A stretch of DNA of 64,000 nt from positions 224,001 to 288,000 of the forward strand of contig BK006946.2 in the NCBI GenBank assembly GCA_000146045.2. The letters are read 5' to 3'. The notes under the pieces are model-generated. The model had not been told where the DNA came from. It was given only the letters and a program-made list of their open reading frames with translations, and searched no databases. Both the position numbers and the translations under genes were made by a program. The stretch is from TPA_inf: Saccharomyces. Its lineage: Eukaryota. How positions within the stretch are numbered: position 1 is the stretch's first letter; each line of letters opens with the position of its first letter. Shown in pieces: positions 1 through 64,000 of the stretch.

Positions 1-190
1 ATTCTCCTCCTCCCGGAACAAGAGGCCTGCGGAGACGAGTTCTTTGCCTCTGAAAGGCGAATCTCTGGAAGGATGAGCTTGGATGGCCCCAGTAAACGCA
101 TTTGCCTAGGTTGAGCCGAGCTAGGAGGACACCCCGACGGATAATTTAGCCCTTTTCCAATTTTTCAAAAAAACATGAAATTTCAAAAAA

Positions 191-228
191 ATGTATGGAT
201 GTAAAATTCAGTAGTGTGTACGGATTTT
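191..228 (-). promoter_or_regulatory. Two Rap1-type sites (ATGTATGGATGT 191-202; TGTACGGAT core 215-228) followed leftward by a T-rich tract and a GC-rich block (1-160); promoter of the leftward ribosomal-protein gene just outside the window (RPS18B)
   Basis: Match to RP-gene Rap1 consensus ACAYCCRTACAT in reverse complement; mirror image of the RPS17A promoter layout at 1532-1760. Confidence 0.55.
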
Positions 229-405
229 ACAGTTTCTTGAATGAGACTTGCTTTTACGTCAAATCATTCTGAATTATACAATTCTTTCATTGTGAGATTG
301 ATATTTCATGGGCTTATTATTTACAGATTATTTTTTAAATATGTAGATGGAATAATAACTGGATGGGGTAGAAGAAGGGGTCACTTGTATGTGTACATAT
401 GAAAA

Positions 406-1375
<970 letters not shown>

Positions 1376-1531
1376 TCACCCTAGTTGAACGAAAGATTAT
1401 TCGCATTGGCGTCCTTTGAATGTATCTCCCCCATTATTAATGGAACCTCTGTATTATACTTTTCTATTTCGAACTTTTTGAGACTCATTCTTGGTATCCC
1501 AGGGTGACCCAGTAACCTTTTTTCCGGTTTA

Positions 1532-1557
1532 ACATCCGTGCATTACATCCGTACATT
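1532..1557 (+). promoter_or_regulatory. RPS17A: Tandem Rap1 binding sites ACATCCGTGCATT / ACATCCGTACATT, the classic RP-gene UAS, followed by a T-rich tract (1558-1605) and a GC-rich block (1606-1760)
   Basis: Two directly abutting 13-mers matching ACAYCCRTACATY, about 330-360 bp upstream of the RPS17A ATG. Confidence 0.8.
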
Positions 1558-1888
1558 CTATTTTTTATTTTCCAAAAAACTGGGAGTTCTACTTAATTTT
1601 TTGGCCCCGTTTGGGAATCTGCTTTGCCACAGGAGGCGGCCTGTCCAGGAGGACAATAGACCAATGGCAGAGACGAGGTTTGTTGGGTACGTGCAACAGC
1701 GCCTGGGCTCAGCCGGCTTGCTGTGGGCAACGGAATGGTGCTTCCTAAGCCAATCTTTCATGCTGTAGCTATCGTCGTGATCGCTTTTACTGGCATATTA
1801 GCGTAATATGTATGAAATTAGGTATTAATCAAGCATTAATCGACTTAATTCTAAGAAAAGTCAAGATCTCGAGACTAGCAATAACAAA

Positions 1889-2697
1889 ATGGTATGTTAA
1901 TATGGACTAAAGGAGGCTTTTAAGGACACGTAATATTGAGTCGACATGCGCAATAAAGTCATACAATAAATAAGTTAAAGAAAACATATGACGATATTTT
2001 CAGACGATATGGAACTGCGATACCGAAAAAGTGGTGTGATTGAAATGATACTCATGTTTTGGCTATAGTTGCAGTGGCTTTCCAAAAAATTGGGAGTTAA
2101 AATGCCTATAGCAGTATCACCGGAGATTCAGTCTCTTGTGGATCTTCTTTTTGCATAGTTGAACAAGGGATAATATGGCGCCATGAACTGCCTCTACACA
2201 TTATAATGTGTTTTTGATATCAGTATACTAACAAGTTGAATTGCATTTACAAACTTTTTATTTTGTATTGCTTTTCGTCATTTTAATAGGGTAGAGTTAG
2301 AACCAAGACCGTCAAGCGTGCTTCTAAGGCTTTGATTGAACGTTACTATCCAAAGTTGACTTTGGATTTCCAAACCAACAAGAGACTTTGTGATGAAATC
2401 GCCACTATCCAATCCAAGAGATTGAGAAACAAGATTGCTGGTTACACCACCCATTTGATGAAGAGAATCCAAAAGGGTCCAGTTAGAGGTATCTCTTTCA
2501 AATTGCAAGAAGAAGAAAGAGAAAGAAAGGACCAATACGTCCCAGAAGTCTCTGCTTTGGACTTGTCTCGTTCTAACGGTGTTTTGAACGTTGACAACCA
2601 AACTTCTGACTTGGTTAAATCTTTGGGTTTGAAGTTGCCATTATCTGTTATCAACGTTTCTGCCCAAAGAGACAGACGTTACAGAAAGAGAGTTTAA
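1889..2697 (+). CDS. RPS17A: Cytosolic ribosomal protein eS17, 136 aa; exon 1 is the single ATG codon 1889..1891, exon 2 is 2290..2697
   Basis: Exon 2 translation [33 protein letters not shown]... is eS17. ATG|GTATGT at 1889-1897, TACTAAC at 2226-2232, acceptor TAG at 2287-2289. Confidence 0.92.
1892..2289 (+). other. RPS17A: RPS17A intron (398 nt), GTATGT...TACTAAC...TAG
   Basis: Consensus splice signals; no C/D or H/ACA box snoRNA motifs seen inside. Confidence 0.9.
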
Positions 2698-2993
2698 AAT
2701 TAAATTAGAAAGCTATTTAAAATAATTTACTATTCAAAATATTTGCCTTTTCTTTTTTAATTTTTGTTTATTCTTTAATGTATAATTAAATAAAAAAATA
2801 TTATTATATTTACTAATTAAGAGCGAAGCGTTTTATGTAGCTCCTTGGCCATACATACATTGCGCGCAATGTTTATGCTTTGATACCAAAGGGCTATCAT
2901 CTTTGACTTGGAATTATTTATATTTTTTAACATTGACTCTGTTTCCTTTCTTACTCATTATACTTATCCAGAAAAAATAGAAAAATTAGTTAC

Positions 2994-4664
2994 TTATTCT
3001 ATAATTACACTTTTATCATGAACGCCAAACATTTGGGAGACTATGGGATACAATAAAGGCGGATCATTTCCTAAGTTAAGCGCCTTGGCCCACTGTCGCC
3101 TCCCTGAATCATTTTTCTCAATCGCATGTAACATTTCTAACTGTTCCTTAGCGTCTAATATCGCTTCGGTCCCGATCAAATGCAGAAGATATCGTAGTAG
3201 GACCAGTAGGCAGACGTCACACTTTTCAATATTCAAAACGGCTTCTTCATACGAAGCTTGGCTACATTGCTCGGTAAAAGCAAAACATTTTGATTTAACC
3301 AAACCGATAACTTCGTTGCAAAATGAAACGCCATCTGATAAATTTTCGACTAGCGTTAAAATAACGACACATTCCTGTGTGTCTTTGAGTATCTCAGAAA
3401 GGGTACCTTCAGCTAATAGGGGTATAAAATAAGACTCTTGCGACAGATTTTCAGTCATAAAAAACTTTTTGAACTGCAGGATATCATTAAAAGAAGCCAA
3501 CGTCCGTGAGATCCCCTGGATAACATCATCTGCAACTATTCTCGGAGTAATCAATCTATGTCCATCTGGAACTCTTAGTAATAGTTTGAAACATGACCCA
3601 ATCAGTTTCCTCCGCAAAGCTAATGATTTTTGTGATTTGTACAAAGGACTACATTTAATTGTGGGAATATACGTATCAACAATTGTGTTTTCACCATTAT
3701 ATACGGGATGAACCGGCGTTGCATAATTGTCGGATGGCAGTTTGTAATCACAATTGAGAAATACATATTCGGAAAACCTATTCGCAAAATTCCTTGTATT
3801 TAAAGATTCAAAAAAAACTGCTAACGGACTCTCAGATAAGCGTTGAACGAACAAGGATTTGCTTACATTTTGGGCGACTTCATGCTGTATGAAATAATCT
3901 TGTCTACAACTAAACAGATCAATGAGTATTTCAAGTAAGGGCATCCAAATCTCATGGCTTGATAGGAACAGAGGTGTGCTTTCTTGCAGCGAGTTAGACA
4001 ATGTCCATAAAATCATGTTAATAAATTCTCCAGGTTCATTCAGTTTCAAATTCAATAAGCGATTGCCCAATATGGTATTTCTTTGCTCAAGACAACTAAT
4101 ATACGACCTGTAAGGATTTTTAAAAGTTTTAGCCTGATCCAACTCGGGATCTACACTAGCATTTTGCCTATATGTTACACCACTTTCAGATTTCGTTCTC
4201 CTAAATCTATCGAAACCCCACTTTTGCTTTTTTGGTGTCAACGTATCGATTGCCAAGAAAAACTGGCATCGCAACAACTCCAAGTCATACAAATTGTATT
4301 GCTCAGAATCAAACTCTTTCAGAATCGCCAGATATTTCTGCAATAGTTTCAAAGCTCTCCTACTTAAAGTTTCCCTGGACGTGTTATATGGATCATTTGC
4401 CCTCAATATCGGCTCCTTATAATATTCAGATAAAGTCGATAACGTGAAAAGAACTAATATGATATCGAACGGGATAACAGCCAAATTGTGAGATTTGCCG
4501 AACTGGCACTCCAGAAACAACAGCACATGATCATAATTTTCTAAGAGACACATGGAATTGAGCATCTCAAACGCCAATAGATGTTTCTCAGTGAGTTCAA
4601 CAAAATAATGTGCACCATTGCGTGGACTCACGTATAAAACGGAATTTATCAACGCACCATCCAT
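2994..4664 (-). CDS. NSE5: Smc5/6 complex subunit Nse5, 556 aa
   Basis: Long ORF between RPS17A and APT1; true ATG is 12 codons inside the track ORF (MDGALINSVLYVSPRNG...); length and synteny match YML023C. Confidence 0.8.
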   Translation of the reverse strand: MDGALINSVLYVSPRNGAHYFVELTEKHLLAFEMLNSMCLLENYDHVLLFLECQFGKSHNLAVIPFDIILVLFTLSTLSEYYKEPILRANDPYNTSRETLSRRALKLLQKYLAILKEFDSEQYNLYDLELLRCQFFLAIDTLTPKKQKWGFDRFRRTKSESGVTYRQNASVDPELDQAKTFKNPYRSYISCLEQRNTILGNRLLNLKLNEPGEFINMILWTLSNSLQESTPLFLSSHEIWMPLLEILIDLFSCRQDYFIQHEVAQNVSKSLFVQRLSESPLAVFFESLNTRNFANRFSEYVFLNCDYKLPSDNYATPVHPVYNGENTIVDTYIPTIKCSPLYKSQKSLALRRKLIGSCFKLLLRVPDGHRLITPRIVADDVIQGISRTLASFNDILQFKKFFMTENLSQESYFIPLLAEGTLSEILKDTQECVVILTLVENLSDGVSFCNEVIGLVKSKCFAFTEQCSQASYEEAVLNIEKCDVCLLVLLRYLLHLIGTEAILDAKEQLEMLHAIEKNDSGRRQWAKALNLGNDPPLLYPIVSQMFGVHDKSVIIE

Positions 4665-4936
4665 ACTCAGACTACCACTACAATCACCATTTGCCGGCAA
4701 TTATCTTCATATATCTATAATTTTATTGCCAACCTACTAGTAGTGGTCTTGAATTAGTTTTGAAGGGCTCTCTATGTGGGAAAAAATCGGGCCGCGCAAT
4801 GAAAAATTTTTGGCATTATAAATTCACCTCATTGGGAAGGTAAAATGCATCTTGCGTCTGACTCAATATCCATAAAATCTATTTTCACGCATTTTGCCTG
4901 CTTCAAAGAAATCTATCGCAAATATTCCTACTAATC

Positions 4937-5500
4937 ATGTCTATAGCAAGTTATGCCCAAGAGTTGAAGTTGGCTTTACATCAATATCCAAACTTCCCTA
5001 GTGAAGGCATTCTCTTCGAAGATTTCTTACCCATTTTCAGGAACCCAGGTCTTTTCCAGAAGTTGATCGATGCTTTCAAACTGCATTTAGAAGAAGCTTT
5101 TCCAGAAGTTAAAATTGATTATATCGTCGGGTTGGAATCCCGTGGGTTCTTGTTCGGACCAACTTTAGCTTTGGCCCTAGGTGTTGGTTTCGTTCCAGTC
5201 AGGAAGGCAGGTAAGCTACCTGGCGAATGTTTTAAGGCTACGTACGAAAAGGAGTACGGTTCTGATCTTTTTGAGATACAGAAAAACGCTATTCCAGCAG
5301 GTTCCAACGTTATCATTGTTGATGACATTATTGCCACTGGTGGTTCTGCTGCTGCAGCCGGCGAATTAGTTGAACAACTCGAAGCCAACCTTTTGGAATA
5401 TAACTTTGTTATGGAGTTGGATTTCTTGAAAGGCAGGAGTAAGTTGAATGCTCCAGTGTTCACTTTACTGAACGCTCAAAAGGAAGCGTTGAAAAAATGA
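4937..5500 (+). CDS. APT1: Adenine phosphoribosyltransferase, 187 aa
   Basis: PRTase type I motif VIIVDDIIATGGS and full-length similarity to APRT. Confidence 0.95.
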   Translation: MSIASYAQELKLALHQYPNFPSEGILFEDFLPIFRNPGLFQKLIDAFKLHLEEAFPEVKIDYIVGLESRGFLFGPTLALALGVGFVPVRKAGKLPGECFKATYEKEYGSDLFEIQKNAIPAGSNVIIVDDIIATGGSAAAAGELVEQLEANLLEYNFVMELDFLKGRSKLNAPVFTLLNAQKEALKK

Positions 5501-5733
5501 TATGTTTCACGTCCTGACCCATATTCAAGCTTCCTTTCTGCCGGTTTCAAGCAATTTATTTTTCTTACTTCTCCTTACTCTCTCAATTTGGTTGTATAAT
5601 ATTTACTTTTTAGATTGAAAAATATTCAATCCACTTTTCTGCTTTGTGCCACAAAGTAGTCTATTTAGTTTTTTATCTATTATATGCTTTTAAAGAGTTT
5701 GGAAATCGAGACCTGCATATGCAATAGTAATAT

Positions 5734-6813
5734 TCAAGGGTCCTTTGATTCTGACTCTAAGCGAGCATTTGCCTCCTGAACTTCTCTTAATGACGTTCCA
5801 GGAACAACACTCCAGTCTATCATTTTCTCTCCGCGGGTATTGTATAGCCAATCGTTTATCATTTTGAAATGGTTGGTACCAAAAAATCCTCTACTTGCAC
5901 TTAATGGAGACGGATGCACTGACTTCATCACCATGATATTAGGGTACTTACTACCGCTTCCAACGGAAGTAGATCCCAACAGAGACTCTACTAATTTGAT
6001 AGCATTGTTCCCCCATAAGAGGAATACTAAACTCTTACCGTCGGCCTCTCTGTCCTGGATCAACAACTGAACTACCCTTTTTGTAAAAGTTTCCCAACCA
6101 TGCTTAGAATGCGAGTTTGCATTATGTGCTCTTACAGTTAACGAGGTATTAAGCAATAAAACCCCTTGTGAAGCCCAGTGAGTTAAATCTCCCACTTTAT
6201 TATCTTCAACAAAATCAGGATACTCTTGCTTCAGTTCCTTATATATGTTCTTTAATGACGGTGGTGCTGGTGTAGGGGGTTTGACGCTAAAAGCCAAGCC
6301 ATGCGCCTGATTAAAGTTGTGGTAGGGATCTTGACCGATAATCACGACTTTAACTTTATTAAAAGGCGTTAGCCTGGTCCATGAGTAAATATCCTTTGCA
6401 GGCGGAAATACTGTATGATCAGCTTGCTCTTTAGTGACAAACTGTTTCAACTTTACAAAATATGGCTTTTTAAATTCATCCATTAAATGTGGAAACCACG
6501 AATCATCAATCGTTTCTAGCTCCAGCGACAGTAGTGTACGTAAATTGCTGCTCAAGTTCTTCGAATATACATCTTTTGCATTTGAATTAGCAGGATATTT
6601 GTCCGTGTTTGCCTCCTTTGCGACCGCCTTTGTCTCTGTCTTGATAGCTGCGCCATTTGTTATGGTCATGAAAGTAGCGCCCGATTTACCTTTCTTATTG
6701 GGCGCCTCATTAGTGCTTTTCTTTGTACCAAAGAAGTCTTCGATCGTAGTTTGCTTTCTCTTTCGAGCCACCGTCATAACTGAATTTGTTGGCAATCTTC
6801 TCATGCACCACAT
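5734..6813 (-). CDS. UNG1: Uracil-DNA glycosylase (family 1), 359 aa with N-terminal mitochondrial/nuclear targeting region
   Basis: UDG signature motifs GQDPYH and HPSPLS. Confidence 0.93.
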   Translation of the reverse strand: MWCMRRLPTNSVMTVARKRKQTTIEDFFGTKKSTNEAPNKKGKSGATFMTITNGAAIKTETKAVAKEANTDKYPANSNAKDVYSKNLSSNLRTLLSLELETIDDSWFPHLMDEFKKPYFVKLKQFVTKEQADHTVFPPAKDIYSWTRLTPFNKVKVVIIGQDPYHNFNQAHGLAFSVKPPTPAPPSLKNIYKELKQEYPDFVEDNKVGDLTHWASQGVLLLNTSLTVRAHNANSHSKHGWETFTKRVVQLLIQDREADGKSLVFLLWGNNAIKLVESLLGSTSVGSGSKYPNIMVMKSVHPSPLSASRGFFGTNHFKMINDWLYNTRGEKMIDWSVVPGTSLREVQEANARLESESKDP

Positions 6814-7148
6814 GTATGTGAACGGCTTGTGTACAGCTTCTGATAATATATATCATTATGGATGAATTACGCGTTGCGGACACATTCCAGGTTTTGACAA
6901 TAGGGAAAATATTGAGTTTATATGTAAAGCTTTTTACAAGTCACTAATGTGAACAACGTGAGGTAATTCCATGGAAAGTTCATATAAGAATAGTTCGAAA
7001 ACTATCTTTTTTATTCCCACCAGTCACTAGATTCGGCTTTATACATATAGTGGGCTTATCACTGCTCTTGGATAGCACTTTTGCACTACAAATAGACACC
7101 ATTACGAAGAATTGGAAGAGACTTATATACAGAGTACCAGTAGGTAGA

Positions 7149-9143
7149 ATGGTCACGACTCCATTGCATTCCTCGCCGAAAAGCAGTCTGAAATCTTCAA
7201 CGACCTCACTGCGCTCAGTACATACTCAGTCTGGTCGTATGGGGCCTAGTGAGCCTAAGCACAGAACAACCAAATCCTGGTCTATATGGGGAGGTAATGA
7301 CGAGGAAGAACCGGAGTTATCTAATAAAAATAAAGGAAAGGAAACCGCCCAAGACAACAGTCAAGAAAATGACAATGTTTCAAATGAGGGAACACGCTTG
7401 CACGATAATCAACAAACAACGATTTTAAAGGAAACCACCAGGATCGAGAAGGGTGAGAAGGACAAAAAAGACAGAAATGCAGCTATAGTAGAAAAAAACA
7501 CAAGACCACGAGCATGGCCATTCTTTTGGGGCCGTAACAAAAAAGATCCGGAGCCGACGCATAACATTCCCACTGATGCGGATAATAACACTTTATCACG
7601 TTTAGCAAATAGTCTAAATCCGGCTCCTCTAACCAACACTTACATACCTTATAAACCTGATGCTATATTGATCAGAGATAAAGGTGTCAAAACTGCTAAG
7701 AAATTAACAGATGACATAGGCAATCAGTTTCCTAACATTGTTGTACCAAGTTTCGATATTTTACCGAAACAAACCATATGGAATACAGTCACATCCACAA
7801 TTTGGAAGTGGAAGACTGAATACTGGGATAGAAGACCTTCATCAAGGGTACGAGAGGGGGAAGAACAGGTGCAGCACTCACAAAATCAGTTAAAAGAGGA
7901 AACAAACACAGTTGCAAACGAGGCAAAAGATGAGGAGCGGTTGGAACACAACAGAGGATCTCTATTTAGGGTTGATCCATGGAAAAAAATAAACCTTCTA
8001 TCAGATTACCAATCTAGGCCCATCAGAGTTCTCATTGTCGGCGTTCATGGGTTCTTTCCAACAAAAATTATTAGACCGTTTATTGGTGAGCCAACGGGTA
8101 CATCTACCAAGTTTGTCACAGAAGCTGAGGAAATAGTGAAGGAATATTTTGATCAACATAAAGTACCCATTGAAATAAGCAAGATCGCTCTTGAAAGAGA
8201 AGGAGAGATATTTGATAGAGTAGATTTCTTCTACGAAGTTATGAAGCATTGGAGCAAAGAAATAAACAATTCTGATTTTATTTATTTTGTTAGCCATTCG
8301 CAGGGGTGTCCGGTAACCATTATGCTTTTAGCGAAGCTGATCAAAAACGGCATAATAAACCTTGATAATTCTCAATTTTTCAACGATGAAATTCAGTTTT
8401 GTTCGTCCAAAAAAATTATCTCGGTCTTGGCCATGGCAGGTATCAATAATGGTCCATTCTACGGTGCAGATCAAACTTTGTTTGTTCGTGCTTACCAGAC
8501 GATTGAAAAAGACTCATTGAGGGAGTTATTCGAGTTTCAAAAGTTTGATTCCAAACAATCGCAAAGCTTCATAGAAGGCCTAAGAACAATCATATCAAAT
8601 AACGTTAAGATTACATTTGTGGGATCCATCAATGATCAACTGGTCCCTCTGTATTCATCCACATGTCTTTTTGCCAACCATCCCAATATATTTCGGGCCA
8701 TTTTTATTGATAGAGGATCACAAACTCCAGCATTTATCACTCGCATAGTTAAAATTGCTGGTTCACTCTTAAACCTGGGTTATAACGATCACGGAATCAT
8801 AAAGGAAATAAGCGGATCTCTGGCGGGCACCCTGACAGGAGGTGGTCACTCTACCATTTATAATGAGAAACAGGTCTACCATCTGGGCATCAAATTTGCA
8901 TTAGAAACAACCGATTTGTCCGAAATGTATCCAATTGAGTACTCACCATATAAATTGTCTGAGTTAGGAGCCAACCCCTATCGTCTGCCATGGTGTATGA
9001 GGGGATTGATGTACGAGTCCAACAAGCATTTCAGTAATGAAGAAATCAAGATGTTGTTTAAGGAATTTGAGGAATGGGAGCCTGAGACAAAGCAATTGAA
9101 GGACATAAAAAACAGGCTTAATGGTTTGAAATATCGACTCTGA
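7149..9143 (+). CDS. Uncharacterised protein YML020W, 664 aa; Ser/Asn-rich N-terminus and a C-terminal region with a lipase/esterase-like nucleophile elbow (VSHSQGCP)
   Basis: ATG at 7149 (track ORF starts 33 codons earlier at a non-ATG); (G/S)HSxG pentapeptide at about 8290-8310 within predicted alternating beta/alpha segments. Confidence 0.8.
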
Positions 9144-9456
9144 TAAAAAATACATCCAGCATGATACCAGCTTGCTTCCGCAAACGAAACATAACTTAAG
9201 GTACCGCAATTCAAAAAGGCATTCATACGTACAAATATTAACTATATCTGACATTATTTAGACTATCACAAGCAGTATTTATTTATTTATTTACTTATTT
9301 ATTCATTTATTCATTTCCTTTTTAGTCTTTTATGCCAGTGAGCTACTGTCGCGAATTGAAAACTGCAAAAAAATAAAATAGGAACTTGGATTCAGAAGTT
9401 TTGATAATAAAATTGCATGTAGATGAGAGCCGCGAACTGAATCATACAAAAAAAAT

Positions 9457-10455
9457 ATGAAGTGGTGTAGCACATACATTATTATATGGCTCGCCATTAT
9501 ATTCCATAAGTTTCAGAAGTCCACAGCCACTGCATCCCATAATATAGATGATATTCTACAGTTGAAAGATGACACCGGTGTGATAACAGTGACCGCTGAC
9601 AACTACCCACTGTTAAGCCGTGGTGTCCCAGGTTACTTCAATATCTTGTACATCACAATGAGGGGTACAAACAGTAACGGCATGAGTTGCCAACTATGCC
9701 ATGATTTTGAAAAAACCTATCACGCAGTGGCCGATGTAATTCGCTCGCAGGCCCCACAATCACTAAATTTGTTTTTTACAGTGGATGTCAACGAAGTACC
9801 ACAATTGGTCAAGGATTTAAAGTTGCAAAACGTACCTCATCTTGTGGTATATCCGCCAGCAGAAAGTAACAAGCAATCTCAGTTCGAATGGAAAACATCA
9901 CCTTTTTATCAGTACTCTTTGGTACCTGAAAATGCGGAAAACACTTTACAATTTGGCGATTTTCTGGCTAAAATACTCAATATTTCGATAACGGTTCCTC
10001 AAGCCTTCAACGTTCAGGAATTTGTTTATTATTTTGTTGCGTGTATGGTAGTTTTCATCTTTATTAAGAAAGTAATTCTACCGAAGGTAACTAATAAATG
10101 GAAGCTTTTCTCCATGATATTGTCATTAGGCATACTTCTACCAAGTATTACTGGTTACAAGTTTGTGGAAATGAATGCTATCCCTTTCATTGCACGTGAT
10201 GCTAAGAATCGTATAATGTATTTTAGCGGTGGTTCAGGATGGCAGTTCGGTATAGAGATTTTTTCTGTATCATTGATGTACATTGTGATGTCCGCACTGT
10301 CTGTGCTTTTAATTTATGTGCCCAAAATCTCGTGTGTAAGTGAAAAAATGAGAGGACTATTGTCGTCATTTTTGGCATGTGTTCTATTCTACTTCTTTTC
10401 TTATTTCATTAGTTGTTATTTGATAAAGAATCCAGGGTACCCAATTGTTTTTTAA
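9457..10455 (+). CDS. OST6: Oligosaccharyltransferase subunit Ost6 (thioredoxin-like lumenal domain with CxxC, four C-terminal TM helices), 332 aa
   Basis: Signal peptide, CQLC motif, hydrophobic C-terminal half; synteny. Confidence 0.9.
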   Translation: MKWCSTYIIIWLAIIFHKFQKSTATASHNIDDILQLKDDTGVITVTADNYPLLSRGVPGYFNILYITMRGTNSNGMSCQLCHDFEKTYHAVADVIRSQAPQSLNLFFTVDVNEVPQLVKDLKLQNVPHLVVYPPAESNKQSQFEWKTSPFYQYSLVPENAENTLQFGDFLAKILNISITVPQAFNVQEFVYYFVACMVVFIFIKKVILPKVTNKWKLFSMILSLGILLPSITGYKFVEMNAIPFIARDAKNRIMYFSGGSGWQFGIEIFSVSLMYIVMSALSVLLIYVPKISCVSEKMRGLLSSFLACVLFYFFSYFISCYLIKNPGYPIVF

Positions 10456-10770
10456 TTTTGAGAAAATGCGTTTTTCAGTTTCATTATAACATGTATATTT
10501 GCATTTCTTTCTCACGGCAAAGTTAGTGACAAAGAATAAGGTTTGTATGAAGCCAACGAGATACTTTTTCTCTTATTGAAAATTCTTTTGGCCTCTGTTT
10601 TGTTAGTCTGGATACTGAAAAAAATGTTTAAGATTATTAAATCACACAGGAATGAAATTGTTATTAGAAAAATTATAATATACATTCTATATAGGGAAAA
10701 ATTTCTTCTGACTTTGAAATTTAGATGCTAATAGTTTTTTTTATTATTTCTATTTTTTTTTTTTTTAAGA

Positions 10771-11952
10771 TCAGTTGTTTGCTGCTGGCACCTCCACTGA
10801 TTCGTAATTGCTAGCCGTTATTGAGTTCTCAAAATGTTCCTCCTCAGAGCTTTTGTTAATGATGAAAAATGAGCCTAAGATGAGGGTAGCACCAAATAAA
10901 TAGAGCGCAGACATGGTTTTGTGCTTAAAGATTACATCACCAAACATTGCTAGGGGTATCGTTATGCTCAATCCTACGGTGACGGTTAAAGGACTCGTTA
11001 GTAACATAGCCTTTGCCCAACAAAAGTCGCTAACAAATGTGATGAGACAATTGACGAAGATTATTACCACAACTTTAGGATCTTTGGGCAGAGAGAATGG
11101 TTCCCAGCCAAAAAAGTCCAATACAATCAGTGATGGCCATAGAAAAAGTAAATTAAAGAGACCAACAAAGCCAAAAAAAATCTTCATGTTAACACGAGTC
11201 TCATCTCCGACTTCTCTCTTCAATAAAGTACTGTAGACACCGTAAAGTACAGCACCTGCAAGTGCCAACAAGTTGCCTATCAGAACTTGCACGGCATCGT
11301 TATCATCACCACTAACGTCCGCGATATGGCGTTGGTAGCGCTGATGAGAATCTGATTTGGTGACCATGATTATGCCTACAAAGGAAATGAACGACCCGAG
11401 TACTTTGGACTTGCTCAACGATTCAACATGACAAATAGCACCTATGAACAAGGTGAAAAAGGAAGAAGTAGTGGAGAGGATTGTCTGCGATGCCACCGAT
11501 GTGAATGCCAGCGAGGCATTGGTCACAAGGTTAGCTGTGAACCAAAGTATGCAGAACTCAGCACTTAACTTGATTGTTTCATATAACGTTAGCCTCTTCT
11601 TTTGGTTGGCATGCGTGCCTGCTTCAAGGTTTGTAAGCAGTGGGCTAGTCATATCAACCGAGCGATTGCTATCACTACCAGTACCTTCTTCCTCCATAAT
11701 TAGTTCGCGGTGAACGTTTGCACGGCCTGTGTCCTTGTAATTCACCACAACGGCCTTTGCAGTTGGAAAAAGATAAAAGATAAAGGCGGCAGTATTGGTG
11801 TACGTGATAAAGAATGGTTTTCTATACGAGTCATCCTCGAAGATCAAATTTATCAGGAAGGACGATAAAACCCACAAAATAATGACTAGACCCAACATCA
11901 GAAGACCCAAGGTCCACCTCTTATTAAAGGACGTTTGATCCTTCGACACCAT
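10771..11952 (-). CDS. Multi-pass membrane protein of the EamA/DMT transporter superfamily (YML018C), 393 aa
   Basis: About 10 hydrophobic helices with an acidic/Ser-rich loop; length and position match YML018C. Confidence 0.8.
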   Translation of the reverse strand: MVSKDQTSFNKRWTLGLLMLGLVIILWVLSSFLINLIFEDDSYRKPFFITYTNTAAFIFYLFPTAKAVVVNYKDTGRANVHRELIMEEEGTGSDSNRSVDMTSPLLTNLEAGTHANQKKRLTLYETIKLSAEFCILWFTANLVTNASLAFTSVASQTILSTTSSFFTLFIGAICHVESLSKSKVLGSFISFVGIIMVTKSDSHQRYQRHIADVSGDDNDAVQVLIGNLLALAGAVLYGVYSTLLKREVGDETRVNMKIFFGFVGLFNLLFLWPSLIVLDFFGWEPFSLPKDPKVVVIIFVNCLITFVSDFCWAKAMLLTSPLTVTVGLSITIPLAMFGDVIFKHKTMSALYLFGATLILGSFFIINKSSEEEHFENSITASNYESVEVPAANN

Positions 11953-12587
11953 GGCTCTGTTGAACTTTTATCTGAGAGAGGAAAAAAAGGAAGGAAAAAA
12001 AAGAAGAAACTTCCTTTATTTATTTGTCTTAACCACAACACACAATGCAATAAGATGCAATATAATATCAAAGCCAATATCTTATGTTGCTGATCCTGAG
12101 AAGGAATATATACAATTTATGTAGTAAAATACCTTTTCTTCTGCGAGTTGCAAGAAATAGAAAAGACTCCGATTGCGCATCGCCAGAATAAAATTTCACA
12201 ACCACACTTTTTGGCTGAACTTTTTATTACCTGATTAAACAGAGAGAGAAAAGGTAGAGGTCAAAATTTTTTAAGCAAAACTAAAAAAGATGCAAAATCA
12301 CGTGCTGAAAATCTAACATAAGGGTTAAGATTAGAGTTTTATAGGACTTGTTTTGTAATATTTCAAATACGAGCTAACCCTACTGATTTCAATTAGGTCT
12401 AATTTAGGGTTGAGCTGCACTGAAATTTCGGAAATTTTGGGTTATTTTAAATGAGACAGAAGAACTACAGAGATACGTTCTTCAGACTTTAAAGCTTATC
12501 TCCACAAAGAATTGGTCAAGAAATCATCCTAGAAAAACACGTTTGCTCACTCGATCTTAATCACATAGAGTGCTGGAACGGGAAGAA

Positions 12588-14731
12588 ATGGGTATGTGCC
12601 TCGGTTTTTCTCATTAACCCCTTTTGATCCATAACGGTCCTCTTTTGTTTCCTTTTTTTTTTTTGTTTTAGTATTTTATGTTTACTATTTTCTTCTGTTT
12701 CAGTCATACGTAGGAATTATTGCATGAAAGAGGATATAATATTCATGTGGATTTTTAAGAAAATAGATCAAGTTTAAATAGCCACTAACAATTGAACAAT
12801 GCTCTCTCTTGGCCTCTTTTCTTCTTTTTTATCGTTTCTCTAAAAATCAAGCTGATTAGACATGGTCTTGCAATGTTTTTGCTTTCTCTAATCAGCTTGG
12901 TTTTCCGCAAAGAAGAGAAAGTCACGGAATTGTCTACATATGTTTCTATTCAGGAACAAATAATACATCTAATAATAATGGCACTACGAAGAAAATGTCC
13001 CTAGAAGAATTTCTAGGGAACGACACTTTAGGCGAGTCAGTATGGGATGAGGAAGATATTAATTTGGATGCTATAAGCAATACTACGAATATTGACATCT
13101 TGAAACAAACCAAGGCAGGCGAACATCAACGTGATGGTCACCAACAGCACCCACACGGTGGTCATGGACCCATGAACAGATCACGTTTTTCTAATGCAGG
13201 GCCTTTTGGTGGTGGTAGCATGGGGGACTTTGCAAATCATCACCACCCGCTGCAGCATCAGCAAGGTCCTCCTTATATTGTGAAGTTTTCTGATTTACCA
13301 CCGAGATTTTCCAACTTTGACATTGAAGATCTTTTTCAAGCAAAGTTTACCAAGTTTATTAAGTTCAAACTGTTTTGGGAGATAAATAAAAATCCAAGTA
13401 TTTCTACTTTGAAATCGGGGTCAATCTTTGATCAAAATTTCAAACGTGACTCGAAGGTAGCATTTGTCGAGTTATATACATCCCGTGATATGGACAAAAT
13501 TTTGAACTATTGGACCACTCCTTTGAAGGAAATTTACCACATTACAACAGCGCCCGCAGAATTCGAAGATTTTAAGGATTACAGCACGAAGGTGAAATTA
13601 TTAACAGACCCTAAAGACGATGCTGGCAAACCATTCATTACTAAGACTCAGCGGTCAAAATCCAATCCTTTTGGAAGTGCTAAACCGGTTGATACGCAAT
13701 CGAAGATTTTGGACATTGAAGAAAAAATGGAAAATTTACACGTGGAAGATACAACAACCCTGAGGGCATCATTAATCCCTAGTAGTGATTCTATGGCAAC
13801 CACTGCAACAGGCAGCAAGATCACAATCTTGAAAAAGCAGACACCTACAGAGGAGGAATCACATTCTGCAACCCCAACTCCCAAACCTTTAAGTTACTCT
13901 GAAGTAGTTGAGAGATCTGTGGTCAATGAAACTTCCAAGAAAGGAACTCCATTAAGCAAGCTTGACTCACCAGCTCTTGAACTACAATCTAAGCCCGATA
14001 AATCGGACGAGTTCAAAGGTGGCGATGAACAAGGCTTTGAGAAAGGTGGCGACGATAAAGCTCAATTAGATGTCTCAAATGATAAAGATAAAGGTTCAGA
14101 AACCGATGTTGATAAACAGTTCACTTTCAAGAATGTGGAAAGGGAACATAGTATGAGCAGAACCAAATATAACGGAAACCATAATAACAATAATGGCAAT
14201 TTTAGAGGGAGTAATAGATATCGTGGAGGCCCCAATGGCAGCAGTTATAAAGGTGGGCATAACAATCGTGGTAATCGCGGCGGATATCGTGGTGGCAGCT
14301 CATACAACAACAACAACAACAACACTAATGATAATAATAATAATAATAATAATAGTAGTAGTAATAATAATAACGGTTCAAGATATCATGATCGACAAAA
14401 CAATGAAGAAGGGTTAACCTCGGATTCATCTTTAGATGCCTCAGGAAATAAAAAGAATGATTTCACGAACTCAACATCCAATACACAACAATATTCCATT
14501 TTCAAACCAGCAAGTGGGTTCCTTGGCCAAGGTAATAATGATTCTATAAGGAACAATGGACGCGGTAACTATAACAGCAGCGGTATGAATGGAGGTTCGA
14601 GAGGAAGAGGATTTGGCAGAGGAAGGGGATTTGGCAGAGGCGCATATAACAATCGAGGTAGTCGTGGTGGACGTGGAAGCAGCGGTAACTACTCCAACTA
14701 CAATAACAGAACAACAGACATGCCTTTATGA
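12588..14731 (+). CDS. PSP2: Asn-rich RGG-motif protein Psp2, 593 aa; exon 1 12588..12591 (ATGG), exon 2 12954..14731
   Basis: ATGG|GTATGTGCC donor at 12588-12597; acceptor CAG at 12951-12953 keeps the frame into the 578-aa track ORF. RGG/RGGY repeats and poly-N tracts near the C-terminus. Confidence 0.85.
12592..12953 (+). other. PSP2: PSP2 intron (362 nt); only branch-point-like element is CACTAAC at 12783-12789, about 165 nt upstream of the acceptor; perfect 13-bp inverted repeat 12848-12860 / 12887-12899 lies in between
   Basis: GTATGT donor; acceptor chosen by frame continuity; inverted repeat read directly. Confidence 0.75.
14300..14380 (+). repeat. PSP2: Coding trinucleotide repeats (AAC)n/(AAT)n/(AGT)n encoding the PSP2 poly-Asn/Ser tract
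   Basis: caacaacaacaacaacaac...ataataataataataataat...agtagtagt. Confidence 0.9.
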
Positions 14732-14756
14732 GTCATGTACTGACCCATTAATTTTC

Positions 14757-14763
<7 letters not shown>

Positions 14764-14787
<24 letters not shown>
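14764..14787 (+). repeat. Poly(T) 24-mer in the PSP2 3' flank
   Basis: Uninterrupted T run. Confidence 0.95.
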
Positions 14788-15349
14788 CCTCTATTTCCTT
14801 TTTTTGTTCTAGTCGGTTACGCAGTTCTGAGTAATGTAATATAGCGTTCCTTTTCCTCTCAGATTTTTTTGACCTTATTTTGTTTCCACTTTTTACTACT
14901 TATGCTGCTTTTTGTCCATTTCCCCTTCAGTTGTTTTGAATTTTTTTTTTAAAAAAAATTCGTCTTTCTGATTAATCAATTTTGATTATATATTTTCTCT
15001 TGATTAGTTCACAATTTTTATAGGCCCTTATTTCTTAAAGAAGTTTTATGAAGTTTCGTAAGTATTGGGGGGGTTGAAAATAATCTCTCACGTTATACGC
15101 AATAAAAAATTAAAATTAAGGAGAACCAATCTATAGAAACGAACCATTGAATTTAGCTATATGACTATATACCATTACGTAATTTATATAAACAGCTTAA
15201 TATAGCGAAAGCAAAGTAGAACGAAATTTCGGAGAGTTCTAGATTGTATAGAGCGAATGAGCATTCAATACACACGCGAAGGCAGTAGGCGATGAAAGGA
15301 AGTTTTTTAATGTCATTAAGAAAAAGATAGGGAACTTCTATTTCCTGTC

Positions 15350-15353
<4 letters not shown>

Positions 15354-15385
<32 letters not shown>
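15354..15385. repeat. (AT)16 dinucleotide microsatellite in the PSP2/PPZ1 convergent 3' intergenic region
   Basis: atatat... x16 read directly. Confidence 0.95.
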
Positions 15386-15388
<3 letters not shown>

Positions 15389-15457
15389 CATATGTACATC
15401 GTTGAGTTGTTCATGAAATAATGAATATAATACTTCTGGATTTTTTAGTCAGTAAAT

Positions 15458-17536
15458 TTACTGTTGAGATTCGTTATCATTTGTGATGCTTGTTTCCATC
15501 ATTTGCTGTTGTTGATTAGCCAGTTTTCTTTCCTGTCTACCTTTCTTCATAACTTGCTTCAAAGCTGCACTATCTAGTGGATCTAACAATTCAAAAGAGC
15601 ACAATAAACCTTCGCTGACGCTCATTACAGCCCCCCAATTATCAAATTCACCACAATAATTTGGCGCGGAAAACACCGTAACGAGACTTCTATCATTGAA
15701 AAATTCATAACCGTCTTCCACAACCATGTGAGCTCTACAAACCAAATCAAACCCAAACTTGTTCAAGAATTTGTTAATTGCCACCTTATTATAACAGTAA
15801 CTTACACCACGTTCGTTATCCTCCCATTCGTTGGGTGAATCTGTGGGATCGGACCACAAAAGATCATTAATTAAGCCAAAATCTGGTACATCAGTAGGCC
15901 TAACTACATGTCTGATTTCATCCATAGAATTTAAAACTGGCGACAATCCACCATGAACACAAAAAATCTTTCCGGCTACGATAGCAGCTAATGGTAATGT
16001 ATTAAAAGTATCGATGAATGTCTTCCAGATCTTGATGTTACAACGACGTTTACATTCATCATAAAATCCATAAACCCTTGTGACGTTAGCACATTCATGG
16101 TTGCCTCTCAATAAAAAGAAATTTTCAGGGTATTTTATTTTGTAACAAAACAATAGTAAAATAGTCTCCAGTGACTGTTTACCACGGTCCACATAATCAC
16201 CTAGGAATAAATAGTTCGAGGATGGTGGGAACCCACATTTGGTAAAAAGCCTTAAGAGATCCCCATATTGGCCATGAACGTCGCCTACAATTTTTACAGG
16301 AGGTGATAATTCTAATAAGGAAGGTTGAGAAAGAAAGATTTCACGAGCCTTGATGCAAATCTGTAAAATTTCATTGTTCTTCAAACAAACATTTTTTGTT
16401 CTCTTAGCAGCGTAGCCCGCATCCAGTAATTTTTGGATAGTTTCATCAATATCGATAGGCTTTTTGAATTTTTTTGGAGCGTTTTTGTTTCCGGAAGATT
16501 GCATTATATCATTAAATTCCTCATTCGGATCTTTTTTGCTATCTGTTATATTATTATTTTTATCATTAACATTTTCCATTGATGCATGGATATTACTCAA
16601 TTGAGATGAATTTTCAATGTCATCATCATTGCTGATGTGTTTGCTCGGGTAAATATCGCGACTTGAATGGTGATTCAATGAGGAGGTTGAATTAGAGGTA
16701 AAGTATTCACCAGAGTGATCTGTTAGCTTGGACAAGCCTGGAGAGTTTAATGGGGTGCTGTATGCGGTATTACCATCTGATCCAAACGAAGATTTCCTAC
16801 TGTGTAGCGAAGATGCATGAGAATTTGACCGGGTTAATGCCTGAACGAGATAATTCTCCTGATTGTTAGAGGAGTATGATCCATTGTTAGGCTCTTCATG
16901 GGTCACATCTGATTTCCTTCTTGACACTGATCCGCTTCTTATACTGGACGGACGAGAATTCGAAGATCTAGAAAACCTTTTAGTGTGCGAGATGTCGTTG
17001 TCTTTATCATCATTGTCATCATCGGTTAAGGCGTTCTCATAATAGGTAGATGAGTATGAAGATTTATGCTTGGATACGTGTGTGCTACTATTGTTTGTTT
17101 TTAAAATGGGTGACTTGGGTTCCATTTGGATCATTGAAGGTGGTAAATCAGCAGCAGCCTTAGTATTATAACTTGATCTTCTAGAAGTAGAAGGCCTCTT
17201 AGTAGAGGATGATGAAGGAGTAGTTAACAATTCGTTTTGAGAATTTGAATGCGAGTGTGAGCTAGATGGGAAATGGTAACGATTCGTGTGAGAGCTATGT
17301 CGTTGGTGATTAACCTCAAGATTGGGCTTTGATGGAGTGGAGGGATCAGGGACGTTTGAATTAGTATTCGTAGTGGACGAAGAAGGAAGAGATCGCCTTG
17401 ATCTTGAAGATTTATTTGATTTTGCAGACTTCACAGAATGGGAAGTCTCGGTTCTCGACACTTGAGGACGAGGATTTCTCGAGGAGGAATTCGAATGTGA
17501 ATCCTTTTTCGAAGATTTTGAACTTGAATTACCCAT
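15458..17536 (-). CDS. PPZ1: PPP-family Ser/Thr protein phosphatase Z (PP1-like catalytic C-terminal domain, long Ser-rich N-terminal half, N-terminal MG(N)SSSK myristoylation-type start), 692 aa
   Basis: Motifs GDxHG, GDYVDRG, GNHE, HGG, RG, H of the PPP catalytic core. Confidence 0.93.
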
Positions 17537-17988
17537 TTTGAAAAGGAAGGAAAGATAAGCAGAGAGTGGTTGATTTGTTGTTTTATGACAAAGCCTCTAG
17601 GGGAAAAGAAGCGACTATAACGATGAAATAAAAATAAAACGATAAAGAAAAGTATAATCAAATGTATTCCAAAGAAGTACTTTTATATATAATCTTTATA
17701 TTTAACTTGAAAGAAAAAGATTTAACATGTATTGCCAAAACAAACAAAACTAATAATGGAAGCTATTGTATTGTGCTTTTATGTTACCCACCTGCCAATG
17801 GTTCACAAGAGAAAGCTGATTAACAGAATTAGAAGATCTGCAGTAATCGTTTTCTTTTTTTTTTTTTCATTAATTTATATGCTATCCTTTTAAAAATAGA
17901 CATGTCATTTCAAACGACATGTTAAAAATTATATATATGTTTATATATAGATTGATATATGTTGGAGCCGTTGGACAATTATGGGCAG

Positions 17989-19029
17989 CTATCTGAACAT
18001 GGATCCCTGCCCTTCTCCTTGAGTTCTCCAGTAAGCGTTAGGCAAAGTGTCCGACTGCAGACGGTAGAGTCTCCACGCCTCACGGATGTGTTCGGGCAAT
18101 AAGGGACTGTTGTTATATTTCTCGATGCTTACATCTAGTTTGTTGAATTGGAGGACGAGCTTATTGTACTGCTCGATGAGTTGTAGCTTCAAGTCCTGTG
18201 AATTATGGTCTGATTGCTGTAAGGATTTGGACTGTAGCAACGAGTTGCCCAGCGTAGTTTCGCGCTTGTCTACTTCTTCATCGTCGAAGTAGAAATCAGG
18301 TTCGTCTTCGGGAACGCTATCGGATTGATAATCTTGCTTGTATTGCTGGTTTTCTATGATGGAGAAAGTCAATTTTTTTAGATATTTTTTCAATTTATAG
18401 CCTATTTTGGTCCTCTTATCAAACTCTATGCACATTTGACTTGTCAACCACTTATTCTTCACAATCATGGCCAATTCGATTATCTCACCAGCGTATATTT
18501 TTCCCACCGCTTGCAGAAAAACACGAATATTTTCACTTATAGTTTGATTAGCTACTGTGCTAGCCAGTTTTTTGACCTGGGTTTTGTTTAGGGATGTTCT
18601 ATGGAAAACTTCAAACCGATTAGTTTGATCTTTATCCAAGTTGGTTACCAAGAGCTTGAATTGTTCGTCCTGCGCAAGTTTTTCATTTTCATCTTCGTTG
18701 GTATTGGTGTCTTCGTAATTGCTATTTTGTGTTTGCTGTTGTAAAATGTCTTGTGGAAAGATCAGGTTTTCTGGGACTTTGTTGATAGAGTCCGGGTCTT
18801 GCTGATTTATCCTGGTTTTCTGGTATTTGTATTTTGGATATTTATTTAATTGGTTGTTGATTGATGTACCACCCGTTCGCAGGTTTTGCAATTTCCACGT
18901 AACGTAGTCCTGGTCCTCACTGATGACTTGGTCAATCATTTGTTTTGTGGAAAAATAGTTTGCTATTGTCAGTATTGGCGGATAGTTCACTTTCGGGATG
19001 GTGTCCAAAGGACCTTGAGGTTCGGTCAT
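17989..19029 (-). CDS. TAF11: TFIID subunit Taf11 (histone-fold C-terminus), 346 aa
   Basis: ATG for MTEPQGPLD is 7 codons inside the track ORF; synteny and length. Confidence 0.85.
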   Translation of the reverse strand: MTEPQGPLDTIPKVNYPPILTIANYFSTKQMIDQVISEDQDYVTWKLQNLRTGGTSINNQLNKYPKYKYQKTRINQQDPDSINKVPENLIFPQDILQQQTQNSNYEDTNTNEDENEKLAQDEQFKLLVTNLDKDQTNRFEVFHRTSLNKTQVKKLASTVANQTISENIRVFLQAVGKIYAGEIIELAMIVKNKWLTSQMCIEFDKRTKIGYKLKKYLKKLTFSIIENQQYKQDYQSDSVPEDEPDFYFDDEEVDKRETTLGNSLLQSKSLQQSDHNSQDLKLQLIEQYNKLVLQFNKLDVSIEKYNNSPLLPEHIREAWRLYRLQSDTLPNAYWRTQGEGQGSMFR

Positions 19030-19224
19030 CGTTGCGCTGTTGAAGCTCAAACTTACTTTGTGCTCTTCATTTATATGGATAATTATCTCTATATACCTCT
19101 TCTTGATTTTTCAATTTCTTTCAACTTTTCAGTCGAAGAAATGGGAATAAGAGAAAAAATTCGGTAATGAACTGAACAGAGATGAGGTCTCGAAGAGCCA
19201 AGAAATAAAAGGTTAAGAACCAAC

Positions 19225-20064
19225 ATGGAGATAAACCAAGCGGCTGAAAAAGAACAGGAGTATGTTCACAAAGTGTATAATGAGATAGCTCCGCATTTCT
19301 CGCAAACTAGATATAAGCCATGGCCCATAGTGACTCAGTTCTTGAAGACTCGCCCAATGGGTTCCATCGGTATCGACGTCGGGTGTGGCAATGGAAAGTA
19401 CCTCGGAGTGAACCCTGATATATATATTATCGGTTCAGATCGCTCAGATGGTCTTATTGAGTGCGCCAGAGGAATAAACCCATCGTACAACTTACTGGTG
19501 GCAGACGGGCTGAACTTACCACACAAAAACGAAACATTTGACTTCGCCATCTCAATTGCTGTAGTGCATCACTGGTCTACAAGGGAGAGACGTGTTGAGG
19601 TGATCAGGCACGTTCTATCGAAGCTACGTCAGGGCGGACAAGCATTAATATATTGTTGGGCTCTAGAACAGGGCAGCTCCCGTAGAGGTTACCATGAAGG
19701 TATGGAGCAAGATGTCTTTGTCCCCTGGGTTCTTCCCAAGAGTAAATCCAAACCAAAAACTAAATCAACGCCGCCTGCTAAAGTCAAGACAAGGCCAAAG
19801 CCAAACTTAATGAATATTCCCCCAAAGGAGCGTTCCGAATACTTGCAGCGCTGGAAGGAGGAACAGCAACGCAGTAAGTCTCTTGATGATAACGACGAGA
19901 AGCAACAACAAGATCAAGAACAGGAAAGAGAAGAGGTAAAATACCGATACTATCACTTATACCGAGAGGGCGAATTGGCTGAGGATTGCCGCCAAGCTGG
20001 GGCTGCCGTTCATAGTGAGGGCTTCGAGCGCGACAATTGGTGGGTGGTGGCCCAGAAGAGATGA
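19225..20064 (+). CDS. TRM9: tRNA (mcm5U/mcm5s2U) methyltransferase, class I SAM-dependent MTase, 279 aa
   Basis: SAM-binding motif IDVGCGNGKY; Lys/Glu-rich C-terminal tail. Confidence 0.9.
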   Translation: MEINQAAEKEQEYVHKVYNEIAPHFSQTRYKPWPIVTQFLKTRPMGSIGIDVGCGNGKYLGVNPDIYIIGSDRSDGLIECARGINPSYNLLVADGLNLPHKNETFDFAISIAVVHHWSTRERRVEVIRHVLSKLRQGGQALIYCWALEQGSSRRGYHEGMEQDVFVPWVLPKSKSKPKTKSTPPAKVKTRPKPNLMNIPPKERSEYLQRWKEEQQRSKSLDDNDEKQQQDQEQEREEVKYRYYHLYREGELAEDCRQAGAAVHSEGFERDNWWVVAQKR

Positions 20065-20148
20065 AGGTGATATATAGGTAGACAGTGTATTTTGTAGCAG
20101 CAGGTATTACGATAGAAGTATGTAATAGCTTTCATAGTGTAATCGAAG

Positions 20149-21903
20149 ATGCCAGTAGTCAATCATGAGGATAGTGAATTTCACCTTTCGCACACAGAAG
20201 AGGACAAGTTAAATGAGTTCCAGGTCATCACGAATTTCCCCCCAGAAGACTTGCCAGATGTGGTGAGACTGTTGAGGAACCATGGTTGGCAGTTAGAACC
20301 AGCATTGAGCCGATATTTCGATGGAGAGTGGAAAGGCGAACCAGACCAGATGGGAGAGCCCACTCAAACGTCTACACCCATGGCTGAGACCTTGGTTCCT
20401 CCCGCGTTGGGACCTAGACCGTTGTTATTTACAGCCTCACTGCCCGTGGTCAGACCATTGCCAGCGAACTTCCGCAATGATTTCAGAACAATTGGGCTAA
20501 ATGGACGCTCTAACACTGTGTGGTCCATGTTTGAATCTTTTAGTTATGATGGTAACCCCTTTCTTTTTATTTTACTGTTGATCCCTCGGATAATCAATAG
20601 GTTATCTGCCACAATATTCACGTTCTTTTGCACTCTATTGTCCCTGCATTCGATAAGTGGTGGCGGTAATTCAGGAAAACCCAAGATCTCCAAGGTTCCA
20701 AAGGCACCAACCAGAGAAACCCATATCCCACTTGCAGAAATACTGGGTGACACGAAGGACAAGGATGCATTTTGCGAACTAAAAAGCTTTAAACCAGACA
20801 TTTCCTTCAATGAGGCCTTGCGTATTGCAAAAGAAGAGTTTAAGTTTATGTTGCTCATCCTAGTGGGCGACACCTACGATACCGATACTGATACCGTAGA
20901 TGTTAATTCTAAACTACTATTGGAAAAGATTTTGTTAAACAAGAAGACTTTACAGTACTTGCGCAAGATTGATAACGACCTGATTATCTATTTGAAATGC
21001 GTACACGAGTTGGAACCTTGGCTGGTTGCTCGCCAACTAGGTGTCAGAAACACCCCGGAGATATTCCTCATTGCCAACGTGGCTAATAAGGCTTCCCATT
21101 CAGAAACTTTGCCCTCACAAAGACTCTCCATTCTCGGCAAGCTAAAGGTCAATTCACTGAACAGATTCTTGCAGTCGTTAACAAACGTGGTGGAAAAGTA
21201 CACTCCAGAATTAGTTGTTAATAAAACTGAAATGCACGAGCTACGCATGTCAAGAGAAATAAAAAAACTGCAGGAGGATGCGTACAAAAAGTCGCTAGAA
21301 ATGGACAGAATCAAAGCTATAGAAAAGGAAAAGAGCTTGAAACACGCTCAGGATTTGAAATTAAACTCAACTGCTCGGCAATTAAAATGGTTAAAGGCTT
21401 GCATCGATGAGATACAGCCGTTCGAGACAACGGGGAAGCAAGCTACTCTGCAATTTAGGACTTCTAGTGGCAAAAGATTCGTCAAGAAGTTCCCCTCCAT
21501 GACTACACTTTACCAAATCTACCAATCCATTGGGTGTCACATATACCTCGCGGTATATTCTAGTGACCCCGCAGAATGGTCTAACGCCCTCCAGGACAAA
21601 ATCAGGCAATTATCTGCAGACGACGATATGCTCTGCTTTAAAGAAGGACAACTCGAAACTGCTACTGCTACCACTATCGAAGAGCTCGGCCACATCATCA
21701 ACAACGAGCTTACCTCATTTGATCTCGAACGTGGTAAACTTGAATTCGACTTTGAATTGGTATCGCCCTTCCCTAAGTATACTGTGCATCCTAACGAGCA
21801 CATGTCGGTGGACCAAGTGCCCCAGCTATGGCCAAATGGCAGTCTTCTAGTGGAAGCACTGGATGAAGAAGATGAAGAAGATGAGGAAAATGAAGAACAA
21901 TGA
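20149..21903 (+). CDS. UBX2: ER membrane UBX-domain protein (N-terminal UBA-like, two TM segments, C-terminal UBX), 584 aa
   Basis: Length, topology and synteny; acidic EEDEEDEENEEQ C-terminus. Confidence 0.85.
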   Translation: MPVVNHEDSEFHLSHTEEDKLNEFQVITNFPPEDLPDVVRLLRNHGWQLEPALSRYFDGEWKGEPDQMGEPTQTSTPMAETLVPPALGPRPLLFTASLPVVRPLPANFRNDFRTIGLNGRSNTVWSMFESFSYDGNPFLFILLLIPRIINRLSATIFTFFCTLLSLHSISGGGNSGKPKISKVPKAPTRETHIPLAEILGDTKDKDAFCELKSFKPDISFNEALRIAKEEFKFMLLILVGDTYDTDTDTVDVNSKLLLEKILLNKKTLQYLRKIDNDLIIYLKCVHELEPWLVARQLGVRNTPEIFLIANVANKASHSETLPSQRLSILGKLKVNSLNRFLQSLTNVVEKYTPELVVNKTEMHELRMSREIKKLQEDAYKKSLEMDRIKAIEKEKSLKHAQDLKLNSTARQLKWLKACIDEIQPFETTGKQATLQFRTSSGKRFVKKFPSMTTLYQIYQSIGCHIYLAVYSSDPAEWSNALQDKIRQLSADDDMLCFKEGQLETATATTIEELGHIINNELTSFDLERGKLEFDFELVSPFPKYTVHPNEHMSVDQVPQLWPNGSLLVEALDEEDEEDEENEEQ

Positions 21904-22115
21904 TAAAATAGCATATCGTTAAAAACGACAAACGCGTACAAAGAGTTTCTGGAGTTTACTTTTTTTTCATTTTTCGTTTTTACTCTTTCGTCTCCCTAAT
22001 GATTTTGGCCAACCGTTGGTTGTTACGTGTTATATGTTTGTTTTAGGAGCTGGGGCCTACCTTTATAGTTAGTTGTATAACTCAGTTGATCTCATAAGTG
22101 AAAAGCAAAAAAAGG

Positions 22116-22751
22116 ATGCAGGTGTTACAGTTATGGTTGACAACTTTGATCTCTTTGGTGGTGGCAGTGCAGGGATTACATTTCGACATTGCAGCATCTA
22201 CAGATCCAGAACAGGTTTGTATTCGTGATTTTGTCACTGAAGGTCAATTGGTTGTCGCGGATATTCACTCAGATGGTTCTGTTGGTGATGGACAGAAACT
22301 AAACCTCTTCGTGCGTGATTCAGTTGGAAACGAGTATCGTAGAAAGAGGGACTTTGCAGGCGACGTTCGTGTTGCGTTTACTGCTCCATCCTCCACGGCA
22401 TTCGACGTTTGTTTTGAAAATCAGGCTCAGTATCGTGGCCGTTCTTTAAGCAGGGCCATTGAATTGGACATTGAGAGTGGTGCTGAAGCTCGTGACTGGA
22501 ACAAGATCAGTGCCAACGAAAAATTGAAACCTATAGAAGTGGAGTTGCGTAGAGTGGAGGAAATTACCGACGAAATTGTCGACGAATTGACTTACTTGAA
22601 AAACAGAGAGGAGAGATTAAGAGACACCAATGAATCTACCAACAGAAGGGTAAGAAATTTCTCAATTTTGGTTATTATTGTCTTGTCCTCGCTGGGTGTT
22701 TGGCAAGTCAACTATTTGAAGAACTACTTCAAAACGAAACATATCATTTAA
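22116..22751 (+). CDS. ERV25: p24/emp24 family cargo receptor (signal peptide, GOLD domain, coiled coil, single C-terminal TM with short cytosolic tail), 211 aa
   Basis: ATG at 22116 (track ORF begins at an upstream GTG); classic p24 architecture. Confidence 0.9.
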
Positions 22752-22894
22752 GCAAAGGAAGAGGACCACACCATGCATTTGTGTATCAGCTTACCCTATA
22801 ATTGCATATGTACTCGACTATTTTCTACATATATATGAATAGATTCCAGAACCGAATAAAGGAGAAAAAATATTTGAATATGGATTTGTTCGCT

Positions 22895-23428
22895 TCACAT
22901 CTTTAAGTAACCTAGTTTTCCCAATACGCAACCAAAGTCCAAGTATGTCATGAAAAGCCTCTTGCCATCAGTAGCACAACTAATCATTTCAATGGTCCCA
23001 GAACTTTGGTCAGCCCCGATGAGATTGGAGATTTTTTGAAGGTCTTTTACGCTTAATACATGATCTCTTAAGGCCACTTGCGGGAAATCCACGTCTCTGC
23101 CACAGTTTCTAATAAGCATCGACCATAAATCATCTATTACTGTTAAATTATTCATCAGTATCAGTAACTGGCATGTGCATCGTACCAGTTTCGTGAAATC
23201 TATTACGTCAGTTCCTTCTATAATGACGTCTTCATTTCTCACCAGTTTCCAAATTGTGGGCTCTAGTTGCAAATCCTTGAAGAACCTTGGTAGTTCATTA
23301 ACGGTCATATCATGGTCCAGACTGGATTCCGCATATTTTTCCAGAATTTCATCTTCAACTTCGATAGGTACTTTCGGGTTCTCGAATAGCTCTACTCTTT
23401 CATAACTAACGTTAGTGGATTTGCTCAT
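22895..23428 (-). CDS. RAD33: Small nuclear protein Rad33 (nucleotide excision repair accessory factor), 177 aa
   Basis: Length and position between ERV25 and SPT5. Confidence 0.75.
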   Translation of the reverse strand: MSKSTNVSYERVELFENPKVPIEVEDEILEKYAESSLDHDMTVNELPRFFKDLQLEPTIWKLVRNEDVIIEGTDVIDFTKLVRCTCQLLILMNNLTVIDDLWSMLIRNCGRDVDFPQVALRDHVLSVKDLQKISNLIGADQSSGTIEMISCATDGKRLFMTYLDFGCVLGKLGYLKM

Positions 23429-23676
23429 TGAAAAAAAACTCGGAAGGTATTTAGGTGACCTTGCGGCTTCTTAATGCTGACACCTGCATGCGTAATTGTT
23501 ATTATATATATATATGATAGTATATTTCATACTTGTTCCTTCTAAAGGTGACCCGCCTGATATGCGACATAGAAAAAAATTTGGATGAACATGTTCAAAG
23601 ATTGGTAGCATTGACAAGAACCATTCATACAAGTAGGTAACAGCAGAAGGAAAGAGGAACGGGTGTTGTGATAATT

Positions 23677-26600
23677 ATGAGTGACAACTCGGACACAAAC
23701 GTGAGCATGCAGGACCATGATCAACAATTTGCTGATCCCGTAGTGGTTCCGCAGTCAACTGACACTAAAGATGAAAATACTAGTGACAAAGATACTGTTG
23801 ATAGTGGCAATGTGACCACAACGGAAAGTACAGAACGTGCAGAAAGTACAAGCAATATTCCCCCTTTAGATGGGGAAGAAAAAGAAGCAAAATCTGAGCC
23901 ACAGCAACCTGAGGATAATGCAGAAACGGCGGCCACAGAGCAGGTTTCATCTAGTAACGGGCCTGCTACAGATGATGCCCAAGCAACTTTGAATACGGAT
24001 TCATCCGAAGCAAATGAAATTGTCAAGAAGGAAGAGGGCTCTGATGAAAGGAAGAGACCTCGCGAAGAGGACACCAAAAACAGTGATGGTGATACCAAAG
24101 ATGAGGGCGATAACAAAGATGAAGACGATGATGAAGACGACGATGACGATGATGATGATGAGGACGATGACGATGAAGCCCCAACTAAAAGGCGTCGTCA
24201 GGAGAGGAACAGATTCTTGGATATTGAAGCTGAGGTTAGTGATGATGAAGATGAAGATGAAGATGAAGAGGATTCAGAGTTGGTTCGTGAAGGTTTCATT
24301 ACCCATGGTGATGATGAAGATGACGAAGCAAGTGCTCCAGGCGCAAGAAGAGACGATAGATTACATAGACAACTGGACCAAGATTTGAACAAGACTTCAG
24401 AAGAAGACGCTCAAAGGTTAGCGAAAGAATTAAGGGAGCGTTACGGTAGAAGCAGCTCCAAGCAATACCGTGCTGCTGCTCAAGATGGTTACGTGCCCCA
24501 GAGGTTTCTCCTACCAAGTGTTGATACAGCTACCATTTGGGGTGTGCGCTGCAGACCAGGTAAAGAAAAGGAATTGATTCGTAAGTTATTAAAAAAAAAA
24601 TTCAATTTGGATAGGGCGATGGGTAAGAAAAAACTGAAAATTTTATCCATTTTCCAAAGGGATAATTACACAGGAAGAATCTATATCGAAGCCCCTAAGC
24701 AATCCGTTATTGAAAAATTTTGTAATGGTGTTCCAGATATTTATATTTCTCAAAAATTGCTAATTCCTGTCCAAGAATTACCTCTATTACTAAAACCAAA
24801 CAAATCTGATGATGTTGCTTTGGAAGAAGGTAGCTACGTTCGTATTAAGAGAGGGATCTATAAGGGTGACTTAGCTATGGTCGACCAAATTAGTGAGAAT
24901 AATTTAGAAGTTATGCTGAAAATTGTTCCTCGTCTGGATTATGGTAAATTCGACGAAATTGATCCAACAACACAGCAACGTAAATCCAGAAGACCAACTT
25001 TTGCTCATAGAGCACCACCGCAATTATTTAATCCAACAATGGCTCTAAGATTAGACCAAGCTAACCTGTACAAAAGGGATGATCGCCACTTTACTTATAA
25101 GAATGAAGATTATATCGATGGTTATCTGTATAAGTCCTTCAGAATTCAACATGTGGAAACCAAAAATATTCAGCCAACTGTGGAGGAATTGGCAAGATTC
25201 GGTTCCAAAGAGGGCGCGGTAGATCTAACATCAGTTTCACAATCAATCAAGAAGGCTCAAGCTGCAAAGGTCACTTTCCAGCCAGGTGATCGTATCGAAG
25301 TTCTAAATGGTGAACAACGTGGTTCCAAGGGTATTGTAACAAGAACCACGAAAGATATTGCTACTATCAAACTAAATGGCTTTACAACGCCTCTAGAATT
25401 TCCTATCTCTACTCTGAGGAAAATTTTCGAACCTGGTGATCACGTTACTGTCATCAATGGTGAACATCAAGGTGATGCTGGTTTAGTTCTTATGGTAGAG
25501 CAAGGTCAAGTGACATTTATGTCAACTCAAACAAGCAGAGAAGTTACCATTACAGCAAATAATCTGTCCAAATCCATCGACACTACAGCTACATCAAGTG
25601 AATATGCGCTACATGACATAGTCGAATTGAGTGCTAAAAATGTTGCTTGTATTATTCAAGCTGGCCACGATATCTTCAAGGTTATTGATGAAACTGGTAA
25701 AGTGTCGACAATTACGAAGGGGTCTATCTTGAGTAAAATAAATACTGCTCGTGCACGCGTTTCTAGTGTCGATGCAAATGGTAATGAAATCAAAATTGGT
25801 GATACCATAGTAGAGAAAGTAGGTTCACGCAGAGAAGGTCAGGTCCTGTACATACAAACACAACAAATTTTTGTTGTTTCAAAGAAGATTGTTGAAAATG
25901 CAGGGGTTTTTGTTGTTAACCCTAGTAACGTTGAGGCCGTGGCATCCAAGGACAATATGTTAAGTAACAAAATGGATCTAAGTAAAATGAATCCAGAAAT
26001 CATTTCTAAAATGGGACCTCCATCATCTAAGACATTCCAACAACCCATCCAGTCCAGAGGAGGTCGTGAAGTTGCACTCGGCAAAACAGTAAGAATTCGT
26101 TCTGCTGGTTACAAGGGTCAATTAGGTATTGTGAAAGATGTGAATGGTGATAAAGCTACTGTCGAATTACACTCGAAGAACAAACACATTACAATTGACA
26201 AGCATAAGTTAACATATTACAACCGTGAGGGAGGTGAAGGTATCACGTATGATGAATTGGTTAATAGACGTGGTAGAGTTCCACAGGCCAGAATGGGCCC
26301 AAGTTACGTCAGTGCCCCAAGAAACATGGCCACTGGCGGTATTGCAGCAGGTGCTGCGGCTACCTCTTCTGGTCTTAGCGGTGGTATGACACCAGGATGG
26401 AGCTCCTTCGATGGTGGCAAAACACCAGCTGTAAATGCGCATGGAGGCTCAGGTGGTGGCGGTGTCTCCTCATGGGGTGGTGCTTCCACTTGGGGTGGCC
26501 AAGGTAATGGAGGTGCATCCGCTTGGGGCGGTGCTGGCGGCGGTGCCTCAGCTTGGGGCGGCCAAGGTACTGGTGCTACTTCTACTTGGGGTGGTGCTTC

Positions 26601-26868
26601 AGCCTGGGGTAACAAATCAAGTTGGGGCGGTGCATCCACTTGGGCGTCGGGTGGTGAATCTAATGGTGCCATGTCTACTTGGGGTGGTACCGGTGATAGG
26701 TCAGCCTACGGCGGGGCTTCCACCTGGGGAGGAAATAACAATAATAAAAGTACAAGAGATGGCGGAGCTTCTGCATGGGGTAACCAAGACGATGGAAATA
26801 GGTCTGCTTGGAACAACCAAGGAAATAAGTCAAACTATGGTGGTAACAGTACATGGGGAGGTCATTAA
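23677..26868 (+). CDS. SPT5: Transcription elongation factor Spt5 (acidic N-terminus, NGN, multiple KOW domains, C-terminal hexapeptide repeat region), 1063 aa
   Basis: ATG at 23677; acidic (GAT/GAC)n tract 24118-24180; about 15 copies of S(A/T)WGG(A/Q) at 26440-26865. Confidence 0.95.
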   Translation: MSDNSDTNVSMQDHDQQFADPVVVPQSTDTKDENTSDKDTVDSGNVTTTESTERAESTSNIPPLDGEEKEAKSEPQQPEDNAETAATEQVSSSNGPATDDAQATLNTDSSEANEIVKKEEGSDERKRPREEDTKNSDGDTKDEGDNKDEDDDEDDDDDDDDEDDDDEAPTKRRRQERNRFLDIEAEVSDDEDEDEDEEDSELVREGFITHGDDEDDEASAPGARRDDRLHRQLDQDLNKTSEEDAQRLAKELRERYGRSSSKQYRAAAQDGYVPQRFLLPSVDTATIWGVRCRPGKEKELIRKLLKKKFNLDRAMGKKKLKILSIFQRDNYTGRIYIEAPKQSVIEKFCNGVPDIYISQKLLIPVQELPLLLKPNKSDDVALEEGSYVRIKRGIYKGDLAMVDQISENNLEVMLKIVPRLDYGKFDEIDPTTQQRKSRRPTFAHRAPPQLFNPTMALRLDQANLYKRDDRHFTYKNEDYIDGYLYKSFRIQHVETKNIQPTVEELARFGSKEGAVDLTSVSQSIKKAQAAKVTFQPGDRIEVLNGEQRGSKGIVTRTTKDIATIKLNGFTTPLEFPISTLRKIFEPGDHVTVINGEHQGDAGLVLMVEQGQVTFMSTQTSREVTITANNLSKSIDTTATSSEYALHDIVELSAKNVACIIQAGHDIFKVIDETGKVSTITKGSILSKINTARARVSSVDANGNEIKIGDTIVEKVGSRREGQVLYIQTQQIFVVSKKIVENAGVFVVNPSNVEAVASKDNMLSNKMDLSKMNPEIISKMGPPSSKTFQQPIQSRGGREVALGKTVRIRSAGYKGQLGIVKDVNGDKATVELHSKNKHITIDKHKLTYYNREGGEGITYDELVNRRGRVPQARMGPSYVSAPRNMATGGIAAGAAATSSGLSGGMTPGWSSFDGGKTPAVNAHGGSGGGGVSSWGGASTWGGQGNGGASAWGGAGGGASAWGGQGTGATSTWGGASAWGNKSSWGGASTWASGGESNGAMSTWGGTGDRSAYGGASTWGGNNNNKSTRDGGASAWGNQDDGNRSAWNNQGNKSNYGGNSTWGGH
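26440..26865 (+). repeat. SPT5: Spt5 C-terminal repeat (CTR) region: about 15 tandem degenerate hexapeptide repeats S-[TA]-W-G-G-[AQ] at DNA level
   Basis: Repeated tcNNcNtggggNggN units read directly. Confidence 0.9.
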
Positions 26869-27303
26869 TCACCAAAAGGAGAACCAATATCACCCAAGAA
26901 GAAATCAATAAAAAAGACTTTAATATTACCACGTTAATAAGAATAGTTATGAAGATTTCGATGTTTCGATGAAATACTGAATCTCGATCTTTTTTTTTCA
27001 TTTATGCTTGCATTTGTATGTCACGAGTTTTCCTTGATTCTAACTTTTACATATACGTATGTATGTATGTATGCATATGTGTTTTTGCATATCTAAATGA
27101 AATATCAACTTTATTATGAGGGAGTTGATTATTGTAATGTAATTTTATATAACTTCTTTTTCGTTAGCGGAATTTCTTTCCGTTTGAATCGTATACAAAA
27201 TGTATGTATCCATTACTTATTTACAGGATAAATGAAAAAAAATGCGTAACGTCTGCGTATTCGATGGGCTTACATGCCGGGGCTCGTGCTTATTCATATT
27301 TCT

Positions 27304-27540
<237 letters not shown>

Positions 27541-27838
27541 TTACGATGTTGTATTCTTACTATCTTCCGCTGTAGGGGAGCAGTCAATACGTTTGTATGC
27601 AGTGAATTATAGTTTTTTCTTATTCTGATAGAAAATACTGGTCGTTTGCCACGACATGATGAAAAAAAAAAAAGCCGAACTTGAAAATCACAAGTGGGAT
27701 AAATTGTGGGGTAGTAAAGGCATCGGACAGTCTGTTTGTAAGGCCTGCTAGCAATGAACGTGCTATCTTTTTATCTGCATATATAGGAAAATAGGTATAT
27801 ATCGTGCGCTTTATTTGAATCTTATTGATCTAGTGAAT

Positions 27839-28990
27839 TTATTGAGTTGCTTCTTGGGAAGTTTGGGAGGGGGTTTCGGCGTTTTCTGGCTTCCTAGCGA
27901 CGAAAAGCATCATTGGAGTGAATAACTTGGACTTACCACCGGCAACTAAACCAACCGCAGCATTTTCTAGAGCAGCAGTAACTTCCTTGGAACCTTCTGG
28001 GGCTAGACCTAATTTTTCCATTACAGTAACCATTGCTGTAGTAAATTGTCTACCCAAGTAAGAAGTTCTGAAAAATGTGGCCAAATTAGCTAAGTTTTGA
28101 ACGTACTTCCACTCACCAGTTAATGGGTAATACCAAGGGATTTCATCATCATTGTCCGCCAGGTCTTCGCTAACGAGGACTTCGAAACCACAGTTCTTCA
28201 ATGCTTTCCTAGCCACGTCGACATGGAACATCTTTGGGATACCATCACCTAGTTCAATTTCATAAGCGATCTTTCTATGTTCAGGATTGTTTTCGTCATA
28301 TTTATCAGTCATTACCCATTCGTAAACAGCAAAGGTACCACCCGGTTTCAAAACCTTGTAGATTTCGCTGTATACACCTTCTAATTTTGGAGCGTGACAT
28401 GTGGCCTCAATTGCATAAACTTTGTCGAAAGTGTTTTCTTCGAAATCCATTTTCATGAAATCACCCTTTACAAAGTCCATTTGGTCACTCAAATTGTATT
28501 TTTTAGCGTAATATTTTGCCTTGGCAATTTGGTAATCGTTATTGTTTAGACCGATGACGTTACAACCGGTAAATCTTGCAATCTCTCTTGCTGGGCCCCC
28601 AACACCACAACCAACGTCGAGAACTAAATCGCCTCTTTGAATACCAGCCTTGTAAGCTAAATAATGTTCATGTCTTGCTATCGAGGCAGCGAAACTCTCA
28701 CCTTTATAAAATCTGCTGAAATGGAAAGAGGAACCCCAACCATATTCATAGAAATCTGTAACGACGTTATAGTAGGAATGTGTGGCTTCATTATAATCCT
28801 CAAGACGACGTTCTTCGGCATCTTTATCGGTTCTACCATCCCAATTTCTCAAGTACTTCTGAACGGCTTCCTTTTGGGCAGAGTTGTTCTTCGACATCAA
28901 TGCACTCAAACCTGTCTTTTTACCAATATCATCACCATGTAACTCCCTAGTGAATTGGGCCTGTCTTTTTCTCAATTCTGTTTCACTCAT
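27839..28990 (-). CDS. ERG6: Delta(24)-sterol C-methyltransferase, 383 aa
   Basis: SAM MTase motif [10 protein letters not shown] and sterol-MT C-terminal domain. Confidence 0.95.
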
Positions 28991-29762
28991 CTTATGCTGC
29001 CTACTATATTATTATTTTATTCTTGTTTTTTTAAATTATGTAAAACTTAAATCGAAAGTAAAACAGATAAGGGAAACTTGAATGAAAATTAACAGCTTAT
29101 AAATTACAAAGACGAATGGAAAGAAAAAGAGAGCAGCAGAGGATAGGAGAAAACACCCGAACTATATAAAAAGCAATGAAGAAGTTATCGGCAACAGCAA
29201 GTATTGGAGGTTTCTCACCAATCTTCGCATAAAACGCATGCTTCGTAAGGCGATAAAAATGAAGTGTACCATTGAGACGAAGTGGAGCAGTTTACAGTGA
29301 ATAATACATTGTCTGCTCCTCACTTACTCTCGCTTCTCGAAAACTTTTTTGTATTTATCGGAAACGGCAGTAAACGACGCCAAAAATTGAAAATAAGTAC
29401 GGGAACGAGGTACCATATACGAAGATCGGGGCTTTGTTCGGCCCTAAATTTTGCTGATCTTACCCTGTTGCATCTTTTCAAAAATAGTAACCAGCCCTAG
29501 CTGTTTGGTTGATTTGACCTAGGTTACTCTTTTCTTTTTCTGGGTGCGGGTAACAATTTGGGCCCCGCCAAAGCGCCGTCTTTGTCATGGGAACCGGAAA
29601 CCCTCCGATGAAGAGTAGGAGGGTGGCAACTGATGGATGCGTAAGGTCTTAAGAGATACATTTGCTTAATAGTCTTCCGTTTACCGATTAAGCACAGTAC
29701 CTTTACGTTATATATAGGATTGGTGTTTAGCTTTTTTTCCTGAGCCCCTGGTTGACTTGTGC

Positions 29763-29783
29763 ATGAACACGAGCCATTTTTAG
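29763..29783 (+). promoter_or_regulatory. YAP1: Upstream ORF (ATGAACACGAGCCATTTTTAG = MNTSHF*) in the YAP1 5' leader, 65 nt before the main ATG
   Basis: Short ATG-initiated ORF read directly; YAP1 is known to carry a single short leader uORF. Confidence 0.7.
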
Positions 29784-29847
29784 TTTGTTTAAGGGAAGTT
29801 TTTTGCCACCCAAAACGTTTAAAGAAGGAAAAGTTGTTTCTTAAACC

Positions 29848-31800
29848 ATGAGTGTGTCTACCGCCAAGAGGTCGCTGGATGTCGTTTCTCCGGGTTCATT
29901 AGCGGAGTTTGAGGGTTCAAAATCTCGTCACGATGAAATAGAAAATGAACATAGACGTACTGGTACACGTGATGGCGAGGATAGCGAGCAACCGAAGAAG
30001 AAGGGTAGCAAAACTAGCAAAAAGCAAGATTTGGATCCTGAAACTAAGCAGAAGAGGACTGCCCAAAATCGGGCCGCTCAAAGAGCTTTTAGGGAACGTA
30101 AGGAGAGGAAGATGAAGGAATTGGAGAAGAAGGTACAAAGTTTAGAGAGTATTCAGCAGCAAAATGAAGTGGAAGCTACTTTTTTGAGGGACCAGTTAAT
30201 CACTCTGGTGAATGAGTTAAAAAAATATAGACCAGAGACAAGAAATGACTCAAAAGTGCTGGAATATTTAGCAAGGCGAGATCCTAATTTGCATTTTTCA
30301 AAAAATAACGTTAACCACAGCAATAGCGAGCCAATTGACACACCCAATGATGACATACAAGAAAATGTTAAACAAAAGATGAATTTCACGTTTCAATATC
30401 CGCTTGATAACGACAACGACAACGACAACAGTAAAAATGTGGGGAAACAATTACCTTCACCAAATGATCCAAGTCATTCGGCTCCTATGCCTATAAATCA
30501 GACACAAAAGAAATTAAGTGACGCTACAGATTCCTCCAGCGCTACTTTGGATTCCCTTTCAAATAGTAACGATGTTCTTAATAACACACCAAACTCCTCC
30601 ACTTCGATGGATTGGTTAGATAATGTAATATATACTAACAGGTTTGTGTCAGGTGATGATGGCAGCAATAGTAAAACTAAGAATTTAGACAGTAATATGT
30701 TTTCTAATGACTTTAATTTTGAAAACCAATTTGATGAACAAGTTTCGGAGTTTTGTTCGAAAATGAACCAGGTATGTGGAACAAGGCAATGTCCCATTCC
30801 CAAGAAACCCATCTCGGCTCTTGATAAAGAAGTTTTCGCGTCATCTTCTATACTAAGTTCAAATTCTCCTGCTTTAACAAATACTTGGGAATCACATTCT
30901 AATATTACAGATAATACTCCTGCTAATGTCATTGCTACTGATGCTACTAAATATGAAAATTCCTTCTCCGGTTTTGGCCGACTTGGTTTCGATATGAGTG
31001 CCAATCATTACGTCGTGAATGATAATAGCACTGGTAGCACTGATAGCACTGGTAGCACTGGCAATAAGAACAAAAAGAACAATAATAATAGCGATGATGT
31101 ACTCCCATTCATATCCGAGTCACCGTTTGATATGAACCAAGTTACTAATTTTTTTAGTCCGGGATCTACCGGCATCGGCAATAATGCTGCCTCTAACACC
31201 AATCCCAGCCTACTGCAAAGCAGCAAAGAGGATATACCTTTTATCAACGCAAATCTGGCTTTCCCAGACGACAATTCAACTAATATTCAATTACAACCTT
31301 TCTCTGAATCTCAATCTCAAAATAAGTTTGACTACGACATGTTTTTTAGAGATTCATCGAAGGAAGGTAACAATTTATTTGGAGAGTTTTTAGAGGATGA
31401 CGATGATGACAAAAAAGCCGCTAATATGTCAGACGATGAGTCAAGTTTAATCAAGAACCAGTTAATTAACGAAGAACCAGAGCTTCCGAAACAATATCTA
31501 CAATCGGTACCAGGAAATGAAAGCGAAATCTCACAAAAAAATGGCAGTAGTTTACAGAATGCTGACAAAATCAATAATGGCAATGATAACGATAATGATA
31601 ATGATGTCGTTCCATCTAAGGAAGGCTCTTTACTAAGGTGTTCGGAAATTTGGGATAGAATAACAACACATCCGAAATACTCAGATATTGATGTCGATGG
31701 TTTATGTTCCGAGCTAATGGCAAAGGCAAAATGTTCAGAAAGAGGGGTTGTCATCAATGCAGAAGACGTTCAATTAGCTTTGAATAAGCATATGAACTAA
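29848..31800 (+). CDS. YAP1: AP-1-like bZIP transcription factor (basic region QKRTAQNRAAQRAFRERKE, leucine zipper, C-terminal Cys-rich domain with CSE...KAKC), 650 aa
   Basis: bZIP basic motif and the n-CRD/c-CRD cysteines; several DN/GST coding microrepeats. Confidence 0.93.
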   Translation: MSVSTAKRSLDVVSPGSLAEFEGSKSRHDEIENEHRRTGTRDGEDSEQPKKKGSKTSKKQDLDPETKQKRTAQNRAAQRAFRERKERKMKELEKKVQSLESIQQQNEVEATFLRDQLITLVNELKKYRPETRNDSKVLEYLARRDPNLHFSKNNVNHSNSEPIDTPNDDIQENVKQKMNFTFQYPLDNDNDNDNSKNVGKQLPSPNDPSHSAPMPINQTQKKLSDATDSSSATLDSLSNSNDVLNNTPNSSTSMDWLDNVIYTNRFVSGDDGSNSKTKNLDSNMFSNDFNFENQFDEQVSEFCSKMNQVCGTRQCPIPKKPISALDKEVFASSSILSSNSPALTNTWESHSNITDNTPANVIATDATKYENSFSGFGRLGFDMSANHYVVNDNSTGSTDSTGSTGNKNKKNNNNSDDVLPFISESPFDMNQVTNFFSPGSTGIGNNAASNTNPSLLQSSKEDIPFINANLAFPDDNSTNIQLQPFSESQSQNKFDYDMFFRDSSKEGNNLFGEFLEDDDDDKKAANMSDDESSLIKNQLINEEPELPKQYLQSVPGNESEISQKNGSSLQNADKINNGNDNDNDNDVVPSKEGSLLRCSEIWDRITTHPKYSDIDVDGLCSELMAKAKCSERGVVINAEDVQLALNKHMN

Positions 31801-32091
31801 AGCGGGAACTTTATGGAAAACTGGGTAACCGAAAGAACTTTTTCTATAATGTTACAATTAAACTTTTTTAACTTACCTTGCTTCGCCTTTTCGCCGAAAG
31901 TAGGTAGATTGTATCACCTCGGTATTTTTTTATGTACACAACCTATACTTTAAATATATTTAGACTATGTATGAATTCTCTGTATCACCTTCAATGTCAA
32001 TATAGAAACTGGTAAGTGCAATAGTACCAATAATGATTATAATTATAATACAAGTATATATATATATCTATATATAGTGGTAAAGTATTCT

Positions 32092-34416
32092 TTACATGAT
32101 GGCACAACGCTGAGATTTATCCGTACCTGCAGAACCACTGTTTTTATGATTCTTAAACCTATTCATCTGGAATTTCCAACGCTTTCTATCCTTGTTAGTG
32201 GCATGAGTAGGGTTATCTATGCCGCTTAAAGACTTTAGTAATGTAGGTAAAGGCAAACTTTTGGACCTTTCCACGGCACTCATAGCATTGATGGAACTCT
32301 TTATCTTTTTCAACTCATTTTTGGAATTACTTTCATTGTTACCCTTGGAATTAGGTTTGTGAGAATTTTTTGTCTTCAAAGAATGGCTAAAATTCGAGGA
32401 AGTCGTATTAGAGTTCGACAGTTGTGTCATTGGATGAGGTTCACTTGATAAAACTGTACTTTCACCTGTTTTAGAGTTATCCAACTCGTTACTATTACTT
32501 TTATCGATTTTTGTAACAGAATTATGTCTATTGAATGCCCATTCCCCGATACTGTTTACGGTTCTAATAGAACGATGTGCTGTAGTAACGTTAGATTCCA
32601 TTCTAGTTGGTATGTACATTTGTGGGCCTGACTGTTCTGATAAAGAAGCATCGTCACCATCGTCTTCATCGTCTTCATCGTCAATATAGTCGTTGTAACC
32701 GTTATTATATGCAGTCGGGAAATATTGTTGCGGGTCGTTAGTTAATGATAACTCAGAATCTAGAGGTTGCTCTTTTGATATTCCTTCCCTATTATCATAA
32801 TTGGGATTTTTGAATTCTTCTTCAACCTGTTTGCCGGAGTTTGTCACAATAACCATTGTGTAAAATAAAATTTTTGGAAATGATCTCTTGATATCTAGCA
32901 AATCTTGAAGTGTTAGAATTTGTAAATTATTCATTGAAAAATTGGAATCATACAGCAACCAATCATCGGTAACGCTTGCCATTGTAGGTTTATTGTTTGA
33001 CTGTCTAATCGCAGTAAAAATTTCTTTGGTGTCTGGATCCTGAATTAATATAGATTGCAAAACTAGCCTAAAATACCCTAGAGAATCACAAATTGAGATT
33101 GACGGTAGAATGGATAGTACTGAGTAATCGGAAGAAGAAAGATCTTCATCATCATAAACCTCTTCTCCATCGTCCTCTCCTGATCCATACCCTTGGGCGT
33201 CATAGTTATGATGAATTAAATTATCCTCCTCCTCTGGGGTTGTCGAAGTAGTTAAATTGTCTATAGAACTCGTTATACTTGACAATTCAGAGACATAGGT
33301 GGCATTCGTGTGATCGATGTTTTCACGTTTTGGATTACCTCGGCTGCTACTGCTTAAACTGTAGTGGGCACTACTACTATTACTGCTACTACTATAGCTA
33401 GTGTAGCTGACCGAACTTTCCATGCTATAACTTGCTTGATCGATACTCTCGTCACCTAGATCATGTGAGACTCTGCTATAATGATCCTCAACTTCATCCT
33501 GACCACTTTCATCCTCGCGCCTGGCAGTAGTTAAACTCAGGTCTTGTCCGGGATATGTGGATGATACGTCTTCGCCAGCAAAACTATCTATTGACATTAT
33601 CTCGGAATGTGACGGTGTATAGTCTTCATTAGTGTATGATGGAAAAATTTTGGGTAGTCTATTAGGCTTTGAATCTACTGTTCGCGAATGAGAAAAATTT
33701 AGGACTATAGAACTTGTGGCATCCTCTTCATCAACTTCGTTTTCATTATCTTGAGGCGTATCATTATTATTGCTTTGACTATTCACGGATGTAACGTTTA
33801 TATCAACTGTGTCCGGAGATGTCAAAGTCCTCGTATTCGTATTAGTTCGGGTAGCTGTTGAAGTCTGGGTATTTATATTTGACCACTGATCATCCGAAAC
33901 GTTTGATTCTAGCTTCCCGTTTGAAGCTTTTGATGAAGATATTGTGGGTGGTGGTATTGAATTTCTATTGTTATTGTTTAAAGCCTTGGAATTTTTTTGA
34001 ACTTGCCAACTTGTACTCGCAAATTCTAAAAAGGTAGGGTCTTGGAAATTGTTGAGGTTGTCCGTCAATAGGTAATGATTTTCATGATTGTAGCAGTGGG
34101 AGTGAGTTAATTTTGAGATTTGAATGTGTTCTAATTTTTCCAGATGAAAGTAATCTTTGAGGAAGATTTCCAATATGGAGATATCTTCATGAACATTCTC
34201 TGGGATGGAAACTAACAAAATCTTCTTGTTTGGCCTGGCCGAAATATTGTTATCACCATAAAAATGACTATTCAGAAATCTTTTTAACAGAGTGTATTTT
34301 AATTGATTGCCTATAAGTTCTTCAAAATCGCCTAATCTGAGGTTTGTTAAGTACCACGACCACAAACCATTGTCATCATTGTCAAAATAGTCGCCCACTC
34401 TAACGGATTTTTGCAT
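32092..34416 (-). CDS. GIS4: Low-complexity Ser/Asn/Asp-rich regulatory protein Gis4, 774 aa
   Basis: Length and position between YAP1 and tRNA-Ser. Confidence 0.8.
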
Positions 34417-35157
34417 TATATTTAAGTAACAGAGTGCTTTTTGATGGTTTTTGTTAACCGTCTTTCGAGCAGTTGAAGGATGAGAGTGAGTGTTAATGAG
34501 GGGTTATTTCTGCAAAACTTCTGCCGATATATTCTGCACTTAGTTCCCGCTGTTGTTCAGCCTTCACGTTCCTTAGCTACACAAGTCAGTTAAATCTGGT
34601 CCTGCCAAAGTGAATAAGTTGAAGATATTTATCTAGCTTGCGATGGAAAAAACTACAATAGGAAAAAAACTAATTAAAAAAAGAAAAAAAAAGAGAAGAA
34701 TTCAATGTTTAGGGATATAAATTCGATATAAAGGTTTAAAGTAAATAAATTTCGTGTATTACTATGCAAGTAATGTTTCTGCCTGCACCGGCTTCGTAGC
34801 TGGTGGAGTGCGATAGCGATGATACTACCTGAAAACACAGAGGAAGGCCGTCAGCCCCGCGCTAGGAACGATGAGGAGAAACCAGTTGGCGAATCGCCAC
34901 ATGCCATTTACGTAAAAGATGCTGTGTAACCTAACAGAAATAATCGATGGTGTGAACTAAAGTCCTAGGATGCACATAAGCAAGCGAAAAAGTGAAAACA
35001 ACATTTCCAGAGCTAAAAAAATGCATTTGCCGATCCGAAATAATCTCAAAACGAAAAAATGATTATGGACGTAAACAAAATTACCGCATTTCGCTCTCCT
35101 ATTATCATAACAAGCATGAGCGCAAAACTTAAAAATCCATCAAGAGGCAAAAAATAA

Positions 35158-35239
35158 CGACAACTGCAGGACTCGAACCTGCGCGGGCAAAGCCCAAAAG
35201 ATTTCTAATCTTTCGCCTTAACCACTCGGCCAAGTTGCC
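35158..35239 (-). tRNA. tS(AGA): tRNA-Ser, anticodon AGA, 82 nt with long variable arm, intronless
   Basis: rc reads GGCAACTTGGCCGAGTGGTTAAGGCGAAAGATTAGAAATCTTTTGGGCTTTGCCCGCGCAGGTTCGAGTCCTGCAGTTGTCG: A-box TGGCCGAGTGG, B-box GGTTCGAGTCC, anticodon loop TT-AGA-AA. Confidence 0.92.
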
Positions 35240-35579
35240 ATACTAACTTGATTATTTGTGTATTCTGTTTTCTTGTGATTCCTTCTGGTTACATAATTAC
35301 ATTGTCTATATTCATATTTGATTCTAACAGCAGGTAATATTGGTCTATCGGCTACTCGTTCAAAAAATTAAAATCGTTATCAATTATATTCCATAGTATA
35401 GGTTGTTAAAAGATGGAATTAATTAAAGTAGAGTAGTAGAACAGGGATCACAGTGTTATTAGATTTTGGAGCAACTGATGTGTGTGAGTAATATATAAGG
35501 ATGAATCGAATGAAAGTATTATGAGAAAAGGAATCATCGTTGTGTAAAGTTGTTCATTTCGTATTTCTGGGTACTGTGA

Positions 35580-35882
35580 ATGAGATGAACTTGCTGATAA
35601 TCGTTGGCATACTATTATTTGGAACGGTAATATTTTTGCGAATACAAAGTATACTGTAGTTTTTCCCCGAGGATTTACGAACCCACGAGAAGTGATCAAT
35701 ATTTCTACACAGTAGCATTATGATCTCTCTTTATTCGCTTATGTGTCGCCATTCACTACCCTATCATAATTCGGATCCTTGTGTTTCAGCTCCCATTAAG
35801 TTTGACGACCGTTCGTCATTTATTTATATTCTTACACCGTACACGATAATATACTTATGCGAACTCTAGTCGGTCGATGGTG
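35580..35882 (-). mobile_element. Degenerate solo Ty1/Ty2-type delta LTR (about 300 bp, roughly 75-80% match to my recollection of delta), oriented on the minus strand, about 340 bp upstream of the tRNA-Ser gene
   Basis: Recalled delta blocks recognisable: TGAGA... start, GGATTTA(G/C)G...TCTACACA, ATCCTTG(C/T)GTTTCAGCT, ACACCGTA(T/C)A(T/C)GATAATATAC, ...TTTC(T/A)TT(C/T)CAA end. Compared from memory only. Confidence 0.55.
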
Positions 35883-36220
35883 ATTAATTTTCATTTCAAT
35901 ATTTACTTATATCGGCGATAAGTCTTAAGCATGGAATTTATAGTCATTCTGTCACCCCTCCGAAACAGAAATGAATTTGTAAATGTATTCACTAAGTTTA
36001 GCCGTTTTAGACATTTGAATGTCGTTCGTCATCAGCGCGGCCAATATTGTTTACATGAAGAAAATGTTGTTAATATAGGCACTCTATTTGGTTTCATTAT
36101 GAGAAGTATCTTGCTGCTTGATGTCTTCGCACTTTTTTTTTCCAGATTTTTCAGGTGATGAGGTGGAGCTGGAGGATTTTACAATATTACTCAAATAATT
36201 TGTAGACAACGTTAGCGTGA

Positions 36221-37609
36221 ATGAGTGACGAAACCATGCCTGTAGAATTTTTAGTTAGTGATAAAAGACTGTTGAAAACCATAAAAGTTAAACTGGAAAC
36301 CAACGGCCTTTTTGTTACTCCTATCTATTCCGATAATGATAACAAAGTTATAAAATCTTCTATTGAGGATCTCAATCATCCATTGGCTGTCGAAATTAAC
36401 AATATAGCCGGTGTGAAGGCACGATTCCATGAAAGTGGTAACTTGGAACGTAGTGAAGGACATTTGAAACACCAAAGTAACAGCATTACGGAATTTACGA
36501 AGAGCTTTTTAAAAGATCATGGGCTTGCTAATGACAAGATATTTTTATCTCATTTATTAGATCATTTACCTCTAAAATATACAATATATCCACCAGTTGT
36601 ATTGTTCAATAATTCTACAGTGAGATCGTTTAATCACCCAATCTGGCAAAAAGCATTCCAACTGAAACTCTTCGATCCAAATGAGTATTATCGTGAGCTG
36701 CTATGTTTCCTTTCGCCCGGCAAACCAAGTAAAGGCACGAGTCTTCATCCTAACAATCGACTACTGACTCATCTGGCCATAAATAACCCTATCACAGAGG
36801 CAGATGTATTGCGAAGACCGTTCAATATCCAACCGCTTTATGGCAAATTGATTGATGACAGTATTTTGGATGATAACGATAATACGTTATGGGAAAATCC
36901 CAGTCAAGAACAACTAAACTCAAGCATATGGTGTAAGGTCATACAAAATGGTGTAACACAAATCTGGTCACCCGTTTTTACCATGTTTAGTAGAGGGAAT
37001 ATCAAGGAGAAGAAAAGAGTTTTGACTACTTTCCCAGATATTTGCAATAATGATGTGGTCGATTTATACGCAGGAATAGGTTACTTCACTTTTAGCTACT
37101 TAACAAAGGGCGCTAGGACACTTTTTGCATTTGAACTAAACCCTTGGAGTGTAGAAGGGTTAAAGCGCGGCTTAAAGGCAAACGGATTCAATAAATCTGG
37201 GAACTGCCACGTTTTCCAAGAATCAAATGAAATGTGCGTTCAAAGGCTTACTGAATTCTTATCTCAGAATCCCGGATTTCGGTTACGTATTAGGCATATT
37301 AATTTAGGTCTCCTGCCTTCAAGCAAACAAGGGTGGCCATTGGCCATCAAATTAATTTACTTACAAGGAGCTTCTTTGGAAAAAGTGACAATGCATATAC
37401 ATGAAAATGTACACATAGATGCAATTGAGGATGGAAGTTTCGAAAAGAATGTCATTGTAGAACTCGACGCTATTAATGAGTCAATTGCATTAATTAGAAA
37501 CCGTGGCATCAAACTTCAGTTTGTGAGATCTAAGCTTGAACGCATAAAAACTTTTGCACCAGATATTTGGCATGTATGCGTTGATGTCGACGTTATAGTA
37601 AGTACTTAA
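36221..37609 (+). CDS. TRM12: tRNA wybutosine synthesis enzyme TYW2 (SAM-dependent aminocarboxypropyl transferase), 462 aa
   Basis: Class I MTase-like core (DLYAGIGYFT) and synteny. Confidence 0.88.
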   Translation: MSDETMPVEFLVSDKRLLKTIKVKLETNGLFVTPIYSDNDNKVIKSSIEDLNHPLAVEINNIAGVKARFHESGNLERSEGHLKHQSNSITEFTKSFLKDHGLANDKIFLSHLLDHLPLKYTIYPPVVLFNNSTVRSFNHPIWQKAFQLKLFDPNEYYRELLCFLSPGKPSKGTSLHPNNRLLTHLAINNPITEADVLRRPFNIQPLYGKLIDDSILDDNDNTLWENPSQEQLNSSIWCKVIQNGVTQIWSPVFTMFSRGNIKEKKRVLTTFPDICNNDVVDLYAGIGYFTFSYLTKGARTLFAFELNPWSVEGLKRGLKANGFNKSGNCHVFQESNEMCVQRLTEFLSQNPGFRLRIRHINLGLLPSSKQGWPLAIKLIYLQGASLEKVTMHIHENVHIDAIEDGSFEKNVIVELDAINESIALIRNRGIKLQFVRSKLERIKTFAPDIWHVCVDVDVIVST

Positions 37610-37704
37610 ATACAAAATATAAATAATAATTAGTGTATGAAAAGTCAACAAGAATGGTCATTATTGTAAAAAAAAAATACTAACCTCCTATTCATTTCAA
37701 CTTT

Positions 37705-38685
37705 TTAGGCAATCAAACCATGAGGAACGACTTCAATGGAATAACCATCAGGATCCTTCAAAAAGGCAATATTCTTCATTCTGCCTTGGTTAAATTTAGG
37801 AGACCATTGGATCTTATCGCCGTATTTCACTTCAATTTCTTTACAAAGGGCGCCAGCGTCATCACAACTTATGCAGATGTGACCATAACCCTGGGGCTCT
37901 GAGTTACCGTTATGATAGTGGAAGTTTGGATCATTCTCAGTTCCCCAATTATGAGTTAACTCCAACACACTTTCACATGAAAAAACGCTGTCGGTCTTTG
38001 GAACGCCATAACCAAGAAAGTATAACGTAAATTTTGCACTTTCGTGCTCACTAGTTCTTAATAATTTCATGCCCAACACATTCTGGTAGAATTCTAAAGA
38101 CCGGGTTGGGTTTTTAATACGAATCATGGTATGATTGAACTTGTTACCTACTGAGCCCTTTGGGTATTCCTGACCCTCTCTAGAATATGTGATCAACTCA
38201 ATCCAGTATCCATCAGGGCCTAAAGCAAACGCAATGTCCTTCTGTCTTCCTTCAGAGAGTCTCTTCTTGAATTTGACACCCTGAGATTCTAGCTCTTCGC
38301 AGGTTTTATTGATATCGGATACAGAAAAACAGATGTGCCCAAATCCACGATGAGGTTCCTCATTCCCGTTGTTGATCTTGTAGTCTGGGTTTTTTTCAGT
38401 ACCCCAATTGTGAGTTAGTTCTAAGACACCGTGTGCGCTAAAAACATCAGGCTCTCCATTCTTATTTTTGGGTATGTCGTCTTTTGGAAAGCTTAAAAAG
38501 TACAAGCTAAATTTTGCTTCTTCAAAATCCTTTCTGCTTAATAGCTTCATACCGAAGTGTTCGGTGTAGAACTTAACGGTCCTTGCTGGATCCTTGACTC
38601 TTAAACATGTGTGATTAAGCAGAAGGGTTGGATCATTCGAGGCTTTCTCAATCTGAATTGGATAGCGTGTACTATCAGTGGACAT
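37705..38685 (-). CDS. GLO1: Glyoxalase I (lactoylglutathione lyase), monomeric two-domain form with internal duplication, 326 aa
   Basis: Two homologous halves, each with HxCxRV/K...ELTHNWGTE; ATG 14 codons inside the track ORF. Confidence 0.93.
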   Translation of the reverse strand: MSTDSTRYPIQIEKASNDPTLLLNHTCLRVKDPARTVKFYTEHFGMKLLSRKDFEEAKFSLYFLSFPKDDIPKNKNGEPDVFSAHGVLELTHNWGTEKNPDYKINNGNEEPHRGFGHICFSVSDINKTCEELESQGVKFKKRLSEGRQKDIAFALGPDGYWIELITYSREGQEYPKGSVGNKFNHTMIRIKNPTRSLEFYQNVLGMKLLRTSEHESAKFTLYFLGYGVPKTDSVFSCESVLELTHNWGTENDPNFHYHNGNSEPQGYGHICISCDDAGALCKEIEVKYGDKIQWSPKFNQGRMKNIAFLKDPDGYSIEVVPHGLIA

Positions 38686-39103
38686 TGTTAGTTTGTAGCT
38701 GGTGGCGTATCTGGTCTGAAGTGTCAAAAAAAAGGCATGGAAATGTTATTCCGATTTTTTTTCTCCCTATTTATAAACGTCACTAACTAGAAATACGGGA
38801 TATCAACTACTACGAGAGAGGGACATTCTAGTATCAAAGAAACTTACTATGACGCAGTTTAGGATCCCTGTGGTGACTACGTATCCAGGTCTACTACTCC
38901 ATCGTAAAGCCCCTTGTTTATTCAGTGTCCAGATCATATGCGGGATGTGTATTTTGTGCTGAGTGGAAAAATAAGATCATATGCTCAAGAATAAAGGGTT
39001 AAAGGGTATGGAAATTTCAGTTCTCCCTGGCTCAAGAACATTGTCAGTATTCCTATAACTGAAGCTGAGTGGTACTAATGCACCGAGATGCAAAGTCCGA
39101 ACC

Positions 39104-39118
39104 ACCCCCACCCCCCTC
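39104..39118. promoter_or_regulatory. C-rich tract containing STRE core CCCCT in the divergent GLO1 / YML003W promoter
   Basis: accacccccacccccctctt read directly; Msn2/4 STRE consensus AGGGG/CCCCT. Confidence 0.45.
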
Positions 39119-39482
39119 TTTACCTATTTTTTATATTTTGTGATAAAGGGATAACTCGTCTTGCCTTCACTGCGCTTCGATTCTACTTTAGCTAAACTAA
39201 GCGTTACTTTGTTTGAGAATCTCTCAGCCGTTAAATCAACGTACTTGTATACTAAACAGTATATTCACGTGATAACTTTGCCTTACACCTATGATATAGA
39301 TAAATATATACATATATATGAGTGTGTGTGCATTGCGTCACTAAACTATGTTTAATATGACAGAAGGTTTTCGTTTAATTTTGCCGCTACCCGAAAATTT
39401 TGGCAGTTGCAATTTATAACTAAAGGAACCACCTTATTGTAAATTCCTCAACGGAAAAGCTATGGCTTAGCTAGGGTTGACA

Positions 39483-42400
39483 ATGTCAGTTTACCATTTA
39501 CCAACGCTGTTGAACCCGCTGGTTAATGCTATATTTAACTGTCCCGAACCAGAAAGATCCCCATTGAAAAAGCTTTTCGCTAATTTAAAAACCCGTAGGT
39601 TTATCCTCCTAGCACCTCCTTCAGAATACCTTTTGAATTACCACGATGTCAAGAGCAAACTGCCGTTACATGACCTCTGTTATAATGCAGAGTTTATTAA
39701 CTCTTACATATTGTTAATGACTGAAAACTCTTACATAAATACGAATTCAAGGGACAGTCATTATGAAACGTTAGATGGTAAGACCGTTGTTATTCAATGG
39801 AAGAATAATGTGATCCATGCCTTAAATGGATTTCATATAAGGCGAAGACTAAAGATTCTAGAGACAAAAATATTACCCAATTTTAATGACTACTTTGAAG
39901 GGGCGGCTGATTTTATCATACTATTCATAGATCAACCTTTAAATTGCGAATTTGTACCTAACGACTACTTACAGTGTTTTCACAATTATGAGAAAATACC
40001 AAAAAATGCACATGCTATGCCAAATCTGTCGATAGATTCTTTTCAGCAAGAAAGATCGTCATTCGAGAATATATTGCACATTCATCCTGCTCGATTAACA
40101 CAGCTTGGCCAATTGTTTTCGAGTTACAGAACGCTCGCTCCTGGTGATGATCCATCTAGAAGTATTTTTGAAAGCATCGTGCAACAAGCATTTGATGGAA
40201 TGAAATCGGATTCACTTTTCAAGAACTTTTCTAATCTTTACGATCTTATACACGACTATTTTGAACTAAATCTTTACGATGATATATGGTCTAGGCTTAC
40301 TACACATTTCAAAGGCCACGAAGTAGACACTGAAAAAATAAATATTTTTCAGTGAACCAGTTGTTGACAGATTTTTACTCAAAAGATTATGGGGAATTTA
40401 AATTACACGACATCACTCTTATTGAAAGGCGTCTCCATCTAGCGTCCAAACATCTTCAAAAGTTGGCTTTGACCCATTCATACGCTGAAAAATCTAAAAT
40501 ATTAGTTGAAACTCTACAGAAATTATCAGGTACTACCGAAATGGATTCACATCAACTAGAACTACCAGACGGATTGAATAACATGACGATGGATGCAGAC
40601 ACTTTAATTAGCCTTTTTGTGCTCGTTGTTTGCAGAAGTGAACAAAAGCACCTTAAAAGTCATCTTTACTATTTGCAAAATTTTTCGAATAACTCTTCTT
40701 CTACAAAATTCGGCATTCTAGGGTATGCTGTATCCACACTGGAAGCAGTGGTTTGTTATTTCGAAGACTTCAACAAAAATACAGGCAACGTGGCGAAAGC
40801 TAACACATTATGTGAAAAAACTAAGAATTTATTAGATAAGTTGTCATGTGAAAACCCCACAAATGAAGTAGAAGATCTGGCAACATACAAGGATATTTTG
40901 ACCTACAGAAATGAGCAAGGACAATCCATTCTATCCATATGTATAACAAATCATAAAAACTACATCTTATTAGATATTCTTTCTGAATATGAAAACGACT
41001 TTCCAGTAGAAGACCTTTTAGAGGACGAAACGATTGATGGTTCTACGCTGCTTATAGAATCGATAAAAGCAGGAAATTTAGAAGCCGCGAAAGTTCTCAT
41101 AAAGATCATGCTGTTCAATTGTACTGAAGAGGAGCTGGTTTCTTATATCAATAAAACAGATAAATATGCACGTACCGTGGCTCATTATCTAACCCATGAA
41201 ATGGATATACTTAAAAGCATCGGAAATTATATTGATTGGAAACGAAAAAATTCCAGTGGACAAACGCCTTTATTTTCCATCTTTAGAAGTTATGATCAAC
41301 CAAATTATGAAGAAATGGTGAAGACCGCATTTGATATCGCAAATACTTGGTATAGAAAGCACAACAGTTTGTTTGACTATCTAGACCACACCGATAATAA
41401 GGGCAATAGCTTGTTGCATGTTTTGAAAACAAACATTCCAATCCTTTTACAACTGACTAAGCTAGATATTAATGAGGAAAATTATAAGGGATTGACGCCA
41501 TTAATGGTATATGTGAAGTACAAAAGACTAAGTAATATTGACGCCATCACGAAAGACCGTCGACTTATATTAGAGAAGGTTCAAAACTCGACCTTCTTCA
41601 CTTGTTTTGATTATGCAAAAGATCACTCGGTACTAAGCAAGATAGGAGAAAGGGGTGTCAAAGATTCACTTTTTGGATTAATATATTTTCATTCTTTGCG
41701 ATATCATAATTTAAATGCGACAACAAATATAACATCCGTTTCAAATGCAGAGAAACCTTTCGCCACTACTGTTATTAACATGAAAACAATTCAAGGCTTA
41801 CTACGCTCAATTCTGAAAGACAATCCGTTCACCTTTTTGCCATTAAATACCTATATCGATGAAATATCGCACTTAAACCGTTCTGATTTAACAATAATCG
41901 GGAAAACAGATGTCACATCGTTACTTCACCAATTAACTAACTGCTTCAACGTTCTTTTATTCCTGAAAAAAATTCCAGAAAATTTGTTCACTGATGAGGC
42001 TTCTATCTTATATTGGATGCGCATAAACACTTCTAAAAGAAACCAGAAACCCTCAGGAAAAGAAAATCCAAAAACAATGGAACCCGAGGAGATTAATATG
42101 ATACAAAGCTTTTTACGTTTTAATTTTGATGAGATTTCATCATTTAAGGCAAGCTTGAATATTTTGAGGAAAGTCTTAATATTTATTAATTTGAAATCCG
42201 ATGATTTCGAGGATGCTTATAAGGGTCTTAACGAAATGGGTAGAAAATTAATTAATAGTGAAGCATCCAGCGCATTTAAGGGGATTATAACAAATCATAA
42301 TATGTTCAGTGAATTATCGCTAGCAGCACTACTAGAAAACGTGCGTTTCTTGGAACAATGTACTATCCAACTATCTAGTTTCGTTCAGATAATTTTATTT

Positions 42401-42754
42401 GAAAAAATTCCGAACTGGTGGAAACATTATGGTGAGTTTTTAGCTTTACATAAAAGCTATCGGAAGGCTTTTCCTAACATGGTTAAGCCAAAAAGTGCAT
42501 CAGATACCTCTAGTCGTGCTCCACTTGGTGGTTTTATTGAAACGAAGCGTGAACAATCGGAGCAAAGACTAGCGGTTCAGATAAAGGCCTCTTCAAAAAT
42601 GCTCAAAGAACTTGGAAGCGAAATTTTTGTAGCTCACGAAAGGTTGGCCGAGGAACTAAGCAATTATATGGAGTTCAGGAAGGCGTGCTTAGATCAGCGT
42701 AGTCTTGTGGCATTTGCCACAACCAACATTAGCGTTCTTCAAGAATGTGTTTAA
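39483..42754 (+). pseudogene. VRL1: VPS9-domain Rab5-family GEF gene VRL1, disrupted by a -1 frameshift: 5' fragment 39483..40355 (290 aa, YML003W) and 3' fragment in the -1 frame, open from 40334, annotated ATG 40541..42754 (737 aa, YML002W)
   Basis: Two same-strand ORFs in frames 0 and +2 overlap only over 40334-40352, inside A6/T5 homopolymer runs. Reading through with one extra A gives continuous ...VDTEKNKYFSVNQLLTDF... and a VPS9 catalytic helix (MDADTLISLFVLVV...) just downstream. Confidence 0.8.
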
Positions 42755-43173
42755 GATTGACTGAGCATTGCAATATTTTACCTTCTTCTCACTTGTTCTA
42801 TAGAATTTTTTACCCAAAAATAAGAGATAAAGAGTTTGAAAGAAACATCATTACATATATATATATATACGGGCAGCTCCGTAACTCGAAAAGAGTGACA
42901 GCTGTTTTACTCTGTAATAGCTGACGATTCTTCAGTGATTGGAATAACCTCAGAACTCACCGGTACGGGTAACGTTTGTATCTCGCGGATTAACTTTTCG
43001 CATTTCGACCTACTGAGAGAAGAAGTTCCTTTTGTTAATCTGTACCTTTATCTTGAAAGCAGTCGTTACAGAGGAACAGCATTGGGAATCACCAACAAAA
43101 TAAGAGGAATAAGCTCATCCAGTCCACTTCTTATCCATATAGAAACCCCTTCTGTATCAATTCAAATTAAGTG

Positions 43174-43800
43174 ATGTCTTCTAGAAAAAAAAATATTTTG
43201 AAAGTAATCATCCTAGGTGACTCTGGTGTTGGGAAGACCTCCTTGATGCACCGTTATGTCAATGATAAGTATTCTCAACAGTATAAAGCAACAATTGGGG
43301 CTGACTTTTTAACAAAAGAGGTGACAGTTGACGGTGATAAAGTTGCCACCATGCAAGTTTGGGATACTGCTGGACAGGAACGTTTCCAATCACTGGGTGT
43401 TGCTTTCTATAGAGGTGCAGATTGTTGCGTTTTGGTCTACGATGTGACCAATGCCAGTTCCTTTGAGAATATTAAGTCTTGGCGAGATGAATTTCTAGTG
43501 CATGCGAACGTAAACTCACCAGAAACATTTCCATTTGTTATACTGGGAAATAAAATTGATGCCGAAGAATCTAAAAAAATTGTATCAGAAAAGTCCGCTC
43601 AGGAGCTTGCTAAATCATTAGGCGATATTCCTTTGTTTTTAACAAGTGCCAAAAACGCCATAAACGTTGATACCGCATTTGAAGAAATTGCAAGGAGTGC
43701 TTTACAACAGAATCAAGCTGATACAGAAGCCTTTGAAGATGACTATAATGATGCCATCAATATTCGCCTAGATGGAGAAAATAATTCTTGTAGCTGTTGA
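43174..43800 (+). CDS. YPT7: Rab7-family GTPase, 208 aa, C-terminal CSC prenylation motif
   Basis: P-loop [21 protein letters not shown]-terminal ...SCSC. Confidence 0.95.
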
Positions 43801-44030
43801 GCTGTACTACTTAATTGTATCTTCTATTATGTAATCCTTTATAGCGTATCCTTAAAAAAATTAATAATTTAAAACTACTAAATATATTTAGGGATGTGAT
43901 GGCCCTTTCAATATGAGGCTTTCGATTACCATGTGCAATCTGTCTATGAACCTTAGTTAATTAACACAACTGTTAAATAAAGCGATTTACTACACTTGAG
44001 ATAATATAACTCAACAAAACGTGACAAAAA

Positions 44031-44150
44031 ATCACATGACTACCTAACAAAATATTTATTTTTCTTTTTTAATATTTGAAAATACTAAAATATTTTTGTT
44101 GTTTTTTGAAAAAAGGATTTTTAATGTGTATGCGTTCCGAACTTTAAATA
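44031..44150 (+). other. CEN13: Point centromere CEN13: CDEI ATCACATG (44031-44038), CDEII 86 bp >90% A+T (44039-44124), CDEIII TGTGTATGCGTTCCGAACTTTAAATA (44125-44150)
   Basis: CDEI matches RTCACRTG; CDEIII has the invariant CCGAA core flanked by TGT..TG and A-rich 3' side; CDEII length within the 78-86 bp norm. Confidence 0.9.
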
Positions 44151-45018
44151 TAACGTCAGCGTAAAAATAATTTTTCTCCGAATGTATATCGAAATCTCAA
44201 ATTGCTCTTAGAGATTTAGATTTCAACGACAGGATAAATTGGCTAGAGTTGAAAAAACTGCACAGAGTATATAAAAGATCTTGCAATGGATGATTAAAAT
44301 TTACGGTATTTCATTTTTCCAATGAATGGCTTTTCTAAGAGAAATTAATTTCGCAATTTGTTGATGAGAAGTTCTGGCTACCTTAGTCACTATTTATTTT
44401 ACTATGGCGGTATAAGTTTCTCCCGCCTTGAAAAAAGGAATACAGTAATAAAATGAATATAAATCAGGATTTTTTGGATTTTAACTAGGTAACAAAGAAT
44501 TAGCAAATAACTGCCCATAATAGTATTCTTAAGTTTGTAGATACATGTCAAGTAAGCCAGCTTTTGATAAAACTTAAAAATTGGTAAACCGCGGATGTAC
44601 CAAGTGAATAGCTTTCAAAATTAATGTTGTCACTCTTCCAATGGGCACCTGTAAGAATAATTAAAAAGAAATCTAGGTTCAAAACAATATTTTTGAGAAA
44701 ATCTCAGGAAGCGACAGGTTATCATCCCATACATACAATATGAATACAAAAGCATGGCAATTTTGAATAGATATAGCTCTAGAACCGCTCAGGCGAAAAA
44801 AAACGCTATATGAGAACTATTGAAAAGGAAGAACTAACATGAAAGATGTTTGTTCATTTCGTACCTTTAGAAAAAGGGTATTAATGCTAGGGGTAAATAT
44901 TATATATTATCTTCGTTAAGGGCAAGACCATTTATTTTATTTAGTATTAGTTATTAATGGGGCCCAATCAATGGACTGGTAATTTCGTATTCGTATTTCT
45001 TTCTACTTTAATATTGGT

Positions 45019-47136
45019 TTAATCTACGGTAACAATTGTGGACTTCTGCTTCAAACCTTCCTTTATCAAAGTTAGTTTCTCTCTAAAGTTACTTTCTGGA
45101 TATCCTGGGATCTCGCCATATTTTAGTACTTCAACTAAGGGATATGTGGTGCTTTCATGGGAGGGAGAAATGTAGGTCACCAATTTACCTCCGTCGGATA
45201 TTGCCATTTTATGATGATCTTTGAAATTGAACTGGAAAGTACCATCACTTAGTTCAAACATAACAAATGGTTTATACCTTGTGTATCTTCTCAAAAATAC
45301 ATCATCTTTATGATATTCTTCTCTGCCAAACGTAGATACTCGGCTCAAATTTGCCTTCATGTACTTGGCAAAAAAATCAACTACTTCTAAATGTCTACTT
45401 AGCTCTCGTGGTTTTTCGCTCAATAAATAATGACTTGCTACCCAACCTTCCCGATCGTCATAACTAATATACCAAAACTCTTCTGCATCTGCCAATCGGA
45501 GAACTGTGGTGCCATTATTAAATAAGACACCAATATCCTCTGTTGATAACTGATAGGAGAATCCGTGTTTGTTGGAGTAGTCGACCCACTTGGTAACTAT
45601 CATTGGGTGTTTAATTTTAGGCAATCTTGATTTCGGAAGACCTCCCATTTTATACTGAGCTTCTGCTTCTACAATGCCATTCAAAGTAAGATGACACTCA
45701 CTGGCTAATATTCTCAAGGAGATTTCTGATTTAATGACATTGGTCGATGTAGCTATTAATTCTTTTCTCAAAACGGCCTGTTGTGCTCTACGTATCCTTG
45801 CTTCACGAGCCAAATCGTTTAATCTTCTTTGTGCCTCTATATCAACAACCTCCTTATATTTCTGTTTCGTCCCGCCAGGGGATAAAGAATGTGGTAAAAA
45901 TGGTCTGTTTTGGTGGTACTCTTCTAGTTTATCGATACTAGATTTAATTGAAGAAATATAATCCCTCTTTTGACGCTGAATTTTATCGCTGCTCATGCTT
46001 TCTAATAGTAGAGATTTTTCCATGCAATCTTTGAAGTTAACCAGTGACTGCTCTTCAGGAATATCCTCAAAATTTGGTGCTTCTGACATGACCGTCGAAG
46101 GAATAGATGGTGGGAAAGTTCCCCTAAACCATACATAATCCATAATTTCAGTCAAAGAGGGCCTTTCTATTGGATCTAAGGATAGAATGTCTCTTATTAA
46201 AATCTTACCTTCATCTGAGATTGGTTTATCTCTTGGAAACGAAAAATCACGACATTTGATTCTTTCATAAATAGTGTTTACATCTCTTGCTTGGAAGGGT
46301 GGCTTACCAATCAACAAAGCATAAAGCATAACACCTAATGACCAAATATCTACTTCAAATGAATGTCCAGAATGCTTACCCATCAACACTTCAGGTGCGA
46401 TGTAATTAGGTGTTCCGCATATGGTGTATTTACGTTCACTTTCATTCGCCAACACAGCTGCCAGACCGAAGTCACCAATCTTTAAGTTATAGTTTGAATC
46501 GAAGAAGATGTTACCAAGTTTTAAATCTCTATGTATAACTCTTCTTGAATGCATATACTTAATTGCACCACATATTTGAGTGGTGAAAAATCTAACTTCT
46601 GGTTCTGTTAAAACTTTTCTTCTTTTTAGTAATTCCATTAATGAACCGTTGGGGCATATCTCCAATAAGATATAGACATTGCTATCATCCTCAAAACAAT
46701 CAATAAACTGAACGATATTTGGATGGGACATACTTTTATGAATTTGAATCTCCGACAACAACTTTTTTCTTGTCTTCTCTGATTTAATTGAGGCTTTAGC
46801 AACTGTTTTGGCAGCAAAAATTTCGCCTGAATCGTCCTTAATTTGGAAACAGCGAGCAAATCCACCTTCACCTAAAAAATGACCTCGGTGATAGTCTTTT
46901 CCTCTTGTTTTGATTAATGAAGGTGGTGTTTTACACAAAGCTGATAACTTTTCCCTTTTCTTTTTTTGAGCTGGCTGGTGGTGATGATCATTATTCGGAT
47001 CTAGTCTCTTTGTTTGTTTAAAGTGATTTTCTTTTCCTACGAGGTCTGCGGTATTTCCCTTTATTGGGGTGTGAACTAACTTGGAACGGGTATTCAATTG
47101 CTTATCATTGATAGCTTTAAGAGGACCCAACGACAT
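45019..47136 (-). CDS. CDC5: Polo-like kinase (N-terminal Ser/Thr kinase domain, two C-terminal polo boxes), 705 aa
   Basis: Kinase motifs GEGGFARCF, HRDLKLGN, DFGLA; polo-box region WVDYSNKHGF / FQFNFKDHHK. Confidence 0.95.
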   Translation of the reverse strand: MSLGPLKAINDKQLNTRSKLVHTPIKGNTADLVGKENHFKQTKRLDPNNDHHHQPAQKKKREKLSALCKTPPSLIKTRGKDYHRGHFLGEGGFARCFQIKDDSGEIFAAKTVAKASIKSEKTRKKLLSEIQIHKSMSHPNIVQFIDCFEDDSNVYILLEICPNGSLMELLKRRKVLTEPEVRFFTTQICGAIKYMHSRRVIHRDLKLGNIFFDSNYNLKIGDFGLAAVLANESERKYTICGTPNYIAPEVLMGKHSGHSFEVDIWSLGVMLYALLIGKPPFQARDVNTIYERIKCRDFSFPRDKPISDEGKILIRDILSLDPIERPSLTEIMDYVWFRGTFPPSIPSTVMSEAPNFEDIPEEQSLVNFKDCMEKSLLLESMSSDKIQRQKRDYISSIKSSIDKLEEYHQNRPFLPHSLSPGGTKQKYKEVVDIEAQRRLNDLAREARIRRAQQAVLRKELIATSTNVIKSEISLRILASECHLTLNGIVEAEAQYKMGGLPKSRLPKIKHPMIVTKWVDYSNKHGFSYQLSTEDIGVLFNNGTTVLRLADAEEFWYISYDDREGWVASHYLLSEKPRELSRHLEVVDFFAKYMKANLSRVSTFGREEYHKDDVFLRRYTRYKPFVMFELSDGTFQFNFKDHHKMAISDGGKLVTYISPSHESTTYPLVEVLKYGEIPGYPESNFREKLTLIKEGLKQKSTIVTVD

Positions 47137-47690
47137 CTTTATTCGACTTGATCTTACTCTGTTCTTTCTTCTCCACGGCTGTGATTTTTATTCTCTATGA
47201 ATAACAAATGTAACGTTTATCGATGAATGAAAGAGAGTATATATAGAGAAGATATAAGAAAGCCAATGTTTTTGTGTACAAAAAATAATACTCAGCTCAA
47301 TTATACAAACTTGACTATGCAGTTTAGCTTTTTTGTCTTTTCTTTTTTAAGTTTTCTTGAAAGTTAATGTAGTATATGCCACAAAATTGAAGGATGAAAA
47401 AATAGGAAAAAAAGCAGAATCAGAATTTGACACAAAAGGCTTATTGTTCTTTGAAACTGCCGCTTGAATTGGATTTACTTTCTCAGTGATTCTATATGTA
47501 TTGTACGAAAGTTGAGTAGCACAAGAGTAACTGTTCAAGATATGCCTTGTTTCAAAGGATGTACATTCAAAGATCATCCCAGGTCCTCGAGATATTTATT
47601 CGTTCTATATTTTGGATTTTCTTTATTGGGTTTGTTTTGTTTTGACCCTTTTAGGTAATATCTTTTGACAGAGAAAAGTCCAAAAGTTCT

Positions 47691-47781
47691 TCCGGGTGAT
47701 GCTACATAATGCCCTACCCGGGCAACATATAGAATAAGGTATATAAAGTAATAATATGCAGTGAAGTTACCACCGGGTAAC
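47691..47781. promoter_or_regulatory. Three Reb1-type sites (CCGGGTGA 47691-47698, TACCCGGG 47716-47723, CCGGGTAAC 47773-47781, the last a perfect TTACCCGG on the other strand) in the divergent CDC5 / MIX17 promoter
   Basis: Match to Reb1 consensus TTACCCGG; the 47766-47781 copy is a GTTACCaccgGGTAAC inverted repeat. Confidence 0.5.
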
Positions 47782-48192
47782 GCATCTAGAACAGCTGAGA
47801 TGAAAGAGGATAGGCTTGATCGCAGATTTTGCCCGCCCTATCTTTTCAATGTTCCTTCAACAATAACATAAATTTTGATGTAAAAATATGCTGGCGTCCT
47901 CGTACGATTCCCTCTTCATTTATCACAGAAGATGGTGATGATTCTACACATCTGGAAGGCAATAACAGTGCAACTTCATTTTCCGAGGTTCGGTTATGTC
48001 ATGTGTGCTTTTATACGGCAAACGCCACCTTGAACAAAGGTATAAAAGAAAAGCGCTTTTTCACTCCACCGCAATCTCCGCGACCTATATAAGCCTATCA
48101 CTCGTACAGTTTATAACCTTTAAGAAAAAGGATTAATATTTCGAACAAAGAACAGAACAAGAAAAGCAACAACAGCAACAAAATTCTAAAAT

Positions 48193-48663
48193 ATGGCACG
48201 TTCAAGAGGATCATCAAGACCTATATCGAGATCGAGACCTACTCAGACAAGGTCCGCTTCTACCATGGCGGCTCCAGTTCATCCACAACAACAACAACAA
48301 CCAAATGCCTATTCACACCCTCCTGCTGCAGGTGCCCAAACGAGACAGCCAGGTATGTTTGCGCAGATGGCCTCCACTGCTGCAGGTGTTGCCGTTGGTA
48401 GCACCATTGGACACACCCTAGGTGCAGGTATTACCGGTATGTTTTCCGGATCCGGGTCTGATTCCGCTCCTGTTGAGCAACAACAGCAAAATATGGCCAA
48501 CACCTCCGGCCAAACCCAAACGGACCAGCAGTTGGGAAGAACTTGTGAAATAGACGCGAGAAACTTTACACGTTGTTTGGATGAAAACAACGGCAACTTC
48601 CAGATATGTGATTATTACTTGCAGCAACTAAAAGCCTGCCAGGAAGCTGCACGTCAATACTAA
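48193..48663 (+). CDS. MIX17: Mitochondrial IMS twin-Cx9C (CHCH-domain) protein, 156 aa
   Basis: C-terminal CEIDARNFTRC...CDYYLQQLKAC twin CX9C; Gln/Ala-rich N-terminal half. Confidence 0.9.
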   Translation: MARSRGSSRPISRSRPTQTRSASTMAAPVHPQQQQQPNAYSHPPAAGAQTRQPGMFAQMASTAAGVAVGSTIGHTLGAGITGMFSGSGSDSAPVEQQQQNMANTSGQTQTDQQLGRTCEIDARNFTRCLDENNGNFQICDYYLQQLKACQEAARQY

Positions 48664-49117
48664 GTTTAAAAGCTCAAAAATTTAGAAAATATTCACTAAA
48701 ATCATACATTTCGGTAATGTTCTTGTTTTAACCATGTCATTTGACTTATTTTTTTTTGATGGTTTTTCACAGAATCGCATACTCCACGTGAGAACAAGAA
48801 AAAATGAAAGGAATAAGGACTAAATGTCTTATATATATGGATATTTATTTGTTTTATTTTGTATGTAAATAACTTTTATAAATCAAATCATCCAATTTAT
48901 TGACTTCATAATCATTTAATCATCTGCACCCCCACCGCGCGGTGTGGCTGACATTTCCTATGAAGTTCTCAACAGGGGAGGGTAACGTAGTACCTTCGAA
49001 GAGTTTGTTTATTTACTATATTTTATGCTCTTCTTCAGAAGGGCCTGTGATACGCATGTTTCTCAAAAAGACACCTAGTGCAGCTGAACCGGCAAAGTAA
49101 AGCTTCTGAAAGAAGAC

Positions 49118-49714
49118 ATGTCAATTTCTCTATTAGGTAGAATTGTTTCACAACAATTCTCCGGCATACGGGCGGCTGAGCCAGGGAGATCTCTATATTT
49201 ACCGTTTACCTTACTATTGAAACAGCCCGGTGCTTACAAGGTGAGCCTACACAGATATGTACATAGCACCCAAACGAAGAGCCACTTGAGCTTTTTAATG
49301 AATAATAACGATATAACACCTTTTCAAAAATTTACAGTTAAAGTTCTCAAAGAGCAGTGCAAATCAAGAGGGTTAAAATTATCAGGTCGCAAATCAGATT
49401 TGCTACAAAGACTTATCACGCACGATTCATGTTCAAATAAAAAAAGTAGTGTGAAGATAAATGAACCCAAAAAAAAGAGGATATTAATAAATGATCCAAT
49501 CAAAATCACGAAGAAATTGGTTAGTGATAAAACTTTTAGAACTATTGAAAAAAATATTTCTTCACTGCAGAACACACCTGTTATCGAAACTCCCTGCGAC
49601 GTTCATTCACACTTGCAACCAAGGGATAGAATATTCTTATTAGGATTTTTCATGTTATCGTGTCTTTGGTGGAACCTCGAACCTCAGGAATCTAAACCTA
49701 CCATTGACCATTAG
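49118..49714 (+). CDS. AIM34: Mitochondrial SAP-domain protein, 198 aa
   Basis: SAP motif FQKFTVKVLKEQCKSRGLKLSGRKSDLLQRL; N-terminal presequence-like region. Confidence 0.85.
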   Translation: MSISLLGRIVSQQFSGIRAAEPGRSLYLPFTLLLKQPGAYKVSLHRYVHSTQTKSHLSFLMNNNDITPFQKFTVKVLKEQCKSRGLKLSGRKSDLLQRLITHDSCSNKKSSVKINEPKKKRILINDPIKITKKLVSDKTFRTIEKNISSLQNTPVIETPCDVHSHLQPRDRIFLLGFFMLSCLWWNLEPQESKPTIDH

Positions 49715-50016
49715 AAATATAATTCTAGCACTGTAATTAATTGAACTGTATATTCTTTCATAATTTATTAAGACACTTTTACTTTTCTCTACGCTCTCAA
49801 TAAGTTATTGTTGATCCAGATCATCTCGATATTGCCGTCATTTTCGGTTAAGGTAGGCGCTTTTACGAAACACATGCCAGAAAAAAAAGTGAGGAAGGAA
49901 GGTACAATGAAAACAGGGTGAACGCCACTTCTTTTCACCCAAGTTGTAAGAGAAATAATAGTAAAAGCAATCGAATTTGGATTCTATAAAACACCACTGA
50001 GGCGAAAAAAAAAGTA

Positions 50017-51552
50017 ATGGACAATTACGAAGGCAGTGATCCTTGGAATACCAGTTCTAATGCATGGACTAAGGATGATGATCACGTCGTTTCTACCACC
50101 AATAGTGAACCCAGCCTCAACGGAATCTCTGGTGAGTTTAACACCTTGAACTTTTCAACACCTCTGGACACAAATGAGGAGGATACTGGTTTTTTACCGA
50201 CCAACGATGTGCTTGAAGAAAGTATCTGGGATGATAGTAGAAATCCTCTTGGTGCAACTGGCATGAGCCAAACTCCCAATATAGCGGCCAATGAGACAGT
50301 TATAGATAAGAATGATGCTAGAGATCAGAATATAGAAGAATCTGAAGCCGACTTACTTGATTGGACTAACAACGTTAGAAAAACATACAGACCTCTAGAT
50401 GCCGACATCATCATCATTGAAGAGATACCTGAAAGAGAGGGTTTACTTTTCAAGCACGCAAACTATTTAGTGAAACATCTCATTGCTCTTCCAAGTACCT
50501 CGCCTTCTGAAGAACGTACTGTCGTAAGAAGATACTCTGATTTCTTATGGTTAAGAGAAATTCTGCTGAAAAGATACCCTTTTAGAATGATCCCTGAGCT
50601 ACCTCCCAAAAGAATTGGATCCCAAAACGCAGACCAGCTTTTTTTGAAGAAAAGAAGAATAGGGTTATCTAGATTCATTAATTTGGTAATGAAACACCCT
50701 AAATTAAGTAATGATGATTTAGTGTTAACATTTTTAACCGTACGCACTGACTTAACAAGTTGGAGAAAGCAAGCAACCTATGACACTTCAAACGAATTCG
50801 CTGATAAAAAGATATCACAAGAATTTATGAAAATGTGGAAAAAAGAGTTTGCAGAACAATGGAACCAGGCTGCATCTTGTATCGATACCTCGATGGAATT
50901 ATGGTATAGAATCACGCTTCTCTTGGAAAGGCATGAAAAAAGAATTATGCAAATGGTACACGAAAGAAATTTTTTTGAGACACTAGTGGATAACTTTAGC
51001 GAAGTGACTCCAAAACTATATCCGGTACAACAAAATGATACCATATTGGACATTAATAACAATTTGAGTATAATTAAAAAACACCTAGAAACTACGAGTA
51101 GTATCTGCAAACAAGAAACAGAAGAAATATCGGGAACGTTATCGCCAAAATTCAAAATTTTCACGGACATCTTACTTTCTTTGAGAAGTTTATTTGAGAG
51201 ATACAAAATTATGGCTGCAAATAACGTAGTTGAATTGCAAAGACATGTCGAATTGAACAAAGAGAAATTGGAATCGATGAAAGGAAAACCAGATGTCAGT
51301 GGAGCAGAGTACGACAGGATAAAAAAAATCATACAGAAGGATAGAAGAAGCATAATAGAGCAATCAAACAGAGCTTGGTTGATAAGACAATGTATTTTGG
51401 AAGAGTTTACAATCTTTCAGGAAACCCAATTTTTAATAACACGTGCCTTCCAGGATTGGGCAAAATTGAACTCCAACCATGCCGGTCTCAAACTGAATGA
51501 GTGGGAAAAGCTCGTCACAAGCATCATGGATATGCCGATTTCTCGTGAATAA
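50017..51552 (+). CDS. MVP1: Sorting nexin with PX domain and C-terminal BAR-like region, 511 aa
   Basis: PX motif RRYSDFLWLREILLKRYPFRMIPELPPK. Confidence 0.9.
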   Translation: MDNYEGSDPWNTSSNAWTKDDDHVVSTTNSEPSLNGISGEFNTLNFSTPLDTNEEDTGFLPTNDVLEESIWDDSRNPLGATGMSQTPNIAANETVIDKNDARDQNIEESEADLLDWTNNVRKTYRPLDADIIIIEEIPEREGLLFKHANYLVKHLIALPSTSPSEERTVVRRYSDFLWLREILLKRYPFRMIPELPPKRIGSQNADQLFLKKRRIGLSRFINLVMKHPKLSNDDLVLTFLTVRTDLTSWRKQATYDTSNEFADKKISQEFMKMWKKEFAEQWNQAASCIDTSMELWYRITLLLERHEKRIMQMVHERNFFETLVDNFSEVTPKLYPVQQNDTILDINNNLSIIKKHLETTSSICKQETEEISGTLSPKFKIFTDILLSLRSLFERYKIMAANNVVELQRHVELNKEKLESMKGKPDVSGAEYDRIKKIIQKDRRSIIEQSNRAWLIRQCILEEFTIFQETQFLITRAFQDWAKLNSNHAGLKLNEWEKLVTSIMDMPISRE

Positions 51553-52044
51553 ATTTTACGGAGTGAAGACTAACCACTTAGTCTGCCAAAACATTATTGA
51601 AGGATATCCAACAGATGTAATTGACGTACTAAACAGAGAAATAATTAGGTAAATAGAGTAAAGATATGTACCACTATAAATTGTTATTTATTTGTTTTTC
51701 AATTTTAAATACAGTGTATGAAGCCTAATTCGGATATTATAGGTTCCCATATTTATTAGAAGGTAACAAATCTTTCGATAATTTGGATTAGATAGCCTTA
51801 TAATATGCCGGACAAACGACGCCCGCTAAAAATGTGTATTCTCCAGTATTCAATATTCGTCATAAATGATCTTAATTTGAAAAAGTGAATGAACTGAACA
51901 TCGATAAGTCGAATGTGGTCCGTGTAATAGCTCAAATGGGAAAGTTTTTCTAATCAGCATTCTGTATAACCTCACCTGCACGTAATCTAAAGTGCTTTTA
52001 TCGATTGGTAGTGCACATATTGTCTTTCGGCATCATATCACATA

Positions 52045-53211
52045 ATGGCAAATTCGCCGAAAAAGCCATCTGATGGCACTGGAGTATCAGCGTCAGACAC
52101 GCCTAAATATCAACATACCGTCCCAGAAACGAAACCAGCATTTAATTTGTCACCAGGTAAAGCTAGTGAGCTATCACATAGCCTTCCGTCGCCTAGCCAG
52201 ATAAAATCAACCGCACATGTATCTTCAACTCACAATGATGCGGCAGGTAATACGGATGATTCTGTTCTTCCTAAAAATGTATCACCCACAACTAATTTGA
52301 GAGTTGAAAGTAATGGAGATACAAACAATATGTTCTCTAGCCCTGCTGGACTAGCTCTACCAAAAAAGGATGATAAAAAAAAAAACAAGGGTACGAGTAA
52401 AGCAGATTCTAAAGATGGCAAAGCATCCAACTCCTCAGGACAGAATGCACAACAACAATCAGACCCAAATAAAATGCAAGATGTCCTTTTTTCCGCAGGT
52501 ATCGATGTTAGGGAGGAGGAGGCTCTTCTAAATTCATCTATTAATGCCTCAAAATCCCAAGTTCAAACAAATAACGTTAAGATCCCCAACCATTTACCAT
52601 TCCTTCACCCGGAACAAGTTTCCAATTATATGAGGAAAGTCGGAAAAGAGCAAAACTTCAACCTGACCCCTACAAAGAATCCTGAAATTTTGGACATGAT
52701 GTCAAGTGCCTGCGAAAACTATATGAGAGATATCCTAACAAATGCCATTGTCATCTCCCGACATAGAAGAAAAGCAGTCAAGATAAATTCTGGTAGAAGA
52801 AGTGAAGTTTCTGCGGCTTTAAGAGCCATTGCACTAATTCAAAAAAAAGAAGAAGAAAGGCGTGTGAAAAAAAGAATTGCGTTGGGACTCGAGAAGGAAG
52901 ATTATGAAAATAAGATTGATTCCGAAGAGACGTTACACAGAGCATCGAACGTTACGGCTGGCCTTAGAGCAGGTAGTAAAAAACAGTATGGTTGGCTAAC
53001 TTCATCAGTAAATAAGCCGACGTCCTTGGGAGCAAAATCTTCAGGCAAAGTCGCCTCCGACATCACGGCTAGAGGAGAAAGTGGGCTAAAGTTTAGAGAA
53101 GCTAGAGAGGAGCCTGGTATAGTAATGAGGGATTTACTCTTTGCTCTCGAAAATAGGCGCAACAGCGTTCAGACTATTATTTCAAAGGGTTATGCCAAGA
53201 TCAGAGATTAA
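52045..53211 (+). CDS. TAF4: TFIID subunit Taf4, 388 aa
   Basis: Length and synteny; conserved TAF4 C-terminal region. Confidence 0.85.
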   Translation: MANSPKKPSDGTGVSASDTPKYQHTVPETKPAFNLSPGKASELSHSLPSPSQIKSTAHVSSTHNDAAGNTDDSVLPKNVSPTTNLRVESNGDTNNMFSSPAGLALPKKDDKKKNKGTSKADSKDGKASNSSGQNAQQQSDPNKMQDVLFSAGIDVREEEALLNSSINASKSQVQTNNVKIPNHLPFLHPEQVSNYMRKVGKEQNFNLTPTKNPEILDMMSSACENYMRDILTNAIVISRHRRKAVKINSGRRSEVSAALRAIALIQKKEEERRVKKRIALGLEKEDYENKIDSEETLHRASNVTAGLRAGSKKQYGWLTSSVNKPTSLGAKSSGKVASDITARGESGLKFREAREEPGIVMRDLLFALENRRNSVQTIISKGYAKIRD

Positions 53212-53560
53212 TTGCTCATCTCTTATACTGTCTATAATATTTAAAGGTATAGTGTTTCAAATAAACTAGGATATAAAAAAAACAAGATTGACTAACATAA
53301 AGAAGGCCGGTTGGTGTCGCTTAGTCAAGTCATCGCCAAGCTATTGAGGACCATTCAACCTTTTTGCTTTGTTCATTTTAACTTTATAATAAGGAAGATA
53401 TATCAATCCTTGAAGTTAGGCATCCTTCTACCAAAAATAGCGGAAAGAGGAGTGATAATCGGGAAAAAAATTTTCATATTAATACACATTTTTATACATT
53501 TACTTGTCATTATCCTTTTGGGTGAAAGGATGTATTATGTATTGTTTCTCAGAAGGGCTT

Positions 53561-55681
53561 CTAAATTAGTCCAAATAATGCTGTTATGGCACCTAACAAA
53601 CTCATTAGAGTATTAGTGTTCGCATAGGAAATAGCCGCAGCATTCGCTTTGTTTGCCGTAGAGGAAGAAGAACGAGCTGTAGAGGAAGAAATTGAAGAGG
53701 ATGAAGAATTTGAGTTTAAAGTTGTATTTGACGAAGAGTTTGAGTTAGAAGTGACATTTGATGAAGTCGAGGTTGTTGAGTTTGATGTAGTATTTCCGGA
53801 GGTTGATGAACCTAAGAGAGCCGTTATTGGAATACCGTCAGTAGCCTCAGAGATTGCAGAGGCAATAGCACCGCTTTGATACGTACTATTTCCCGATAGT
53901 TCAGGATTAGCTGAGGTACTTAGTGTGCCGTTCCAGCAGTAATCCGCAAAACATTTGGTACATTCAGGGGGCAAGGTGGCATTTAGGCTTTCTTGCTTAC
54001 GTCTAATGATGGCACAACCTATGCAACCTAAAAAGTTAGAGTCATCCGTAAAGTTGCCCATTGTAGCAGCTTCAAAACCATTTCTGATCATTCCAAGACG
54101 TTCTGTAACATTGTAGTTCATCTTCAAAGTACTTTGGTTACCATTGAATGAATGTTTTGTGTTTGGGATATATACAACTAAAGGTGGAATATACTCCAAG
54201 TCCGTCAAATTTTTTGCATCACAACCAAAAAACGTTGGCTTATTAGTTAAGCCCAAGTTAAGGAAGGTGTTAACGTCTGGAACATATGGGAAAGCCATTC
54301 CTTTACCTTGCTTAGAATACTGGCGCTCATAAGTGTTCGTCATGCACACACCACTTGGCCATGATTCATCAGTATTGTCGGATATATCCAATGCGAACAC
54401 CACATCCAAGTCACGTTCCTTCTTGATTAGTGGAACCAACGGCAAATTTTGGCCGTCCTCACCACCATCAACTAAAAACAAATCATCGGCATCAACAATA
54501 CTGGAAGTGTAATTGCGGTCAACAAATTCTGTATCCTTGAATGGATTTGCAGCGTAAATTGCAATATCATCGTCATCTTGGGATAGGTTGTTAACGTACT
54601 TGTTGGCAAAACTATTAATCATTTTATAATAGGTCGAAGTGGAAGCTTCCAGGGAAAATTCGTTGAATAAACTGGCGGATGTGGCAATTACAAATCCAGC
54701 ATTATCGTAACCAGAAACGCATTGATCCTTGTTGACCGGTTTACCATTTGTAACGTTGGTACCTAGATATTTCACATCCGTAAAAGCGTTCAAAGAAGGA
54801 TCCCAAGAACCCATTTCAAATGGAGTGAACTCGAAAAGAGTGGCATTCAAGTTTATCACGGTGGTACCTGGGTATCTACCATCTGCAACAGTAATTGGTA
54901 AAGGCATTTCACCGTTTTTGAACACATCAACATCTCTCAAAGAGGACCAAGTCAAAGCGGAGCCAGCATCTGGCAAGCTTGGAAAGAAGTTGTAAGAAAG
55001 TGCACGGGCCCACAAATCCGACAAAGATATATTGAAGCCTGCATCAGACTTAGCCTGCACTTCTTGTACAATGGACTCCCATCTTTCAATTGTGTAGGTC
55101 AAATTAGAGCCACCAGGGTTCACAATGGATTTCGTGATATTCCAGATGGAATCGCTCTCACTCATATGGTCTACAATTTCCTGTACAGAGGTCCAATTGT
55201 TCCATGCCAAAGTACCAGTCAACCAGTTACCACCGGACAAACCCGATAGATACGTGGAACTTTGTAGTAAACCACCAAGACCATGCTCGTTAGCACCATC
55301 AGTACGATTGTCCATAGCAGCAATCATACCAGCACCACCCAACATGGCACGATAACCACCACCAGAGCATGCAATACCAATTTTGGGTACATTGGAAGAG
55401 TTACTACTGAAAAGAGTGGATAGCAAAGAAGTGTCACTGAAGTTAGAAGTAGCTCTGCTTAAGAAGGAATGTAAAGCTTCTTTAGTGTACGCATCTCTTT
55501 TCTTTAACCAATCAGTTTCAGCGGTAGATAAGCCAGACGCGTTTCTAACTAAAGAGGTATCATCACTGGGACAAGGAATTATTGATGGAGCATAACCATC
55601 ACCAGTAGTGGACGACGAATCTGCAGCGAGCGAAAGTCCAGAAATTAGCGAGCTAGCCTGTAATATGTTCCGTAATTGCAT
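53561..55681 (-). CDS. PLB2: Phospholipase B (lysophospholipase, cPLA2-like catalytic domain, Ser/Thr-rich GPI-anchored C-terminus), 706 aa
   Basis: Near-identical blocks to PLB1 ([34 protein letters not shown]); ATG 26 codons inside the track ORF. Confidence 0.92.
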
Positions 55682-55959
55682 CTGCGTAAGAAGTGTTACT
55701 TTACCAGCGCGAGTGAATTTTAACTCACTTCTAACCCTTGATAAGATTTGAAGGCACACTAAGGAAAAACAAGCTAAAAGACATTTCTAACGCCTTGTAA
55801 AGATAACTAATTGTGCTCATATATAAGGTATATTCTACTCCACATGAGATACGAAAAGAAGAAGATTCTCAGACTATTTAACTCTTTGTCCTTTTTTTAC
55901 CTTTTTTTTGATTTTTTTTTCACTTTCTTCTGTTGGTAAACAATGCCAAGGTGGAGAAT

Positions 55960-56340
55960 ATGCGGAAGAAATGTCCGCAAGGTAAAAAATTGTTGAAAAA
56001 GGCGACGCGTCCCTTTGTAGGAGCTTTTCGAAGGCGTATACGAGCCAAGAAAAACCTTATTTCCCAGTTTGGCCAGACCGGCTGCATTGGGTGCGACGGT
56101 AAATTCTCTATAGGCATCACCATTGAAAAGTATGTCCTTAATTTAGTCGTGAGAATCATCATTGTGTTCGCCCTTTGTCGTATAACCGAATTGAGTGTCT
56201 TTGATTCATCTCTAAGGTGTAAAAGCAGAAAAACCAGATTATCTAAAGCTGCAAGAAAGAAAGAAACTGATCATTTTCATGAACAGTGCAGATATGTGGA
56301 AGTGAAATTTGGCCTGCAGATGGCATATCTGCAATCCTAG
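55960..56340 (+). other. 126-aa ORF in the PLB2-PLB1 intergenic region (position of dubious ORF YMR007W); basic, no recognisable domain
   Basis: ATG-initiated ORF only; no motif support. Confidence 0.25.
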
Positions 56341-56589
56341 CTTTTTCCTTCTGCACTTTAAACCTATCTATATATCTTCGATGAAAGTACTGCATGAACA
56401 TATCTGTATAGATAGATATATGTAGGGAAGACACCCGGTATGTAAATGTTAATGCTCGTAAGATTTCGAGTTTGTAAAAATAAGATGCGGTATGCACTTG
56501 AGATCTCGTAAACTATTTGTATGTTGATATTTTTGCGCTTTTCTCACTCTCGTATTCTTTTAGAAAAGAAATAGAAACGAAGAAAGAGC

Positions 56590-58584
56590 CTAAATTAGAC
56601 CGAAGACGGCACTAATGACACTTAAGACACCAATAAAAGTGTTAGTGTTTAAGTTAGAATAATTCACCAAAGCATTGCCCGCATTTTTCTTATGAGTGGA
56701 AGACCCAGAAGCAGAGGCAGAGGCGGAAGCAGAGGCAGAGGCAGAGGCAGAGGCAGCAGCGGCGGAGGCAGACAAGGAAGCAGAAGAAGAATAATCATCA
56801 TTTCCTACACCTGAGACTGACCTGCTGTCAATAGTACCGTTCCAGCAGTAGTTGGTAAAACACTGGCTGCATTCAGAGGGCAATGTAGCATTCAAGTTTT
56901 GTTGCTTACGTCTGATAATGGCGCAACCAACACAGCCCAAGAAATCAGAATCATCAGTAAAATTACCCATTGTGGCAGCTTCAAACCCATTCTTAATCAT
57001 ACCAAGACGTTCTGAATCGGAGTATGACATCTTAAAAGTACTTTGGTTACCATTAAATGAATGTCTTGAATTTGGAATGTAAACAATTAATGGTGGAATG
57101 TACTCCAAGTCTGTCAAATTTCTTGCATCACAACCAAAAAAGGTTGGCTTTTTGTTCAACCCCAAGTTGACAAATGTGTTCACATCTGGAACATATGGGA
57201 AAGACAAATTGAGACCTTGGCTGCCAAATTGACGCTGATAAGTGTTAACTAATGAAGCACCATCTGGCCAATAGTCGTCAGTATCAGCAGAATTGTCTAA
57301 TGCAAAAATAACATCTAGTTCACGTTCCTTTTGCAACAATGGAACTAAAGGAATATTTTGGTTATCTTCACCACCATCAACCAAAAATAGATATTCTGAT
57401 TCGATAATACTGGAGGTTGCGTTCTTTTGAAGAAAATTAGCTTCCTTGAATGGATTTGGGGCGTAAATTGCAATATCGTCACTATTGTCGGATAAATCTT
57501 CCAGGAAATCGGTGGCTAAGTTAGCAATAAATGAAGGTAAATCGGTAGAATTCAATCTTAGTAAAAATTGGTTAAACAACGTAGATGAAGTGGCTGTTAT
57601 GAAACCAGTGTTATCAAACCCGGCAATGCATTGGCCTTTATTAACTGGTTTACCGTTTGTAACGTTGGTACCTAAATACTTCACATCCGTAAATGCGTTC
57701 AAAGTGGGGTCCCATGAACCCATTTCAAAGGGATTAAATTCGAAAAGAGTGGCATTCAAGTTTATCACGGTGGTACCTGGGTATCTACCGTCTGCAACAG
57801 TGATAGGGAAGGGCATTTCTCCATTCTTGAAGACATCAGCTTCCCTTAAAGTTGACCATGTGTACCCTACACCACCACGGTGTAAGCTTGGCCAAAAATT
57901 GTACGCAAGAGCACGGCCCCAAACATCCGCCAAAGAGATGTTGAAACCGGCGTCTTTTTTATCCTGAACGTCATCTGATATGTCGTCCCATCTACTCCCA
58001 GTCTTAAAGATGTTAATGCCGTCTGGGGTAAGAATTGAATGAGAGATGTCCCAAATTGAGTTAGATTCTGTTGTATTATCCACGATAGCTTGCACAGACG
58101 TCCAGTTGTTCCAAGCCAAAGTACTTGTTAACCAGTTACCACCCGACAGACCTGCCAAGTAAGTTGCACCTTGCAGCAGCCCACCAAGACCATGCTCATT
58201 TGCGCCATCAGTACGATTGTCCATAGCAGCAAGCATACCAGCACCAGACAACATGGCACGGTAACCACCACCAGAACAGGCGACGGCAATCTTAGGCATA
58301 TTGGAAGAGTTGCTACCAAAAAGAGTGGATAGCAAGGAAGTGTCACTGAAATTCGAAGTGGCCCTATTCAAAAAAGAATGCAAAGCCTCCTTGGTGTATG
58401 CATCTCTTTTTTTCAGCCATTCTGTTTCGTTATCTGACAAACCAGATGCTTCTCTGACTAAGTTAATATCATCATCACAGGTTACGTTCGCAGGGACGTA
58501 ACTGTTATTTGGTGACCAAGCGTTAACGTTCTCTGTTAGAGAAGTCAAAACTGCAGCAGAAACCAACAAACTCTGCAACTTCAT
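56590..58584 (-). CDS. PLB1: Phospholipase B 1, tandem paralogue of PLB2, 664 aa
   Basis: Same catalytic blocks as PLB2; (GCAGAG)n repeat 56711-56772 encodes a C-terminal (SA)n tract. Confidence 0.95.
56711..56772. repeat. PLB1: Imperfect hexanucleotide (GCAGAG)n / (GCnGAG)n coding repeat in the PLB1 C-terminal Ser/Ala linker
   Basis: gcagaggcagaggcggaagcagaggcagaggcagaggcagagg read directly. Confidence 0.9.
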
Positions 58585-59080
58585 GGTTTTGTTTTATTTT
58601 CTTTCCCGTTTGCCCTTAGGATGGATAGCTTCGTGTAATTTACGTTATATGAACGAAAAAAGAGAGAAATGTTAAGAAAAGAACGAAGAATTGATTAGTT
58701 AGTATAACCTAATAAATGTAGAACCTTACAGCGAAGAGACGTTTCCGTTGGTTAAATGTGGTGGAAGCGTCTTTATATATTAGATGATGTAGTTTACCTA
58801 AGCAGTTAGAAGAAAATAAAGTAACCAAGTCATCTTCTAAGCAAAAATAGGAGACGTAAATGAATGTTGCTTAACTGAGAAAAATATGCGGGAATAAGCG
58901 GACATGTTACTGTATGAGGTTATTTCCCTTTATAGATAAGGGCGTAAACCGCATATAATGAGGAAAGGCGAAGTTAGAAACGGACTTTTTAGGTCGCTTT
59001 GAAGAAGTCCGTGCAGGAAACCCATGCGTCCACTTATTTTAGCACTATGTGGCATGAGAAAGCTTTGGAAGGAATAAACG

Positions 59081-59548
59081 TTAGGACCCCACTGCGCCGC
59101 TTTTACGCAGGGCAATTTCGGGGACAAAGGGGGCTGAAGGAATACAATTCCGATCCAAGGCAACAAGTAGGTCAGAACCCTTTATTAACCTGCGCTTGTT
59201 AGTGGCTTCCTTTGTACTCTGTCCGTAATCCAGCATAGCGCTGAATTGCTGAAAGATATGGGTAGCGGTCAGATGAGAAGGGCAATCGTCAGGACTTCTG
59301 TTGAAAAGCGGACTAAACATAGGCATTATCATTCTTAGAGTTTTACGAGCAAATAGAATCGAGTGACTTCCGTCGTTGCTAACAGGCGCAGTAATAATAA
59401 CCGCGGACGAAAGCCACGCAGGCAAAGAATGCTTTCGCTGAAATATCGGAGTCTTGCTATTGTTCAGGGCTTTGCCGGTGCGTAAATAATAGGCTGAAGC
59501 GAATTTGATTTCCCGCACAAAAAATTTTTGCTCGAGTAAGTCATACAT
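59081..59548 (-). other. 155-aa ATG-initiated ORF inside an about 650-bp block of elevated G+C (about 48% vs about 35% typical intergenic) in the long PLB1 upstream region; possibly the small annotated ORF YMR008C-A; coding status uncertain
   Basis: ORF and local base composition only; no domain or motif recognised. Confidence 0.25.
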
Positions 59549-60101
59549 ATATCTTGCATGCGTAAAAAAAATTGCAATTGCTGAAGATTGAACGACCGCC
59601 CACCGGTATTTTCATCTCTTCTAGATCAAGACTAACTGCTCGTTCAGTACAAGTATTTTACGATAGTCCATATTACTCTTCAATTAATATTTTTTTTTTA
59701 TATTCTGGCCCGTTTTTGACACAATTTTTTCCTTCTCTTTTTCTCCCTATAAACTATGCAGAAGTAGCGATAATCACGATCTTGTTAATGATTCACATGT
59801 GCGCAAGTCGTATTGTCTGTCTAGATAGTGAGATGCCTTCTAAATAACAGGAGAGAGGCAAGATAGCATAACGGCGCAATGAAGGTAATTTCTGCCAGTT
59901 TTCTTTGCATTGACGACTGAAAGGGCCCTTGTAAGAGCCGCTCGACAGGGCGACGCCACAGTAGAGTCGCTAACACCGAAATATGCATATTGAAAAACAT
60001 CAAAGTATAAAAGAACAAAGAGGGTGGCATCTGCAGATCAAAAAAAACAATAACCACCAAACAAGACACTAAAAAAGGTCGTAAAAAGGTCAAAAGTTAG
60101 A

Positions 60102-60641
60102 ATGGTTAAGGTATATATTCATGACAACAAGGTTGACTCCGATTATCGCGCACCCCACAATTCTGGAACAGAACTTTCCCTGGATGAATTAGCCAAGTTA
60201 GGAGTGATTTATAAATACTGTGCAAATGAGGAAGAAGTGAATGAAATTGCTAGGCAAAGAGAATATAAAAATAGAGATGTGGTCAACATCTGCGAAGGTT
60301 CCTTCAAAAGTGAAGCAGAGTTTAATGAAAAACTAGCAACATTCTACCAAGAGCATTTACATGAAGACGAAGAAATAAGATACTGTCTCGAGGGTGCTGG
60401 ATACTTTGACGTCAGGGATGCTTCCACACCAGAGAACTGGATTAGGTGTTTGGTAGAGTCAGGTGATTTACTGATTCTTCCACCAGGCATCTATCATCGT
60501 TTCACCTTGACAACTAGCAACCACATCAAGGCCTTGAGACTGTTTAAGGACGAGCCCAAATGGCAAGCTATCAACAGGTCAAATCAGGCTGATTCATTGC
60601 CTGTACGCAAGGACTACATTGCCCTGATCAATCAGTACTAA
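60102..60641 (+). CDS. ADI1: Acireductone dioxygenase (ARD, cupin fold) of the methionine salvage pathway, 179 aa
   Basis: Cupin metal-binding motifs H..H..E...H (EHLHEDEEIRYCLEGAGYFDV ... GIYHRF). Confidence 0.93.
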   Translation: MVKVYIHDNKVDSDYRAPHNSGTELSLDELAKLGVIYKYCANEEEVNEIARQREYKNRDVVNICEGSFKSEAEFNEKLATFYQEHLHEDEEIRYCLEGAGYFDVRDASTPENWIRCLVESGDLLILPPGIYHRFTLTTSNHIKALRLFKDEPKWQAINRSNQADSLPVRKDYIALINQY

Positions 60642-61099
60642 ATACTGCATCATAATACATTATTCTTAATGTCTTACTTCTTTATATCTTTAAAGTAGCG
60701 TAGGGTGACTTCCCCGTCAAGAATGATTTTTAGTCTGTGAAATAGGAAAAGAAAAAAACACCAAAAGTGGAAAAAGAAACACCGGAAGTTTGAACGATTT
60801 TCGTATTATTTTTATATTTAGATGTTGGTCAAGTATTCATCTTTTCCTCCATTTATTTGCATACTTCTTCCATGGAGAATAGTGAAAAGTATAGGCCATA
60901 GTCGTAATATCAAAAAGCAAAGCCTTATCACTATTTATAAACATCAACAATCCTGAAAGCCAAAAACGATACGACATTTGATATTTTGATTTGGTTTCAG
61001 CGCCCTATTTTTTTTATAAAAACTATACGCATACTGTTGCATTCCTTTCTTTATAAAATTCAATAAAAAATTAATACTTTCCACAGATAAAGCTAGAGA

Positions 61100-62317
61100 A
61101 TGTCAACAACAGGTCCGTTAGATGCTACTTTAATAAGGGACGTTGCGGTTGCTACTGCCACCAAAGCATCATACGATATGAGCGATACTCTATATTCATA
61201 TCTACCCAAGGTCGACCAATTTTATATTCCTGAATGGCTTACAATGCAATTCATTGCCAACAATTTGATCAGCTTTACCCCCCTATTTTCATATGGTACC
61301 ACGATCATTAGCATTGAGAAATGCAAGACTGCTTTAGGGTTTTCAATAGATATTTGTGCCACAATGTTGATCGCTAGTATCCTAAGAATATCTTACTATC
61401 TCATTACACCGTATGAAATCACTTTGTTGAGGCAGTCATTAGTGATGATTTTTATTCAACTGATCTTGCTGAGAACAAGCTTAAAATATAGACCTGATGA
61501 GTACAAATACCAAAATCTCACCGATGTAGAGTCATTGTCACATTTGATTCACGACATATGGTTCGAGTTTTTTAGCTGCATTAATAGACCGAAATTTTTA
61601 AGTGAAGATTGGAAGAATCTGATCAAATCTCTTTCGTTCACAAATTTACTGAAATTTTCATTCAAAATTTTTTTGGCATTTTTTTATAAAATTTTGAAAT
61701 TCTTTGACCCAAATTTCAAAAGAATTGGAGCGTTTTGGCAGTGGGATGACGACAAAAATTTCTGGAGGTTTTTAGCTCTTTTTGCAACTGTACAAATATT
61801 GGTCACATTTTTCATCTCTAATATTTTAAATTGGGACTCACTAGCTCAAGGACTGGGCTCTATCATAGGGTCGTTGGGTTTATTGGTGGAGTCGCTTTTG
61901 CCGTTACCACAAATCGCCATTCTTTATAAATTGAAGTCTGTTCAAGGTTTCAAATTGATCCTTTTGGTAAGCTGGCTTTGTGGTGATACACTGAAAATCA
62001 CTTACCTGATATTTGGTGCGAAAAATATTTCTGCTTTGTTTGTTATTTTTGCATTATTTCAAATGTCATTAGACTTTTACATCGGTGGTCAATACATTTA
62101 CTACAGATACTATTATCCAAAGTTAAGGCATCAACATCACCCTAATGACAGTAATTCGCCATCAGATGAAGATGAAAGCGAAATGTACGAATTAGATCTT
62201 TTTAATACCTTACAAAAGGATGTCGAAAAGGCCTTGAAACAGGATAGTAATGATACGTCAGATTCACCTCAAGATGACCAAGTGGGTAAATCTCAGGCAC
62301 AGGCGGTAACGCTATAG
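61100..62317 (+). CDS. ANY1: PQ-loop repeat membrane protein YMR010W, 405 aa
   Basis: Multi-TM protein with PQ-loop-like segment (LLPLPQIAILYKLKS); length and synteny. Confidence 0.85.
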   Translation: MSTTGPLDATLIRDVAVATATKASYDMSDTLYSYLPKVDQFYIPEWLTMQFIANNLISFTPLFSYGTTIISIEKCKTALGFSIDICATMLIASILRISYYLITPYEITLLRQSLVMIFIQLILLRTSLKYRPDEYKYQNLTDVESLSHLIHDIWFEFFSCINRPKFLSEDWKNLIKSLSFTNLLKFSFKIFLAFFYKILKFFDPNFKRIGAFWQWDDDKNFWRFLALFATVQILVTFFISNILNWDSLAQGLGSIIGSLGLLVESLLPLPQIAILYKLKSVQGFKLILLVSWLCGDTLKITYLIFGAKNISALFVIFALFQMSLDFYIGGQYIYYRYYYPKLRHQHHPNDSNSPSDEDESEMYELDLFNTLQKDVEKALKQDSNDTSDSPQDDQVGKSQAQAVTL

Positions 62318-63299
62318 AAATTTTCAGGTTTGCAAATAAAAAAAGTTGATAGAGAGGTTTTTTTATATTTTAGATATATGCATTCATAATTCGATATATA
62401 CATGCATGCATATCTCGAGTACAATATTACCATTGTTGTAATTACTTGTTAAATATCGCCTCTTCTATTCATGTTTGAAAGGAAAAGAATGGTGTGGTTA
62501 CACCTCGGGGAAGATATTTTCACGGGCATATGGAACTAATAAATTGAACGTCACGGTAATACTACATAATACAGTATTGGCTAAACAAAATGTGCCTGAC
62601 GATATCAAAGTTTCTGTAGTGATATTCATTCCTGGTTTGCAGGCATGAAAAGATTAATATTGTCATTGAGCAATGTTCAATTATTGCCTTTTATTTAATA
62701 ACATTCTACAACCTCTGTATATAATACATATAATTCCATTTGTATCCACAATTCTCTTCATGTTGAGATATATATCTTGAGGGGTATTCGTATCGCTTGT
62801 ATACAATGATAATCGAGGTAAAACTCATGTACAGTAGTGCGGCATATTTTTCTTATTTAGTTTTTGTAGGCGGCATAGTATTACTTGCAGATTTTTTTAA
62901 AGTCCCTGAGCCCCAAAGTTCCAAAGCAACAAAAAAACATAAATCCTTTGCAGGAAAAGTAACATTTGGCAAAATTTCAACAAATTATGCCCCCCGAATT
63001 TAGCAGTGATCAATGTTAATTTGCCTACATGCTGATGCAGAGTTGTAGAAACAAAGAATTTTACCCTGTATGAAAAATTTTCTACCGATGTAATACAAAA
63101 ATGAATCATCAAAATTTTATGACGTAGGAAAAGACAGAGAAACTTTCTATTTCTTTTCTGGAGTAAAAAATTAATTATCTATTTTACTTAAACGAAGATA
63201 GGGTTTCGTAATCACGAAAGAACAAGCAAAATTCTAGTTGACAGGTCAGTTAAGGCACAGAAAAAGAAATATTATTCATTACTATCAAGATACCGTAGA

Positions 63300-64000
63300 A
63301 AAGAAAAAGAACCGGGGATGAATAATAACAAAACGGGCTGCTTTTTCTTTTTCTCTTTCTTTTTCATTTGGTCCCTCTCCACTCTTTCTCCACGTGGCTT
63401 TGCTTTCCCCGTATTTTTCTTCGTCAGAGAGACTACATGATAGTCCAAAGAAAAGAAACGGGGGGACGAAGAAGAGGAGAGGAAAAACCAAAATATAATT
63501 TTCCGTGAAATAGATTCTTTTTCTCCACTGCACGACTTCTTCTCCTCCCACAAAAAATGACGCCTCATAGACAGCCCCGCAGCTTCACTTTTAAGTTTCT
63601 TTTTCTCCTCACGGCGCAACCGCTAACTTAAGCTAATCCTTATGAATCCGGAGAAAAGCGGGGTCTTTTAACTCAATAAAATTTTCCGAAATCCTTTTTC
63701 CTACGCGTTTTCTTCGGGAACTAGATAGGTGGCTCTTCCACCTGTTTTTCCATCATTTTAGTTTTTCGCAAGCCATGCGTGCCTTTTCGTTTTTGCGATG
63801 GCGAAGCAGGGCTGGAAAAATTAACGGTACGCCGCCTAACGATAGTAATAGGCCACGCAACTGGCGTGGACGACAACAATAAGTCGCCCATTTTTTATGT
63901 TTTCAAAACCTAGCAACCCCCACCAAACTTGTCATCGTTCCCGGATTCACAAATGATATAAAAAGCGATTACAATTCTACATTCTAACCAGATTTGAGAT
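63300..64000 (+). promoter_or_regulatory. Promoter of the next rightward gene (HXT2, ATG just beyond the window): Rgt1-type CGGAGAA (63648-63654) adjacent to Mig1-type A-rich+GCGGGG (63651-63663), second GCGGGG on the bottom strand at 63574-63580, TATA-like TGATATAAAAAG at about 63952-63963
   Basis: Motifs read directly; glucose-repression architecture known for HXT2. Confidence 0.5.

Follow-up and report, generated by a model that had tools for sequence, protein, structure and literature searches.

How does the intron of Saccharomyces cerevisiae PSP2 (YML017W) bring its 3' splice site to the second step of splicing, when the branch point lies 165 nt upstream of the acceptor and seven AG dinucleotides intervene between the two? 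The window analysed here, a stretch of 64,000 nucleotides, is S. cerevisiae chromosome XIII sequence, for which a coordinate offset of 224000 is consistent with the published position of the PSP2 intron (chrXIII:236591-236953, 362 nt in the published table). On the forward strand, which carries all of the gene features described below, the start codon ATG (12588-12590) belongs to a first coding exon that consists of ATGG (12588-12591), listed in the literature as AUGG, and is followed by a 362-nt intron (12592-12953) that begins with the 5' splice site GTATGT (12592-12597) and ends with the acceptor CAG (12951-12953). Splicing of ATGG to position 12954 onward yields an open PSP2 frame of 593 amino acids, beginning MGTNNTSNNNGTTKKMSLEEF, and an mRNA contig of S. 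eubayanus type (L123) has the orthologous junction, ATGG|GAACG, at the same place. For S. cerevisiae mRNA contigs, an exact look-up of the 593-residue protein matched genomic records only.

The branch point and its distance from the acceptor

A scan of the intron for heptamers with at most two mismatches to TACTAAC and with A at position 6 returned two matches, CACTAAC and CATTAAC, the latter of which is unusable as a branch point because it lies 26 nt from the 5' splice site. CACTAAC (12783-12789) is consequently the sole usable heptamer of this kind, as an earlier sequence-only reading of the window had proposed, and the distance of about 165 nt given there is exact when counted from the branch adenosine, A12788, to the acceptor G12953. 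The intron thus lies well within the distant-branch-point class (branch point to 3' splice site >50-60 nt). In the alignment of three species, S. kudriavzevii and S. eubayanus share the heptamer without change, and with it the whole of CACTAACAATTGAACAA, which runs from the heptamer onward, while the 10 nt on its 5' side differ by one change in the S. eubayanus sequence and by a one-base indel in that of S. kudriavzevii. Two S. kudriavzevii strains and two S. eubayanus sources all keep the spacing at 162-166 nt. Figures given by Gahura et al. (2011), in which UBC13 at 155 nt is second longest and the maximum for the genus is 166 nt, imply that PSP2 probably has the longest branch point-acceptor gap known in S. 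cerevisiae. It is probably the most extreme natural test of the reach of the yeast spliceosome between these two sites.

A spacing so extreme for S. cerevisiae raises the question of whether CACTAAC is a decoy and a non-consensus branch point near the acceptor is used in its place; PSP2 goes unmentioned in the main texts of two lariat-sequencing papers (Qin et al., 2016; Gould et al., 2016). Such a site is nevertheless highly improbable: no heptamer within two mismatches of TACTAAC is found in the intron downstream of 12789, CACTAAC and the 10 nt that follow it (AATTGAACAA) are invariant in the three species with the long spacing retained, and ACTAACAATTG recurs as the predicted branch-point motif of the Naumovozyma dairenensis orthologue.

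A predicted three-tier rod between branch point and acceptor

The spacer contains a perfect inverted repeat, in which CAAGCTGATTAGA (12848-12860) and TCTAATCAGCTTG (12887-12899) are 13-bp reverse complements around a 26-nt loop. This repeat, already noted in the sequence-only reading, is borne out by shuffling, since 1500 dinucleotide-shuffled versions of the intron gave a perfect repeat of 13 bp or longer (loop 3-100) at a frequency of about 0.002, and it lengthens to 18 nt of 94% complementarity (12843-12860 paired with 12887-12904), with a G.U pair as the sole non-Watson-Crick position. In the predicted minimum free energy (MFE) and centroid folds, it forms the apical tier of a 122-nt rod (12807-12928, -36.3 kcal/mol), the apical hairpin folded by itself having -25.0 kcal/mol. 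Beneath it, a middle helix, in which 94.6% of the cells are paired in the alignment, joins a U-rich tract, UUUUCUUCUUU (12817-12827), to a purine-rich strand, AAAGAAGAGAA (12909-12919), which is conserved in the three Saccharomyces species and is paired with P 0.90-1.00 in every folded context. The basal helix is formed by UCUUGGC (12807-12813) and GUCA.GGA (12921-12928), and the same helix is present in the three-species consensus. The region from the nucleotide after the branch point to the 3' splice site has a predicted folding energy of -38.3 kcal/mol (z = -3.27), with none of 200 shuffled sequences being as stable, and the stem is recovered, as had been expected, when 12780-12960 is folded (z = -3.34).

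The MFE structure of S. cerevisiae leaves an exterior path of 14 nt from branch point to 3' splice site, compared with 28 nt for S. kudriavzevii and 42 nt for S. eubayanus. When the rod alone is considered, a hand count on the predicted structures shortens the S. cerevisiae path from 165 to about 44-51 nt, which is within the working range of about 55 nt or less, a property that is not distinctive, since at least 98% of same-composition shuffles come down to a path of no more than 50 nt. The 13-bp hairpin had previously been credited with this shortening; the direction of the effect is upheld, but the hairpin alone removes 62 nt and would leave a path of about 104 nt.

The seven intervening AG dinucleotides are distributed over two tiers of the rod. 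Three lie in the apical arms, at 12850-51 (AAG, 12849-51) and 12858-59 (TAG, 12857-59) on the 5' side and at 12894-95 (CAG, 12893-95) on the 3' side, in accordance with the earlier suggestion that the hairpin sequesters three AGs. The remaining four, at 12911-12921, had been described as unpaired (given there as several AGs in 12909-12925) but are instead predicted, in the MFE, centroid and ensemble structures alike, to pair with the U-tract at 12817-12827: the AGs at 12911-12, 12914-15 and 12916-17 are part of the 3' strand of the middle helix, and that at 12920-21 adjoins it. Pairing was computed in five sequence contexts of up to 560 nt with the same outcome in all of them, namely that both bases are paired at P >= 0.9 in six of the seven AGs and the G only in AG 12920-21, so that each of the seven has at least one base in a stable pair. 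No AG occurs between 12922 and 12951, which leaves the used CAG as the first one 3' of the rod. The choice of acceptor, which the sequence-only reading regarded as anomalous with respect to first-AG scanning, is therefore explained if the rod forms. The proposal in the same reading that this choice depends on structure holds in that the spacer is predicted to fold, but the 13- or 18-bp hairpin alone does not account for it. In these models, it is the full 122-nt rod, rather than the eye-catching perfect repeat alone, that hides the decoys and shortens the path, the last four decoy AGs being concealed by the U-tract/purine-tract helix.

A reading in which lack of pairing sets the authentic CAG apart was also considered and rejected, since this held only when the fold ended at the splice site. 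Once exon 2 is added, a weak hairpin predicted across the intron/exon 2 junction (UGUUUCU-AUUC-AGGAACA, 12941-12958, -4.3 kcal/mol) takes up the authentic AG as well, and the contrast is therefore one of stable versus weak pairing, rather than of paired versus unpaired.

Taken together, these features make it probable that PSP2 is a distant-branch-point intron that is both bridged and masked by a three-tier rod of the predicted form. U2 would pair with CACTAAC and the lariat would be formed at A12788, while the 165-nt spacer would fold into an imperfect rod of three stacked helices, cutting the through-space path to a length within the reach of the yeast spliceosome and enclosing each of the seven intervening AGs within stable helices; CAG 12951-12953 would then be presented for the second catalytic step. 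Formation of the fold in vivo, and the dependence of splicing upon it, are suggested by analogy with COF1 and UBC13, whose stems are required for splicing according to both disruptive and compensatory mutations (Gahura et al., 2011, NAR 39:9759, PMC3239191). If so, PSP2 would represent a clean case in which RNA folding takes the place of both distance and 3' splice site fidelity.

The likeness to COF1 and UBC13 is extensive. In all three introns, the branch point-3' splice site distance is far past the roughly 55-nt working limit, the intervening AGs are within the (in PSP2, predicted) stem with the first AG after it serving as the acceptor, and the arrangement appears to be conserved in Saccharomyces sensu stricto. 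The kinship with structured yeast 3' splice site regions that had been surmised from the sequence is thus sustained, PSP2 matching the COF1/UBC13 class by distance, predicted fold and AG masking, and figures in Gahura et al. (2011) imply that it was part of the set modelled in that work. There are also differences, in that the COF1 and UBC13 stems are backed by mutational tests whereas the PSP2 rod is known from prediction, and in that the latter has three tiers, large internal loops and a low-complexity U-tract/purine-tract middle tier. Structures reported by Rangan et al. (2025, NSMB, PMC12350175) share both the location and the proposed roles of the PSP2 rod (distance shortening and cryptic 3' splice site occlusion); PSP2 itself is present in the coverage table of that study, with a replicate r2 of 0.495 and no DMS-guided structure listed. 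PSP2 is unmentioned in a paper on Prp18 (Roy et al., 2023) and in a 2025 preprint on intron structure, and a literature search for mutagenesis, structure-probing or lariat data on PSP2 found none.

Structure in this intron has been predicted before. In Hooks et al. (2016, Genetics, PMC4937481), a structure in the PSP2 intron is predicted by at least two programs, with conservation restricted to Saccharomyces sensu stricto, and is treated as a candidate non-coding RNA with 'no previously suggested function'. The structure described here is placed in the branch point-3' splice site spacer and read as an element that bridges the distance to the 3' splice site and masks competing AGs. Structure in the PSP2 intron, and in the class to which it belongs, is accordingly ordinary and already known, and our finding confirms the textbook picture rather than changing it, because the principle has been established with COF1, UBC13 and others and PSP2 had already been flagged as structured.

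Conservation, composition and splicing behaviour

The comparison set comprises five sequences from three species (S. cerevisiae, S. kudriavzevii and S. eubayanus), a protein-database search with Psp2 having returned clusters from S. cerevisiae, S. kudriavzevii and S. eubayanus/pastorianus, and none from S. mikatae, S. paradoxus or S. uvarum. A metagenome scan with the 17-mer CACTAACAATTGAACAA gave 120 loci, only one of which was PSP2, from S. cerevisiae. At the sequence level, identity in the spacer (77-80%) is on a par with that in the coding exon (79-84%) and exceeds that in the upstream intergenic DNA (70-72%). The consensus fold of the three species keeps the three tiers, with 92.9% of the cells being paired versus 35-60% when the partners are slid relative to each other. 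Outside S. cerevisiae, however, the 13-bp core is no longer perfect, being interrupted by a bulge and mismatches in S. kudriavzevii and by several mismatches in S. eubayanus, while among the five sequences a single pair shows a two-sided change and no measure of covariation rises above shuffled controls. Conservation of the repeat, which the sequence-only reading had set as a check, gives a mixed result, in which the perfect repeat is confined to one species and compensation is no better than in shuffles, but the overall fold is retained.

Composition must also be considered. Of the same-composition shuffles, 41-53% leave no AG less than half paired, and because shuffled sequences also mask AGs and shorten the path in this way, both properties largely follow from the U-rich composition and constitute non-specific evidence. 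Similarly, stability beyond that of shuffled sequence is seen in S. cerevisiae alone among the three species, the folds of S. kudriavzevii and S. eubayanus showing no excess over dinucleotide shuffles (z = -0.99 and -0.20, respectively). The usual computational arguments (masking, shortening and z-score) are hence weak for PSP2, as composition alone gives the same.

A further conserved element is found in the 26-nt apical loop (12861-12886), where a 12-nt sequence, CATGGTCTTGCA (12861-12872), is invariant at the 5' end in the three species while the flanking stem varies. This raises the question of whether the structure is regulatory, instead of or besides being a bridge, acting as a thermosensor or a protein site (possibly for Psp2 itself, an RNA-binding protein with a role in autophagy) that tunes splicing or retention under stress. 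The published intron retention without inhibitor, 0.195, is fairly high and suggests that splicing of PSP2 is not very efficient, which also counts against the bridging rod, and both spliced and unspliced PSP2 RNA, as well as an exosome-associated signal, are recorded by Hooks et al. (2016). A weakened UBC13 stem, moreover, makes 3' splice site choice temperature-dependent (Gahura et al., 2011). The predicted stability in PSP2 is -45.4 kcal/mol at 30 C and weakens to -33.3 kcal/mol at 42 C, yet a rod of about -33 kcal/mol is still very stable. The APE2 intron reportedly functions as a thermosensor, in which secondary structure sets the effective branch point-3' splice site distance and the accessible AG, and is said to use alternative 3' splice sites in a temperature-dependent manner, whereas for PSP2 no alternative junctions were detected under standard conditions. 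YML017W is listed among the genes without alternative junctions both in wild type and upon upf1/2/3 deletion (Kawashima et al., 2014, Table S4), that is, even without nonsense-mediated decay, a listing that also favours the bridging and masking rod. The literature search returned no binding or stress data, and no Rfam family matched within the intron. A regulatory role is, on balance, very unlikely. The only Rfam match at E <= 1 lies outside the intron and on the minus strand, and is to SNORD26 (12477-12534), its 20 bits falling below the gathering score of 44.

Origin of the long spacer

Orthologues of PSP2 in four other genera have an intron at the same position with a predicted branch point-acceptor distance of 17-26 nt (N. 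dairenensis 26 nt, K. africana 17 nt, T. globosa 17 nt and E. gossypii 21 nt). By this comparison, the long spacer is a derived, Saccharomyces-specific expansion of a short ancestral one. The N. dairenensis intron reads AACTAAC-AATTGTCTAAAATTTTTCTATTAAG|G, and that of S. cerevisiae can be read as CACTAAC-AATTG[138 nt]TCTACATATGTTTCTATTCAG|G, in which AATTG occurs at 12790-94 and again at 12928-32; when the 138 nt are taken out, 27 nt are left.

This alignment, together with the short spacing in the four genera, suggests an alternative in which the rod arose chiefly as a by-product of evolution, a 138-nt (approximately) insertion or duplication in a spacer of about 26 nt having been tolerated because it was self-complementary and U-rich, with the stems not being individually selected. 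The behaviour of the same-composition shuffles, the lack of significant covariation among the three species and the failure of the S. kudriavzevii and S. eubayanus folds to exceed shuffles in stability are all compatible with such a history. Against it stand the conservation of the spacer at the level of coding sequence and the retention of the three-tier register in the three species. Nor is the insertion itself clearly delimited: the second AATTG is imperfect in two species (S. kudriavzevii has AATG, S. eubayanus GATG), and the aligner offers an alternative internal match (TTGTCTAAAA). In addition, the 138-nt segment has no other copy or similar element within the 64-kb window. A by-product is thus an unlikely, though not negligible, explanation, and one that concerns the origin of the rod, being compatible with a present-day need for the fold. 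An interpretation of the AATTG/AATTG pair as a target-site duplication was rejected on account of the imperfect second copy and the alternative internal alignment.

The bridging and masking rod favoured above can be combined with an origin of this kind. It is possible, although we consider it doubtful, that the intron records the birth of a distant-branch-point intron, in which roughly 138 nt, gained by insertion or internal duplication, came to divide a spacer of about 26 nt and, being self-complementary, drew its two halves together again, so that splicing survived. As parts of this same tentative scenario, the ancestral spacer would have been of the form ACTAAC-AATTGTCTA...TTTCTATT-YAG, still seen in Naumovozyma, and the inserted sequence would have brought with it extra 3' splice site-like copies (GTTTCTCTAA..TCAG). 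A role for the loop can also be envisaged in this scenario, and its invariant CATGGTCTTGCA may since have gained a sequence-specific function.

Layout of the PSP2 intron

The locus corresponds by sequence match to S. cerevisiae PSP2 (YML017W), with its start ATG at 12588-12590 and a coding part of exon 1 that amounts to ATGG (AUGG in one published table). The intron (12592-12953) begins with GTATGT at 12592 and terminates with CAG at 12953, is given in another published table as chrXIII:236591-236953 (362 nt), and its removal, joining ATGG to 12954, yields an open frame of 593 aa starting MGTNNTSNNNGTTKKMSLEEF. If the intron is retained, the ATG opens a 9-codon uORF (12588-12620; ATG GGT ATG TGC CTC GGT TTT TCT CAT TAA), after which the first in-frame Psp2 start is Met16 at 12995; the retained-intron fraction is 0.195 (~20%) without inhibitor (Rangan et al., 2025, PMC12350175, Supplementary Table 1).

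Past the first 30 nt of the intron, CACTAAC (12783-12789) is the sole heptamer with at most two mismatches from TACTAAC, and its branch A (12788) lies 165 nt from the acceptor G. In the intervening spacer, the 13-mers 12848-12860 and 12887-12899 match each other perfectly as reverse complements, with 26 nt of loop between them, which confirms both features as they had been described in the sequence-only reading. The repeat lengthens to 18 nt at 94% complementarity (12843-12860/12887-12904), the single exception being a G.U pair. Of 1500 dinucleotide-shuffled versions of the intron, 0.2% contain a perfect inverted repeat that is 13 bp or longer. Seven AGs lie upstream of the used CAG (12951-12953), three in the hairpin arms and four at 12911-12921. 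A second perfect inverted repeat, of 8 bp (TCCTCTTT/AAAGAGGA, 12638-12645/12727-12734), is found in the stretch from the 5' splice site to the branch point; its arms are invariant in three species, within longer conserved blocks, and it may act as a 'zipper stem' shortening the 197-nt distance between these sites.

A predicted rod in the branch point-acceptor spacer

Stems of this type are required in COF1 and UBC13, as established by disruptive and compensatory mutations, where they reduce the branch point-acceptor distance and mask proximal AGs (Gahura et al., 2011, PMC3239191). Since UBC13, at 155 nt, was ranked second for this distance in that study, with a genus maximum of 166 nt, PSP2 is almost certainly the longest case and part of the same set. 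YML017W is also one of the introns for which a structure shared across Saccharomyces sensu stricto has been predicted, with spliced and unspliced forms detected and no function suggested at the time (Hooks et al., 2016, PMC4937481). 'Downstream stems' have since been defined in vivo by Rangan et al. (2025), who report coverage, retained-intron fraction and replicate r2 (0.495) for PSP2, its structure not being given. The PSP2 intron appears to be an already catalogued member of the known class of structured distant-branch-point introns. A literature search for lariat mapping or mutagenesis of PSP2 yielded nothing, and the intron matched no Rfam family.

The AGs downstream of the hairpin, at 12909-12925, had been taken as unpaired, leaving the acceptor choice unexplained by first-AG use. 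In the predicted fold, a middle helix instead joins a run of purines, AAAGAAGAGAA (12909-12919), to the U-rich tract UUUUCUUCUUU (12817-12827), below which 12807-12813 and 12921-12928 form a short basal helix. Together with the apical hairpin (-25.0 kcal/mol by itself), these give a 122-nt three-tier rod of predicted -36.3 kcal/mol, in which six of the seven AGs have predicted pairing probabilities of 0.90-1.00 at both bases (at 12920-21 the G alone is paired), and this AG pairing is unchanged from 165 nt to 560 nt of folded context. Because AG is absent between 12922 and 12951, splicing uses the first AG past the predicted rod, and with the full rod considered the AGs thought to be unpaired no longer pose a puzzle. 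The hairpin proposed earlier does hold three AGs in its arms, but by itself would shorten the path only in part, to ~104 nt; the whole rod would bring it to ~44-51 nt (hand counts on predicted structures), which would fall inside the working limit of roughly 55 nt (Gahura et al., 2011). In agreement with effective masking, YML017W is listed among the genes that lack alternative junctions, both in wild type and in strains deleted for upf1/2/3, and its RPKM is unchanged (Kawashima et al., 2014, Table S4).

A small, weak predicted hairpin (UGUUUCU-AUUC-AGGAACA, 12941-12958; 7 bp, -4.3 kcal/mol) spans the junction with exon 2, and every fold that takes in exon 2 has the authentic AG paired within it (P 0.87-1.0); its base pairs are maintained in S. 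kudriavzevii and S. eubayanus. In the model, the contrast for the authentic AG would be that of a -36 kcal/mol rod with a -4 kcal/mol hairpin, rather than of paired with unpaired sequence.

Conservation and shuffle controls

Orthologous loci came from four sources: S. kudriavzevii ZP591 and IFO1802, S. eubayanus FM1318 and an S. eubayanus-like metagenome contig. All contain ATGG/GTATGT and CACTAAC, the latter followed by an invariant AATTGAACAA, with branch-to-acceptor distances of 162-166 nt. A further 2044-nt contig (L123, Logan SRR23107900), an RNA-derived assembly in an otherwise mostly genomic collection, is spliced PSP2 mRNA of S. eubayanus type (...AAATGG/GAACGAAT...) and confirms the junction ATGG/GAACGAAT for that lineage.

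A similar rod is predicted in every species (-34 to -39 kcal/mol), with the intervening AGs nearly all paired, and the RNAalifold consensus has three tiers, with standard pairs in 92.9% of pair cells versus 35-60% after the partners are shifted by 1-3 columns. Spacer identity (77-80%) is comparable to that of the coding exon (79-84%), upstream intergenic DNA being lower (70-72%). Only S. cerevisiae has the 13-bp core in perfect form; it is interrupted by a bulge and mismatches in S. kudriavzevii and by several internal loops in S. eubayanus. A single pair shows two-sided change, and none of the covariation measures surpasses the column-shuffle control. At the 5' end of the apical loop, 12 nt (CATGGTCTTGCA, 12861-12872) are invariant in three species while adjoining stem positions vary, a conservation that seems to exceed the needs of a passive loop.

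Fold stability exceeds that of dinucleotide shuffles in S. cerevisiae only (z = -3.27, versus -0.99 in S. kudriavzevii and -0.20 in S. eubayanus). Among composition-matched shuffles, 41-53% have every AG at least half paired, and at least 98% have an exterior path of 50 nt or less; purines are scarce in the U-rich spacer and therefore seldom lack a partner. AG masking and path shortening are consequently compatible with the model yet non-discriminating, as shuffles do likewise. The computational support is weaker than at first sight. Structure-dependent acceptor use, the general proposal of the sequence-only reading, is the best-supported interpretation.

Other genera and the origin of the long spacer

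The intron position, after ATGN, is common to several genera. Predicted branch point-acceptor distances are 26 nt in N. dairenensis (L129 1344-1471), 17 nt in both K. africana (L130 1366-1450) and T. globosa (L131 1393-1471), and 21 nt in E. gossypii (L128), these L-numbers denoting loci of the relatives; in Monosporozyma servazzii (L127 1631-1731) the distance is 101 nt from TACTAAC, or 63 nt via an alternative TACTAAT. As most of these predicted values are 17-26 nt, the 165-nt spacer is derived in Saccharomyces. M. servazzii represents a second lineage with a long spacer, where a 10-bp stem (UAUUCAAAUA/UAUUUGAAUA) surrounds the alternative TACTAAT in a weak fold (-11.7 kcal/mol, z = -0.8). 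The introns of N. dairenensis, K. africana and T. globosa, with predicted splice signals, are unannotated: PSP2 is annotated there from an internal Met (MSLEEF...), and splicing of the apparent 79-128-nt intron right after ATGN would give an in-frame N-terminal extension resembling that of S. cerevisiae (MSTNNGGATKKMS... and similar).

The N. dairenensis arrangement AACTAAC-AATTGTCTAAAATTTTTCTATTAAG/G compares with CACTAAC-AATTG...[138 nt]...TCTACATATGTTTCTATTCAG/G in S. cerevisiae, whose spacer minus 12795-12932 is 27 nt. The second AATTG is imperfect in other Saccharomyces species and an internal TTGTCTAAAA aligns too, and because the boundaries of the added segment are uncertain, insertion and internal duplication are indistinguishable; the 138-nt segment has no further copy within the 64-kb window. 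Segments resembling the 3' splice site recur in the spacer (CGTTTCTCTAAAAATCAAG, GCTTTCTCTAATCAG, TGTTTCTATTCAG; 12828-12843, 12876-12891 and also 12941-12953), which hints at growth by duplication of an ancestral polypyrimidine/YAG region. The core AATCAGCTGATT is nearly palindromic.

Follow-up and report, generated by a model that had tools for sequence, protein, structure and literature searches.

Within the 64,000-nucleotide stretch of Saccharomyces DNA analyzed here (hereafter, the window), the locus under study consists of two open reading frames (ORFs) that lie on the same strand in different frames. A direct read of the window sequence places the first in frame 0, where 290 codons run from an ATG to a TGA, and the second in frame 2, which a TGA closes upstream, which is open from 40334 onward and which ends on the stop codon at 42752–42754; two homopolymers lie near the break between them, an A6 run and a T5 run (40345–40349). 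The earliest ATG in frame 2 is at 40541 and corresponds to Met354 of the fused protein, within its VPS9 core. The original prediction had all the coordinates of this ORF pair right, but the length of about 800 codons that it gave to the second member holds only when counting from the GTG at 40352 (806 codons from the opening of the frame), not for the annotated, ATG-initiated YML002W of 737 aa. An exact-sequence look-up identified the 290-aa and 737-aa products as those of S288C YML003W and YML002W, at 100% (accessions in table 1). Searched as a fused translation, the pair retrieved a cluster of 1090-aa Saccharomyces cerevisiae proteins with 206 members and full-length orthologues of 1067–1204 aa across the Saccharomycetaceae that are colinear over the break, more than forty of the orthologues, of ~1090 aa, being colinear over both ORFs. 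Taken with the exact matches to the S288C products, this colinearity shows that the pairing of the ORFs is not due to chance. Restoring one base in silico yields a single ORF of 1090 aa, the length that is also found in natural intact alleles of the gene, VRL1.

Table 1. Features of the VRL1 locus, in window coordinates.
Feature	Position	Strand	Remarks
N-terminal alpha/beta domain, residues about 1–166	39483..39980	+	AlphaFold2 model, pLDDT mostly around 90; kept in the truncated product
YML003W ORF	39483..40355	+	VRL1 codons 1–285, then INIFQ read out of frame, then the premature TGA; product identical to NP_013711.1
Four-helix bundle of the HB-VPS9 tandem, residues 186–275	40038..40307	+	Upstream of the break; model helices 186–200, 202–218, 226–241, and 252–275
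TGA, frame 2	40331..40333	+	Upstream limit for the position of the frame change
A6 run made by the deletion	40333..40338	+	Lost base, T856 of the ORF, lay between 40337 and 40338; AAAAA-T-A in the wild type; based on 12 intact alleles and the primer of Bean et al.
3' part of VRL1, frame 2	40338..42754	+	Codons 286 (partial) to 1090 plus stop
Premature TGA, frame 0	40353..40355	+	Terminates the 290-aa product
Pfam VPS9 (PF02204), residues 320–431	40439..40774	+	Catalytic Asp373 codon GAC at 40598–40600
Annotated YML002W	40541..42754	+	737 aa from Met354 of Vrl1, start inside the VPS9 core; product identical to NP_013712.1
Ankyrin-repeat region, about residues 465–703	40874..41590	+	Boundaries from Shortill et al. 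2022
PX-like and BAR module, about residues 732–1090	41675..42751	+	Fold comparison and Shortill et al. 2022

The neighbors of the locus are consistent with this identification: upstream come a minus-strand glyoxalase gene and, farther away, a gene for a TRM5/TYW2-type methyltransferase, and a Ypt7-like Rab gene (43171–43800; a Rab7 homolog) follows about 420 bp downstream of VRL1 on the same strand. The adjacency of VRL1 and the Ypt7-like gene is kept in S. kudriavzevii, S. eubayanus, and S. arboricola. A point-centromere signature (44031–44150), noted by eye, separates the Ypt7-like gene from an ORF that resembles polo kinases. It is composed of a CDEI element (ATCACATG, 44031–44038), about 86 bp of AT-rich sequence, and a CDEIII core (TTCCGAA, 44135–44141), and by comparison with the consensus would fit CEN13. 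A Rfam scan of the whole window returned nothing at the VRL1 locus, the sole tRNA or Rfam match in the 64 kb being a tRNA-Ser with anticodon AGA on the minus strand (35157–35240).

With regard to the lost base, the opening of frame 2 and the stop of frame 0 confine any restoring one-base insertion to 40334–40352 (19 nt), an interval that had been delimited correctly from the outset and into which the deletion indeed falls. The enumeration of all restoring insertions within this interval gave 50 different junction peptides, so that the window sequence alone cannot name the base. Other S. cerevisiae strains, in which the wild type at the site is CTGAAAAATATAAAT, do name it: 12 of the first 14 orthologous loci fetched read CTGAAAAATATAAATAT and encode one 1090-aa ORF, where the window reads CTGAAAAAATAAATAT. 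A single T that wild strains possess is thus absent, its surroundings being CTGAAAAA[T]ATAAATAT, and because the intact alleles read A5-T-A, the A6 run of the window is the product of the deletion and not a shortened homopolymer. Counted from the start codon, T856 falls at window position 40338 (39483 + 855), in concordance with the alignment of the loci. The ancestral junction is EKYKYFSV, with Tyr286 encoded by TAT, and the deletion state is derived. Among the relatives, S. kudriavzevii has the same A5-T-A and Tyr286 as intact S. cerevisiae in an uninterrupted ORF of 1090 aa, S. eubayanus reads GATAACTGCGAA in an uninterrupted ORF of 1090 aa, and S. arboricola reads GAAAAAAATAAA (A7, Asn286) at the orthologous position of an uninterrupted ORF of 1087 aa. 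The same lesion has been described experimentally as a thymine deletion at chrXIII:264337, the insertion of T856 recreating the ORF, and the correcting primer used (...CACTGAAAAATATAAATAT) has the same sequence as the intact alleles (Bean et al. 2015; PMC4357511). The expectation that one extra base in other strains would give a single ORF was therefore borne out in the 12 intact loci, each of 1090 aa; the accompanying proposal of a frameshift in a homopolymer run, to be repaired by adding one A with EKNKYF as the junction, was not, since those same 12 alleles show that the lost base is a T, that A6 is a consequence of its loss, and that residue 286 is Tyr.

On this basis, the window almost certainly carries the published one-base-deletion vrl1 allele of laboratory strains, as a real and inactivating change. 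We found no difference from that allele (Bean et al. 2015, Mol Biol Cell 26:1119; Shortill et al. 2022, eLife 11:e77035), the ORF products, the missing T856, and the primer-matching context being the same. The lesion is accordingly already known, published in 2015 and since built on, and the locus holds no new gene; the reading of the pair as VRL1 split by a known single-base deletion stood up against the exact products, the intact alleles elsewhere, and the work of Bean et al. 2015.

From the perspective of its distribution, the two remaining loci of the 14, those of CEN.PK113-7D (GCA_000269885.1) and GCA_016858175.1, carry CTGAAAAAATAAATAT, as the window does, their reading frame closing after 290 codons, and the identical 290-aa product is encoded by contigs from several independent SRA runs. 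The attribution of the lesion to the S288C lineage in the original prediction is right for S288C itself but a little narrow, since CEN.PK113-7D carries it too; in the literature, its scope is given as "most laboratory strains." Two YJM-strain chromosomes (L006 and L009) equal the window at all sites of the gene that are polymorphic in S. cerevisiae, bar the T, which implies that the intact parent haplotype persists and that the deletion is the only change made to it. The downstream 2.4 kb of the window allele have gained no further disabling mutation. The lesion points to a recent event that occurred in one step. The same T deletion is present in GCA_030035895.1 (L018, ScRAP "CBM_collapsed"), aligned to 39483–42754, together with private changes, namely the loss of 1 bp from an A run (window position 41245) and three A>T substitutions. 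CBM is a heterozygous diploid of the class "Wild" that was re-assembled from early ONT reads, and its deletion may reflect either a true non-laboratory carrier or an assembly error; if it were not an ONT assembly error, it would count against a purely laboratory origin of the lesion.

Database annotations call for some caution in this regard. On the YJM chromosomes L002–L006 and L009, only a 737-aa "YML002W" is annotated, when the DNA has the T and an uninterrupted 1090-aa ORF; likewise, only a 734-aa "YML002W" is annotated in S. arboricola H-6 (L017:1442–4705), when the DNA has A7 and an uninterrupted 1087-aa ORF. Evidently, these intact genes received their annotation from the S288C gene model, with the result that full-length Vrl1 is under-reported in protein databases. 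We considered, and rejected, the 737-aa YJM entries as a sign of a widespread frameshift, and the 734-aa S. arboricola entry as a sign of a frameshift in that species: in both cases, the DNA is intact and the short entry is an annotation artifact.

As to what the break separates, Pfam recovered a VPS9 domain in the fused protein (PF02204; 60.8 bits against a cutoff of 27, E = 1.8e-16, profile positions 3–103 of 104), in which Asp373, the equivalent of Rabex-5 D313, lies in an MDADTL motif and is invariant among 51 aligned sequences. The catalytic role of this residue was addressed by mutation in Bean et al. 2015 (PMC4357511), and the nucleotide exchange activity of Vrl1 on Rab5-family GTPases is likewise reported in the literature (PMC4357511; Shortill et al. 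2022). An AlphaFold2 model of residues 1–470 (mean pLDDT 83.8) lays out an alpha/beta domain (1–166), a disordered linker (167–184), a set of helices (186–275), a connector of lower confidence (276–307), and the VPS9 helices (308–455). The top PDB matches of Foldseek were the tandems of Rabex-5 (2OT3, 1TXU) and AtVps9a (2EFC, 4G01), with a probability of 1.00 over about 254–284 columns, the matches for residues about 186–455 having E-values of 7e-6 to 9e-5 and target-normalized TM-scores of 0.59–0.64. The family profile, for its part, aligned residues 17–251 of 1TXU to positions about 194–434. A single-sequence phmmer search of residues 181–470 against PDB sequences returned nothing at E ≤ 1, Rabex-5 being reached by the family profile and the fold search only. 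Vrl1 thus resembles the tandem of Rabex-5, Vps9, and AtVps9a in the fold of residues 186–455 and in the conserved catalytic Asp, but differs from it by a sequence identity of only 12–15% and by other flanking domains. According to the model, the break at residue 286 falls in the connector that joins the bundle to the VPS9 core of a Rabex-5-type tandem, and the Pfam domain begins 34 residues farther downstream. The claim that the break cuts a VPS9 domain is hence correct in the structural sense of the tandem, but the Pfam domain itself lies wholly downstream of it. Upstream of the tandem, the N-terminal alpha/beta domain, the principal folded portion left in the S288C fragment, weakly matched FAS1/fasciclin folds in Foldseek (E about 0.1–0.4, probability up to 0.99, target-normalized TM-score about 0.5).

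The C-terminal modules are less apparent to profile searches. Ank_2 (23.3 bits against 27.3) and Ank_5 (19.9 against 27) both remained below the Pfam threshold in this sequence, while precomputed PF12796 or PF13857 matches exist in many orthologues and the family profile matches ankyrin-repeat PDB chains. No Pfam PX or BAR match was obtained in fused Vrl1 up to E = 1. A model of residues 700–1090 (pLDDT 86.9, pTM 0.84) had SNX1/SNX5 of ESCPE-1 (8AFZ), Mvp1 (6Q0X), and Vps5 (6H7W) as its best Foldseek matches, over about 390–410 columns with E-values of 6e-4 to 1.5e-2, these SNX-BAR matches having low TM-scores (0.27–0.40). The predicted PX-BAR assignment, visible at the level of the fold only, agrees with that of Shortill et al. 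2022 (eLife 11:e77035), who reported that Vrl1 is devoid of key PI3P-binding residues, hence "PX-like." Of the full VPS9, ankyrin, and PX-BAR profile hits that had been anticipated for the fused translation, only the first was thus obtained, the ankyrin matches being sub-threshold and the PX-BAR region being without a Pfam match. The N-terminal region, VPS9 domain, and ankyrin repeats of Vrl1 are shared with human VARP (ANKRD27), and the two are regarded as one ancient VPS9 lineage (PMC4357511; Shortill et al. 2022); VARP, however, binds retromer via its Zn-fingernail motifs, when Vrl1 has instead a PX-like-BAR module and the SNX-BAR partner Vin1.

Other origins for the two-ORF arrangement deserve to be weighed. 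If replication slippage had removed one base from a homopolymer that was ancestrally A7 (or T6), the junction would have read EKNKYF, and both the A6 run that now stands at the site and the A7 with Asn286 of S. arboricola at the orthologous position could be quoted in its favor. However, S. kudriavzevii and each of the 12 intact S. cerevisiae alleles have A5-T-A with Tyr286, the T is present in L006 and L009, which bear the haplotype of the window elsewhere, and the base reported as deleted in the literature is a thymine (PMC4357511); the slippage scenario is thus highly improbable, and its claim on the origin of the lesion in S. cerevisiae is refuted by the intact alleles. A sequencing or assembly error, under which the organism would really have the base that is missing from reference-like sequences, is a natural suspicion as one-base indels beside A/T runs are a classic type of error, of which the CBM assembly, built from early ONT reads, has private examples. 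Yet, the deletion recurs in the independent CEN.PK113-7D and GCA_016858175.1 assemblies and in contigs of several SRA runs, BY4741 resequencing and the truncated protein confirm it (PMC4357511), and the NMD sensitivity of the transcript fits a real stop, which makes such an error vanishingly improbable.

It could also be envisioned that the arrangement is functional and not a lesion, either as two genuine genes or as one product joined by programmed −1 ribosomal frameshifting. The shift needed is indeed −1, and a tRNA-Lys on AAA (40335–40337) could in principle re-pair perfectly on AAA (40334–40336) to give EKNKYF. The zero-frame heptamer, T GAA AAA, is nevertheless not of the canonical X XXY YYZ form, and a search for a stimulatory RNA structure in the 92 nt downstream gave a result no better than shuffles (z = −1.09), so that programmed frameshifting is rejected for want of any unusual structure there. 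In addition, the relatives need no frameshift as their ORF is continuous, the protein made with an N-terminal tag is of truncated size, the rescue of muk1 vps9 in the S288C background needs the corrected gene (PMC4357511), and Vin1 and VINE functions are missing in laboratory strains (Shortill et al. 2022). A functional arrangement is therefore extremely unlikely, and we retain the single-base deletion in VRL1.

Intact Vrl1, of 1090 aa, comprises in order an N-terminal domain, a helical-bundle–VPS9 tandem acting as a Rab5-family GEF, an ankyrin-repeat domain, and a PX-like-BAR module. Loss of T856, the first base of the Tyr286 codon, between 40337 and 40338 leads the ribosome through INIFQ to the stop at 40353. 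The resulting 290-aa fragment keeps the N-terminal domain and the helical bundle, and is deprived of the VPS9 core with Asp373, of the Vin1-binding ankyrin domain, and of the PX-BAR membrane module; with its premature stop, the mRNA is a substrate of NMD, and the strain is left without VINE. Our own comparisons show the deletion, the identity of the T, the derived polarity, the uninterrupted ORF of the relatives, and the arrangement of the domains; the loss of function rests on published experiments, which are also the source for the truncated protein, the sensitivity of the mRNA to NMD, the GEF function, and the loss of the pathway. BY4741 was resequenced, a truncated HA-tagged product of the predicted size was seen, and corrected VRL1 rescues muk1 vps9 growth (Bean et al. 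2015; PMC4357511). Vrl1 and Vin1 form the endosomal VINE complex, which is missing from laboratory strains (Shortill et al. 2022; eLife 11:e77035). The YML002W transcript is stabilized in upf3-delta, as expected from a premature stop. The prediction of a loss-of-function allele of a Rab5-family GEF was hence right in substance, this being the laboratory-strain vrl1 of Bean et al. 2015, with a VPS9 domain that is complete in the fused protein.

It is very unlikely, albeit conceivable, that the allele is an incomplete null, in which a little protein with the ankyrin and PX-BAR regions would arise from occasional −1 slips of tRNA-Lys within the A6 made by the deletion, or from initiation at Met354. 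A 17-codon out-of-frame ORF (40389–40442) starts from the sole ATG between the premature stop and the ATG of YML002W, and reinitiation at Met354 would be further disfavored by it. A 2026 preprint reports a role for the ankyrin and PX-BAR modules in the inactivation of Vps21 that does not depend on GEF catalysis; if the allele were incomplete in this way, "VINE-less" laboratory strains would keep a trace of Vps21-inactivation activity.

Other natural null or hypomorphic alleles of the S288C background include flo8, hap1::Ty1, mip1, and mkt1. The vrl1 deletion is alike in belonging to the strain background and in taking a pathway away unnoticed from the standard laboratory model, and differs from them in the gene and in the type of mutation. 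What the present re-examination adds is the exact nature of this lesion, a T deletion that makes a homopolymer instead of contracting one, the proof that no other change sits on an otherwise intact haplotype that other strains still carry, and the caveat on annotation given above. As S288C/BY and CEN.PK are without Vrl1 and VINE, endosomal Rab5-family regulation is studied in these strains minus one of three VPS9 GEFs, a point that is already appreciated.
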